Counted from the whole stretch's first letter, positions 1 to 63,677 are shown. The stretch is DNA of 63,677 bases, filler included, from Folioceros fuciformis (GCA_049999805.1; 17 parts of 17 records of this genome joined end to end with filler, not necessarily neighbours in it), one strand, 5' to 3'. Numbers and translations are program-made. Notes: generated from the letters alone by a model not told the origin.

Positions 1-1
1 C

Positions 2-1384
2 TTGCCTGAAAACAAGAACAAAGTCACTCAGGCTGCTGCAAAGTCCATGCTTCATCTTGCTAGGCTTCCTCGCAGCTTTTGGGCCGAAGCAGTTGCAACC
101 GCTGTCTATATCCAGAACAGGCTGCCCACTCGTGCCTTCAACGATGCCACTCCCTTTGAAAGATGGACTGGTGTCAAGCCTCGCGTGGATCACCTTCGGA
201 TATGGGGCTGCCCTGCGTATGCACATACACCCGATGAGATCAATCGGAAAATGGACTTTAAAGCTACAAAGCACCTATTTATTGGCTATACGGATGACAT
301 CAAGGGCTACAAGCTTTATGATCCATCGCATCAACGATTCTTACACGCAAGAAACGTCATATTTGACGAGCAGTTTCTGTTGCAAGCTTCAGGAAAGCAC
401 AGGGACGTACCAGGCCTACAACGTCTAACGTCTTCTAAACAAGGTGCAACTGAACTTTCAACTCAAGATGAACCTCTGGTTACCTCTCATCATGCACCGG
501 TTGTTCCAGTCCAACTTGCAGATGTGTTCCCAGACGACAAGCCTGACCTCACTGCCGACGACTCTCATTCCGAGGCTAGTGAACATTCGAATAATGACCA
601 GCAGGAGAACTATGATGTCATGGACGATGACACTCCATCATCCCCTCCTGCAGCTGAGGAAGAAGTCGAGGAATAGTCTGCCGATCATGCTGAGGAACCA
701 GTCGATGAGCCTCCAGTTCTCAGAAGGTCATCTAGAACCCACACAACTAATCCAAGTCAGTAGGCAAACAAGCCGTTGGGTTATGAACTGGATGAGGCTT
801 ACAGGCAGCAAAGCTCTAATCTCACATCCAGTGACACCTTACCTCACAAGAATGCCTTACCTAGTACCTATGTTGCTCAAGCTTTGCTCGCAGCACAGGA
901 TCTTGGAGAGCCAGCCACTCTGAAGGAAGCCCTGTCCTCTCCCGAAGGCAAAAGCTGGCAAGCAGGCGTTGACTCGGAAAACCAGTCCCTCGTTGACAAC
1001 CAGACTTGGGAGCTGGTAGACCTGCCTCCAGGACGCAAGGCACTCACAGGCAAATGGGTGTTCAAGAAAAAGCTTAATCCTGATGGAACTGTGGCCAGAT
1101 ACAAGGCGAGATACGTGGTGCATGGATACAAGCAAGTCGAAGGACTTGATTTTCACGAGACTTTCTCACCTGTTGTACGGACGTCCTCTGTAAGGATGCT
1201 CTTTGCACTGGCTGCAGAATGCAAGCTTGACATCCAGCAGATGGATGTCAAGACCGCCTTCCTGCACGACACAATAGACGAAGAAATGTACATCACACAG
1301 CCAGAAGGTTATGTCAGTAAGAAGGAACCTCATAAGGTATGCAAGTTAAAGAAAAGCCTGTATGGCTTGAAACAGGCTAGTTAG
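2..1384 (+). mobile_element. Ty1/copia pol fragment (integrase C-terminal part plus RT N-terminal part), disrupted
   Basis: ORF 2..676 has FWAEAVATAVYIQNRLP and FIGY...GYKLYD. ORF 776..1384 has WVFKKK, RYKARYV, QMDVKTAFL and KKSLYGLKQ. A stop separates the two ORFs and RT ends at the foldback. Confidence 0.95.
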
Positions 1385-1843
1385 GGCATCCACTTTCGTT
1401 ACCCCCACTTAGACTGTATTCCCGCCGTCGTGAACTTCGCATGCGCCGTAAACCGCGCCAGTTCTCAGCTTCCGCATACTCTTCGTCTGCAGAATGAATT
1501 GCAGCTATGCTGAGTGTCGGCGGAATTTCTCACTTTGGCGTAGCTTCTCCTCCCTGCTAAGCTCAAGTCTGCCAGCCTTCTAGAGCATCGGTCTATTCCC
1601 GGAAAATCTTCTCTACTCCCAGGAGGCAACGCAGATCAGTAGTACAATCAGGAGCAGCAAGAAAAAGCTGCCGTCCAAGTGAGAAATCCTGCCAACACTC
1701 AGCATAGCTGCAATTCGTTCTGCAGACGAAGAGTATGCGGAGGTTGAGAACTAGCGCGGTTTACGGCGCATGCGAAGTTCACGACGGCTGGAATATAGTC
1801 TAAGTGGGGGTAACGAAAGTGGATGCCCTAACTAGCCTGTTTC
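1369..1843. repeat. Long inverted repeat (foldback or MITE-like), arms ~175 bp, spacer ~120 bp
   Basis: GAAACAGGCTAGTTAGGGCATCCACTTTCG... at 1369 is the reverse complement of ...CGAAAGTGGATGCCCTAACTAGCCTGTTTC ending at 1843. The arms (about 1369-1545 and 1665-1843) align with scattered substitutions. Confidence 0.95.
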
Positions 1844-2290
1844 CCGGCGTCAAGTAGTGTTTAGGTCATAACGTGAATATATATATATAAACAAACGGTA
1901 CTCTATCGAACCGATAACCGTCAACCGGCGTACCGGTTCACGGGACACGGCCTTATATGCCTCACACACACATACACATGTATCTTTAATCTAAGCTTCT
2001 TCCTCTACACTGTGTGCTATCGATCCTACGCTAGGCTTGTGAATAAATAATACATATGGCTACTAACAACCTACTTGCCCTTTTCCTTGGTCTATGATTT
2101 TTAGGTGTTTTCTACATTGATGTGCTAACCTATGTAAATGTGCCACGGCACCGCCCCTCACATACATCATGATGCACATGGATTACCAAATATCCTTAGC
2201 GTGAGTCTCTAGACGTGAAAATAATAGAGCAGCAAGACGAATCGCACCCTACTCAACATCCAAGGTTCGTAACTAGCCACTTTCCTATGT

Positions 2291-2427
2291 CATGTTAGGT
2301 GCATAAGTACGTAGGGCAACTTGTACATTGCATATTTTATGCTACCTTGTGTGGCACACTGTGGTATACATGTTAGGTGCATAAGTACGTAGTGCAGCTT
2401 GTACATTGCATATTTTATGCTGCCTTG
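2291..2427. repeat. ~58-bp direct repeat, 2 copies, period 78 bp
   Basis: CATGTTAGGTGCATAAGTACGTAG...TTGTACATTGCATATTTTATGCT at 2291 and 2369. Confidence 0.85.
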
Positions 2428-3796
2428 CACTGTGTTTTGTTGTGTTGTGTTGTGTCATGTCGTGTTGTGTGCTTGCAGATGCACATACATGTGATTGACA
2501 TGTTTGCACTTCAAAGTTTACTCTTGGATTTTGTAATATATTCATGTTCTTAGGAGTAGCCTTGCATGTTTCCCTGCTTCCTGGCATGCACTATAAGAAG
2601 GTTTGATCGGCTACGTAATGCACTTTATTTTTGTAGTGATGAATCTGATGATCAGTGAAAAAAGGATTTGGTGAGTAGCGTGTGTTTAAGGCTGACAGGC
2701 TGGGAAGGTCATCCCCCCGCACAAGGGGGAAGCGTCACATTTCGGAAGGTACGACATGGCAACCCAGCCAAGTGGGTGGTCGCCATTTCCCAAACGCGGA
2801 GTGTACGAGCATTAATGATCTTGTGTGATAGTGTTGCGCTGCCTGTGCACCATGTTGGACTGCGCGCCCCAAGTTGCGGTCATTAATCCACTCGGCTTTT
2901 GTCGTATTCTTGAGGCGGCTGACAGGTGGTGCCTAGTCGAGCCAGCTACTATTGCTTCATTGCAGCGTGAACCTTCAATGGTTTGCTGTCGTGCTAGGGC
3001 AATGTTGGGATGAGTCGAGCCCTGAGCTTGGCCAACACCCACTTGAAGCTTGGGGTTCCGGCTTGCACATTAAGCATTTGTACATGTATCCTAGTGTTGT
3101 TTCCCACTACTCTGCATGTCACAGATTGCGGCACAATCTGCTGCAAGTGAGGGCAATCCATGTCCAAAAAATGGAAGATTCTAATTCCACTTCAGATCCG
3201 TTCTGATTCGGTTCTGAGCCTTGTTGTTTGCTATGCATGTTCATGGGGGAATGCAACCTAAGGAGCATGGGACTAGTCCTCGTTACAGACTGAGATCCTG
3301 TGACATCCCTGGACAAAGCACCCCACCTAGACGTGCATACACACAACGGAGGAGGGCAGCCAAGAGGTAGGAGCAATCTCAAGAGTTTATGGAAGTCAGC
3401 TTCGACCTCGACACTCCACCTTCAACAGCAAGGCCATCAACGAGCTGGTCCCCATTTACAAGTTTCCTCATCTCCGAGCCTTCAACTTTGGAGGGAGAGC
3501 AAGCTCCATTTCAAAGCTAGCTACCTGAGGAGGAGACACAGGGAGAGTTCTTGTTAGAGCAATCCTTGGGCCATACACCCTTGGAGCAACCCCACTTGCC
3601 AACTTGGGGTGGGTAGCCTTCAGTTCACTCAGGCCTTAGATTTCCTTATCCAGGACAGCAATACATCAGCCAGTCACGTGCTGAGGATTCTGAAGACTCA
3701 GACGACATGGAGGGAGGAGCACCTTACAGGCATGAGAGATTTTCAGGGAGGCCAGGTACATAGCCCCTACAGGACTTTAGGTTATTTGTCAATGGC

Positions 3797-4744
3797 ATGA
3801 TCAGTCGGGTTAAGTTTAAACATGGTGCTACGTACAACCACCTCTACATGTTTGAACAATTGGCTGGGCATCTAGCAGACGAGGCCCTAGACTTGTATGA
3901 GGTGCACCAAGCTGAAATTACAGCAACGGTGGCCACACCTAACCCCCTGTTCCAGAATGCATTGCAACTTACAATGCATAGCTTACAATGCTAAGCTAGC
4001 TAATGCAATTAGTGCTCACAAGGCTAGTATTGCTGCTAGAAGCATTGCAGCCACAGTGCAACCACCAACAGTGGTCAGCCTAACAACAATAGAAATGGCT
4101 GCAGCTACTACAGGTGTGGATGCTGACATCCTCACACCCAAGCATGCCAACCCAGTGGAAGACTTTTTGGGGATTTTGGAAAAGGCTTTTCCCCTCAAGA
4201 CACCTAAGAAGATTGCGGAGTTGGCAAGTTTTGCGTGCAAGAAAGGTGAAACTGTTAAGATGACCTTCCGTCGACTACAGAAATTGCGAGAGGGTACAGG
4301 AATGCTAACAGACCAGGAGGCAGCACAAAAATTCCTCACTGCACTAGAAGGTGATCCACTTTTCCACTTTCAGCTCTTCACATCCCTTGTGGATAAGTGT
4401 GGAGACAGTTATACTTTGGAGCAGGTGCATGAGGAGGCGGAGAAGAAGAAATTGCATTCTCAGCATATGCCTCAAGGCATTCCAAGGCCTTCACGCATTA
4501 TCAAAGCATGTTCTCTAGTAAGAACATAGCTGCTGAGAGTGTAGGTGTTGGGGCATCCAAGTCTACTCAAGCTAAGCCAGCCAAAGTAGGAGCTGCAGCA
4601 ACCTTGGAGGCTTTGTGCAATCGCTGTAGCAGTCTGGAGTACATAGCTCCAGCCTGCAAGTGCCCTCCTGAAGGACTGCTTTGCTCTCATTGCCAGAAGC
4701 CTGGACATCTTGTGACTCTATGTTTCCAGAAGCATCCAAAGTGA
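3797..4744 (+). pseudogene. Retrotransposon gag with tandem zinc knuckles (frameshifted)
   Basis: CNRCSSLEYIAPAC (degenerate, H to Y) and CSHCQKPGHLVTLC (perfect CX2CX4HX4C) at about 4616-4723, with capsid-like helices upstream. Confidence 0.75.
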
Positions 4745-5713
4745 AGGCAACAGCGAGGGGGCACCACAAATGTTGTAGGGACAGCTCCCACTTCCACTGA
4801 TTCAAGCCCCTCGGCTACAGGCGATTCAGGAGTCTCACGTAGCAAACAGCAGCGAGAGAAGACCAAGGCCAAGGTGGCTACTAATGCAAACAAGCTCACT
4901 TCACTGGAAGCAACCGTGGCTGCTCTTGCCACACAGGTGGGGGCACTTTCAGCTAGCATCTCTAGCAGCGTAGCTGCTTCCAAGCCAGCTGGGACAACCA
5001 CACTGGCGGCATCACCAATAGAGGATGATGAGGACTATGGGCTACCGCATGACGCTGTACAGTAGATGTGGCAGCATCAGCATCACAGCCAAGTTCCCCC
5101 CTACCTTCTACATGGGTAGGATAAGACCTTCAGTGGTTGACCATGGCTGCAGCAGCTGGATCTACTGGACCTGTCACACGTCAGCGTGGGGCAAGGGCTG
5201 CCATGCCTCAGTCTTTCACCCCCCTTCCTCCTGGAGCATCCATCCCGGTGCGGGGACAGGATCACTTGGATGATGGACAGCTAAATATGGCTGGTCTAGG
5301 ATTACAAGACAGGTCACCTACGCATACAGGGTGCCCGACCTATTCAAGCTGGGGGTTGATGTCATCTCTTGCCACATGTGATGAGAACTGAGCAATTGGC
5401 CCAACGCTTGGCAACTGCGCCGTTGTTTTTAGTTTAAGACATGTGCATCAGTCCTGGGCAGTTGAGCCAGGCCTTGAGGAGTGGAGAATCAACTACATTT
5501 GTCATAATGACTGTTGGAACAACTAATATTGAATGAGCTACAGGTTTGCCAACAACCTCAGCCACAAACATGTCATTTTCAGCAATGGATATGGCTCCAC
5601 AGTGGGACCTGGGATCTATGCTAGGCGTATACACCTCTCAATGTGCCACGTCCATGCCAAGTTGCCCTCATGTGCAGCCCACCAACCACATGAAGGTGTG
5701 TGTCGGCAATACC

Positions 5714-6088
5714 ATGGTGGATAACCGAGAGGGGCATGTCACTGTCAACAGATATGCACCAAAGATGGTCCTATTGGATACTAGGGCGCAGCCCATCATC
5801 ATCGACAAGACCCTTGCTGCAAGGCTGCGATTCGGTGGAGATGCTCTCAAAGCATCACCGTGGAACATCAGGACAACATCTGGGTCAATTGAGCCTATCT
5901 GTGGAGAGACTGTACAGCCAGTTACCATTACGTTGAAGCTTGGCACAGCCTCCTCCATGACGCTTGCCTTGCATTGTCTAGTGACCACGGCCACAAATTA
6001 TGATGTGCTTCTTGATCAAGAGTTCCTCTTCCCTCCAGGCATAGGCGTGGACAACTGGTTCGAGCTTGCCTACTATAGACCTGATTAG
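5714..6088 (+). pseudogene. Retropepsin-like aspartic protease
   Basis: VLLDTRAQPIII (DTGA motif with G to R), flap IRTTSG, and C-terminal YDVLLDQEFL (D-x-L-L-G motif with G to D). Confidence 0.8.
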
Positions 6089-6476
6089 AGGAACGGAGGT
6101 CAACAGGTGGCCTACTTGCCTCTTGATCTCCATGGAGCCAGTGAGGTGGACACTGCAACCTTGATTGCTCCACTGGTGCTTGCATGCACCTTGATTCTTG
6201 ACACCAGGCAAGTGGACACTTAGCTGGATACCAATCTTAATGACGAGGATGGAATGATGGACCAGCCAGGTTAGTCATTAGCAGCAACCTCGTGCTTGAG
6301 GGATGTGTTGTTGAAAAATGACATGGGTGACCCGTCTGCAGACATCTTGCATTTGGCCACCCCACATGTGCAATTGGCCCTTCAAAGGATGCAGCCACCT
6401 CCTACACCAGATGAGCAACCCACGCTTGGCGATGTCAATCAGTCCATCATAGCATGGACACCCTCTGCACCTGGCT

Positions 6477-6744
6477 TTGACAGTTCTGGAACTGTTTGGG
6501 GGCCTATGCCCTGGATTGGAAGCCATGCTGCAGAATGGGCTGGTTGTGGCCCAATACATTTATTGTGACAAGTGTCCCATAGCCAAGAAGCTAGCTACTT
6601 TTCAAATTCAGGGACTTCAATCCCAATTTTCAGCATGGTTGCCACTCATTGCCATGGCTGCCATGTTTACAGCCCTTCCACAGGATGTCCAGTACATCCA
6701 GGTTGGGCACATTCAGCGCCTACCACCCATAGACATCGTAGTGG
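6477..6744 (+). pseudogene. C5-cytosine DNA methyltransferase, N-terminal half (motifs I-III and the lead-in to motif IV)
   Basis: TVLELFGGLCPGLEAML (SAM-binding motif I), YIYCD (motif II acidic residue), LPQDVQYI (motif III), then PPIDIVV, which in DNMT3/DRM-type enzymes precedes G-x-P-C. Spacing parallels DNMT3 VLSLFDGIATG / YIASE / GDV / PFDLVIGGSPC. Confidence 0.8.
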
Positions 6745-6936
6745 TGTCAATAGGATCGACTCCAGTCTACGTGCAAGTGTAGAAGAGGAGAGGAGAGAAG
6801 AGAGGGTGGTATTGGTGATCACAACCATGAAAACAATACACATCACCACTGTCTTACTATGGAGGTCCGAGGTCTCCATTTAAGTAGTACATTTAGGGCT
6901 ACACAACTTCCAGGTTCAATATGGGATAATCTACAC
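6745..6936 (-). mobile_element. LTR-like insertion truncating the DNMT domain
   Basis: Abrupt start TGTCAA at 6745 and non-coding composition. It shares CAATATGGGATAAT with the reverse-oriented copia LTR at ~17822. Confidence 0.6.
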
Positions 6937-7036
6937 NNNNNNNNNNNNNNNNNNNNNNNNNNNNNNNNNNNNNNNNNNNNTTAATTAATTAANNNNNNNN
7001 NNNNNNNNNNNNNNNNNNNNNNNNNNNNNNNNNNNN
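6937..7036. other. Artificial contig linker (N44-TTAATTAATTAA-N44), first of 16
   Basis: Identical 100-bp spacers with six-frame stops also start at 9657, 12291, 17494, 25267, 26602, 28888, 38201, 39852, 43047, 47586, 52755, 56693, 58297, 60203 and 62125. A plain 100-N gap lies at 62971-63070. Confidence 0.98.
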
Positions 7037-9656
7037 ACTTCTCCAGATATACGTGGACTTTCCCTTTAAAGTTGAAAAGTGAGGTTTTTGAAACCATATC
7101 TAATTGGATTGTGATGGTTCAAAGACAGACTGGACATCTTGTCAAGTGCTTTCGAACATACAATGGAGGGGAGTTCACTGGACATCAGTTTGATGACCTA
7201 TTCACACAGTTTGGCATTGTTCGTCAGCTCTCTATTCCATACACCCAATAGCAAAACGGTGTTGCAGAGAGGAAAAACCAAACCCTAATGGGAATGGTTA
7301 GAAGCATGCTATCTTGGTCAGCTCTACCTAAGACTTATTGGGCAGAGGCTATTGTGAGTGCTACTTACATTCTTAATAGGGTAGTCACTTCCACACTTCC
7401 TGGTAGAACACCTTACGAAGCTTTTTGGGGACGAAAACCAAGTCTGTTACATTTGAGGGTCTTCGAGTCACCTGCTTTTGCCTATATACCTAAACCCAAA
7501 CGGAGAAAGTTAGATGACAGGTCTAAATCTCTCATTTTCCTTGGTTATTCAGAAGAGTCAAAGGCATACAAGCTTTTTGACCCAGTAACAGCAAAAATAA
7601 CCTTGTCCAGAAGTGTCACCTTCAAAGAACTTCTGTCCCCTAGGACAGATCTTCTAGTTGATGATACTCTCTCATGTGAACCTGTTCAAGATAATAATCC
7701 TGAACTTGAAGATGGGGATGATCAACTGGCCCCTGTGCAGTATCCGTCTTCAGATGGGGCTTCACCTACACAATCATACATCGATGATGTCTTTACTCTT
7801 CCTGCTGACAGTGATTCTGTTAGTGATACTTCTGACCTGGGTATTGAGGCCTCTGGTGATGATACACAGTCTCTTGCTTCAGTAGACAACAGTGACAATA
7901 ATGATGTCCTTGACCTTCCTAATCCTTCTGATGAAGATCGTGTAGCACCTGTGGCAGTGGACTCAGATTCCCCTCTAGATCCTCACTCTCGTTATCCCAC
8001 TAGAGACAGACATCCTAGGGCTGAGTGGAATGAGGTCCCATACAGCTCAATTGATTTCAGGAAACATGCTGCCAATATCACTGACCTGCATGTTCCGGAG
8101 ATCAGGCCTGATCCATAGAGTTACACTGAAGCTCTAACTGGACCAGATGGTAAACACTAGCAGGTCTCCATAAACGACGAGTACAATTCGTTGGTCAAAA
8201 ACCGTACTTGGGAACTTGCAGATTTACCTCCTGGAAGAAAGCCTATCACCTGCAAATGGGTTTTTAAAACCAAGTTGAAGTCAGATGGCACAATTGCCCG
8301 ATACAAGTCCAGACTTGTTGCTAGAGGGTTTTCACAAATACCTGGCATAGACTATGGAGACACATTCTCCCCTGTTGTCAAGCCTCCTTCAGTCTGAATC
8401 TTACTTGCTATGGCAGCTGAGTTTGATTTAGAACTGCACCAGATGGACGTCTGTACAACGTTTCTTCATGGTGAGCTCGAAGAGGTATTGTTCATGGAAC
8501 AGCCTGAGGGGTTTGTTGATAAGGACAGTCCACACAAAGTCTGTAAGCTATTGAAGACCCTGTATGGCCTTAAGCAGAGTCCCCGTGCCTGGTACAAGTG
8601 TATTATGACATTCTTGAAGAAACATGACTTCGTTCAGTCACCAACTGACTCAAATGTTTTTTACCTAGTTTCAGGTGACCTGTTTGTCATCTTGGCGCTA
8701 TACGTTGATGATGCCATTTTGCTAAGCAACAGTATAGCTCAGCTTGATGCAGTTAAGGTCCTTTTACGCTCAGAGTTTGAGATGTCTGATCAGGGCCCCT
8801 TACAGTATTGTCTTGGCATCCAGATCCTGCACATCAAGACACAAGGGTCAATAGTCCTTCATCAAACAAAATATTTGAAGGAGATTCTAAAACGCTTTGA
8901 TATGGATGCTGCTAAGTCAGTCTCGACGCCATCAGCAGTGGGGGAAAAACTTACCAAAGAACAGTCTCCACTTCCTGGTGATGATCACCTTACAATGTCT
9001 ATTGTGCCATATGCTGAAGCTGTGGGCTGTTTGATCTTTCTGGCTAACTAGACACATCCAGACATATCTTACTCTGTCAGTATAGTGTCCCAGTTTCTGC
9101 AAAACCCTAACAAAGCCCACTGGTCAGCAGTTAAGCGCATCTATAGATACCTAACAGGTACTCTTAATTATGGTCTGCACTATGTAGCTAGTGGACAGAA
9201 ATAGTTCTTACTCACAGCATTCGCAGATGTTGATTGGGCATCTGATGCTGACTCCCGTAGGAGCCTCTCAGCATATGTTTTCCTACTGGCTACAGGAGCT
9301 GTGAACTGGTCCTGTAAAAAGCAAACCTCCTTGGCACTGTCGTCCACTGAGGCTGAGTACAAAGCCCTGACAGATGCATGCAAGGAGTTAGAGTGGGAGA
9401 GACAATTCCTGGAAGCAATTCACTTACCTCAGACTAGCCCCACTACTCTGCTATGCGACAATATGTCTGCTATAGCACTTGTTCAGAACCCGAGGTTCCA
9501 TGCCAGGACCAAAGACATCAAACTTTATCACCATTATGTTCGTGATGTAGCTGAAAGGGGCATAGTCAGAGTTCAGTATGTCAGTACCAATGAAAATACT
9601 GCTGACATCTTTACCAAGGGTCTGTCCAAGGAGAAGCACTTCAAACACCTAGAAGC
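7037..9656 (+). mobile_element. Ty1/copia pol (INT-RT-RNase H) with multiple premature stops
   Basis: [29 protein letters not shown], and SSTEAEY / CDNMSAI / HARTK / ADIFTK, in copia order INT-RT-RH. Confidence 0.96.
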
Positions 9657-9756
9657 NNNNNNNNNNNNNNNNNNNNNNNNNNNNNNNNNNNNNNNNNNNN
9701 TTAATTAATTAANNNNNNNNNNNNNNNNNNNNNNNNNNNNNNNNNNNNNNNNNNNN

Positions 9757-10723
9757 CGTGCTTTTCTTTGAGGATACATGGGCTGAAGGTGGAGCCTCTC
9801 TTTTTGGTTCGCCATTTTGTTTCTTGCGGCATTCAGATTCTAAATGGCCAGGAATTCTGCACCATGTGCACTGGCCTTTCTTTGAAGTACCTGACTTGAC
9901 TGAGGATGACCAAGAAGGTGCACGAGGAGCGCCGGGCTTGTAATGTGGACGAGGGCCACCTTGAGCACGTCGTCCTCGACCTCGAGAAACAAACATGGCT
10001 CGTGCAGCATTGTTAGAGGAGGAGCCTCAACCACGAATGTGAGTAGCTTCCTCATTCAGTAGAGCACCAATGATATCTGATAATGTGATTGGCGATGGTG
10101 TCCCTGCAGCCACTGCTACTTGGGCAGTGGTGATGTGCTGATTTTGTGTACTCACAAAGCTGTTGTACTTCTCTGGAAGTGACATGAGAAGAGCCACTGC
10201 AGCTTGGAGTTCATCCACAGTTGTGCGAGCAGTAATAAGTTTGGTGCGTAGCATCCGAAACCGGCTGACGTGATTCTCAACTGTGTCACCATATCGCATT
10301 CTCAGATTATAGAAGTCGCATGTGGCGTGAACCAGTGACGTCACGCTCTTCTTTTGGTGGACTTGGCAGAGAGAGTCCCAGATTGCCTTGGAACTTGTAG
10401 CCTCTCGAGCATGAGACATCATGCTTAAGTCCAGTGCTAACTGAAGCACATTTTGGGCACAAAGGTCCTTGAGTTTCCAGGCATGCTGGTCTGCAATACT
10501 TTGCTGTGTTGCGCCTGTTGCAGGTGTTGCAGGCATTGCAGTTGAGCCTGTAACATAGTCCCAGAGCTCCTACTCTTGGAGAATGGTTCGTACTCTAATC
10601 ATTCAGATATCAAAATGCTGGCCGTTGAGCCTATCTCTATCTTTAAAGTCATACTTAAAGTTGTTGACAGTGATATTTGCAAGGGGATTAGTATTAGTCA
10701 TGAAGGTATACTGACTGAATTGC
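9757..10723 (-). mobile_element. Ty1/copia gag with stops and a CCHC knuckle
   Basis: FKDRDRLNGQHFDI, LLMSLPEKY, LLNEE, CTWCRIPGHLESEC. Confidence 0.9.
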
Positions 10724-11560
10724 ATTTGACTAAGGTCAAATAAACGGTCAAGAGACAAGGAAGAGGCACTATGTAAGGAACTTGACGAGGATGACGAACT
10801 GCTAGAAGAAGACCTGGGTGAAGATGCTGGACTGCTAGGGGGAGACATTGAATGTTGTTCGTCCTGCTGGGTAGCAAACAGTGCCGAGGCTGGTGTGTCT
10901 GCTGTATACGAAGGAGTCTGTGGAGGATCTGAAAAGGTGTAGTCTTCTACTTCTAAGGCACCAAACGGGTCCTCTGGAAGGACGGGTACTAGTAATGTTT
11001 CAAGTGACTCTTCAGCTAGTGACGGTTGACGAAGCTCTTCAGATCCAGTCCTTGCAGACGATGTTTCAGGTCTCGTCCTTGAAGGCGTCGATTCAGATCT
11101 GGCAGGAGTTCTGCGAGGTGGTGTTCCTGTTGGACTCGGATCCCAATGTTCCGACATACTCAAATACCATCTTTCTTGATTTTGCCTCGATTGACATGTG
11201 CGTCAAGAGTGCAGCAACTTCGGAGATGACATCATCCTTGGTTCTTCCTTCAGGTAATCTTTCTGGCACTTCCGAAGAGAAGTTTGGCAAGATTTGCTGA
11301 AGATTGATGAAGGTGGATCTTTCTAGTTCAGCAGGTACTGCCTTTGTATCTTGTGGCTTCGATACTCTGTCCAGGTGCGCGACCTGTGTGAAGAGTGTGT
11401 TCAGGTCCTTTGACAGATGTTTACATCTGTAGTTAATACCGTCAATCTTGCTGCGATGGTGCTCCACTTGAACTTCACGCATTCGCCTGAAGTTGCACAA
11501 TGTTGCGTGCGTGTGACGGCGTTCCTCGGCAAACCGATCAAGGATCACCTTTGAGAACAC
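10724..11560 (-). other. Extra reading frame(s) upstream of copia gag (helical segment, then Ser/Pro-rich segment)
   Basis: ORF 10603..11163 runs in frame into gag and is overlapped by ORF 11093..11560. No recognisable domain. Confidence 0.4.
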
Positions 11561-12446
11561 TTTTGCCTAGCTAGTCGTCAATCCAGGTGTGCTTACAGCT
11601 GAACTAGCAAATGGACGCTGGTACCCACTTCTTCCACAATGGTTGCAAGAAGACCTTACTTGGTGAGTGTGGCCAGGAGTACTCTACTGTGGTAAGCTTA
11701 GAAAGAACGACTTCTGATCTGCACTGTTGTTGAAAGGAGATGCTACTTGCCTTTGTGAATTGAAGGTGTGCTTAGAGCGGCTATTGCAAGGCATTGTTTA
11801 AAGAGAAAGCCTAGTCTTTGACATGCTTTGTGCAAGATTGGAGACTGACGGCTGTGTATGCAGTGGCTCCAGGGTATCTTCACCTATATCCAAGTGTGTG
11901 CAAGGACACTGGGATATGTGCACACATGACCTAGTGCTACTGATCTATCTTCTTTTCTGCCGTGACTACAGACTTGGACCCCTGTGGATTAATTGCACTC
12001 TGGGTAGGTGATGCATTTAACTGATTGTGTTGAATTGCGCTGTGCAGAGCAAAAGACAGATCAGGATGTGTGATACGTGCAAGAAACTGCAGCCTACTCA
12101 ATTGAGTGTGGGGATCCATCAGGACTAATTCGAATTCTTAGCAGAGAGCGCATTTGCACTACGAGTGCACTAGGAGTAGTAGTGATTGACGGCGTCCGCC
12201 AAGAATGGGTCTGCCAGACTTCCAAATCGGGTGAGTGAGATCTAAAGGTTAGATTAGGATCGAGCAAGAGAAAGATTAGAAGAAGAGATANNNNNNNNNN
12301 NNNNNNNNNNNNNNNNNNNNNNNNNNNNNNNNNNTTAATTAATTAANNNNNNNNNNNNNNNNNNNNNNNNNNNNNNNNNNNNNNNNNNNNGACAAGTTGC
12401 GGGACTTTCTTTTTTTGTTTGTTCATTCATAAGAATACATTCCACC

Positions 12447-13018
12447 AGTAACGCCCCCTTCCTTGTGTAGCGTAAAAGGAAGCAACGGCCTCGAATCTCG
12501 TATAAACACTCGGCAGCGCTCCACTTACAATTCACTCACTTCCTCTCACACGACTCAGCACTAGGCTCCAAGTAGCCCGCCGTCCACTGACAACTCGCAG
12601 ACCACCTCCTCTAGGTGCTGCTCTTTATTCCAGATACTTATAAAAGAGTCTGGCGATCTACGCCCCACTGGCTACTGCCCTCGACTCTATTTGACAGCTA
12701 TGCCTCAAGGCTAGACTTCTCACTGTCTGCCTCTTTGTGTATCAGTGTATCACAGTATATCCTTAAGACCCTAACACTGGCCTATTTATACTCCACAGCT
12801 AAGCCACTGCTAAAACTGGGAATGATACACACCACTCATCCTAGAATACTAGTGGTCATTACAACTCCATCCTTCTTAGGAGGTTTTACCTGGAACACAC
12901 AATTTGTTTTCAAAGGCAGCAAGAAGCACTTCTTCATCAGGACAGCTCTAGATTTAGCTGTCACCTTTCTACTTTTAACTTTCACCTTGTTTCACTTATG
13001 CCACCTTATGCCATTACT
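12447..13018 (-). repeat. 3' LTR of chromovirus (572 bp), termini AGTAA...TTACT
   Basis: Matches 17162 onward and is bounded by the polypurine tract at 13019-13030 (AGTGGGGGAGAG on the minus strand). Confidence 0.9.
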
Positions 13019-16000
13019 CTCTCCCCCACTAGGAAGATGTCATTGTCCTCAATGACCTGCAGTATAACGTGAGATCATCCATGATCCTTGTTGTACATCT
13101 TGAAGTGAAACCCAGACAGGATCTGCAAAATCACGAAGTCTTACTAGATACTCTAGAACATTACCACGGACAGAAGGCACTTCTCTTTCTGCTAGAAATT
13201 CAACAATCTCTTGTAGACTATGGTTATATTGAACCAGGATAACATAGTCTTTCCTTTTCATGTCTTCATTCTCTTTCGAAATCACAAACGGTTTCAGCAA
13301 AGAGACATGAAACACATCATGAGAGAAGATCCAATTAGGCAGTTGTAGTTTGTAAGCCACATTCCCAATGCGCTTCAGAACTACAAAAGGACCTCCATAC
13401 TTAGGCCTTAACTTTGGGGACAATCCTTGAGGTACTGGGAAGTGTTTCAACTTTACCCAAACCTTGTCGCCCACTTGAAATTCTGCCTCTTTCCTGTGCC
13501 TATCAGCAAGCTTCTTTTGCTTGTCTTGAGCTTTGGCCAAAATCCTCGTAGCAATTTCATGCCTGGCGCTTAACTGCTCAATAAATTCACGTGGTTCTCT
13601 TGCTGCTGTCTCAAACACGTCAGCATTCAACATGGAAACTGCGTCCATTGCTTCGTTACCTGTCATCTGAAAAGGTGTATAGCATGTGGAGCTATGTACA
13701 GTATTGTTATAACAAAACTCTGCATCCTCAAGATGATTACTCCAGTTCCTCTGGTCCATTTGTACATAGTGTCGTAAGTATTCCTCTTGGATTCTGTTTA
13801 CTCTTTCTGTAGATCCATCTGTATTAGGGTGATATGCTGTGCTTAAACATAGTTGCACTCCCAAGCTCTTCATAAGCTGTTGCCAAATTTCCGCTGTGAA
13901 TCTGGGATCTCTATCACTCACGATTTGCATAGGCAATCCATGTAACACATAGATTGCTTCTTAAACAATTGAGCAACTTCTAAAGCCTTCACTTGCTTCT
14001 TCGTGGGAATAAAGTCTGCTTGCTTGCTGAACCTGTCAACAACTGTCATGATAGCTGTGTATCCATTACTGGGTGGCCATGGCATAACAAAATCCATTGA
14101 TATACTCTTCCAAGGCCCACTTGGAATAGGCAGGGGTTGCAACAAACCTCGTGGATTTGTCTGCTCTACTTTATCCTTCTGACAGTCTACACAAGACTTC
14201 ACATACTCTGCAGTATGTTTGTACATTCCAGGCCAGTAAAACAGCTTCTTCAACTTCTCATAAGTTGTGTCAATTCCCCGATGACCAGCACTTAGCACAT
14301 CGTGACATTCTGCAAGCAACTTTTTTCTCAACTCTTGAGAATCAGGAATCACAATCCTGTTTTGCTTGAACATTAACAAGCCATTTCTAAGCTTAAACTT
14401 AGACTCCGGTTGCTCTATCTCGTTGATCCAATCTTGCACTAATGGATCACGCAAATAAGCCTCCTTAATCTGCGTGTGAGTGTCCCTTGGCTCAATCACC
14501 ATCTGCGTTGTAGCTAGCTTAGGATTCTTCAGCTTAAAAACAGACATTAAACTCAACTCCTGCTTGCAACTAAGAGCATCTGCCACGAGATTTTCCTTCC
14601 ATGGCTTGTACTTAATCTCCACATCATACATCGCTAGGAAATCTTGCCATCTAGCTTGTCTAGCATTTAGTCGGAGCTGATTAGAAAAGAAGCTTGTACT
14701 TACATTATCTGTGTACAGCACAAAAGATCTTCCAAGAAGATAGTGTCTCCAAATCTTGAGACAATTGATGATGGCTGTCATCTCCTTCTCATATGTGGGG
14801 TATTTCCTCTCATGTTCATGCAACTTTCTTGATTCGTAAGCCACTGGCCTACCTTCTTGCATAAGCACTCCTCCAATAGCTGTATCTGACGCATCAGTAT
14901 ACACTTCTATATATTTCTTTGGATCATAGATTGCTAGTACTGGGGTAGTGCTGAGTTTCAACTTGAGAAACTCGAATGCCTTTGACATTCTTCATCCCAC
15001 TTCCAAGTCTTCACCTTCTTCAAGAGATCAGTTAATGGGGCAGCAATTTTGGCAAACATTGGTACAAATCTTCTGTACACGCTAGCCAATCCTAAAAACA
15101 TACGTACTTCATGCACATTGCTTGGCGGCAGCCAATTCTGTATGGCTTTTACCTTACAGGATCCATCCTGATTCCATCAGCAGAAACAATGAATCCAAGG
15201 AAGTCTATTTCTTCCTTAACAAAGTCACACTTTGTTATAGCTAAGAACAAAGAATTTGCCCTTAACCTTTTCAACACTTTCCTCAAGTGTTGGACATGCT
15301 CCTCTAAGGTAGAACTGAATATCAAAATGTCATCCAAATAGATCACAACATACTCATCCAACAGATCTCTGAATATACTATTCATGAGAGTCTGAAATGT
15401 GGCTAGTGCATTAGTGAGTCCAAATGGCATGACTAGAAATTCAAAAGATCCATATCTTGTCCTGCAAGCAGTTTTGTATTCATGTCCTTCTGCAATGCGA
15501 ATCTGGTAATAACCAGCCATCAAATCCAGTCTGGTAAAATACTTAGCACCTTTCAATCTGTCAAACATATCATCCATCCTTGGCAAAGGATAGGAATTTT
15601 TGACTGTTATCTGGTTGAGTGCTCTGTAATCCAAGCATAACCTTAATCCTCCATTCTTCTTTCGCGTAAACAATACTGGCGCACCAAATGGGGATTTTGA
15701 GACTCTAACATAGCCCTTGGCTAACAAGTTAGACATTTGTCTCTTCAATTCTTGAAGCTCATCTAGCGACAATCTATATGGCGCTCTTGATGACGGTACA
15801 CTTCCTGGCTTTAGATCAATTTCATGATCTACAACTCTCCGTTGAGGTAAAGGAGGTAACTCAGTAGGCATCAAGTCTTTAAAGTCGTCTAAGACAGCCT
15901 GTATCTCCTTTGGAATCTTTGGTTGCTTCTGAGATTCCATCTCAAGACCATCTTCTAGTTCTTGTAACACCAACAAATAGAGTTCCTCTCCATTTTTAAC

Positions 16001-17145
16001 ACAACGCTTGAGCTCTTTGTTAGAGATGACGTCATCAATCTTGTGCCCAAGCTGATGCTCAAGGACTGCACAACTCACTTTGTGCTTTTCATCTCCTATG
16101 ATCTGTATGGTGCGTGAGTCCACGTCTACACATACCTTATTGGCCTTCATCCATTCTAAGCCCACGATGATTTCATGATCATCCATATCTACAACTGTGA
16201 AGCTTGCTTGTCCTGTCCAATTGCTTATCTGCAAAGGACTTTTTCTAGCTGTCCTAAGAACTGCAGCTTTCCTTTTGCTTGTTTCACTGTACATGGCTTT
16301 GAAATACTAGCCCATGTCAAACCAAGCTTACTTGCTCTGCCAAGAGAAATGAAATTATGTGTTGCTGCTAGATCAAGCAACATCTTCGCTTCTTCACGAT
16401 TCACACATCCTTCTATATACATGAGCTTTCCACCTGGCCTGTGAATAATGCTGTCCTCAGCATCTTGAGACTCACCACATGTAGCCTGTGCAACATGTGG
16501 CCAATCCCGTCATTTGGGATTTTCAGATCCGGATACTTCTGTAATCTTGAGTCTTTGGGGCTGTGGGTTGTCTTGAACAACATTCAAAGTTTGTTGAGCA
16601 TTGGGGCATTCATTCGCGTAATGTCCCGGCTCTCCACAAGCAAAACAAACTCCTTTCCGAGAACCCATTGTCACTGTTCTCTGAGGTCCGCGCCCCCTGA
16701 GCACTCCTCCATTTCTCCCACGGAAGCTCGCACTGGAGTTGCCTCTTGCAATTGTACTCCTTTCATTATCCTTGGGAGTCCCTCTTGCAACATTGTTGGA
16801 AGAAACCCTAGTTTGCATATACCGTCCACGAGTATTACCTCGAAATCTTCTTAAGGAGTTGGATGTGTTGGAATGAAAGGTATCTGGGATAGCATCTGCT
16901 GCTGTTATGGCCTCTGCCAAGGTCATTGAACTATACAACTCAATTCTGTTAGCAGCCCAGTCCTTCAAACCAACCATGAAGCGATGTAGTTTGTCAACTT
17001 CAGATTTGTCTCCGGATGGTCCTGCTGAGTCGGTAGGCGGCATCTCCTTGCCTTGATCTTCCTCGAGTTGTTGAGGCGGGGGATTAGGAGAAACCTCTCG
17101 TATTTGCATCCTCTGGCGCTTAGCCATCTTGGAGGAATAGACTAT

Positions 17146-17157
17146 GCTCTGATACCA
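17146..17157 (-). promoter_or_regulatory. Primer binding site, initiator tRNA-Met
   Basis: TGGTATCAGAGC on the minus strand, 4 nt from the 5' LTR end. Confidence 0.93.
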
Positions 17158-17161
17158 ACTA

Positions 17162-17493
17162 AGTAACGCCCCCTTCCTTGTGTAGCGTAAAAGGAAGCAA
17201 CGGCCTCGAATCTCGTCTAAACACTCCGCAGCGCTCTACTTACAATTCACTCACTTCCTCTCACACGACTCAGCACTAGGCTCCAAGTAGCCCGCCGTCC
17301 ACTGACGACTCGCAGACCACCTCCTCTAGGTGCTGCTCTTTATTCCAGATACTTACAAAAGAGTCTGGCGATCTACGCCCCACTGGCTACTGCCCTCGAC
17401 TCTATCTGACAAGCTTGCTCTTCAAGCCCTCCACAACTATGCCTCAAGGCTAGACTTCTCACTGTCTGCCTCTTTGTGTATCAGTGTATCACA
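17162..17493 (-). repeat. 5' LTR of chromovirus (truncated by contig end)
   Basis: Near-identical to 12447 onward apart from a few substitutions and a ~24-bp indel near 17411-17435. Confidence 0.92.
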
Positions 17494-17595
17494 NNNNNNN
17501 NNNNNNNNNNNNNNNNNNNNNNNNNNNNNNNNNNNNNTTAATTAATTAANNNNNNNNNNNNNNNNNNNNNNNNNNNNNNNNNNNNNNNNNNNNCC

Positions 17596-18004
17596 TGTTG
17601 AGATGTCACCCCCGCCATGCTCAAAGGAGGTTAAAACAAGTTAGTTGAAGCAAGATGCAGAATCCCAAAACTAAGAGCACTATAACAAGGCTCTTAAACT
17701 AAAATAAAAAGGAGAATTACAAAAACAACACAATACAAGTGAAGAGGGAGTTAGACTGCCTCTACTAAGTGGGTTCATCCCTTCTTTTATGGACCTATGG
17801 GTGGCACTCTCATTTAGTGCCCAATATGGGATAATGACCCCAACCAAACCCTACAATACTTCTTTTGCCCAACATAGCAAAGTCTAATAAGCTATATATA
17901 TATATATATATTAATCATAACCTTAATCACTCTTACCACTAATTAGTACAAACTCAATAAGCTGGATTAGCACTAATTAATATCAACATTAATCATGCTT
18001 AACA
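17596..18004 (-). repeat. Copia LTR, family A (TGTT...AACA), inserted in the RNase H of a family B copia
   Basis: Reverse complement of 34906-35304. The flanking CC at 17594-17595 matches the GG start of its PBS. Confidence 0.92.
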
Positions 18005-18745
18005 GGGCCAACAGTCTTGCATTGTGACAACATGTCAGCAATTGCTTTGGTTGCTAACCCCGTCTTCCATGCATGCACCAAGCATATAGAAATTCAACAT
18101 CATTATATTAGGGATGCTGCTGAGAGAGGTATCGTCAAGGTTCAATGTATACCTATCGACGACAACACAGCAGATGTCCTGACCAAGTCCTTGCCTAAGT
18201 TCAAACACTAATTTCATAGAGAAGGGCTTGGTTTGGTGGATTGTAGTAGATACATGACACTAGATAAATCACTTATTTGGTAGGACCTTTCACTACACAA
18301 ATATTCCGTCACTTAGGTTGATGATATGAAGCAATTGGCATGCTTCTCTTCTGGTCACTAGAGTGGTGTTCTACTTTGTGAGATCCTGTAGACTACAGGC
18401 TCTACAAGAGTGAGGACTACCGACTCTAGGCGATAGCCATTTTGAAGATGTTTAAAGCTTGGCGTTAACAGCAGTGATCTCCGTTTGTACTTAGGAGCTC
18501 TCTTCTAACAACAATTAGCACGTGTCTGAGAGGGAGAGTTGGAATATAAGGCAGACCACGTGGTTCTGTATTACGTTGGTTAGCCTAACTAGATATAGTT
18601 ATAAGTGTAGTTAGTTAACTAGCATTTTAGTCAAAGGGCACACCCCTTCGTAAACTGCTGCTTAAGGCCTACCTTTGTATCCACCTAATTAATTTGCTAA
18701 TAGATCATTTTCAATGCATCTGCTTCCGCGTTAGCAATTTTAACC
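18005..18745 (+). mobile_element. Copia family B 3' end: RNase H remnant, 3' UTR, PPT, LTR (18537-18745)
   Basis: HCDNMSAIAL...TKHIEIQHH...ADVLTKSL. Reverse complement of about 33841-34580. Confidence 0.92.
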
Positions 18746-21562
18746 ATGCGGGGTCCCAAGCATCTCCCCTTCTCCCCCCAACTAAATTCCACTTGGAAAT
18801 CCCTTGTCCTCTTATTCCCTTTCTTGCCCTTCTTCCCCATCTTTCTCGGCTAATGATGTTACAATTACGTCCTCATCTTGAATGGGTTTTAGGAGAAACC
18901 CTCGGCCTAAGGTTGGCACTTGTACGTTCCCCTTACTTAACGCATTGGATGTTTGGTGTAGTGCATCATTGTGGCCTTGCACACCCTTGTGTGGAATAAG
19001 AGATGTTGTATTGCAACCCACAAAAATACAACTCAAACTTCTACTTTTCCTTGAAGAGTGGTTGTAATTGATTGTTGGTATACTTTGGTGGGCGGGCATC
19101 TCCACATCCTTTAAGCCATGGTTTGGATGCATGCATAGACCCAAGCGTGTGATCGATAAGAGCATCACCTCTCACTGCTTCCAAGGAGTGCTGGTGCAAA
19201 ACCTTGTGGAAAGGGCATTGCTCATCACTCCTTTATAGCAAATCTAACAATTCATGTCTAGTTCTTTGTGGCTAGCAAGAAACCATATCAAAAAAAATTC
19301 AAACATGTGGTGTACAATCTTATCCACTGCAAGTTGAGTCATAGGGGTTCCTTGTGCTTTAGCCATACAAGTAATACAACTTAATATTATCCATGCTCAT
19401 CCTTCTACACAAACTACATAAAGAAGATCGCACCAATGCACTTTTTCACAACATTATGGTTCGTATCCTCTATCATAGAGAGATACAAGAACACCAATTC
19501 CTAGTTGGGTTAGATCTGCAAGGTCCAGCTTCTCTTTGTGATATCAGAGGGAGAAGTGACCTTGTACACCTGCTGGATCATCTTTATATTTGAATGCTTT
19601 TATGGGCTCTAGAATGAAGCCCTCATGGTAGAGGATAATCTGGATCATGGAGGGTCTACGAGGCTTCTTGCATTCCTCTTAGAATCCTGTGGAGGCTTTG
19701 GGCTCATCGCCTCGCGCAAGGTGTGTGAATATGCGTCCCTCCACTTCGCACGCTGTTTCTTTGTTGGCTCTTTGGCCATGAGTAAGTACACCCCTCTACA
19801 AGGTGGACACATCTTTATCCCCTTATCATCAAGACTCATGGGGTAATTTGCAAGGCAATTTCTAAGTTTCTCAAGACTTGCACCAAGGCAGTTCATATAG
19901 GCAAAATGGGCTTGGTCTTCCTTTATTGGGTATTGTATCGTTCTCTAGGAAAGTGTTGCCATTACACTATAACGAGCATTAGCTAATGCTATATATGAGA
20001 CAACGACAATGGCAAGAGAGGCAGTGCAAGACATTACAATGGTAGGTAGATCCCTCCTCCTTCCAAACCATGATATCTTAGGTGCTATTGGTAGTTTTTA
20101 GGCTTAGTGGTTTCAAGGGCTAGCCTCTAGTGGCCTTGTCACCTTTGATGGTTTGTCTCGCCTCTTTCAAAGTATATCGGTTTTCCATCGTGCTTTTCTC
20201 AAGTAAAGAAGGTTCCTTTGAAAAGGACTAATTTTTTAGTAGTCTTTTTTCGCATAGGAAAAAACCTCCATTCATTAGTAAGAAACTCTACACTCCTAGC
20301 CCTTCCAATTGCAAACTAAAATAGACCTATTTAAAATGTGTGGAGGTCATCCCCACATAGGTTGAAAATTGGCTAAGTGGTTATTACATAACTTGGATAG
20401 GTTGTTATTCTTACTAAGTGTCATGTTGGGTGACAATCACATGTGGCCTTCGCAATGTCCTTCCATCTAGAAAATTGGTTAGCAATTTAATGTACTTATA
20501 AGTTTCTTCCTTTGTCCAAGGTTTATTGAGTAGAGGTGAAGTCTATATAGGACATTGTTTCAACACCTTGTCCATACTTCGTTATGTGTTATTAGTTAGC
20601 ACATAAGATGTCACATTGTGTCTCCTATGGATGGTATTACATCCTAAGATCATACATGTTGGTTGCCCTTGGTTTGCCTATGCTCCAAGCGGTAGAAAAG
20701 GATTAGGTCATGTATGGGGCGTGGATGCAATCCCAATGGGCTGGATGTGCTCGTGGTGGGATACTATAATGACGATCATGACAATCTAGCATTGCCTTGA
20801 AAGCACCGTGATACACATGGAGAGTGTATGCGGGCCAGGAGGTTCGCGAAGGAATGATAGCTTAAACCACGTGCAACAAACGTGGTGTGTAACTATTTTC
20901 ATAACTTAATTAGAATAGACTATAATAATAATTAAAAATTCCGAATTTTGATACCAAGACTTATCTCTCCCAATAAGGGCAGCTTGCATGGATCCTCTGC
21001 CCGGTATACGCACTTTGCTGGACCCGTGAGCACGGACATGCGCATTCCAGCCCAAGAAAGCACCACCGGTACGTGGGGAAGGAGGAGCGATGTGAGTCCT
21101 GAACCGCCGGTCACGGACGACCCGCGCGAGACGGATCAGCACGTCGAACCTATTTTGACCATAAATGACAATCCCGTGTAATTGGCGAGCGTACTTTCAG
21201 GTGGTATGGTAATACCGGCTCATTGCCGAGCCTATTTTGACCATACGCCATCCCCGCTTCATTGCCGAACCCAACTTTTAGCGTATTATCCCATGATGAA
21301 AATTCCAAAATATGTATTGGACTTTAAAATACCTCGAGCTGTAATGCCCTAGGTGTTACTTGAAATCAAGCTCCGTGTGTGAAAGCCCCCTTGTTCACTT
21401 GTGCACTGTGACAGGTCCTAAAAAGTCTGCGAATTCAATGAATAGGATGAACACGTTCGGCCACAAACCCTGCATAACGATGTAGAGTTGGTTCCCGATC
21501 GCGACTGGTGTTTCCCTCCGATGTCTTGCCAGGCGTTGACGAAAAGTTGCCGCAAGCTCACG

Positions 21563-21715
21563 ATGTCTTCCCACGTACTTAACGAAGGCGTCAGAGACCC
21601 TGCGATCAAGCTGTTCGGCACTACAATAGCTGTGCCGCTGGGTCTCATGCGAAGTGGTGATGGCGTATCCGATACTCGGCCCGGCAGTCCTCAGAAGCTA
21701 TCGGCAGTTCGGGAG
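21563..21715 (+). CDS. CDF-type Dof transcription factor, exon 1
   Basis: MSSHVLNEGVRDPAIKLFGTTI contains the DPAIKLFG motif of CYCLING DOF FACTORs. Phase-0 donor GAG|GTAAG at 21715/21716. Confidence 0.85.
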
Positions 21716-22255
21716 GTAAGACTGCCGTTCCATAATAGTTGAAATGCAGATGGAGACGTTATGGTGCAGAGTCTCCCGTCCCTTGTACACGCGCTAAAGA
21801 TTGCCCTTCGCACTTACGTGTGTTACACTTCTTGTGGACTTGTTGCGTCCTTACGGAAGACCTACTTTGGTATCTGAAATCTTCCTCGTTATTAGCAGGG
21901 AATGTCGAGTTTTTAATTACTCAAGGACAGGTCATGTGTTAACCATGCCTGTCGGTTCTCTACGCTGTTGTTTTGAGAGGCTGTTTTCCCTTCACCGTGT
22001 GCTTTCTCTTACTAAACTTTAAAGGTCTGTCCTGGAATTTCGGCATGGGTCCGGGGGGACAAGAAGCAAAGTCCTTGCTTGTTTGAGTCGGAGTCGGCAT
22101 ACTTTGTGAAAATCCCTGGCGGCCTCTCCCTAATCATTAAAATGGAGGGTGGAAGCTGAATATCGTGCATTCCTGGTTTTTTTTAATGGTACTTCATTCT
22201 GTAACTGAGGACTTTAATCTTGCATTGACGGAAGTTGACATGTTTGCTGGCACAG

Positions 22256-23605
22256 CAGGGCATACTCTCTGCTGTAAAGCTTGAGATAGAAAACGATTTG
22301 AAGGTCGTGAATGCTGAGGCATCTGCTGCTATATTAAAGCAAACGCATGTGCAGCAAAGTATGGAGCCGAGCACATCTAAATGTTTACAAGGGGTTGAGG
22401 GCAGTCTCACGGACAATATTGCCCCTCTTCCGTTGAGGAAGAAAAAGCAGGTGCTGGACACACAGTGTGTGGTTGAATCTCAAGAGACATCCTGCCGAAG
22501 ACCTGGGAGGGCGGTAGCTTGCCCTCGTTGTGAGAGCCGTGATACTAAGTTTTGCTACTACAATAACTACAACGTTAATCAGCCTCGTCACTTTTGTAAG
22601 AACTGCCAGCGTTACTGGACAGCAGGTGGGACTCTGCGCAATGTTCCCGTTGGAGCTGGTCGTAGGAAGAACAAGAATGGGCTGTCAACAATGCAGAGAC
22701 ATTTCGTGCTTGAGGATGGACCTGTAAGAGCTGATGCTCCAGATGCTGCACTTCCCTGTAACCAACTATCTGCAATTGGTGGGAAAGCAAGTGTGCTTTC
22801 CTCAGAACTCTATAAACAATGTGCAAAGCAATTGGAAGTTTTTCCCTCAAAGGCTGCTACGGCGTCAGAGAATGCTGTGCCAATTGCTGGCGAAGTGATT
22901 AGGGAATTTGGTTCTGGTAAGCATGTCTGTACCGATGATGATTTTGCTTTGCAATGGAAGTCCCGATTGGATTCTGCTTCAAATCCTCGTCCTGGACCAA
23001 CGTGTGTGCCAACTGTGAGATGTAACTCGACCTTCTCAGCACATCCTAGTGCAATTTCTGATTGGACATCAATGAGTCGGTTTTGTGGAGCATGGCCCCA
23101 TGGCTACACTGTGGATTGGAGTAGAGATATGAGTGGGTTAGGAGGCAAGCTTGTCCCACGAAGTCCAACACAGTTGATCGGTGTTCCCAGTATCGGATGT
23201 CAAGAAAGGTCGGAGTCCATGGGGCAGGGCACTTGGGGGACTGTACACTGGTTGAACGTCTGGTGTGTGCCTGAGTGGCCAGTTAGACGTGCCTCTAATT
23301 GTCATCCATTAGCTATGTCCTCTTTAGGCAAACATTTGCGTGATGTGACGTCTGCAGAGAGCAGAGAGGGCGGAGGTCTGTGGGCACCAAAGGTCCATAA
23401 GACTGAGGATCTCGGGTCTTGCTGCCAGTCTTTTATGGGATCAACTCCCAAGTTGGGCAGGGAACCTCAAACGAGCAGCGCTCTTATGGGCTTTCAGCGG
23501 AAGATACTTACCAAGGACTTTCTGGAGGATGGTCTAACAGGCAAGACAAGGCACGCTAACCCCGCTGCAATGACGAGATCTATGGTCTTCCAGGAATTCA
23601 ACTAG
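22256..23605 (+). CDS. CDF-type Dof transcription factor, exon 2
   Basis: Dof zinc finger [50 protein letters not shown], and C-terminal LGKH, LWAPK and ANPAAMTRS motifs. In-frame CAGCAG acceptor at 22253-22258. Confidence 0.95.
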
Positions 23606-24351
23606 TTGTTGTAAGCTTGCCCACTATGAACAACGAGAATACACAAGTTTTAAGAAAGTATCCCAGGCAGGGGAAGGATTTGGAAGGTAATGGGCAGATC
23701 CACCCTTCGGAATAGGACTAGGCTGAACACCCATACCCTTGTGTTGATGCTTTGTTTTTGAAATCTCCAGCTGTACGATTGGTATTTGCTAAATCCCATT
23801 TTGGAAGACACCTCTGGCTCGTCACGCTCTTGCAAAGTCGTCCGAAAGCCGGAACATGACATGTAACTTGAGCTGAAGAAGAATTCAAGGATCAGTGCCC
23901 TAAGGAAACCTAGCAGACGGCATGCGGACCAACGTGCAAAGTTGCCAGCTGCCGCTTTCATGTGTTCTCCCAATTCTCAACAACGATGGAGGTTATTCAC
24001 TGACAACTTCAGGGACAATGATGTACCAGTACAAAGGCTTAAGGAAAAGTACGTGTCTCTAAAGAACTGAGTTGAACCGCAAACCAATAGTGTACCAATG
24101 AAAATACTCAAATCTTATTTGTATTGAAGGTTTCAAGATTTCAATTCGTCGAGGCTTGCAGCCAACTAGAAGAAGAAGAATTTTGTTAGAGTCCACTAAG
24201 AAGGGATTTTTGCTATGGGACTTCATATCTTAGAACTTGTACCATGGTATACTTAGCTATTGCTGCAAAGCGCATTCTTCTCCTTAGGAACCTCATCTAA
24301 GTACTGAACTGAGTGTAATATGCTTAATTCCAAATTTCTTATATACGCGTG

Positions 24352-24486
24352 TGTCCATTTGGCCTAAGTCATTTCAGCAACTTCAAAAATCTAACATGTC
24401 CATTTGGCCTAAGTCATTTCAGCAGCTCCAAAAATCTAACATGTCCATTTGGTCTAAGTCATTTCAGCAGCTCCAAAAATCTAACA
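24352..24486. repeat. 45-bp tandem repeat, 3 copies
   Basis: TGTCCATTTGGCCTAAGTCATTTCAGCAACTTCAAAAATCTAACA at 24352, 24397 and 24442. Confidence 0.95.
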
Positions 24487-25366
24487 GGATGACTTGGAGG
24501 TGTGTTTTTGTCATAAAAGTTTACCAAGTACATTAAGGTGTAGTATAGATGAATATTATACTATGGACAAGAAAGAAGACTCCATTACAAAGATAGAATG
24601 AACCTACTTATTCTAAGTTGAGTAGTCAGAAATGATCGAGCAAAATGTGAAAAGAATATGTATGCTTCATGCAAATAAAAATGATTAAACGTGTGTTTAT
24701 GTGGTGAGCTTTTGTAGGCCAAGAATGAAGAGCCACAACCCTTTGGTCTAACTTGGGCTAGTTACCTTTAGGTTTGATGTAACCACCTTAGTTTGTTTTT
24801 ATCCTATAACTCTCCCTCTCACACTTAGGTCACTTACTGTTAGGAAGGTAAAATTAACCTATATTATTATTGTACATACATAACATTATGTACATAAGAA
24901 GTGCCCCATACAACATAAAACAAATCATAACTAGCATTTCCATGATCAAGCTTGGATAAACCCTCACTATGACTCTAAGTTCTTCTTTTAATAATGTGAT
25001 GTATGATGAGCCTACAATTAGTTTTTGCTCTTCTTAGTTGAATCACATAGTATTATAGTTCATGATGATCTTCAATCCTATGCAGTAGAATGCCTCAATC
25101 AAACAACCTTGCACCACAATATTATGAGGGACATGCCTAAAGGCCTTGTTTCTACAACATCCACAAAAGGATGAGATGGATATTGTTGTCAAGGTGTGGA
25201 GGAAAAACCCCAGGCACTTATGTGAAACATTTGAGGATCTAACATACTCAAAGTTGTTCTCATGTTNNNNNNNNNNNNNNNNNNNNNNNNNNNNNNNNNN
25301 NNNNNNNNNNTTAATTAATTAANNNNNNNNNNNNNNNNNNNNNNNNNNNNNNNNNNNNNNNNNNNN

Positions 25367-26601
25367 GACTGATCCACCAACACGAGCTACTGCACCTCTC
25401 GGCCTTGTTCACAGTGATCTGTGTGGACCCCTGCCAAAGTCTCTAGGAGGCAAAGAGTATTTTCTGACTTTTATAGACAATTACACACGCTTCTGTGTGG
25501 TCTATTTTCTCTTCCACAAATCAGATACCTTTGCGTGTTTCCTGGAGTATGTTCATTGGGCAGAGCTGCAAACGGGCCATAAGTTGAAGGCCCTTAGGAG
25601 TGATAATGGTGGAGAGTATGTTGTAGGAGATTTCGTCAACTTCTGCAAGCAGAGAGGCATTGTTAGGCAATTCACAAATCCGCATACACCACAGCAGAAT
25701 GAGGTGGCTGAGAACAAGAACTGGAGCCTAGAAACCATGGCGTCCAGCATGCTACAGTATGCACAGTTGCCTAAGTGCTACTGGGCTGAGGCAGTTGCCT
25801 ATGCTGCCTACATTCAGAACAGAATTTCTCACAAAGCAGTACCTGGAGCCACGCCATACGAGCTATGGACGGGAAGAAAGCCGAGTGTATCTCATATGCG
25901 TGTCTTCGGTTCAAAGGCGTTTGTACAGGTTCCTAAGGACACACGCAGAAAGTTTGAGCCTAAATCTAGTCCGTACATTTTCGTTGGCTTCACAGAAGGA
26001 GTGAAAGGCTTCAAACTTCTCAACAAGCAAACTAGGAAAACTGTCCACTCACGCGATGTAGTGTTCGTTGAAGGCGTTGAATCTTTGCATACAGTGGGAG
26101 CAGCTGTTGGTGATTGGCAAACTTTAGAGGACGAGTCACAAGACGAGGAAAAGGAGATCCTTGTTGGAGATGTGTTGGTGCCATTACAAGCACCTCCACA
26201 GTCACCAAGCGTGCACACTCCGTTGAGGACATTTGGACGGGTGGTGACCAGTAGAAGTCTTTATGAGTCACCAAGCATTGATACAGCTGAAATGCATGAT
26301 CTAGAAGAAGAGGAGCCCTCGCATCCAAAGCTGTCTGCACAGCAAAGACAAAGGTTAAAACATGCACACCTGGAGCCTAGGACATCTGGCAAAACGCACA
26401 GGCAGCCTAAATTCTACGAATCTGAAGACTTCAGGCACCATAAATCTCACTTGACGTACTGCTTGGCCACGTACTCTACATGGTATGAACCTCCTACATA
26501 TAAGGATGCATTGTCGTGCCCAGATGCACCATTGTGGCAGAAAGCCATTGACTCGGAGCTGGGCTCCCTATATGAAAACAAGACTTGGGTCTTGACCAGT
26601 C
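25367..26601 (+). mobile_element. Ty1/copia integrase to start of RT
   Basis: VHSDLCGP, LRSDNGGEY, TPQQN, YWAEAV, ENKTWVL. Confidence 0.95.
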
Positions 26602-26701
26602 NNNNNNNNNNNNNNNNNNNNNNNNNNNNNNNNNNNNNNNNNNNNTTAATTAATTAANNNNNNNNNNNNNNNNNNNNNNNNNNNNNNNNNNNNNNNNNNN
26701 N

Positions 26702-26785
26702 TGCTCTTAGTTTTGGGATTCTGCATCTTGCTTCAACTAACTTGTTTTAACCTCCTTTGAGCATGGCGGGGGTGACATCTCAACA
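26702..26785 (+). repeat. 3' end of a family A LTR abutting the gag of another copia
   Basis: Matches 35221-35304 and is followed directly by gag coding sequence, not by a PBS. Confidence 0.9.
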
Positions 26786-28858
26786 ATATGGACGCGACTT
26801 CAGAACTTGTACGCTGGAACAGATGACACAACTCAAATGGCAGCACTTCGCAATATACAGAACTTAAGGATGAAAGAAGGAGAGTCTATTGAAAAACATC
26901 TAGTAGTCTTCAGAACTCTTATCTCCAAGTTTGAAAGTGCAGCACAGGAAAGTGTGAAGGATTCAGCACTGATCCTTTACTTCATGATGAGCCTCCCAGA
27001 ATCTTGGTTACATTTTGTGACCTCCTACAACACTTCGCAGCTGCAAGGGCAGAAGATAGCTAAAGCTGCGAATGTTACTCTCCCCAAACCGACATTTGCA
27101 CAATTTGTGGGAGCTCTCCTTCAAGAGGAAGCTGCAAGAGGACAATTCAAACGACCTGGTAAACAGCAAGCTTTGTACACCAACAACAAAGGACAGGGCA
27201 AAAAGCCCAACTTCAGAGGTAAACAGAATACCTCAGGTTCTAGCAGCTCGCAAGGAGCTTCTACACAGAAGAAACCCAAGAAGGCTGGAAAGTGCCACTA
27301 GTGCCAAATTCCAGGCCATTGGGAAAGTGAGTGTCGAAAGAAGCAGTCTGGAGTACCTCGCAAGGAGGGCAACTCCACTTCTCAGACACATGTTGTGGTG
27401 ACGAAACAAGGCTCGTCTGCAGCCCTTACAGTAGGGACCAGGGAGTTTACTCATCCTTTTCCTAATCCCACATGTCTGTCAATGAACACTCAAGGCAAAC
27501 CCATACTAGAGTGGTTCCTTGATACAGGTGCAACAGCGCACATCTATTTCGACAGAAACGCCTTCGTCACATACAGGTTAGTACGAGATAGATTTGTTTA
27601 CCTAGGTGACGATAGCAGGCTTGTGTGTCCAGGCATTGGCACAGTCAAGCTTCCTGTCCCTTCAGGCATCACACTTCTACTCACAGATGTGTTCCACGTG
27701 CCTGAAATGACAAGGAATCTCATTTCTGTTAGGAAAATGAATTTAGATAACAGTACACATATACTGTTTACTCCAACAGAATGTAGGATCTTAGATGCTT
27801 TTGATCATCGTAAGATCCTAGCCTATGGGTCGTTAGACACTGACCTGTTTAGGTTGCACACTCACATTAGCACTGCCACTGCCCATTTGGCTTCTAAGTC
27901 TCCAGAGATTGCTGAAAAGCAAGAAACAAAGGCTATGTTATGGCATGCTAGACTAGGTCATCCTCACAGCACCAAGTTGCAAAAATTAGCTGTAAGTGAC
28001 TTATATTTTGACGGGACGATCGGCAGCTTGCCTCCCTTACCTTTATGTGAAGCTTGTGTGCTGTCAAAACACCATCAGGCTGCCTTTAAGAACAAGGCTC
28101 CTCACAGGGCTTCTGAAGTCCTTGAACTTGTGCACACTGACATATGTGGGCCACTCTCACAGCCCTCCATTGGAGGAGGCAGATATTTCCTCACATTCAC
28201 AGACGACAAGACCAGATTTGTCATTGCTTATATCTTGAAAGCTAAAAGTGAGTGCTTCTCTCTGTTTAAAGAGTGCATGAAGCTTGCAGAGAGATGGACA
28301 ATCAAACAGCTGAAAACCCTACGTTCAGACAATGGCGGAGAATTCACATCAAATGAATTTCAGGCTTTTTGCAAAGACGAGGGTATTGGGAGACAACTTA
28401 CAGTTGTTTATACGCCGCAGCAGAACAATGTTGCTGAGCGCTTGAACCTGATGTTGCAGGAGATGGTTTCCTCTATGCTTCATCAAGCCTCATTGCCTCT
28501 CTCCTATTGGGCTGAAGCCCTTATGACAGCTGTGTATCTACGCAACAGATTACCTACAACTATTGTGCTCGGACAAACCCCTTATGAAGTTTTTTATGGC
28601 CAGAAACCAGCTATCCTACATCTTTAGACCTTCGGGTGTGTGGCATACGCCTTCATACCTAAAGCCAAGAGACCAAAGTTCGCTGCTAAAGCCAAGAAAT
28701 TCCTCATGATAGGATACACTGAAGGTATCAAGGCTTATAAGCTATACGACGTACCTCAGAACAAGGTGGTCTATGCACGCAGTGTGACCTTTGATGAAGG
28801 TCAAACTTGGCAGCAAGTGGGAGCTGTCCCCACAGAGGAGGTGATAGGTTATATTTAA
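26786..28858 (+). mobile_element. Ty1/copia gag-protease-integrase with stops
   Basis: MSLPESW, CH*CQIPGHWESEC, WFLDTGATAH, WHARLGH...CEAC, LRSDNGGEF. Confidence 0.95.
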
Positions 28859-28987
28859 TTTTACCTTTTATTAGTTCAGGTTAGGGTNNNNNNNNNNNNN
28901 NNNNNNNNNNNNNNNNNNNNNNNNNNNNNNNTTAATTAATTAANNNNNNNNNNNNNNNNNNNNNNNNNNNNNNNNNNNNNNNNNNNN

Positions 28988-30369
28988 TTCTTGAGGACTA
29001 GAGTCTGCAGCATCAGATCTTTGGAATCATAAACCAGCTTAACCTGCGTCCACCAGTCAGCTGCAGTTTCTCCAGCACCCTGGAAAATCCCAATATGCGT
29101 ACTCTTGACGCTAAAGTGCAGCAGGGACTTTGCCTGCTGGTCTGCTTCCTCCTACTTGGCTATGTCTTCAGTTGCTGAACCAGGAGGAGGTTTAGGTATA
29201 GGCATCGGAGGTGTGCCTATGCCTTGGACATGGCCCCAAAGTTTGTGCAACTTCAGAACTTCCTCCATGCGCAGCTTCCATACATGGAAGTTCTCACCAT
29301 CGAACTTGTCCTTCTTGGCAATGTTCAGAATTGGTGACTGCTGAGTCGCTGGGACCTGGCCCGCCATAGTTGTCCCTTCTACTGTTGAACAGGTTTATAT
29401 GTGGCTTTGCAGGAATAGGGCTGATGCTGGTGACTGCAGCACTGTGAGGTAACCTCCAGGAGGTGTGTGTGGTGGACGCTGTACTCAGATTCTATCTTGT
29501 ACAATATGTGCGTTGCATACTGATGCACGGTTGTTCATGTGCAGGGGCTCCCAAGAAGAGAGCATTTAGGTATTTACGCAACTTGCATATACAACATATA
29601 TGCTGTTTCCAACTTGCATATACGCTGAAGTTGGAAAGCAAAGATAGAAGGTCTTGCTGCTCGAAGGAAGCAACATGTTTGTCAAACAAGGTTAGAAACA
29701 TCGATATTGCTCCAATCATAGCCATCCAGAGCAGGGTATCCATTGAGGACATTAGTTGCCATCAATTCAAGAATTATGTAGACCTTGTTCCAAACTTGTT
29801 GCCAGCGATTAGGGGCGAGTGTTTGGAGGTACTCCTCGTCCCTTCTTTGCTGCCACTCTCTCAATTCTTGCTGCCTACTAGCTCTGCGTGCAAGGCGTTG
29901 TAGCTTCCTAAGACCAGGCATAGTTGATAACTTGGTGTTGTGCTGTAAACATTCTCTAAACGAGCTTTGACCAGATTCATGTGCTGACAACAATCCACCA
30001 GATAGCATCGCTCAGATCGCGGTAGGAAGAGAACGCATGGATTGTGCTACCTCATGAAGGAGTAGCACAGAAAATCGCAGAGAAGCAAGCGTTCTTGAAA
30101 ATGATAACCACCACGTCACATATTCCATCCCAGGATAGGAAAGAATGCAACGCAGCAATTACCATGCATGAAGCATCAGGCCAGAACAGTGATTAGGGGA
30201 TCAAAGTCTGGCTCTGATACCATGAGAGATCGCAAGAGAGATGCTTGCTTAGGAAAGAAAATGTACAGACCATGTCTTATGAACGCAGAATCGGTGGACG
30301 GTTGGCCGTTAGGGGTCCTAATCGCCCGCTAGAGTTTCTAACCTAATGACCTGTAACTAACTAACTACA
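28988..30369 (-). mobile_element. Copia 5' end: LTR (30223-30369, TG...CA), tRNA-Met PBS (30211-30222), long leader, gag start
   Basis: TGGTATCAGAGC directly after the LTR CA, and gag DKFDGENFHVWKLRM...LWGHVQG. Confidence 0.88.
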
Positions 30370-33300
30370 TGTATACTCTCATCTCCTCCAAGGCTTCTTC
30401 TCGATCCTCCTCATAGGTGATGAAAGCTTCCAACCTAGCTTCTTGGCTCTCCCTCACCGGCAGCCTAGCCTCCTCCATGACACGGTGAGTGGGAATCTCA
30501 AACTCGATGGGAAGAACAGGCGACATACCATAGGTCAAGTAGTAGGGAGTCCTCGTCCTGTGATCTTTTCTGCTGTCCTGTAAGCCCAAAGTGCTGAATG
30601 CAACTTGGTGTCCCAATCATACATGTGAGTCACAGTCACCTTGGTCAAGATAGTCCCCAAAAGACCATTGGTCTTCTTCGTCAACCCATTCACCTTCGGA
30701 TTGTAAGGAGTGGTCTTCCTATGACAAATGTTGAAGTAGGTGGTCAAGGCGGTGATGACTTCCTTGAGAAAATGTGTCCCCCTATCACTGACCAACTCCA
30801 AAGGACACCCATAGTGTGGGATGATGTTCTCAAACATAAATTTGGCCACTGTTGGGGCATCATCCCGTCGGGTCGCCTCTGCCTCCACCATCTTGGTGCA
30901 GTAGTTTGTCGCCACTAGGATGTATTGCTTCCTTGTCCAGCAAGTAGGTGGACGAAACGGCCCTACAAAGTCGATCCCCCACTTCTCGAACGGAGCCAAT
31001 GGCAGGATGTAGGTCAACGGCCACCTGGTTGTCAATGTGGGTCTCCCTACCCTTTGACAAGCATCACACCTCCTCACAAATTCCCACACATCCCTCTGCA
31101 TGGTAGCCCACCAAAACCCAATATCCAAGATCTTCTTGATGATAATGGGGACTGAATAGTGGCCTCTTGCCTCTTCCACGTGGAAAGCTTCGGTTACCAC
31201 AACACCTTCATTCACTTCCAAACACCACCTCACCTTACCATCCGGACCTAGTTTGTACAAGACCCCTTGCTTCAAACAATATGGGCCTGTCTTGTGCAAG
31301 AACACTGCCCTACCCTCGCGGCTCGATCCAGCTAGCATGATTCCAAACTCCAGAAATCTCCTCACCTTGACTGGTAGCAATTGCCTAGCACAAGGCCTTC
31401 CCAACTTGTCGCTACGGTGGCTCCTCTTCCTCCGAGCCTAGCTGACCTTCTGGCTGCTCTCAACCCTTGTACAGGTTCCTCCTCCCTCACTAGCAACCTG
31501 TTCATCAAACTCTCCCTCTTCTACCGTATGTACAACAGCAATCAGCTCCTCATCAGGAAACCTGTCATCCGTTTCTCTAACCTTCCCTTTGGTTTTGAGT
31601 CTAGAAACAAGTCAGCATTAACATGGCTCTTCCTTGCTCTTGTTTCCACCTCAAAATCAAACTCCTGCAGCAAGAGAATCCACATAGCAATCCTCCCTGA
31701 TAGGTCAGGCTTGTTCACAAGATACTTCAAAGCAAAGTGGTCCACATGAAACACTACCTTGCAAGCTAGAAGGTAGTGACGGGACTTCTTACTAGCGTAG
31801 ATGATGCCCAAAGCCTCTCTCTTCGTTGTGGAGTAGTTCCTCTCCGCATCCGTGAGTTGCCTTCCAGCATAGAAGATAGGGTCATCCCTCTTCTTCTCAT
31901 CTTGTTGGCTGAGGATGGCCCCTACACCATAGGCTGACACATCCATATACAATGAAAGGTCTTCTCCCAAGTTGGTGGGCTCAATGTGGGTGCTGCCACC
32001 AAACTCCTCTTCAAGTCCTGAAATGCTTCCTCCCTCTCCGGGGTCCACTCATACAGCACATCCTTCTTCGTTAGCTGGGTCAAAGCTGCAGCCTTCTTAG
32101 CGAAATCCTTGATGAATCTCCTGTAGTAGCCCACCAACCCAATGAAGGCTCTAACCTATCTCACGCTCTGAGGTGCATCCATCTCCGAGATGATCTTCAC
32201 CTTTTCCATGTCGACTTGCAACCCCCTAGCTGAAACTCTATGGGCTAGCAAGATACCCTCCGTCATGCAAAAGAAACACTTCCCTGGATGCAACTTGAGG
32301 TTAGTCTCCCTACACCTTTGCAAGTACTTCCTCAAATGTTCCAAGTGTAGGTTCCTCCTTCCAAAGACACAAAAGTCATCCAAGAACACCTCCATGAACT
32401 TCCGAAGGAACTCCTTGAAAATGGTATTCACCACCCGCTGGAAAAATGCTGGAGCATTGGAGAGCCCAAAAGGCAGCTTGGTGTAGGCGTACGTCCCCCA
32501 ATCAGTTGTGAAAGTCATCTTGTCACGATCCTCCTTCTACAGTGTGATCTGATTGTAACCTGAATCCCCATCCAGGAAACTGTACATCTCATGTCCAGCA
32601 ACTGTGTCTAGCACATTGTCCATGAAAGGGAATGGATGATGGCCTTTCTTGGTCGCCTCATTGAGCTTCCTAAAGTACTAGCAAACCCTCACCTTGCCAG
32701 CTTGCTTCTTAGGCACCACCATAATTGGAGCTACCCACTCACTAGTTAGGACACGATAGATGACTCCAGCCTCCAAGTATTGGTCCAATTGATCCTTCAC
32801 AACCATGGAGTACTTTGGGTTTAGCCGGTATTGCTTCACACGGACCGGTGTGCTTCCCTCCTTGAGATCTATCTTGTGAACACCCAGTTCCTCCGGAACA
32901 CCTGTCATGTCCGTCACCTTGAAGGCAAACACATCCAAGTATTCAGTCAGCAGTGTCTTCAAACCTACCTTCTCCTTGGGTGTGAGGTACTTGGACACCT
33001 TGACCTTCTTCTCTAGGGCCAACTCCATGTCCTCCACAACATCTGGATCCACGTAAACTCCTTTGGGACTACTCCCTACACTTGTTCCTGATCTTTCTTC
33101 CGGGAAATCGTAGTCATAGGCCTTCCCCTTCCAAAAGGCAGCTCCTTCCCTTTGCTCTTCATCCTCCGGTGGGTCTTCATTTTCCTCCACTTTAGTATGG
33201 AAACAAGTTGTTTCTTGACCCAAATGCACGATCCTGACAGTATGCCCTACTCCCTTGTAGGCTCCTGTACTGCTGGAAGTGCTACCTCCAGCACTACCGG

Positions 33301-33840
33301 ATGTGTACCCGGTGGATGGTCCTGCTGTTTCTCTCCCATAGGGAACTTTGCTCCACGAGACAAATGAAACTTCCGCAGGTCCTATAGGTTTAGACCTAAA
33401 GGTCACACCTTTCCTGCCAAAATCAAACACACATGCTGTCCCATACAGCCACGGTCTCCCAAGGAGCACCTTGTACCCTAGGTCAGACACTGGCCTCATG
33501 ACAATGTAGGTCTGCTTGAAAGTGATCCCTCCTATCACCGTAGGCACATCCCTCAACACTCCTAGAGGCTTCCTCTTGGCCTGGTCTGCCATCCTAAGGT
33601 TCACGCGAATAGGGTCAAACTCCGTGAACCCCAAATGATGGGTTGTGTCCTCCGTCATGAGATTGACACCAGACCCCGTATCCAACGGTACATCATGCAC
33701 CAAACAACCTGCAATCTCCACCTCTATCTCAGGAGCTCCACAATCAGCCAACTCCACTGAACTCATCCAAGTAGGGACTGTCTTCCCTTCAAGTGGCTCC
33801 GGTATCCCTCGGATGGCCTCCTTCACGATCTTCCTGGCCT
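30370..33840 (-). mobile_element. Non-chromoviral Ty3/gypsy (Athila/Tat-like) pol: AP-RT-RH-INT, frameshifted
   Basis: LDTGSGVN, VFLDDF, RH YSTTKREALG / HVDHFALKYL, INT PFEKWGIDFVGP / SDRGTHF. Confidence 0.95.
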
Positions 33841-34905
33841 AGTTAGAATTGCTAACGCGGAAGCAGATGCATTGAAAATGATCTATTAGCAAATTAATTA
33901 GGTGGATACAAGGTAGGCCTTAAGTAGTAGTTTACGAAGGGGTGTGCCCTTTGACTAACCTGCCAGTTAACTAAGTACACTTATAACTATATCTAGTTAG
34001 GCTAACCAACGTAATACAAAACCACATGGTCTGCCTTATATTCCAACTCTCCCTCTCAGACACGTGCTGATTGTTGTTAGAAGAGAGCTCCTAAGTACAA
34101 ACGGAGATCATTGTTGTTGACTCCAAGCTTTAAACATCTTCAAAACGGCTATCACCTAGAGTCGGTAGTCCTCACTCTTATAGAGCCTGTAGTCTACAGG
34201 ATCTCACAAAGTAGAACACCACTCTAGTGACCAGAAGAGAAGCATGCCAATTGCTTCATATCATCAACCTAAATGACGGAATATTTGTGTAGTGAAAGGT
34301 CCTACCAAATAAGTGATTTGTCTAGTATCATGTATATACTACAGTCCACCAAACCAAGCCCTTCTCTGTGAAAACAGTGTTTGAACTTAGGCAAGGACTT
34401 GGTCGGGACATCTGCTGTGTTGTCGTCGGTAGGTACATATTGAACCTTGACGATACCTCTCTCAGTAGCATCCCTAATAGAATGATGTTGAATTTCTATA
34501 TGCTTGGTGCGTGCATGGAAGACAGGGTTAGCAACCAAAGCAATTGCTGACATGTTGTCACAATGCAAGGCTGTTGGCCCTTCTTGCTTTATACCCAAGT
34601 CTTCACAAAGCTTTCTTTCCCACTCATCCTCCTTAGTGGCTTCGGTGAGTGCCTTGTACTCAAACTCTATGGAAGAAAGGGAGATGGCTACTTGTTTTCT
34701 ACATGACCAGTTAACTACAGAGGAGTTGGCCAGAGAACGATAAGCTGATATACTTTTTCGGGTGTCTACATCAGAAGCCCAATCTGCATCTACATAACAA
34801 GTTAGCTGCAGATGCTCCTTCCCGCTTGGCATATAGCAAAGGCCATAATTAGGTGTACCCTTAAGGTACCTCATAATTCGCTTGATAGCAACCCAGTGAT
34901 CCTTT
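33841..34905 (-). mobile_element. Copia family B 3' end (RT end, RNase H, PPT, LTR 33841-34048) inserted in gypsy
   Basis: ORF 34302..34874 has YVDADWA and HCDNMSAI. The LTR and UTR match 18005-18745. Confidence 0.93.
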
Positions 34906-37390
34906 TGTTAAGCATGATTAATGTTGAGATTAATTAGTGCTAATCCAGCTTATTGAGTTTGTACTAATTAGTGGTAAGAGTGATTAAGGTTATGATTTAT
35001 ATATATATATAGCTTATTAGACTTTGATATGTTAGGCAAAAAAGTATTGTAGGGTTTGGGGTCATTTATCCCATATGGGGCACGAAATGAGAGTGCCACC
35101 CATAGGTCCATAAAAGAAGGGATGAACCCACTTAGTATATGCAGTCTAACTCCCTCTTCATTTGTATTGTGTTGTTTTTGTAATTCTCCTTTTTATTTGA
35201 GTTTAAGAGTCTTGTTATAGTGCTCTTATTTTTGGGATTCTGCATCTTGCTTCAACTAACTTGTTTTACCCTCCTTTGAGCATGGCGGGGGTGACATCTC
35301 AACAGGTTATGGGCCCACACACCCAAGGGACCGTCACTCTACAAGTTATCTCAAAGTCTGGAGGTGACAACTTCAACTTGTGGAAGTTCAAGATGCAAAT
35401 GTTGTTGGCTGAAAAAGGCCTTTGGAGAATTGTGTCGGGGAGCGAGGAGCGTCCAAATGAAGTGGAGAGACAGCCCAAGTGGGATGAGCTTGCAGGCAAG
35501 GCCTTTGCAAATATTTGTTTCAACTTAGAAGATGCACAATTGATGCATGTGACCACTTGCAAATCAGTAAGAGAGGCTTGGCTGAAATTAGAGGCTTTGT
35601 ATGAGAACAAGAGCCTTGTGAATCGCTTGTTCTTAAGGCGTAGATTCTTTTCCATTCAAATGGGTGAGAGTGATAGAGTGATTGAGCACGTAGACAAGGT
35701 GAGGAGTCTTTCCCAACAATTGGCAGTCATTGGAGCTCCTGTGACGGATGATGACCTTGTGATGACTCTTCTTGCAAGCTTGCCGGAGTCATATAACAAT
35801 TTGATTGTAGCTTTAGAATCAAGAGTAGATGCTCTTACATTTGAGATTGTTGTGGGAAGACTACTCCATGAAGAGACCAAACGAAAGGAGAAGGGGAAGA
35901 CATCGAAAGAATCAGCCTTTGTGACCAAGAAGATTGGCGACGGATCAGCCAACCTTGTGAAACAAACGGAGGCCTCTTCATTCACGGGGAGAAATCGTAG
36001 ATCTAATCTCACTTGCAATTACTGTGGCAAGGTTGGACATTTTGCAAGGAATTGCTTCAAGAGAGATCGAGATGAGAAGGCAAAGAGTCAAGGAACTCTT
36101 CGTGGAAGAGTATGAGGAAGCTTTTGTGTGCACACATCATCCCTCCAAGCAAGTCGAAGAATGGTACATTGATTCGGGAGCTACGGAGCACATGACCAAT
36201 AGGCGTGAGTGGTTCCAATCTTTCAAGTCCATTGCTGCTACCAAGATCTATTTGAGTGATAATTCAATCCAAATGTGTGAGGGGGAAGGTGTTGTGGCAA
36301 TAGATATGACCACACCTAACGGAGTAGTGCGTGGGATGTTGAAAAGGGTGCTATACGTACCAGGCTTGGGGAAGAACTTGTTTTCCGTGAGTGCAGCCAC
36401 CTCTCTAGGATTGGTAGTGAGATTTGAAGGATCTAATGTGTCTTTCACTAATGCGCACGGAGAAGTGAGGGCACAAGGAGAAAAGATTGGCAAGCTCTAT
36501 TGCTTGAGTGGGAGCGTTGTCATGCTGAGGTCGAGCATCGAGGAGGCAAATGTGGTACAAAAGAACACTAACAAGTTGCTCTTATGGCACCAAAGGCTAG
36601 GACATCTTGGCGTTCAAAACATCAAGCTCATGGATCGTAAGAAAATGGTGCAAGGACTCGATCTTGGTGAAGACGAAGACATTGGCGTTTGCAAAGGGTG
36701 TATTATGGGTAAGCAACACCGCCTTCCATTTCCAAAGCAAGGAAGTAGATCCAATCATTTGTTAGAGGTGGTGCATACAGACATCTGTGGTCCCATGAAG
36801 ACTACATCCATAGGAGGTGCTAAGTATTTTCTTACCTTCACGGATGATAAGTCTAAATATACAAAGGTGTATTTTTTGAAATCCAAGGAGGCATGCTTCT
36901 CCAAATTCAAGGAGTACAAAGCATTTGTGGAGAACCAAATTGGGAGAAAGATCAAGACTCTACGAAGTGACAATGGAGGGGAGTACATGTCCAAGGAATT
37001 TGAGATGTTTTGCAAGGAGCACGGAATTGTTCATCAATTCTCAGCACCTTATAGTCCTCAACAAAACGGAGTTGCAGAACGCAAAAATAGAACTTTGGTA
37101 GAATGTGCAAAAAGTATGTTGCACCATGGAGGATTGGGATATGAGTTTTGGGGTGAGGCTATTGCAACTGCTGTGTATCTAACAAATAGGAGTGTGACTG
37201 CATCATTGGAGGGCATCACACCCGAAGAGTGCTGGACCGGAAGGAAGCCTTCCATTGCTCATTTGAATGTCTTTGGGTGCAAGGCATTTGTGCATAAGTC
37301 CAAGGAGATAAGAACCAAGTTGGAGGCAAAGTCAGTGGAGTGTATTTTTGTAGGTTATGACTTGGAGAGAAAAGCTTTTCGATTGTATGA
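34906..37390 (+). mobile_element. Copia family A 5' half: LTR 34906-35304, PBS GGTTATGGGCCC, gag, protease, integrase
   Basis: NFNLWKFKM, CNYCGKVGHFARNC, WYIDSGATEH, WHQRLGH, LRSDNGGEY. Frameshift near 36100. Confidence 0.95.
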
Positions 37391-37956
37391 TGTGGTGGAA
37401 AGAATCCGGGGACACCCAGGGGCTTCCCTCTAGCGGCCACACCTATCCCGCTGTCGTGTAGTCTAGCAGGTTTCGTTCCCTCGAAGGAGGGCCTGTCCTA
37501 GTTGTGTGTGTGCGACTCTATTCGTACCTTTCTTCTACCACGACCCTCGCGAACCTGAATACACCTCCTGTCTGCCAAACACGCCTCTGCTGTCGGCGAC
37601 TCACTCCAGTAGGACACCCACGAGTGTGCGTGCAAAACACGGCACCTCACACCCAGGCGTCTGGGCCGTCACGATCCCCACCAAGCTACCAAACGCTGCA
37701 GACGACGCAACCGGCAGGAGCGCACTTGTTGGAACACGAACAAGTGTGCTCAGGCTTGGTAAGAAACGAAAACCAACCACTTTATCTCTTGAGTCCTATG
37801 ACTCTTATAGAATTCCTGGCTACTGTCGGTTGGGGTGGTTGATCGGGTAGGCAGCCATTGATGGTCCCTCACCTGCTACAGCGCTTAAGCGCATTAAACA
37901 GTGTCTTTAAACGCTTAAACCACCCCTCCTACCACGTCTATCCTAACTACCCAACT
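37391..37956. mobile_element. LTR-like non-coding insertion ending the family A integrase
   Basis: Integrase homology stops at RLYD. The sequence then starts TGTGGTGGAAAG, resembling the gypsy LTR terminus TGTGGGGGAAA at 54418. Boundaries are approximate. Confidence 0.45.
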
Positions 37957-37968
37957 CTATTGGGGATG

Positions 37969-38200
37969 CTTCGGTGGTTCGAATGGGCAGGTCAGAATGG
38001 CAATCTTTGCATCCTCTAGCCTACCACCAACTTTTCCTTCAACCTTAATCAAGTCAAGGTTGACATCACGTCTCTCCAAATCCGCCACAGCAAGCACAGC
38101 TTTCACTGCAATTTCCGCCAGCATCCGTTTGCACCTACCCACTATCTTGGAAGATAGCGTCGTCATGCACGTCTGAATGAGAGGCTCAGCATTATCTGCA
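37969..38200 (-). pseudogene. CCT5: Chaperonin CCT-epsilon (TCP-1 epsilon) fragment with internal in-frame deletion
   Basis: [59 protein letters not shown] joined directly to [14 protein letters not shown], then a stop. Confidence 0.88.
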
Positions 38201-38300
38201 NNNNNNNNNNNNNNNNNNNNNNNNNNNNNNNNNNNNNNNNNNNNTTAATTAATTAANNNNNNNNNNNNNNNNNNNNNNNNNNNNNNNNNNNNNNNNNNNN

Positions 38301-38915
38301 TGAAGGTCCAACGATTCGAAATTGGCACCCTTCCTGGTGGCAAATCCCCTAGCACCCAAGTCTCATTCTCCACCAGCGAGTTGAATTCTGATCTTATGGC
38401 CTCTTGCCACTTTTCCTTTTCTACAGATGTGATTGCCTCTTGATAGGATTGTGGTTCTCCCAAGTCTGATGCTGTTACTAAGGCCTGAGACATCATGGCT
38501 GAGTGTTGTAGGTGCCCTTCCATGGCATATGGCACTTCCTTCCACTCCAGCGGTGACGAGGTGTGTCTACAAGCTGATCTACGTGGTTGAACCACATCTG
38601 ATTCTGGTGTTGGCGGAGGCAGCTGATCCGCTGTCGTATTCGGGTCTAGCTCAACTTCGTGGTCATCACCTCCCGCTTGCTCAGGACGGTTGTCATAACC
38701 AGCATTTTCTGTCCCAATATGATATTGGTTTGGCATGTCATCTTCCTCCAAGTTAGCCTCATCTTCTAGCTGTTCAGTCATATCATAGGGGAATTCATGC
38801 ACTTCTGAATCCAAGACATCAGTAGCAGCTGAATCTCCTTGTTGAGTCGCAAGTGGAGAAGCTGCTAAAAGTGATCTTTCATCAAATTTGCCGAATCGAG
38901 CAAGTGTTACCATTC
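38301..38915 (-). mobile_element. Copia pol fragment (INT-RT linker and RT start)
   Basis: KFDE...EPQSYQEA...EFNSLVENETWVL. Confidence 0.9.
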
Positions 38916-39102
38916 TCAACACGGCATTGGTGATACAATCGTCCATCAATGTTGAGAGCCACTCAAACTGTGAAGCTACACACAAGCCAAATGATGTGGC
39001 ATGCCCAGAATGCCACTTAAGCAACCCACCTCCACTAAAGGCGGCCGGGCGATATCATCGCCAGGGCAGGCCAAGTCAGCAACTTATCATCGGAGGACTC
39101 AA

Positions 39103-39851
39103 ATGGCTATGGCGACATCGATGAGGCTGGATTTTAAAGACAAGGACCGTTTTTCAGGCTCCAATTACGATGTTTGGGCTCATAGGGTTAAGACCCTCCT
39201 CATGATCGAGGACTTGTGGGAGGTGGTGGATGGCTCTGCTCCTCAACCAAGCCCAAACGCTTTGGCTGCAGATATTACGGCATGGAACAAGAAGGATTTG
39301 AAGGCCAGGGCTATCCTGGATCTCACCATTGACAACAGCATGATTCACCACATTGAAGATGCTGTTTCGGCACATCTGGCATGGACAGCCCTATCGCAGA
39401 TGTTTGCCACAACCAATCAATCATCACTTGTTCATGCCACACGCTCGTTTAGGAATTGCAAGATGAAAGACTCGGAGACGGTTGAAGAGCACATTATGCA
39501 CTTCATACATTTGAGGCAGAAGCTAGCTGCAGCGGGGACGAAGGTCTCTGAGCTCCAGGCCTCCGTTGCACTCTTGATGTCACTGTCGGACAAGTACAGA
39601 GTGTTCGTCAGTACTCGAAACAATACCCTCCGCACGACTACAGCAGCAACTGTTACACTCTCCAACACCATCGGAGCTTTGCTTGAAGAAGAGGCTGCGA
39701 TGAGATCAAACCGAGGACCCGGTTAGTCCTCTCATGGTCGCGTACTCTACGCTGGAAGAGGAACCAGAGGTGGCCGAGGAGGTCGCTTCCCTAGCCGATT
39801 TGGGTGGCAAGGGAGGCCTAAGAATGTGGGCATGAGAACTCCACCCAATCC
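39103..39851 (+). mobile_element. Copia gag (stop at 39724-39726)
   Basis: FKDKDRFSGSNYDVWAHRVKTLL, LLMSL, LLEEE. Confidence 0.9.
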
Positions 39852-39951
39852 NNNNNNNNNNNNNNNNNNNNNNNNNNNNNNNNNNNNNNNNNNNNTTAAT
39901 TAATTAANNNNNNNNNNNNNNNNNNNNNNNNNNNNNNNNNNNNNNNNNNNN

Positions 39952-42900
39952 TCTCCGTGACTTTTGCAGGCATTCAACAAAGATGTCAAACACACCACAT
40001 CACTTTGGCCCTCACATGATAATAGCATCCTCTCTGCCTCATCTAATTCGCCAGCACGCCCAAGAAGATCAATCATGCAGGTGTGATGCTCAACAGTAGG
40101 TATGACACCATGCTGTTCAGACATGGAATCAAAGAGCTTGCGACCCTCCTCGACCAGACCCCCATGACTGCATGCTACTAGAAGGCAAGTAAAAGTAGCA
40201 TCGTTAGGATGAACACCGGCAGCTAACATCTCCTCAAAACAAGCTAGCGCCTTGCGACCTTCATCACATGCACCATACCCAGCAATCAGGGCATTCCATG
40301 TCACCACATCTTTAGTGGTCATGCTGTCAAAAAACTGGCGTGCATCTTCCACCTCACCACATTTCGCATACATGTCCACCAGGCAGGTTCCCACCACTAC
40401 ATTATCCAGCAGTTCTCTTTCGACAATCTGTGAGTGCATCTTCCTGCCCATCTGCAAGGCACCACTGCTTGCACACGCCTTCAGAATGCAAGCAAAAGTA
40501 ACATCATTAGCCAAAACGAGGCCTGCCTCCTCCATCTGTCCATACACAACAAGGGCCTGTTGGCCGAGTCCTTGCTGTGCATACCCAGCAATCAGAGCTG
40601 TCCATGTAACCACATTCTTTGTGTTCATACTGTCAAAAACCTGGCGGGCATCTTCCACCTCACCACATTTCGCATACATGTCCACCAGGCAGGTTCCCAC
40701 CACTACATCATCCAGCAGACCTCTGTTGACAATCTGTGAGTGCAGCTCCCTGCCCTTCTGCAACGCACCAGTGCTTCCACACGCCTTCAAAAGGCAAGCA
40801 AAAGTAACGTCATTAGCCAAAACGAGGCCTGCCTCCTCCATCTGTCCATACACAACAAGCGCCTCTTGCCCGAGTCCTTGCTGTGCATACGCAGCGATCA
40901 TGGCTGTCCATGTCACCACATCCTTCGAGGCCATGCCATCGAAAACCTGGCGGGCACCTTCCAGGTCACCACATTTTGCATACATGTCCACCAGGCAGTT
41001 TCCAACCACTATATTATCCAGCAGTTCTCTCTTGACAATCTGTGAGTGAAGCTCCCTGCCCTTGCGCAAGGCACCAGTGCTTGCACACGCCTTCAGAAGG
41101 CAAGCAAAAGTAACATCATTAGCCAAAACGAGGCCTGCCTCCTCCATCTGTCCATAAACAACAAGGGCCTCTTCGCCGAATCCTTGCTGTGCATACCCAG
41201 CGATCATGGCTGTCCATGCCACCACATCCTTCGAGGCCATGCCGTCGAAAACCTGGAGGGCATCTTTCAGCTCACCACATTTTGCATACATGTCCACCAG
41301 GCAGGTTCCCACCACTACATCATCCAGCATACCTCTGTTGACAATCTGTGAGTGCAGCTCCCTGCCCTTCTGCAAGGCACCAGTGCTTCCACACGCCTTC
41401 AGAAGGCAAGCAAAAGTAACATCATCAGCGAAAGCGAGGCCTGCGTCCTCCATTTGTGCATATACAACAAGCGCCTGTTGGCCGAGTCCTTGCTGTGCAT
41501 ACCCAGCGATCAAGGCATTCCAGGTCACCACATCTTTAGTGGCCATGCCGTCAAAAACCTGGCGTGCATCTTCCAGCTCACCACATTTTGCATACATGTC
41601 CACCAGGCAGTTTCCCACCACTATATTATCCAGCAGTTCTCTCTTGACAATCTGTGAGTGAAGCTCCCTGCCCTTCTGCAAGGAACCAGTGCTTGCACAC
41701 GCCTTCAGAAGGCAAGCAAACGTCACATCATTAGCCAAAACGAGGCCTGCCTCCTCCATCTGTCCAAACACAACAAGCGCCTCGTGGCCGAGTCCTTGCT
41801 GTGCATACCCAGCGATCAGGACCGTCCATGTTACCACATCCTTCGTGTTCATGCCATCAAAAACCTGGCGTGCATCTTTCATTCGGCCACATTTTGCATA
41901 CATGTCCACCAAGCAGCTGTTAACAAACAAGTCAGTACGGAAGCCACTGCGCAACACGTCACGGTGCACTGTTCTGCCAGATTTTAAGTCGGCAGCAAAT
42001 GCACAAGCTTGAAGGGAGGCTACAAATACATAACCATCCGCCTTCACTTCTGACCTACGCATTTCATGGTACAGTTGTATGGCCTCCTTCGGCTTCCCGT
42101 GCTTAGCATGTGCAGAGATTATGGAAAACCACATGAAGACATTCGGTTTCCCTACCCTATTGAACACATCCATCGCCTCCTTTAGCCTACCTCCACATGC
42201 ATACATGCGCAAGATATGGTTCCCCAAATATGCATTCGACTCGTACCCAAGTTTGGCTGTGAGATCATGAACTCGTCGCCCCACCACCAAATCCTTCTTA
42301 GCTGTACAGAGTTTTAACACTGTGTAAAACAGAGACTGAGAAACACCAGAGCCTGACTGCACCAGAGATTCCAGGGCTCCAACGGCCTCAGAAAGCTTCC
42401 CCTGATGACATAACATGCTCACGGTTGCAGCAGTTACGACGCCCGTTTCCAATTCTGCACGCCTGCCAGATCCACGCTTATACAGAGAGCTGCACTCGAA
42501 AGAAGAGACTCCATGACCCATTGGATGTGAAAGTGCTGGGTTTCTTACACTGCTGCCCCTGGAGCCCATTTCACCACCTCTACGCCTTCCAGGTTCAGGA
42601 TTATCTGGAGAGCTCAAGTTGCAAGCAGAGGAACCGAGACCCATCTGCATATCCAAGGAGACGAGCTGCTCATCAACCCAAGCTGGCTTAAACATGTTGT
42701 CCACCCACAGCACCTCGCCGGACCCCTTACGCCGGAAGTCAGGGGAACGGGAGCTCTTCTTGTCTCGTCTGTTATCCCACCACATGGTGGGGTCCAGAAA
42801 AAGTTGTTGCCACAAGTGCTCCTGCTGCTCCTGGCAACTACCAGCATCGTCGGAAAACCCGTCCCTGCCCACACAGGTTCTCGTTCTCGGAGGTGGAAGT

Positions 42901-43046
42901 GCTGGGCTCCTCACACTGCTGCACCTGGAGCCTTTGTTTGCAAAGGGTCCACTCCCAAAGCTGAGGTGAGCGGGGGTTCCTGGTAGAGTCCTTCTACACA
43001 CACCAATTCCAATTTGTTGGGTCCACAACAGGTCCGGTTGCCATAC
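39952..43046 (-). CDS. PLS-class PPR protein with E domain and N-terminal OSB/PDF-like motif (open at both contig ends)
   Basis: Uninterrupted frame of more than 1000 aa with 102-aa P-L-S triplets (VVTWxAxIAGYAQQG / VTFACLLKAC / VGxCLVDMYAKCG), S2-E1 HHTCMIDLLGRAGELDEAE...LLNACKSHG, and WWDNR...PDF...LW near the N-terminus. Confidence 0.95.
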
Positions 43047-43287
43047 NNNNNNNNNNNNNNNNNNNNNNNNNNNNNNNNNNNNNNNNNNNNTTAATTAATT
43101 AANNNNNNNNNNNNNNNNNNNNNNNNNNNNNNNNNNNNNNNNNNNNAGTACATTCCTGGATGTGCATCTTCCTGTGTGCTCAGTTACTGACCAGGGCCCC
43201 ACCTTGTGCATGCAATGTTGCAGACTGGGACGGGATGACAGTTGTGGAGTTGGAAAGTTGCACACAAGGGACCAGGATTGGCTGCAG

Positions 43288-43950
43288 CTCGAACATGAAA
43301 TCCAGGCTGTGGAAGCTTTGCGACAGCAAGGCATTCGTCTTTCGACAAACATCCTGGACAGTCTCCTGCAAAGGTGCATTGAAAAGAAAGATTTGGAGGT
43401 GGGCAGACGAGTTCACTCCGTTGTCATCAGCAGTGGACGTCAGTCCCGCAGTGGAGACTGGCCTTGATACAGATGTGTATGTGGGCAGCACTCTGACTGA
43501 CATGTATGGAAAATGTGGGAGTTTGGAAGATGGCCCTTCAGCTCTTCTATCAAATGCGGAGGGAGGGCGTACATCCCAACAAGGTCACATTCGTCTGTTT
43601 ACTGTCTGCCTGCAGTCACAATGGCCTGTTAGAGGAAGGAACCCGCCTCTTTCAGGCCATGTATGAGCAATACGGTGTTGCTGCTGACACGGACCACGAT
43701 TTATGCATGACCGACATGTTAGGCCCGTCAGGTCGCCTAGACGAAGCTCACGACTTCATCACCAGTCTGCCTGTGCAGGCGGACAGCAGTCTGTGGATGT
43801 CTTTGCTGGGAGCGAGCCGGATCCACAGAAACGTGGACATGGGAAAACTCTCATAGAGGCCATCTTAAAGCTAGACCCAACCATCGCTGCATCATAGTCA
43901 TCATGGGAGACAACCATGGTGCTCCTGGCACGCTGGACGACAAGGCAAGA
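43288..43950 (+). pseudogene. Collapsed, frameshifted PLS-E PPR pseudogene
   Basis: LLQRCIEKKDLEVGRRVH, DMYGKCGSLED, NKVTFVCLLSACSHNGLLEEG and LWMSLLGASRIH in three different frames, with most repeats deleted. Confidence 0.88.
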
Positions 43951-45234
43951 TAAGGAAGATGAGTTTTGCAACGGGATTGTTTCTGGCATTCAGGTCATGC
44001 CATTGCAGCAACTCCTGGACTGACCCTATTTCCAGGGCTGACCCATAACTCCCTGTTGTTGCTGCAAGTCCTGCACCCTAAATCCTAAACTCGAGGGTGT
44101 AGGGTTATTAAAGCATACTCTGAACCCTAAACTCGAGGGTGTAGGCTTATTAAAGATCAATGTGTTTAGATTAATGTATTTCGTCTTAATATTAGTATTT
44201 AATTAAGTATCATTTGTTTAGATTTATTTATTTTAGATTAATATATTTAGTCTTAATATTAGTATTTAGTTAAATATAATTTATTTAGATTTGGTCTTAA
44301 TAATATTCGTGTTTAGTTAAATATTATTTATTTAGATTAATTTAAGTTAGTCTTTTAGGAAGCTTTTTGTGTATCTTGTGTGTATTTTTTGTATAAATAC
44401 TCTTTTGAGCTCAAGACAGTGTGAGACCTCTCTTTCTAACGATCCTTCAAGGGGGGAGAGAAAAGTGGGTGTGTCTCGTATTATTATCGCAAGGTAGCTT
44501 CTCACCTCTTTTGTTTTTGAATGAGAGAATGGTAGAGCCTTATGGAGGAGTCATACAGACTTGACTAAAGCTTGTCTCAAAGAGAAGGCTTTTACTTGGT
44601 CATGCCAGGGAGTATGATTGCACTACTCGGGCTCGTTGACCTGAGCTAATGGTTGTCACACTCAAGGTGATCATCACATCTCTATGTGCCCTTCATCCAG
44701 AGTCGAGATTCCCTACTTAACAAGTGGTTTGGAATTTTGTTGTAAAGAAGTCTTTCGGTTTTTGGCTGAGCTCTTACCTTTGCTATATGTCTTTTTTCAA
44801 GTGGTTTGTTGTGATAGTCTATGACCATCTTTGAGACTATTTTTCTTTTGAGAATCTATCTAGTGGTTTTTTAGACCTATTTCTTCTGGCTAGTGCAGTT
44901 GGACTACATAGAGAAGGACTGCAGTTGGAAGGAGGAAGTTCCTCCTTAAGCTTTTCAAATTCTAGGTGCTAGTAAATTGTTAGCCATGATGAAGACCACT
45001 CCCAGAGTGTGCTAGATGGCTATACAAGAGGGCTTTCTTACATAGCTCATTACTCTAAGTATTGTTATTCAGCTTCACAAACACTTCAAGTCTCATCGTT
45101 GTCCTCACCAATTTGAGATCGTGACTTTAGGAGGCTATGAACCAATAGTGTTTGGGGTTTTGGTAGTCTTAGAGTCTCACCTAGACTTGGTCATCATGTA
45201 GACAGATATAGAAAATGCCTTGAACAGAGTATGT

Positions 45235-45368
45235 AGTGCGGTTATCTTAAATGAGCTTTTGGACACTGGTGGGCGATTGGTAAGCCTCATTCCTTTCGTC
45301 CAGTGCGGTTATCTTAAATGAGCTTTTGGGCACTGGTGGGCGATTGGTAAGCCTCATTCCTTTCGTCC
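45235..45368. repeat. 67-bp tandem duplication
   Basis: AGTGCGGTTATCTTAAATGAGC...CCTTTCGTCC at 45235 and 45302. Confidence 0.92.
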
Positions 45369-47052
45369 ACTTAGTCTACGAGTCACCTTCCCTTCTTACT
45401 TTTACGTAAAGCACATAATCAGCTTGCTTCCCTGCTCTTTACTATCCAAAAGAGCCTTTGTCCATTTTGTGAGGAAAGAGACTTGGCTAGCCATTGGATG
45501 AAACTTGACTGTCTTGGAGGCATAGTTGAACAAATTATTGGTAAACATGAAATATTGGTGTGATAAAAAATCGCACAGGTGATGCTTTTCGTTTCGAGAG
45601 GAGGAGGCGACACTACACCTTTCTTTGCATTTTGTAGAAATTGAGCGCCTGTGTTAGAATAGATAGGAAACCAAGATCCTCTATGGATTTGCAAGCATGG
45701 AAGTGCAACTTGTACACTCTAAACACATGAAATCATTCAGTAGAACTCTAAACATATGAAATCATTCAGTAAAACTGTGAAGGTTTGTGAATTGTTATCA
45801 AGGCTAGCCCCTAATTTGGGGTCGAAGATGGTCTTAGGGGGCAACACCTTGATAATCGTTGGAGAGAGCAGGAAAGGCGTAGGTAGGAGAGAATGCGCAA
45901 GGCACGTCAAAAAATTATTACCTTTTCTTTAGAAAAATAAGATGGGTTGTTTTATAAGTCTTTAGAGAGTCTACATCCTTCAAGAGACATATGTGTACTC
46001 AGTTACTGTAAAACTAATGCAGCTTAAGCTGGGTTCCAACCGGATTTCCTTTTAAAATATGAAGTTCCAACTGGATCTCCCTTCGACTTACATTAAGTAG
46101 ATATGTAAAGGCTGGGTTCCAACCGAATTCACTTTCAATCTACTGAAAGTTCAATTGGATCTCCCTAAGTAGATATGTAAAAGGCTTCCCACGTTGGTTT
46201 GTTTGGTATTAATATTTCTTTCCCTCTTCCAATGTTGAAAAGGATTAACTTAAGGGCAAAATCGAACAAATAGGCAATGTTCTTGCTAATACGGTAATGC
46301 TTGAAGAACACGAACTTGTGGTGCTTCCTAAGCTAGACCCATTATTTATGCACCTAAAGCGCTTTGTCCATAAAAGCTGTAAACCATAGTAAGCTGTAAA
46401 CCATTGTAAGCTGTAAAGCATAGTGCCCATTCTCCGAACCCAAACACATGCTGGTCACCTATGGAAACTGCGTACCGTAACTGCGTTCTGTTGTTCTTCG
46501 AATGTAGCTTCCTCGTAGGTCCGTTTTTCTCTTCCCTTGGGCTCTACTGTTGTCGTCGTTATGTGAGGACATGACGGCTGATGCGCGACGGCAACCTCCG
46601 ATACAGACTGTGCTACACAGACTGATGTCAATGCGGCTATGGCATGCGAATGCGCACTTAGAATCCACACATCTGAGTTAGCATTCGAAAGTGGAATCCG
46701 GTCCCGAAACCGTCTGCTGTTTCAGTTTATGAACTATGATATAAATGAAATGTGACGACTCACAACCCCGACCAGGGTGTCAGCCCTTCTAAACAGGCAA
46801 CGACGTATTGTAGCATCAAAATTTCCAAGAATTGCTGGACAAAAACAGAATTCTGCAATCCAGATACTGTACAGAGGATTCAAATGTGTCCAACCTAATG
46901 GGCTAGGCTGCTGCACAAGACAATGTCTGAATTAGCACTGTGACAAGCTAGGCTGCATGCAGACACGTGGTGGTGGCAAGAAGGAGAAGACAGAGCACCC
47001 CAGTCAGTGTCGTCTCTCTAGGCTCACGAACCAAGGTGACAAAGCTGGCCGA

Positions 47053-47585
47053 CTATGTCTCACCCAAAAGACCAGCACATAGCTGGGCCCGTTCATTCCT
47101 CAGCATAGCAATCTCCATCCTTATGCCCTCATCGCCTTGTCCAGCCCCCTCGGCAATTGTTTGCTCCAGAGTTGCGATAATCCGTTCAATACTTTTTATC
47201 TGATCATGTCTAGCGATCAGGAATGAGTAGCATGTACCAGGCCGTCCTGAAATACCACAGGAACGCAACAGGTCCATGCAACAAAGATACGAAACAACCT
47301 TTCGGTGCGGCCATCGTCTCATGCCATTCCGTCGACAGATCTTCTTCAGCACAGTTGGGCAGATTCCAAGCTCCTTTGCTGCAGCGTTAATAGGCAGATG
47401 AAAATGCTGTGCCAGATCGGTCATCTTCAGCTTGCCTGTCCTCTCCCTCTGCAGTAAATCATAGCTATGCAAGCTTCATCTTCTGCAAAGATCAACCATT
47501 CAAGGATCCTCCTGCTTCAGAAGGTTGCACAGCAAGCCAGAAAAGAGAAGAAAGCAACCTGTGCTGCAGCGTTGCTCTTCAGAGG
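47053..47585 (-). CDS. RWP-RK transcription factor without PB1, last three exons (47585-47559, 47448-47299, 47199-47053)
   Basis: Spliced product AAAQ|RERTGKLKMTDLAQHFHLPINAAAKELGICPTVLKKICRRNGMRRWPHRK|IKSIERII. Phase-0 GT-AG introns of 110 and 99 nt. The 5' part lies beyond the contig. Confidence 0.92.
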
Positions 47586-48060
47586 NNNNNNNNNNNNNNN
47601 NNNNNNNNNNNNNNNNNNNNNNNNNNNNNTTAATTAATTAANNNNNNNNNNNNNNNNNNNNNNNNNNNNNNNNNNNNNNNNNNNNTCAGTCTGTGCGCCT
47701 TTGCACTAGCGGTGTTCCTCGTGTACCAGAAACGCTGCGAGGAAGTGAGGAAACAGGGGTGACGAGCACGGAGCAAAGCACAACGAACCCAGCACCAGGA
47801 GTGGAACGAGTTCGTGACTGAACAACGCTGGCAGATCGCGAATTGGGAGTGTCAGCTGCAGATTTCCTTCGCCGTGAGGGAACTGAAGCCAACACAAACC
47901 AATAGCATGGCAGCAGAGGCACTGGAGCAATAGCTGAAACGGGCCAGAGAAACTCCACTGCCTCCAGAGTAACAGAAGAAAAGCCTAGGAGCTGCAGGAT
48001 GCGACTGGATTCAAGATGAAGTTTCATCCACCATACCTGCAGCTCGGGTATGTATCAGAA

Positions 48061-51000
48061 TTAGGTTGAGGAGCAGTCTTGAATACCGAGCGCCTCCATA
48101 TGTATCATATGTTTGGAAGCAGGTAGGTATTTCGTAAGCAGATCAGCTGGATTCAGATCAGTTGAAACATGCTGAATTGTCACTTCTTTCTGTTGAACAG
48201 AATGCCTAATAAAATGATGTTGCACCTCAATGTGTTTTGTGCGGGCATGAAAGCGTGGATTAGCTGTCATAGCAATTGTAGATAAATTGTCACAGAAAAT
48301 GGGCGTAGGCTGTAGCTGAGGAAAGCCAAGTCCAGCAAGAAAACAACGCTCCCAAATAGCCTCTTTAGAGGCTTCAGTTAAAGCCTTATTCTCTGCCTCA
48401 ATCGAGGAGAGAGCTACAGAAACCTGTTTCTTGGAACTCCAATGGATGGCAGCACCAGAGAGGGTAAAACAATGTGCGGATATGCTTCGACGCACATCCG
48501 GATCTGTGGCCCAGTCAGCATCAGCCCAACCAGAGACGGCAAGTGTGTCCTTTCTTCGCCCCCGGAAGCATAGCCCATAATGTAAAGTGCCCCGTAAATA
48601 CCGAAGAATGCGTTTAACGGCACCCCAGTGCTCCTTACCAGGATTGTCCAAGAATTGAGAAACGGCACTAACAGAATACTGGATATCAGGACGGGTCCAG
48701 CAGGAGATATAATTAAGGCACCCGACCGCATGTCTATAAGGAACAGTAGACATGGCTGCCTTCTCAGAATCTGTTTGAGGACATTGGGCAATGGACAATT
48801 TAACACCAGCAACACGAGGAGTGGCTACAGGCTTGGCAAACTCAAGTTGAAAACGACGAAGAGTTTCTAAAATATATTTAGACTGATGTAACATGATGGT
48901 GTTAGAAGAAAAATCTCGAACCAACTGTACACCAAGTACAAAGGTGAGGGTGCCAATATCCTTCATGTCAAACTTGGAATGAAGCATCTGTTTAACCCAA
49001 GCCAGTAATGCAGGATCATTGGAAGCCAGTATAGCATCGTCAACATATAAGGCAAGCACCACCATACCACCAGCCTTGGAATAGAAATAAACATTAGCAT
49101 CACCTGGATTTTGCAGAAACCCAAGAGACTTGAGGTATGCGTCAATGGTTTTGTACCATTCCCTAGCAGACTGTTTAAGACCATATATGGTCTTCTTGAG
49201 ACGACAAACCCAGTCAGGATGTTCAGGGTCTACAAAGCCTTCAGGCTGTTGCATGTATATGTCCTCCTCAAGCTCCCCATAAAGAAAAGCAGTACATACA
49301 TCCATCTGTTGCAAATCCCAGGCATGAGCTGCTGCAAGAGCAATAATCATCCGTATGGATTGAGTTTTGACCACTGGGCTAAAAGTTTCTGTGAAGTCAA
49401 CTCCAGGAATTTGGGTAAAACCCCGTGCTACCAAACGGGATTTATACCTAGCAATCTCTCCATTTGCATTCAACTTATGTTTGAAAACCCACTTGGAGCC
49501 AATGACTTTACGTCCAGAAGACAAAGGACATAATTCCCAAGTGTCATTTTTAATAAGCGAGTCATACTCATCTTTGATGGAAGGGATCCAGAAATCCTTA
49601 TCTGGACCTGTAACTGCCTCATGATATGAACGAGGCTCCGACTTGTTGATAGAAGAAGGTATCTCTGTAGAAGAAACATGAACTTGAGGAAGAGAAACAC
49701 CAGCTTGATGTCTGCGAAAATCAATTGACTTGTATGGGGGTTCCGCCCATTGAGCTGGAGGTAATCGTGTCCTTTGTGGATACCGAGGCTCCGGCTCTAT
49801 CACATCTGGAAGAATAACAGGGAGGACCGGTTGAGGAGGTTCCCCATCCCCTGGAAGTTGCAGACCATCATTAGGAGGAATTGTATCCTGAAGGACATGT
49901 AAATCATCAGCACCAAATCCAGCCACAGCTTCATCATTGTTAACTTCAACATCAGCTATGGGGTGAGGATCTGCTAACATAGGAGGATCTACTGCTGCTG
50001 CAAAATCCTTGTCTAAACCAGGAGCTGAAACCTGTGGATCATGAACAAGAGGGACAAGAACTTGAGCATAATCTTCAGGAGCTTCATCTTGTGGAAAAGA
50101 AGTATACCCATCCTGGTCTGATATTTCAACATGTGTGACAGTCTCCTGATTATGTAGTAAGGAATCAAGATAAGGCTTGGCAGGAGAAGTAAGCTCCTTA
50201 AATGTCACACTTCGAGCAAAAATAGCTGAATTAGTAAGCGTGTCGTACAGCTTGTATGCCTTTGATTCTTCTCCATAACCCACAAATAGCAGAGGTTTGG
50301 CCCTGTCCTCCAACTTCTTACGTTTTTCCTCTGGCACATAAGCGTAGGCTGGAGAACCAAAGACCCGAAGATGTAAAATACTGGGCTTCCTTTGCCAAAT
50401 CACCTCAAAAGGAGTCTTGCCTTCCACCGCACTTGTCAGGAGACGATTCAAGATATAGGTAGCGGTGACCACCGCCTCTGCCCAGAAGGCCTTGCTTAGA
50501 CCAGACCATTCTAGCATGCTTCTGGTCATGCCTAGTAGGGTCTGATTTCTCCTCTCAGCAACGCCATTCTGCTGCTGAGTATAAGGAACTATAAGCTGCC
50601 TTACAATTCCATTGTCCAGCAAGAACTGAGTAAAATGGGCATGGACAAATTCTGTCCCATTGTCTGTACGAAGACATTTCAACAAGAGTCCTGTCTGACG
50701 TTGAATCATGACGAGCCACTCCTTAAAGACATTAAAAGTATCAGACTTTAACCTAAGAGGAAAAGTCCAGGAATACCTACTGTAGTCATCCGTAAGTGTT
50801 AAATAGTATTGTGCACCCCCTAAACTTGGAACATGGATTTTTCCAGAAGTATCCGCATGCACAAGATCTAAGACCTGAGATGCACGATGGGCAACAGTTC
50901 TAGGAAAAGGAACTTCTTTCTGCTTAGCAATTACACATGCATCACACAAGGGTAAGTTCTTAAAACACTTAGGCAGCGGCTCTCTATGGCAAGACAGATT

Positions 51001-52530
51001 TGCCATTTTGATAAGTTTATCCCGGTTTGCATGGCCAAGTCTAGCATGCCAAAGACGGGCCTCTGCAGCTTGGGATGTCTGAGCAACATGAACAACGTCA
51101 CCAGACAGGCAAGTTAAGTCAAGCTGATACAAGTCATGGACTAAAGTACCATTTGCTACGACCTGCTTATCCCCCCCTCTGCTTATAAGCTGACAAGCAG
51201 ACAAGGAGAACATCAGGTCGTAAAGACGAAGGGACATCAACTGACTGACGGAAATCAAATTCTTAGCCATGTGCGGGACGTGCAGAACATTTTCTAAATG
51301 CAAAAGTGAGCAATCATTCAAACGAAACACACACGTACCATGACCTTTGATGCTCAAGCCTGTACGTGTAACTTCATCACCTAACAGAACTTTGTCAGAG
51401 GTGAGAGATGCCTTGTAATAATGGAATATGGACCGATTATTACAGATGTGAGACGTGGCCCCAGAGTCTAGGTACCAAGTGTGTGGGGAGTGAAATGCAG
51501 ACGAGACAAAACAAACTGTCATTACAACAGGTTGCTTGTGAGGTGTCGACGAAGATGGTCGGTCCTTGGTGGCAGCAACATGTGCTTCAGCCTGTCGAGA
51601 AGGCTTCTCAGCTTTGCGTGCCTCACTAGCTTTCTTTTTCCTGCATTCTCTTTCCCAATGGCCCTGGATACCACACCAGTTGCATGATCCAGCCCGTTTT
51701 GTCGAGCCAGGTTTAAAACCTGCTCCAGAGGGAGGCCGTTGTTTGCTAAACCTGCCCTTGGTGAACAAAACCTTGTCAGTCTTCGTTTTGCCACCGTGGT
51801 AAGTGGACGTGAGTCTGCTTTGTTCCTCCTGCAACAGAGCTCCAATCACGTCGGAAAGATTTATGTTTGTGGGTTGTCCTGCAGCTCGTGCAGCATCAGC
51901 AGCCCGGACTGTAGCTCCATAGCTAGAAACAAAAGTTTGGTAGCTAGGAGGCAAGCTCGTCAGCAGCTGACTAACAGCATCGAGCTCAGGGAACTGTGAA
52001 CCAAGGTGGATTAGTTGGGCTCGCAATTGTCTGAAGCGGATGACAAAAGGAGACACCTTGTCACCTTCCTTGAGACGTAAGGAAAACAGTTCACCACGAA
52101 CAGCACACATGGTAAGAATATTCTTAGCCTCATATGTCTGTGTGAGAAGAGTCCAGATCTCTTCAGCCTTGGTAAGAAAAGCGACATCGGCGAGAAGAGA
52201 TTCGTCCAGCCCGCTAATCAAGACGGCGCGTGCAACGTAATTCAGGTTCGCCCACTTGTCCTTTTCTTCTTGTGTGGCAGATTGTGCCGGTTCCTTAAGC
52301 GTGCCAATAACAACTCCCCATACATGCCGAGCTTGCAGGGCAGCTGTCATGCGCACCTTCCAGCCTTCAAATTTCAGGCCATTGAATCTGTCTCGCTCCT
52401 TAAACTCCACAGAATAAGATGGCTGTGGGATGACAGGAACTGCAGGAAGAGAGGGGACAGTTCCACCTCCGCCTCCTCCCCCTCCACCTCCACTTCCGGT
52501 ACCGCTTCCTCCTCCGCTTCCAGTAGCCAT
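48061..52530 (-). mobile_element. Ty1/copia full-length uninterrupted gag-pol ORF (1489 aa)
   Basis: CNWCGIQGHWEREC, WYLDSGATSH, WHARLGH...CDAC, D-D-E region (TDDYSR, TDNGTEF, GVAERRN), LYVDD, ADADWA, ADLLTK. LTRs are not in the contig. Confidence 0.98.
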
Positions 52531-52854
52531 GACCTTTATTTCAGAAGGAGATCAGGACGGATGATCAGACCGCCCAAGATCTTCTTCGAAGAATGGATCA
52601 TGCTACAAGAAAGGTTGACAGTCGGAAGAGAAGCGCGTAGCGGGAGAGAGGTAAAGTCAGGGTTTCTAGATTTTGCAGCAGAGAGCGCTTGTGACAATTG
52701 GTAGCACGCTGGATGTCACCGGAGTCATGCTGCAGGGGCGTCCGCAACAACCAANNNNNNNNNNNNNNNNNNNNNNNNNNNNNNNNNNNNNNNNNNNNTT
52801 AATTAATTAANNNNNNNNNNNNNNNNNNNNNNNNNNNNNNNNNNNNNNNNNNNN

Positions 52855-54414
52855 TCAGAGTAACCCTAGTGGCGTGGTTACAGACTTTTCAGTCTTAACA
52901 GTATTGAGTCTTCGGGTACCCATAATTTGGGGTTGCCTCCTGAATTTGATTCGTGTCTACTAGGTACGTTTCTTCCTCCCCTTCCTCATAGTCCAGCAAT
53001 TGTACTATCATCTCCTCCAGTTCGGCCATCATCTCTTCCATCCTTACTTCCACCTTGGCCACCTTCTCCACTTCCCTCCTCACCTATTCAGTGTACTTCT
53101 TTGCACTTGCAAACTCCTGTTTTGCCTTCACCATCTCCTTCCTTCGGGTGTGGCGCTTCCACTCTGCTTCAATCCTTGATTTCTTCTTTTTCTTCCTCCG
53201 GCTGCGCTCATCACTCGACGAATCTCCCTCCGAGCTGTTGCTGGTTTCTTCCTCCGTGGAGCCGTCCGAGGAGTCCTGGGAAGAGCTCTCTTCCTCCGTT
53301 GAATCATCATCCGAGGACGAGAAGAACTTCTTCTTGGTCTTCTTGGATTTCTTCTTGTCTCCCTGGCCCTTCCTCTCGTCCTTCCTTGATTTCTTCCTCT
53401 CCTCCGCATCGGACTCTTTGTAGTTCAGGGCAGCCCTGATTGCTCGGTCCAAATCCCTCTCAGCTTAGAGTGTACGTGTTTCTCCATCGTTGTGCCTAGG
53501 CCCCTAGCAAACCAACGTATTGCCATGCGCTCCAAATAGGGGCCAGCGTGGTCCCGCAGGCTATGGAATCGTCCACATAGGCCTGCAACGTCTCCCTTTG
53601 CTTCCTTTGCAACCTCTCGAACTTGGACAAGACGTATCCCTCAACATCCACTCCTCGAAACCTCTCACGGAAAATTCTCTTCAATGCTTGGAAGGTGGTT
53701 GGAGGTGTGGACGACTTGAGGTACTCCCGCTTGTACCACTTGGCTGCAGCCCCGCGCAAGACTTCGTAGAACAGCGGAACACGTTGCGCATCTCCTGCCT
53801 CCTAGTTGGCAATGGTCAGCTGCTCAAAATGCTCAATAAAGTCATCAGGATCCTTGTAACCGTTCCTTTCCCCATACAGTGGGTAAGGCTGCTTAGTGGT
53901 TACAGCTACTGGAGTAGTAGTCATAGCTTCCACGGTAGTGCTTTCGGCTACTGCAGGTAGCCGATACAACAACCGCGCTTGAACTGACTTCCACACCCAC
54001 AAAATGTGTCTGGACTGAAGTTGAGCGAGGCAACCTGGAATGGAGATCTACCAGCCAGCTTGGATTGGGGTACCCGGGCCCAGATACCTCCTCCAAACTC
54101 GAAAGTTGCAAATCTGACTCAAAATCTGACCTTCACCTCCAGGCTGACTCCTTGTCCCTCTTCCTCGTCTAGCAGGTGTGCTCTCCCACTGCGATCTTCC
54201 GGCAACCCTCTGCAACCTCTCCGCTGCCTGGCGTTGCCACTCACCAAAGGTAGTTCTGCAGGATCATGCTCAAACTCGCTAATTCTCCTCCTAGGCATCC
54301 ATCAACCTATCACTACCTAGACTCTCTATTCAAGCTACCTTAGACTCTCTATCCAGAGGTTAGTCACTCCTACCTATGTTCTTGACATTGATATATTCCC
54401 CGGCAATGGCACCA
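52855..54414 (-). mobile_element. Athila-like gypsy leader and gag (decayed), with PBS at 54397-54414
   Basis: DPDDFIEHFEQL, LRGAAAKWY, LQRKQRETLQAY, and a Lys/Ser-rich tail. PBS TGGTGCCATTGCCGGGGA resembles the tRNA-Asp PBS of Athila-type elements. Confidence 0.85.
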
Positions 54415-54417
54415 AAA

Positions 54418-56692
54418 TGTGGGGGAAAATATTGTACCCAGGGGTACTACGAGGTCCACACAAGCCCTCTATGTCGTTATAGCACCGGGATTTGATCCCA
54501 AGGGAATGATTTGTGTCAAATAACACAAGTTTCTTCTAAAAGTCAGCTTCTACCTAGGTTGGACTTCAACTACCCCAGCTCCACTACCTACAGGTTCAAC
54601 TACCCCTACCCCTGAGCTGGTTTAGCTACCACAGTCCCTACTCTACAGTTTTGGCCTCACTCAGCTACCGAGGTAGGGGTCTCTACAACCACTGCCCCTT
54701 CAATTACCGAGGTAGGGGCCTCCACAACCGTCGTCCTTCCACTACCGTGGTGGGTTTAACAACGTCCGTGGTCCTTCCACTACCGTGGTGGGTTCGACAA
54801 CATCCATCGTCCTTCCACTGTCGTGGTGGGTTCGACAACGTCCGTCGTCCTTCCACTGCCGTGGTGGGTTCGACAACGTCCGTCGTCCTTCCACTGCCGT
54901 GGTGGGTTCGACAACGTTTGTCGTCCTTCCACTGCCGTGGTGGGTTCGACAACGTCCGCCATCCTTCCACTGCCGTTGTGGGTTCGACAACATCCGTCGT
55001 CCTTCCACTGCCGTAGTGGGTTCGACAATGTTCGTCGTCCTTCCACTACCGTGGTGGGTCCCACCCCAACCCCTAACTAATTATTTTCGGCGCAAGCGCC
55101 ACCACGGGTTTCTGCCCTGGACCTGCCAAACTCTCAGATCCAGGCTTATTCAATGCTTTCCACACATGCAAGTGCTGGTCCTTGGGGAACAAAGCCTTGC
55201 GGATCAGCCACACCCCCACACACACTCATCCAGCACTCCACACACATGCAAATCACACACAGGAGCTCTGGTTCACAGTTATTTTCACAAGCCTGCCCCC
55301 AAGGGTCTTAATCTCCAGCAATGTCTAAAATCTTCCAGCAAATCCTTCACCACTCCTCACAATCCCTCACAATCTTCCATGGGTTTTACAAGCTTTCACA
55401 GCCGCTCACAAACACCTAAAAATCTTGGAGAAATTCTCCAAGACTCACATCAAATCTTCAGCACTCCTCTCCCACTCTCCAGCAACTTCTCAGTCGTTTT
55501 CTTCAGCTCTTCAGCAATGCCTCCGGCAGTCTTACAGCAACATCAGCAGCCTTCCATAGTCCTCCACCAACGCCCAGGTATTCCTAAGAAATTCCCCAGC
55601 AATCTCGTCCAAACCTCAGCAAACTCTCCCAACAATTTCTCAGCGATTCTTCCAGCAATCTTGCAGCCGTCTTCCACGGTTCTCTTCAGTCTCTTAGCTC
55701 CCTCTTTCTCACCGTATTCAGTACGTAGCTGATGATTTAGGGAATAAGGGAAGGAGAAAACTCTCCCTCCACTCCAGCAGTGGTGGATTCGTCCCCCTCT
55801 CCTTAGCTACGGACAAAATCAGTCCTCACTCACTCCTTCTCAACTCACTCCAGCTCCTCAGCCTCCTTCTTCTCCTCTTCTCATTCTCAGCCTTCTCCTT
55901 CTCCTCTCAGCCTTCTCCTTCTCTCACTCACACTCTTCTCTCAACTCCAGATTCAAAATGCAGCAAATGGTTCAGGGAATAAGGGAAGGAGAAGCTCTCC
56001 CTCCACTCCAGCAACTGTGGATTCGTCCCCCTCACTCTCACTGCAAAACACAACTGGTCATTCAAGGAATAAGGGAAGGAGGTGCTCTTTCCACTTTGTG
56101 CAACTCGCAGATTCGTCCCCCTCACTTTCAGCTGTGTCTCTCAACCACCCCTAGGAGCGTCTCGCACTCACTGTCTCACCCAGACATCTCCAGTCCAGCC
56201 ATGGACAGTGCAGGGGATCTCAACCTGGAGGGGTCTCAAACATTTGCTAAATAGAGAGGCACCAACAGGCCCCTTTTGTACAGAGTTTCCAAGAGCGGGA
56301 GTCACAACCCGTCATAAAGTCTAGCTCTAAAATAGTCAATTTTAAAAAAGGTGCTCTTAATGGCAGATGGCACCAGGTCAGAATAGCATCTTACCAAATC
56401 TTATTTAAATACTATTCTAGGATGCAGCCACTCCTGGCTTACCTTAGTGCCACTCTCTCTCCTCCTATTTATTCTTCTGGCCCACCTTCCCCTACCACAC
56501 AAAATCTTCAGGCTCTCCTTCCATGCTACTAATTGGGCAAATCCTTCCAAAAATATCCACCTCACTCCTACTATTGGCTGTCCTATCCTGGCTGTCCACT
56601 CTCTGCCCTCCAAGGATGCTGGTTGCCTGTTGTCACTCTGGCTGCAATTATTGCTATTCTAGGCCTCCTAGTCCAGGTAGGGGTTTCAACAA
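54418..56692 (-). repeat. Probable long 5' LTR of the Athila-like element (far boundary uncertain)
   Basis: Ends ...CCCCACA 3 nt before the PBS. Non-coding, with internal repeats including three GAATAAGGGAAGGAG...GATTCGTCCCCCTC units at about 55741, 55976 and 56066. Confidence 0.6.
54734..55059. repeat. 38-bp minisatellite, ~8.5 copies
   Basis: Unit CCTTCCACTGCCGTGGTGGGTTCGACAACGTCCGTCGT, head-to-tail with no spacers. Two degenerate units lie upstream (~54665-54733). Confidence 0.95.
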
Positions 56693-56792
56693 NNNNNNNN
56701 NNNNNNNNNNNNNNNNNNNNNNNNNNNNNNNNNNNNTTAATTAATTAANNNNNNNNNNNNNNNNNNNNNNNNNNNNNNNNNNNNNNNNNNNN

Positions 56793-58296
56793 GCCAACTC
56801 ACGGAGGCTGAGCGCAAGTACACCACAACCGAGAGGGAGGCACTTGGCATGGTCTATTCATGTCGTAAATTCCGCCACTACCTCCTCTCTTATGAGTTTG
56901 TCTTCCATGTTGATCATTTTGCTCTCAAGCACCTAGTCATCAAGGCAGACCTATCGGGTCGCATAGCCCGCTGGATCTTACTCTTGCAGGAGTTCACGTT
57001 CACCGTGGAAACAAGGGAAGGGCGTAGGCATGTGAATGCTGATTTTCTGTCAAGGTTGAAAACGGAGAGGGTGGTTCAGGACCAAGAAGATGAATTTCCG
57101 GATGAGGCATTTTCAGCAGACATAGTGGAGAGGGAGAGGGCCCAACCAAATGCGAGGCTGCCAAGAGGTGAAGGTGCAGCACCAGATGAGAAGGGGAGAA
57201 GGGGGTTCCGTAAGCCTTCCTACCAAGAGGTGTCTGATTTTTTAGGCACGGGGGAGTTTCCAGCTGATCTCTCACGGCAGCAGCAGCGGCTGTTCTTGTA
57301 CTTCACAAGACTGGTTGTTCAGTACAAGGGCAGGCTATATCGCACAGGGGCTGACGGCGTGGAGCGTTTGTGGGTCAAGCCTGGCCAAGTGGAGCAAGTT
57401 ATCAGTTCCTTACATGAGGGAGAGGCTGGGGGTCATTACGCAGCCCATGTGACCTGCAGAAAAATTCTGGCAGCAGGGTATTGGTGGCCAACAATGCATA
57501 CTGATGCTGGAGAATTCATTAGGAGGTGTGATGCGTGCCAAAGGGTGGGGAAGCCTACCAGGACCACACAATGGCCATTGGTCCCCATCCTAGCCCTAGC
57601 ACCATTTGAGAAGTGGGGGATTGATTTCGTAGGACCAATCCAGCCCAAATCCAAGGGAAGGCAGAACCAATACATCCTGGTGGCAACCGACTACTGCACA
57701 CGCATGGTGGAGGCTCAAGCTTTGCCCGTGGACACAGCAAATGTGGTGGCCAAATTTTTGTTTGAACAGATCATCACGAGGTATGGGTGTCCGTTGGAGC
57801 TGGTGAGTGATAGGGGGACTCACTTCATCAATGAAGTGGTCAAGCACATGACTGAATATTTCAATATCAGTCATAGGAAGACCACTCCCTACAACCCTAA
57901 GGCCAATGGACTCACGGAGAAGGCTAACGGGTTGTTGTGCAAGATTCTCAGCAAACTCACCGTCAGCTATGCTCATGACTGGGATAGGAAGCTCCATTCA
58001 GCCTTGTGGGCATATAGGACTGCTGAGAAGGTTACTACCCAGCAGACCCCTTATTACCTCACCTATGGACACTCACCGGTCATGCCCATCGAATTTGAGG
58101 TACCCACCTTAAGGATGCGGGAGAGCAACCGGTTGCCCGTGGAGGAGAGCCAGTTGGAGAGGCTGACCAGTTTTTTGCAGCATGATGAGGGCAGGGAACG
58201 GGCGTTGGCTGTTTTTCTTGATGTCCAGGAGAGGAGGAAGAAGTGGCATGACCAGAAGTTGCGTAAACAAGAGTATGTTGTGCCTGGAGATTTGGC
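56793..58296 (+). mobile_element. Athila/Tat-like gypsy RNase H-integrase (open frame)
   Basis: YTTTEREALG, HVDHFALKHL, GHY...YWWPTM...CDACQR, PFEKWGIDFVGP, SDRGTHF. Confidence 0.96.
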
Positions 58297-58396
58297 NNNN
58301 NNNNNNNNNNNNNNNNNNNNNNNNNNNNNNNNNNNNNNNNTTAATTAATTAANNNNNNNNNNNNNNNNNNNNNNNNNNNNNNNNNNNNNNNNNNNN

Positions 58397-60202
58397 TCCT
58401 TCTCTGGTAGGTAGAGTAGGGTTTGTTTCTGCATCTTACATCGATAGGTTCCGAGACCGGATCCCCAAAGATCGAGAGCTCACATGCTCCCCTCCCCATT
58501 TGTTTGCATCCTTGCAAACAACACCACCTGTGGATGATAATACTTCTTTACCTTCCACCCATTGACACGGGTGGGTAAGAATTCTCCATTCAGCTCCCGT
58601 AGCTAAATCGACACGTTTTCAAAAACATGGGTCACTTCATAGGGTCCCATCCATCGGAGTCGTAACTTCCCAGGGAAGTCAAGGTACCGGTTGTCATAGA
58701 GCAATGCTAAGTCACCCGGAATGACGCGTTCCGTCTTCCTCAGTCTCCTGTCATGATGCCACTTCCGTCGTTCCTGTACTCCGTGAGTCTCTTCCAGTGC
58801 TGCGGCATGATCTTCCTCATGCGCAATGAGCTTCTCCATCCGAGCTTGTTGACTGTGTTGGTACTTCGAACTCGATGGGCATAACTGGCGACATCCCGTA
58901 GGTCAGAAAATAGGGAGTGCGTTTCGTAGTTACCTTCTCTGCTGTTCGGTAGGCCTATAGGGCGGAATGTAGTTTCGTATCCCAGTCATACATGTGGGGG
59001 ACAGACACCTTGGTGAGTATTGTCCCCAACAGCCCATTGGTCTTCTCCGTCAGCCTATTGGCCTTGAGGTTGTATGGAGTCGTTTTCTGGTGTCGAATGT
59101 TGAAGTAGCAGGTGAGCGATGCTATAACCGTGTTCAGAAAATGAGTCCCGCGATCGCTCGCCAGCTCCAACAGACACCCATACCTAGTGATGATATTTTC
59201 GAATAGGAATTTGGCCACGGTTGATGCATCGTCCTTGCGGGTAGCCTCTGCTTCAACCATCTTCGTGCAGTAGTCAGTGGCAACCAAAATATATTGTTTG
59301 CATGTCCGCTGCGTTGGAGGACGTATGGGTCTGACGAAGTCTATTCCCCATTTTTCGAAGGGTGCCAAGGGCAGAATATAGGTTAGGGGCCACTACGTGC
59401 CTAGGGTCGGTCTCCCAACCCGCTGACAAGCGTTACAACGCTTGATGTACTCCCAGACGTCTCTATGCAGGGTCGTCCACCAAAATCTTGTTTCCAAGAT
59501 CTTCTTGGCAGTCACCTGGATTGAGTAGTGACCGCCAGCCTCTTCAGCATGCAAGGCCTCAACTACTAACATGGCCTCCGCTGGCTCCGAACACGTGCAA
59601 ATTTTTCCATCGGGGCCCATCTTGTACAATATCTCGTGCTTCAGGCAATAGGGTCCTACCTTATGTAGAAAAACGGCACTCCCTTCCCTGCTCAGGTCGG
59701 TGGGAATGACTCCATGAGCCAGGAATTGACGAACTTCCTGATAAGTGGGCGGCCTGGTGCCCGAACGACCAATTCGTTCCTCCCGGGCGCGTCGTCTTGC
59801 CCGGGTGGCTCTGCGACTTCTTCCCTGGCGTCGATGGGCGGTCGGGGGATCTCCGATCACGGCGGCTTGCGCCCCTCCTTGAGGCGGTGATTCTCCGATC
59901 ACGGCGGCTTGCGCCCCTCCTTGAGGCGGTGATTCTCCGATCACGGCGGCTTGCGCCCCTCCTTGAGGCGGTGATTCTCCGATCACGGCAGCTTGCGCCC
60001 CTCCTTGAGGCGGTGATTCTCCGCAAGCCTCAGCATTGGGTACTTCTGTCGAACTCCCTTGAGGACCCACCTAATTAGGTTTGTTCTCGTCGTTGATCAA
60101 TGCCACTAGTTCTTCGTCATGGAAACGGTCATCCGTCTCTCGCACCCTTCCGCTTGTCTTAAGTCTTGAAAGGAAGTCCGCGTTGACATGTTTCTTCCCC
60201 GC
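58397..60202 (-). mobile_element. Athila/Tat-like gypsy RNase H end and integrase, decayed
   Basis: HVNADFLSRL, PFEKWGIDFV, PGKLRLRWMGPYEV. Confidence 0.94.
59850..60023. repeat. 42-bp coding tandem repeat, 4 copies (ESPPQGGAQAAVIG)
   Basis: TCTCCGATCACGGCGGCTTGCGCCCCTCCTTGAGGCGGTGAT repeated in the RH-INT linker. Confidence 0.95.
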
Positions 60203-60900
60203 NNNNNNNNNNNNNNNNNNNNNNNNNNNNNNNNNNNNNNNNNNNNTTAATTAATTAANNNNNNNNNNNNNNNNNNNNNNNNNNNNNNNNNNNNNNNNNN
60301 NNATACGATTAAGGTACGTATTTATTACGTATCAATACATATACCATCTATGTATTCCCATATTTCTTTTCTTTTTATTTTCTTAATTTCTCCTTTTCTA
60401 TTTTCACCCCTATTTTTCTGGATTTAATTCCAGAAATTCCAATTCAACTCTGTTTCACCTGCTTTCTTCTCCTCTTAGTTTGGGGCCTATTGTAGCACCC
60501 CAAGGTCAGTCTTCCATGGCCGAGGAACCATTTCGGCTAGAAGCTGATTCCGCTGAAAAAGCTACCGTTTTCATGCCAGGTTCCGGCTACTGATCCCATT
60601 GCTTCTTACCTCCTCTCCATCTTTCCCACTACTCATACTCCTCCCCTGGAGGCTGGCTTAGCCACCAAGGGTGAACAGTTGCAGGGGAAGACTTAGCGGG
60701 CGGCTGCCATCCAGCAAGGAAGAGGCGGCGTCCGCAGATCGATCAGACATCCCCCGAAGTCTCAGGATAGTCTAAGAGGTGGTAGATCCTTGTGGTGGTA
60801 GGGCCAGCTCATTGGTGGCAGGATGTGCTAGAAGTCTAAATAAGTGGCTGGTGACAACCGGCTAGGCTAGTGGTCCTATTAAAATAATATTTGTCAAGTT

Positions 60901-61116
60901 AGAGAGAGGTGAAGTCTGTTGGGGAATTAAACCCAACACGAGTCTTACTCAAGATAGGTAGCTTGAGGGTTAACCTATCTAACTCAAAAGACACATACAA
61001 TTCGTGTATAAAAGGACATCTGTTCATTTTTATATATTACATTACTTTTACAAGTCTTGCTTCTAGTCTTAGATGCTCTAGTCAAGTAGAAGATATATTG
61101 TCATGGTATCAGAGCC
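60901..61116 (+). mobile_element. PPT-like tract (60901-60909), short LTR (60910-61103, TG...CA), tRNA-Met PBS (61104-61116)
   Basis: AGAGAGAGG|TGAAGTC...ATTGTCA|TGGTATCAGAGCC, with a TATA-like TATAAAA inside. Confidence 0.7.
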
Positions 61117-61288
61117 ATCGATGCTCTGAGTCTTCCGCTGTATATACTAATTGATGTGTCTAGTCTAGGATCTCAATAGTCATAGATGATAGTCGCATCA
61201 GTTTCTGGCTTAACCTATCAGCAACAGGCTCATTCCTACACCTCCTTGGGCTGCCAGGGCCGATTATATTCTAAGGCAACACAATAAT

Positions 61289-61783
61289 TTGGATCCTGAG
61301 GTTCGGATTCAAGACAATGAGAGACAGAATGGAGTGAGAGAACGTTTTGTCTCTCCTCATTTGTACTACAGTCGTGTGTTTGCCAAACGTCTTGAGATTG
61401 AGAGGAGGAACCTTCTGCAATCAAGGATTAATAGAGACAATCAGTTAGAAAGAGTTGACAAATACATATTTGATCAGTTGAACTCTACAAGACGTTCTTT
61501 TGTAGATAAGAGATTCTCTTCCAAGTTGGACAACATTGAAGCCCTGATGACTTGGTTGCTTGTTCAGACTCAATCAAAACTTGAACAGATTTCTTCTGAT
61601 GTGGAATCTCTCCAATCAGAAGTCAGTCTTCTTGCCAATGAAATTGCTAGTCTCAAGGTTTCTAGAGAATCTTCAATCTCTGCTGTTCAGCCGGTTGCAG
61701 CCCTTTATCTGAAATCACTCGTTCCCATGAGGGAGGAATCAAGTGTTGGAGATCATCAGGGTGCAACAACTACCGAGATTTGA
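61289..61783 (+). CDS. Unknown coiled-coil ORF downstream of PBS (no ATG at the track start)
   Basis: 164-codon open frame with heptads LEQISSDVESLQSEVSLLANEIASLK. No gag motif. Confidence 0.35.
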   Translation: MDPEVRIQDNERQNGVRERFVSPHLYYSRVFAKRLEIERRNLLQSRINRDNQLERVDKYIFDQLNSTRRSFVDKRFSSKLDNIEALMTWLLVQTQSKLEQISSDVESLQSEVSLLANEIASLKVSRESSISAVQPVAALYLKSLVPMREESSVGDHQGATTTEI

Positions 61784-62289
61784 AGCGGTGCATTACAGCA
61801 TTTGGGATCTAGCGTGGTGAGAAGGGAGCGCTCAACAAGCACATTCCTGAGTTGTACCTTTTGCTGTTGCTTCCACGTGTCTAGATCCGATTGTTGTTTG
61901 CCTCTTCGTTGCTAGAGTCGCGTCTCTTGCATTCTTGGTCCCCTGCCATTGAAATGTGAACTGTTATTCAGTTAAAAAATTCACATGACATAGTTTTAGG
62001 GTTTTTCCTTAAGAACTAAAACTAGAATTCATGAAACGTTTTTCTTAATGTACCGGTTCATACCTTTACCTATCTCATCAGGCTAGTTGTACCCTTTTGA
62101 GTGTGTAGCTTATGTTGCAGGTAGNNNNNNNNNNNNNNNNNNNNNNNNNNNNNNNNNNNNNNNNNNNNTTAATTAATTAANNNNNNNNNNNNNNNNNNNN
62201 NNNNNNNNNNNNNNNNNNNNNNNNTGAGCTCTTGGAGGTCCTCTCTTCATGAGCTCTTGTGGTCTGTCCCTACTTGGTCTAGGACCTGC

Positions 62290-63677
62290 AGTGTGTTGCC
62301 GGCTATGCAACGTCTGGTAGGATCGCAAGCCGTGTGTTGCCGGCTGTACAGTGTCTGGTAGGATCGCAGGCAGCGTGTTGCCGGCTGTACAATGTCTGGT
62401 AGGATCGCGGGCAGCGTGTTGCCGGTTGTATAGTGTCTAGTAGGATCACAAGGTGTAATGACCAGGGTGTAGGGGCTTGCCCCTAGCTCTTGATTGTAAA
62501 GGGTGTGTCTTTCTCTCAACCTGTCCACTCTTGTTCCTTGCTTGGTCAAGTGCTGTAGGCCGGCCATGTCTCATGGCGTCTGGTAAGGTTGTGGGGAGGA
62601 GATACCCAAGAGGGGAGTGTGTTCCCTTCGTCCTTTTGTTTGGGGTTAGTCTAATGACTCTTGCCGGGTAGAAGGAGTCCGTAGGGAAGTGTAGAAGGTG
62701 GTGTCGTTGCTGGTAGCTGGTAGTTGTTGGTGTTGGTGCTGGAGCGAGAGAGTGAGTGAAGTGAGTGAAGGAAGTCGCAGATCTGAGCGGTTAGAGTCGT
62801 TGTAGTGGCTGGAGTGAGTTTGTGGGCACCGAGAGAGGTGCAGCTGACCGCCGGACAGCGAGGTCTGTCCTACGCCTGATCGGAGCTGGAGGGGAGCCCT
62901 CGAATCCGTCATCGAGTCGATCAAGTCCGACCCTCCATCCACAGCAGCAAGGAACCCCATCGCTCCTTCGNNNNNNNNNNNNNNNNNNNNNNNNNNNNNN
63001 NNNNNNNNNNNNNNNNNNNNNNNNNNNNNNNNNNNNNNNNNNNNNNNNNNNNNNNNNNNNNNNNNNNNNNAGGATCGCAAGCCGCGTGTTGCCGGCTGTA
63101 TAGTGTCTGGTAGGATTGCAGGCAGCGTGTTGCCGGCTGTACAGTGTCTGGTAGGATCGCGGGCAGCGTGTTGCCGGTTGTATAGTGTCTGGTAGGATCA
63201 CAAGGTGTAATGACCAGGGTGTAGGGGCTTGCCCCTAGCTCTTGATTGTAAAGGGTGTGTCTTTCTCTCAACCTGTCCACTCTTGTTCCTTGCTTGGTCA
63301 AGTGCTGTAGGCCGGCCATGTCTCATGGCGTCTGGTAAGGTTGTGGGGAGGAGATACCCAAGAGGGGAGTGTGTTCCCTTCTTCCTTTTGTTTGGAGTTA
63401 GTTTAGTGACTCTTGCCGGGTAGGAGGAGTCCGTAGGGAAGTGTAGAAGGTAGTGGTGTCGTTGCTGGTTGCTGGTAGTTGTTGGTGTTGGTGCTGGAGC
63501 GAGAGAGTGAGTGAAGTTTGTGAGGGAAGTCGCAGATCTGAGAGGTTAGAGTCGTTGTAGTGACTGGAGTGAGTTTGTGGGCACCGAGAGAGGTGCAGCT
63601 GACCGCCGGACAGCGAGGCCTGTCCTACGCCTGATCGGAGCTGGAGGGGAGCCCTCGAATCCATCATCGAGTCGATC
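62290..63677. repeat. Two diverged copies of a unit offset by ~752 bp across an N gap, each containing 40-41-bp tandem subrepeats
   Basis: About 62320-62925 aligns with 63071-63677. Subrepeat GTGTCTGGTAGGATCGCAGGCAGCGTGTTGCCGGCTGTACA. Confidence 0.88.

Follow-up and report, generated by a model that had tools for sequence, protein, structure and literature searches.

The window, the whole stretch of 63,677 nucleotides that was analysed, is assembled from short contigs, 18 in all, with artificial linkers between them. Contig 1 is 6.9 kb long, ends at position 6936 and holds transposon remains only, with no host gene; the PPR, Dof and RWP-RK genes of the window are all on other contigs. On the plus strand, positions 3635-6743 are collinear by tblastn with ORF1 of a Ty3/Gypsy-like family, in the order gag, two CCHC zinc knuckles, aspartic protease (PR), linker and cytosine methyltransferase (DNMT). 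Related polyproteins carry the methyltransferase at one of two places, termed here type B (PR-DNMT-RT; full order gag-CCHC-PR-DNMT-RT-RH-INT-PHD) and type A (RH-DNMT-INT, within PR-RT-RH-DNMT-INT). The features of the locus are as follows.

3015..3634, plus strand: probable 5' terminal or untranslated part; the repeated region begins near 3015, a putative boundary
3635..3919, plus strand: gag N-terminal region (ERFSGRPGT...; tblastn E 2e-4 to 5e-6), interrupted by a stop (after 3763) and by a frame change (about 3891-3994)
4095..4373, plus strand: gag central region (tblastn; P0216 140-231 on 4146-4373, E 7e-10; P0202 and P0207 on 4095-4352)
4616..4723, plus strand: two CCHC zinc knuckles (frame-2 translation; CCHC regions of P0216, P0199, P0215 and P0223 match 4616-4774 by tblastn)
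5585..6196, plus strand: retropepsin-type aspartic protease (E 5e-34 with a profile built from 20 type-B proteases), active site DTR, stop at 6086-6088
6369..6473, plus strand: PR-DNMT linker (tblastn, type-B proteins only), with a frame change within 6453-6568
6474..6743, plus strand: 90 residues from the N terminus of a C5 cytosine methyltransferase of Dnmt3 type (phmmer, profiles, alignment), cut before catalytic motif IV
6745..6936, no strand assigned: unrelated tail to the contig end, a purine-rich tract and very high-depth repeat without matches to relatives, outside the element

The preliminary description had read gag fragments, two CCHC knuckles, a retropepsin and, where RT would be expected to start, a methyltransferase. 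All of these parts were recovered at those positions, and more than 25 type-B proteins are collinear with the window from gag through DNMT motif III (tblastn). The gag N-terminal region is matched by P0199 (39-134), P0207 (59-136), P0069 (58-141), P0214 (68-122) and others. In the frame-2 translation the knuckles read CNRCSSLEYIAPAC and CSHCQKPGHLVTLC; the former is degenerate, with Tyr for His, the latter is a canonical CX2CX4HX4C, and Pfam zf-CCHC_2 matches them weakly (E 0.22). The Ty3/Gypsy arrangement of gag with CCHC followed by a retropepsin is thus found in the window, with the protease active site mutated. The 5' end was placed from two DNA runs of one sample and one organism label (X1 and X2). 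Error-free single-depth pieces end at 3014 (X1, 2523-3014 at depth 9.4; X2, 2512-3014 at depth 13.3), and summed depth rises from 13-16 in bin 2553-2784 to 235-282 in bin 3017-3248. The boundary near 3015 is putative because no LTR pair was found on contig 1. Neither a direct repeat pair nor a PBS was detected on this 6.9-kb contig, which lacks the 3' half of the element, nor was any RT-RH-INT of the DNMT element, an order seen in relatives such as P0260. The designation LTR retrotransposon is therefore taken from the relatives. The RT match on contig 1 is a Copia RVT_2 fragment (764-1384) that is not part of the DNMT element. No second copy of the element was found in the window by tblastn or blastn, and contig 1 gave no match to Rfam and no tRNA-like feature in a tRNA scan.

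The protease motif MVLLDTRAQ...YDVLL lies within an ORF at 5537-6088. Pfam recognizes it weakly (PF13975, E 0.015); the protease profile of the family, like its methyltransferase profiles, matches nowhere else in the window. The nearest protease is that of P0116, residues 243-398 of which align with 5666-6139 at 39.6% identity (tblastn, E 6e-29). At the active site the window has LLDTRAQ versus LLDSGAE or LIDTGAE in relatives. The protease tree separates types A and B (support 93/95) and places the window with type B, though outside a 98/98 clade that unites the copies of Marchantia and Calypogeia. Homology also extends upstream from the methyltransferase into the linker, in type-B proteins only: P0204 and P0213 match from 6369, P0215 from 6393, and P0019, P0218 and P0221 from 6414, with P0019 matching through IPLDLHGAQG. 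The spacing from protease to methyltransferase, about 110 residues, is common to the window and the type-B proteins.

The methyltransferase piece lies in an ORF at 6453-6782 and reads LTVLELFGGLCPGLEAMLQNG...YIYCDK...LPQDVQYI...PPIDIVVV. Its motifs are ELFGGLCPG (I), YIYCD (II) and LPQDV (III), followed by the strand IDIVVV. Motif I of C5 methyltransferases is the SAM-binding loop, F-x-G-x-x-x-G, as in LFDGIATG of DNMT3. ELFGGLCPG agrees with nine relatives at invariant E, F, G, G and L columns and also aligns with motif I of DNMT3A; the alignment likewise pairs YIYCD and LPQDV with invariant Y, Y and D and nearly invariant L-P-Q-D columns. The piece is matched by profiles built from 19 relatives (E 1.2e-23) and from 64 (E 7.7e-29). 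Of the 314 profile positions it spans 2-92, which contain motifs I-III plus the strand preceding motif IV, as the preliminary description had proposed from the motifs. It had also pointed to Pfam PF00145 as a check. Here the outcome was divided: Pfam gave no family for the 109-residue piece even at E 10, but the family profiles and phmmer recovered it, and relatives score above the PF00145 cut-off. Against 1.84 billion representative proteins, phmmer returned 320 matches at E<=1e-3, 43 of them at E<=1e-10 (best E 4.4e-19); in a protein-atlas feature search, 30/30 matches fell in C5-methyltransferase clusters. Word-based homology searches with the piece and with the protease found nothing. No close relative is on record, the highest identity of any being 48% for the methyltransferase piece and about 42% for the protease. 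The window lacks motif IV (P-C-Q), which contains the catalytic Cys, tblastn homology ending at 6743-6755; absent as well are motifs VI (ENV), VIII (R-x-R) and IX/X (tblastn and profiles).

The window copy is interrupted by in-frame stops, among them those after 3763, 4744, 6088 and 6223, and its frame shifts at about 3891-3994, 4433-4529 and 6453-6568. Element homology ends at about 6745, just short of the catalytic Cys, where the unrelated high-depth repeat starts. Judged from its sequence, the copy is dead and inert, as the preliminary description had held, because of the stops and frame changes that break gag, protease and linker, the DTR active site, and a methyltransferase that ends after motif III.

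The family itself is better preserved elsewhere. Architecture typing of 281 gathered proteins gave 47 of type B (counted as PR then DNMT, or DNMT then RT), 108 of type A, 84 undecided and 42 without DNMT. P0260 has PR-DNMT-RT-RH-INT-PHD in a single ORF (RVT_1, RT_RNaseH, rve), and the view of the type-B LTRs and ORF2 side is limited to this protein. The methyltransferase shares an ORF with gag-PR in the relatives, and with RT-RH-INT in P0260. Among full type-B domains (n=41), WPCQG is present in 36/41, ENV in 40/41 and ERERAMGF in 39/41, and HR.R is present as well. The PF00145 gathering cut-off (22 bits) was reached by 7/7 relatives in one set (P0207, 44.8 bits); in other scans P0069 (45.5 bits), P0036 (41.5 bits) and P0097 (33.2 bits) reached it, as three of five PF00145 hits, and P0025 and P0001 also pass. 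All 29/29 PDB matches of P0036 are DNMT3A, B or C (best E 1.8e-10). By these PDB matches the domain is Dnmt3-like, in agreement with the published charophyte Gypsy-Dnmt3. Most relatives come from metagenomes, ENA or Logan; among type A, the named one belongs to the chlorophyte Haematococcus. Pattern searches for the DNA of type-B relatives gave 80 (A2) and 26 (P0069) matches in metagenome_contigs and three (P0036) in viral_contigs, none of them confirmed.

Land-plant records also contain the PR-DNMT arrangement. In Marchantia polymorpha it is present at two identical loci, MARPO_0008s0049 and MARPO_0009s0240 (PTQ47194.1 and PTQ47269.1), and in Calypogeia fissa in at least eight records, including CAM6115131.1, on chromosome-scale contigs of 1.6-24 Mb. 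These liverwort proteins are annotated merely as "hypothetical" or "unnamed". The preliminary description had regarded such elements as exceptional in land plants. No description of a DNMT-carrying land-plant retrotransposon was found in the literature searched (few subscription journals, no supplements). The unnoticed copies in Marchantia and Calypogeia make the element less odd than supposed.

In the sequenced organism, 526 (X1) and 530 (X2) short contigs match contig 1 at 90% identity or more. Across the element the summed depth in these runs amounts to 37-191, indicating several copies, which differ from one another mostly by transitions. The window copy is thus one of a small multi-copy family in that organism. 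Summed depth in bin 6729-6936 is 18594 in X1, 33082 in X2 and 2960 in X3. From run X4, guessed to be RNA, three pieces were placed, none on the coding part of the element. The organism that carries the element family is probably the land plant behind the other contigs, and a land-plant origin of the 6.9-kb contig 1 is likely, short of proof. Accordingly, of the earlier claim of a gypsy-DNMT relic in an embryophyte, the relic is upheld by gene order and profiles, whereas the embryophyte host is likely only, the PPR, Dof and RWP-RK genes being on other contigs.

Taken together, positions 3015-6744 on the plus strand very probably represent a Ty3/Gypsy-like LTR retrotransposon copy, decayed and truncated, in which an intronless Dnmt3-type methyltransferase directly follows the protease. 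A chance resemblance with no methyltransferase remnant could be suspected from the lack of a Pfam match and from a piece of only 90 residues without a catalytic motif. It has a negligible probability, refuted by the phmmer match at E 4.4e-19 among 1.84 billion proteins and by the profile matches at E 1e-23 to 8e-29, which recur nowhere else in the six-frame translation of the window (1152 pieces). It is also highly improbable that part of a pseudogene derived from host DNMT3 or DRM came by chance to lie beside an unrelated gag-protease remnant. Plants do own DNMT3 and DRM genes (PMC12344493), and the sole, weak PDB match of the window piece by phmmer is motif I of DNMT3A (E 1.8). Against a host origin, the linker is homologous to type-B proteins (tblastn), of which there are 47 from many sources, and the methyltransferase piece is intronless and multi-copy jointly with the protease (bins 5569-6728). 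The element-borne form is free of introns and of PWWP, ADD, UBA or DUF partners; the earlier remark had likewise set it apart from host methyltransferase genes. More is to be said for a private deletion of RT and RH in a type-A element, which would make the PR-DNMT junction secondary. The type-A profile scores higher on the window piece than the type-B profile (96.9 vs 79.7 bits), YIYCD and PQDV look like type-A signatures, and the copy is heavily damaged elsewhere. The DNMT N-terminal tree gives the window piece no resolved position. Since the methyltransferase tree and profile do not support type B, the protease tree is the basis of that assignment, together with the linker and the order of the genes. 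These make a type-A deletion very unlikely: the spacing of about 110 residues and the linker are common to type-B P0019, P0204, P0213 and P0215, the protease groups with type B, and P0116, which has the nearest protease, combines the PR-DNMT order with YYYCD/PQDV.

The alternative of greatest weight, though still an unlikely one, is that contig 1 comes from an algal or micro-eukaryotic contaminant and that the element is an ordinary algal Gypsy-DNMT member. The window is made of 18 linked short contigs, contig 1 among them carries transposon remains alone, the relatives are mostly metagenome, ENA or Logan proteins with Haematococcus as one named source, and the window protease falls outside the Marchantia-Calypogeia clade. 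In composition, however, contig 1 (GC 0.49; CpG o/e 0.45, and 0.28 in the element; tetranucleotide correlation 0.62) does not depart from the spread of the other contigs; the tetranucleotide figure bears on the k-mer comparison that the preliminary description had asked for. The element is multi-copy in DNA runs of a single organism label, and error-free pieces have the same single-copy depth of 9-14 inside the element (5234-5484) and in the flank (2523-3014). The adjoining repeat has a summed depth about 2000-fold higher, fitting a large, repeat-rich genome. Finally, chromosome-scale liverwort contigs share the PR-DNMT architecture, so a contaminant is unnecessary as an explanation.

A broader reading is put forward tentatively, at a little short of an even chance. 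It holds that the relatives form an undescribed, widespread green-lineage Gypsy clade with an intact Dnmt3 at PR-DNMT-RT or RH-DNMT-INT, both with a C-terminal PHD finger, that has persisted and been recently active in land plants. Recent activity is suggested by the two identical Marchantia loci, the Calypogeia records and the several copies at least 90% alike in the organism studied here. Leaving that broader reading aside, the methyltransferase of intact family members has all catalytic motifs and, by analogy, would methylate cytosines de novo (cf. de Mendoza et al. 2018); retrotransposon methyltransferases were assayed in that study (PMC5890265). Its targets may be the element's own cDNA or new insertions, and during integration the PHD finger at the C terminus would serve as a reader of histone tails. 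In the family, one enzyme module is found at two polyprotein positions of a single lineage, beside a PHD histone reader. In the usual picture the host methylates transposons for silencing, and retrotransposons with their own cytosine methyltransferase reverse that picture. In the literature searched, such elements are known from dinoflagellates and one charophyte alga only. If the clade exists as proposed, embryophyte genomes would contain transposon-borne de novo methyltransferases that could act on host DNA. If the family is native to land plants, the methylomes of liverworts and of the window organism may carry transposon-written marks, and surveys of plant "DNMT3" gene copies may be counting transposon genes. 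The worth of the window copy is as a pointer to this family.

The window element is an additional member of the already known Gypsy-Dnmt3 kind. KnitGypsy-Dnmt3 of the charophyte Klebsormidium nitens is a Dnmt3 in a Gypsy LTR retrotransposon that keeps the key catalytic residues (de Mendoza et al. 2018, PMC5890265). Compared by description, both are intronless Dnmt3-type enzymes within a Gypsy-type polyprotein in a green-lineage (streptophyte) host, and the relatives gathered here likewise retain the key catalytic residues. Unlike KnitGypsy-Dnmt3, the window copy is apparently in a land plant and is cut before motif IV. The relatives end in a PHD finger, a term absent from the main text of that paper, and K. 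nitens was not among the matches of phmmer or the later relative search by name. The Marchantia and Calypogeia proteins share the protease-linker-DNMT order with the window and are multi-copy, with WPCQG, ENV and ERERAMGF kept, but the window is only 30-38% identical to them in the protease and 33% in the methyltransferase piece (tblastn) and falls outside their protease clade. SymbioDIRS-Dnmt3 of Symbiodinium is a Dnmt3-type enzyme in DIRS retrotransposons with a tyrosine recombinase and two coexisting domain orders (PMC5890265). A captured Dnmt3-type enzyme is common to both, and the two orders recall types A and B, whereas the relatives described here have a DDE integrase (rve), RT_RNaseH and a PHD finger in place of the dinoflagellate arrangement. 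Plant host DNMT3/DRM and animal DNMT3A/B belong to the same catalytic-domain family. Unlike host DNMT3 and DRM, the element-borne enzyme shares a single ORF with the gag and protease that precede it and occurs repeatedly across the genome.

The element on contig 1 (window 1-6936) is supported by its sequence as a fossil of Gypsy type, with a probable Dnmt3-type C5 cytosine DNA methyltransferase (DNMT) behind its protease. The preliminary description had listed gag, CCHC knuckles, retropepsin and a methyltransferase-like piece in that order on one strand, and three-frame translation of contig 1, which was used for reading the features, recovers all four:

From about 3635, + strand: gag-like stretches
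4616-4723, + strand: two CCHC knuckles, the first lacking its His
5537-6088, + strand: retropepsin-like ORF, MVLLDTRAQ...YDVLL
6453-6782, + strand: ORF with the methyltransferase-like piece, LTVLELFGGLCPGLEAMLQNGLVVAQYIYCDK...LPQDVQYI...PPIDIVVV

The copy had also been called dead, which the translation bears out: gag, protease and linker are interrupted by in-frame stops (after 3763, 4744, 6088 and 6223) and frame changes (about 3891-3994, 4433-4529 and 6453-6568). In the alignment the protease active site reads D-T-R, versus D-[ST]-G in relatives. The methyltransferase piece spans only profile positions 2-92 of 314, and homology to relatives stops at about 6745, directly before the catalytic P-C-Q motif. 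The remaining tail (6745-6936) contains a purine-rich tract and matches neither any relative nor any other part of the window. Its summed contig depth is 18594, 33082 and 2960 in X1, X2 and X3, three sequencing runs of one sample whose assembled contigs were aligned to window 1-6936; in X1 and X2 this is about 2000 times the depth of single-copy pieces, and the element itself stands at 37-191. Because no relative matches the tail and its depth is extreme, the element has been truncated by an unrelated and very abundant repeat, or has recombined with one; contig 1 ends inside this repeat. Searches of the 6.9-kb contig for an LTR pair, a PBS-like tRNA match or an Rfam family gave nothing.

The identity of the 3' piece escapes standard searches. 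Pfam returned no family at E<=10, two word-indexed homology searches gave no matches, and phmmer against PDB gave a single weak match, to DNMT3A motif I (E 1.8). A protein-atlas feature search placed 30 of 30 matches in C5-methyltransferase clusters (score 0.94), which is a lead only. The decisive result for identifying the piece as a methyltransferase remnant comes from an exhaustive HMMER comparison with 1.84 billion representative proteins: 320 of them reached E<=1e-3, including 43 with E<=1e-10, and the top relative (E 4.4e-19) is 47% identical over residues 8-98. DNMT and protease profiles made from the relatives alone were run on 1152 six-frame pieces of the window. The type-B DNMT profile (19 domains) and the type-A profile (64 domains) matched the piece at E 1.2e-23 and 7.7e-29 and none of the other 1151 pieces, and the protease profile matched 5537-6085 at E 5e-34. 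The proposed comparison with PF00145 therefore failed for the piece itself and succeeded through its relatives; the C5-methyltransferase assignment holds.

Pfam scans and domain typing of all 281 gathered relatives (handles P0001 onward) reveal two architectures. Type A (108 proteins) has the order RT-RNaseH-DNMT-integrase, in most cases with a PHD finger behind it; in type B (47 proteins) the DNMT lies immediately behind the protease or immediately before RT. A further 84 are DNMT-only fragments to which no type is assignable, and 42 lack DNMT. The 2300-aa protein P0260 contains the whole type-B order (Pfam):

635-730: protease
954-1085: DNMT
1395-1548: reverse transcriptase (RVT_1)
1612-1741: RNase H (RT_RNaseH)
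1877-2042: integrase
2252-2296: PHD finger

A PHD finger after the integrase closes both architectures (P0004, P0013, P0011, P0014, P0260). Many Gypsy elements carry a chromodomain at this position.

Judged by sequence, the DNMT domains of the relatives are predicted to be real enzymes. Several pass the PF00145 cut-off of 22 bits, including P0069 (45.5), P0207 (44.8), P0248 (43.8) and P0036 (41.5), and P0004 (16.2) and P0019 (21.1) fall below it. Among 41 full type-B domains, WPCQG is present in 36, ENV in 40 and ERERAMGF in 39. P0036 matches 29 PDB sequences at E<=0.01 (best 1.8e-10), every one of them a DNMT3A, 3B or 3C. Motif IV of type A is mostly W-E-C-Q-D (34/82) or F-E-C-Q-D (9/82), not P-C-Q; the catalytic Cys is retained in all variants listed and the Pro is often substituted. 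Type-A motif VI is ENT in 41/82 domains.

The window copy is collinear with type-B ORF1 over its full length, as revealed by tblastn of relatives against contig 1:

3635-3919, + strand: gag N-terminus
4095-4373, + strand: gag centre
4616-4774, + strand: matched region of the CCHC knuckles
5585-6196, + strand: protease
From 6369, + strand: protease-DNMT linker
6474-6743/6755, + strand: DNMT

Residues 59-136, 213-294, 729-894 and 1002-1091 of P0207 fall on contig 1 in the same order. Together with the profile matches to protease and DNMT piece, this collinearity upholds the earlier view of the copy as a relic of a gypsy-DNMT element. Types A and B are split with support of 93/95 in a 31-row protease tree. 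The window lies on the type-B side, outside a core clade (98/98, 21 rows) to which the liverwort copies belong; the window has a long branch, and the tree tool flags its join. The nearest row is P0116, with 39% identity over 159 columns. A tree of DNMT N-termini with 97 rows and 108 columns gives the window no resolved position. The signature residues YIYCD and PQDV and the profile scores lean toward type A, as do those of P0116, and would suit a private deletion of RT and RNase H rather than a native protease-DNMT order. Such a deletion is the less likely explanation, because the window has the type-B distance of about 110 residues between protease and DNMT and also shares part of the linker with type B, where YLPLDLHGASE of the window aligns with IPLDLHGAQG of P0019 across the stop at 6086-6088. 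We read the window and P0116 as a probable early-branching protease-DNMT lineage.

The named profile search gave 43 matches at E<=1e-5 among 7999 scored candidates. Two of the records are from land plants and have the protease-DNMT order and intact motifs, one of 714 aa in Calypogeia fissa (CAM6115131.1) and one of 961 aa in Marchantia polymorpha (MARPO_0008s0049). In the Calypogeia cluster, eight records carry the name C. fissa, and their contigs measure 1.6-24 Mb. The identical 961-aa protein occurs at two Marchantia loci, MARPO_0008s0049 and MARPO_0009s0240 (PTQ47194.1, PTQ47269.1), suggesting that an element of this kind was recently duplicated or transposed in this model liverwort. With a type-A relative from the chlorophyte Haematococcus lacustris, these records indicate that the family is spread across green algae and liverworts. 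Other members come mostly from metagenome, ENA or Logan contigs.

X1 and X2, DNA runs from a single sample and organism, contain 41% and 35% of the stretch's words; they perhaps represent the sample behind the window assembly and are not independent support. Their contigs align to 1-6936 at >=90% identity in 526 (X1) and 530 (X2) pieces, divided among >=99, 95-99 and 90-95% identity as 141/195/190 and 151/171/208. Error-free pieces have a depth of 9.4-14 in the flank (2523-3014, 1935-2286) and the element interior (5234-5484) alike. Across the coding part the summed depth exceeds this several-fold (80-159 in DNMT bins 6265-6728), and therefore corresponds to roughly 4-15 copy equivalents of the family in that genome. 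Differences between copies are mainly transitions (52-65 places per transition class versus <=12 per transversion class). Two of ten single-base length differences coincide with frame changes in the window, so not every break is common to all copies. Contig 1 has GC 0.49, CpG o/e 0.45 and tetranucleotide correlation 0.62 (0.25-0.68 in the other 14 contigs over 1.5 kb), all inside the range of those contigs; within the element, CpG o/e is 0.28 and TpG/CpA excess 1.49. Depth, transitions and composition agree with a long history in the same CG-methylating genome rich in repeats, and do not prove it. Of 50 listed differences between X3 and the window, 33 are G>A; 107 of the 145 X3 pieces on 1-6936 are only 90-95% alike, and their loose ends read as G-to-A converted window. 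X3 looks like a bisulfite-type library, and as such could yield the element's methylation state.

The window, 63,677 bases long, is not a single molecule but 18 short contigs strung together by N44-TTAATTAATTAA-N44 linkers, which place stop codons in all frames; a plain N100 gap also occurs at 62971-63070. Adjacent features are therefore unlinked where they lie on different contigs. The element sits on the first; three plant-type ORFs lie on others:

39952-43046, - strand: PPR protein ORF (Pfam), cut by both ends of its contig
22229-23605, + strand: Dof zinc-finger ORF (Pfam, E 2.4e-32)
47053-47475, - strand: RWP-RK domain ORF (Pfam, E 6.9e-25)

These genes mark the assembly as plant. Inspection of the PPR ORF shows triplets of roughly 102 residues, which we take to be of the PLS class typical of land plants. 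Contig 1 also has a Copia-type RT fragment at 764-1384 (+; RVT_2, E 2.9e-46), at the end of which an inverted repeat (1369-1540 / 1672-1843; 172-nt arms, 94% complementary) has the look of a hairpin or MITE-like sequence inserted into this Copia element. A direct repeat pair at 2291-2427 (59 nt each, 95% alike, 78 nt between) lies in a stretch with summed depth of 433-928 in X1 and X2, indicating another repeated family upstream of the element. Elsewhere, an uninterrupted Copia gag-pol ORF of 1496 aa (48061-52551, -), with gag, CCHC, protease, integrase, RT and RNase H, fills almost a whole contig and may be young.

The interest lies in the family pointed to, and its presence in land plants, more than in the inert window copy. 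Domain content and the 2018 assays on other elements suggest a most likely mechanism for intact members: the polyprotein would be cleaved by its own protease, the Dnmt3-like enzyme would methylate cytosines de novo, with the cDNA of the element itself or its new insertions as possible targets, and the PHD finger would read histone tails and guide integration.

In the literature searched, subscription journals and supplements excepted, no paper describing a DNMT-carrying element in a land plant was found, and the available text of PMC11982613 and of the Marchantia preprint 10.1101/2021.02.12.428880 contains nothing on transposon-borne DNMTs. For streptophytes, the 2018 work is still the sole citation in the available text of a 2025 paper (PMC12344493) and a 2026 preprint (10.64898/2026.05.21.726589). 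As its accessible text reports, a Gypsy element of Klebsormidium nitens and DIRS elements of Symbiodinium captured Dnmt3, and retrotransposon DNMTs perform de novo CG methylation (de Mendoza et al. 2018, PMC5890265). The relatives described here carry a PHD finger after the integrase, whereas the term PHD is absent from the main text of that paper. Compared on enzyme and element type, both systems have a Dnmt3-type enzyme in a Gypsy-type element, and the element joins this already known Gypsy-Dnmt3 sort of retrotransposon.
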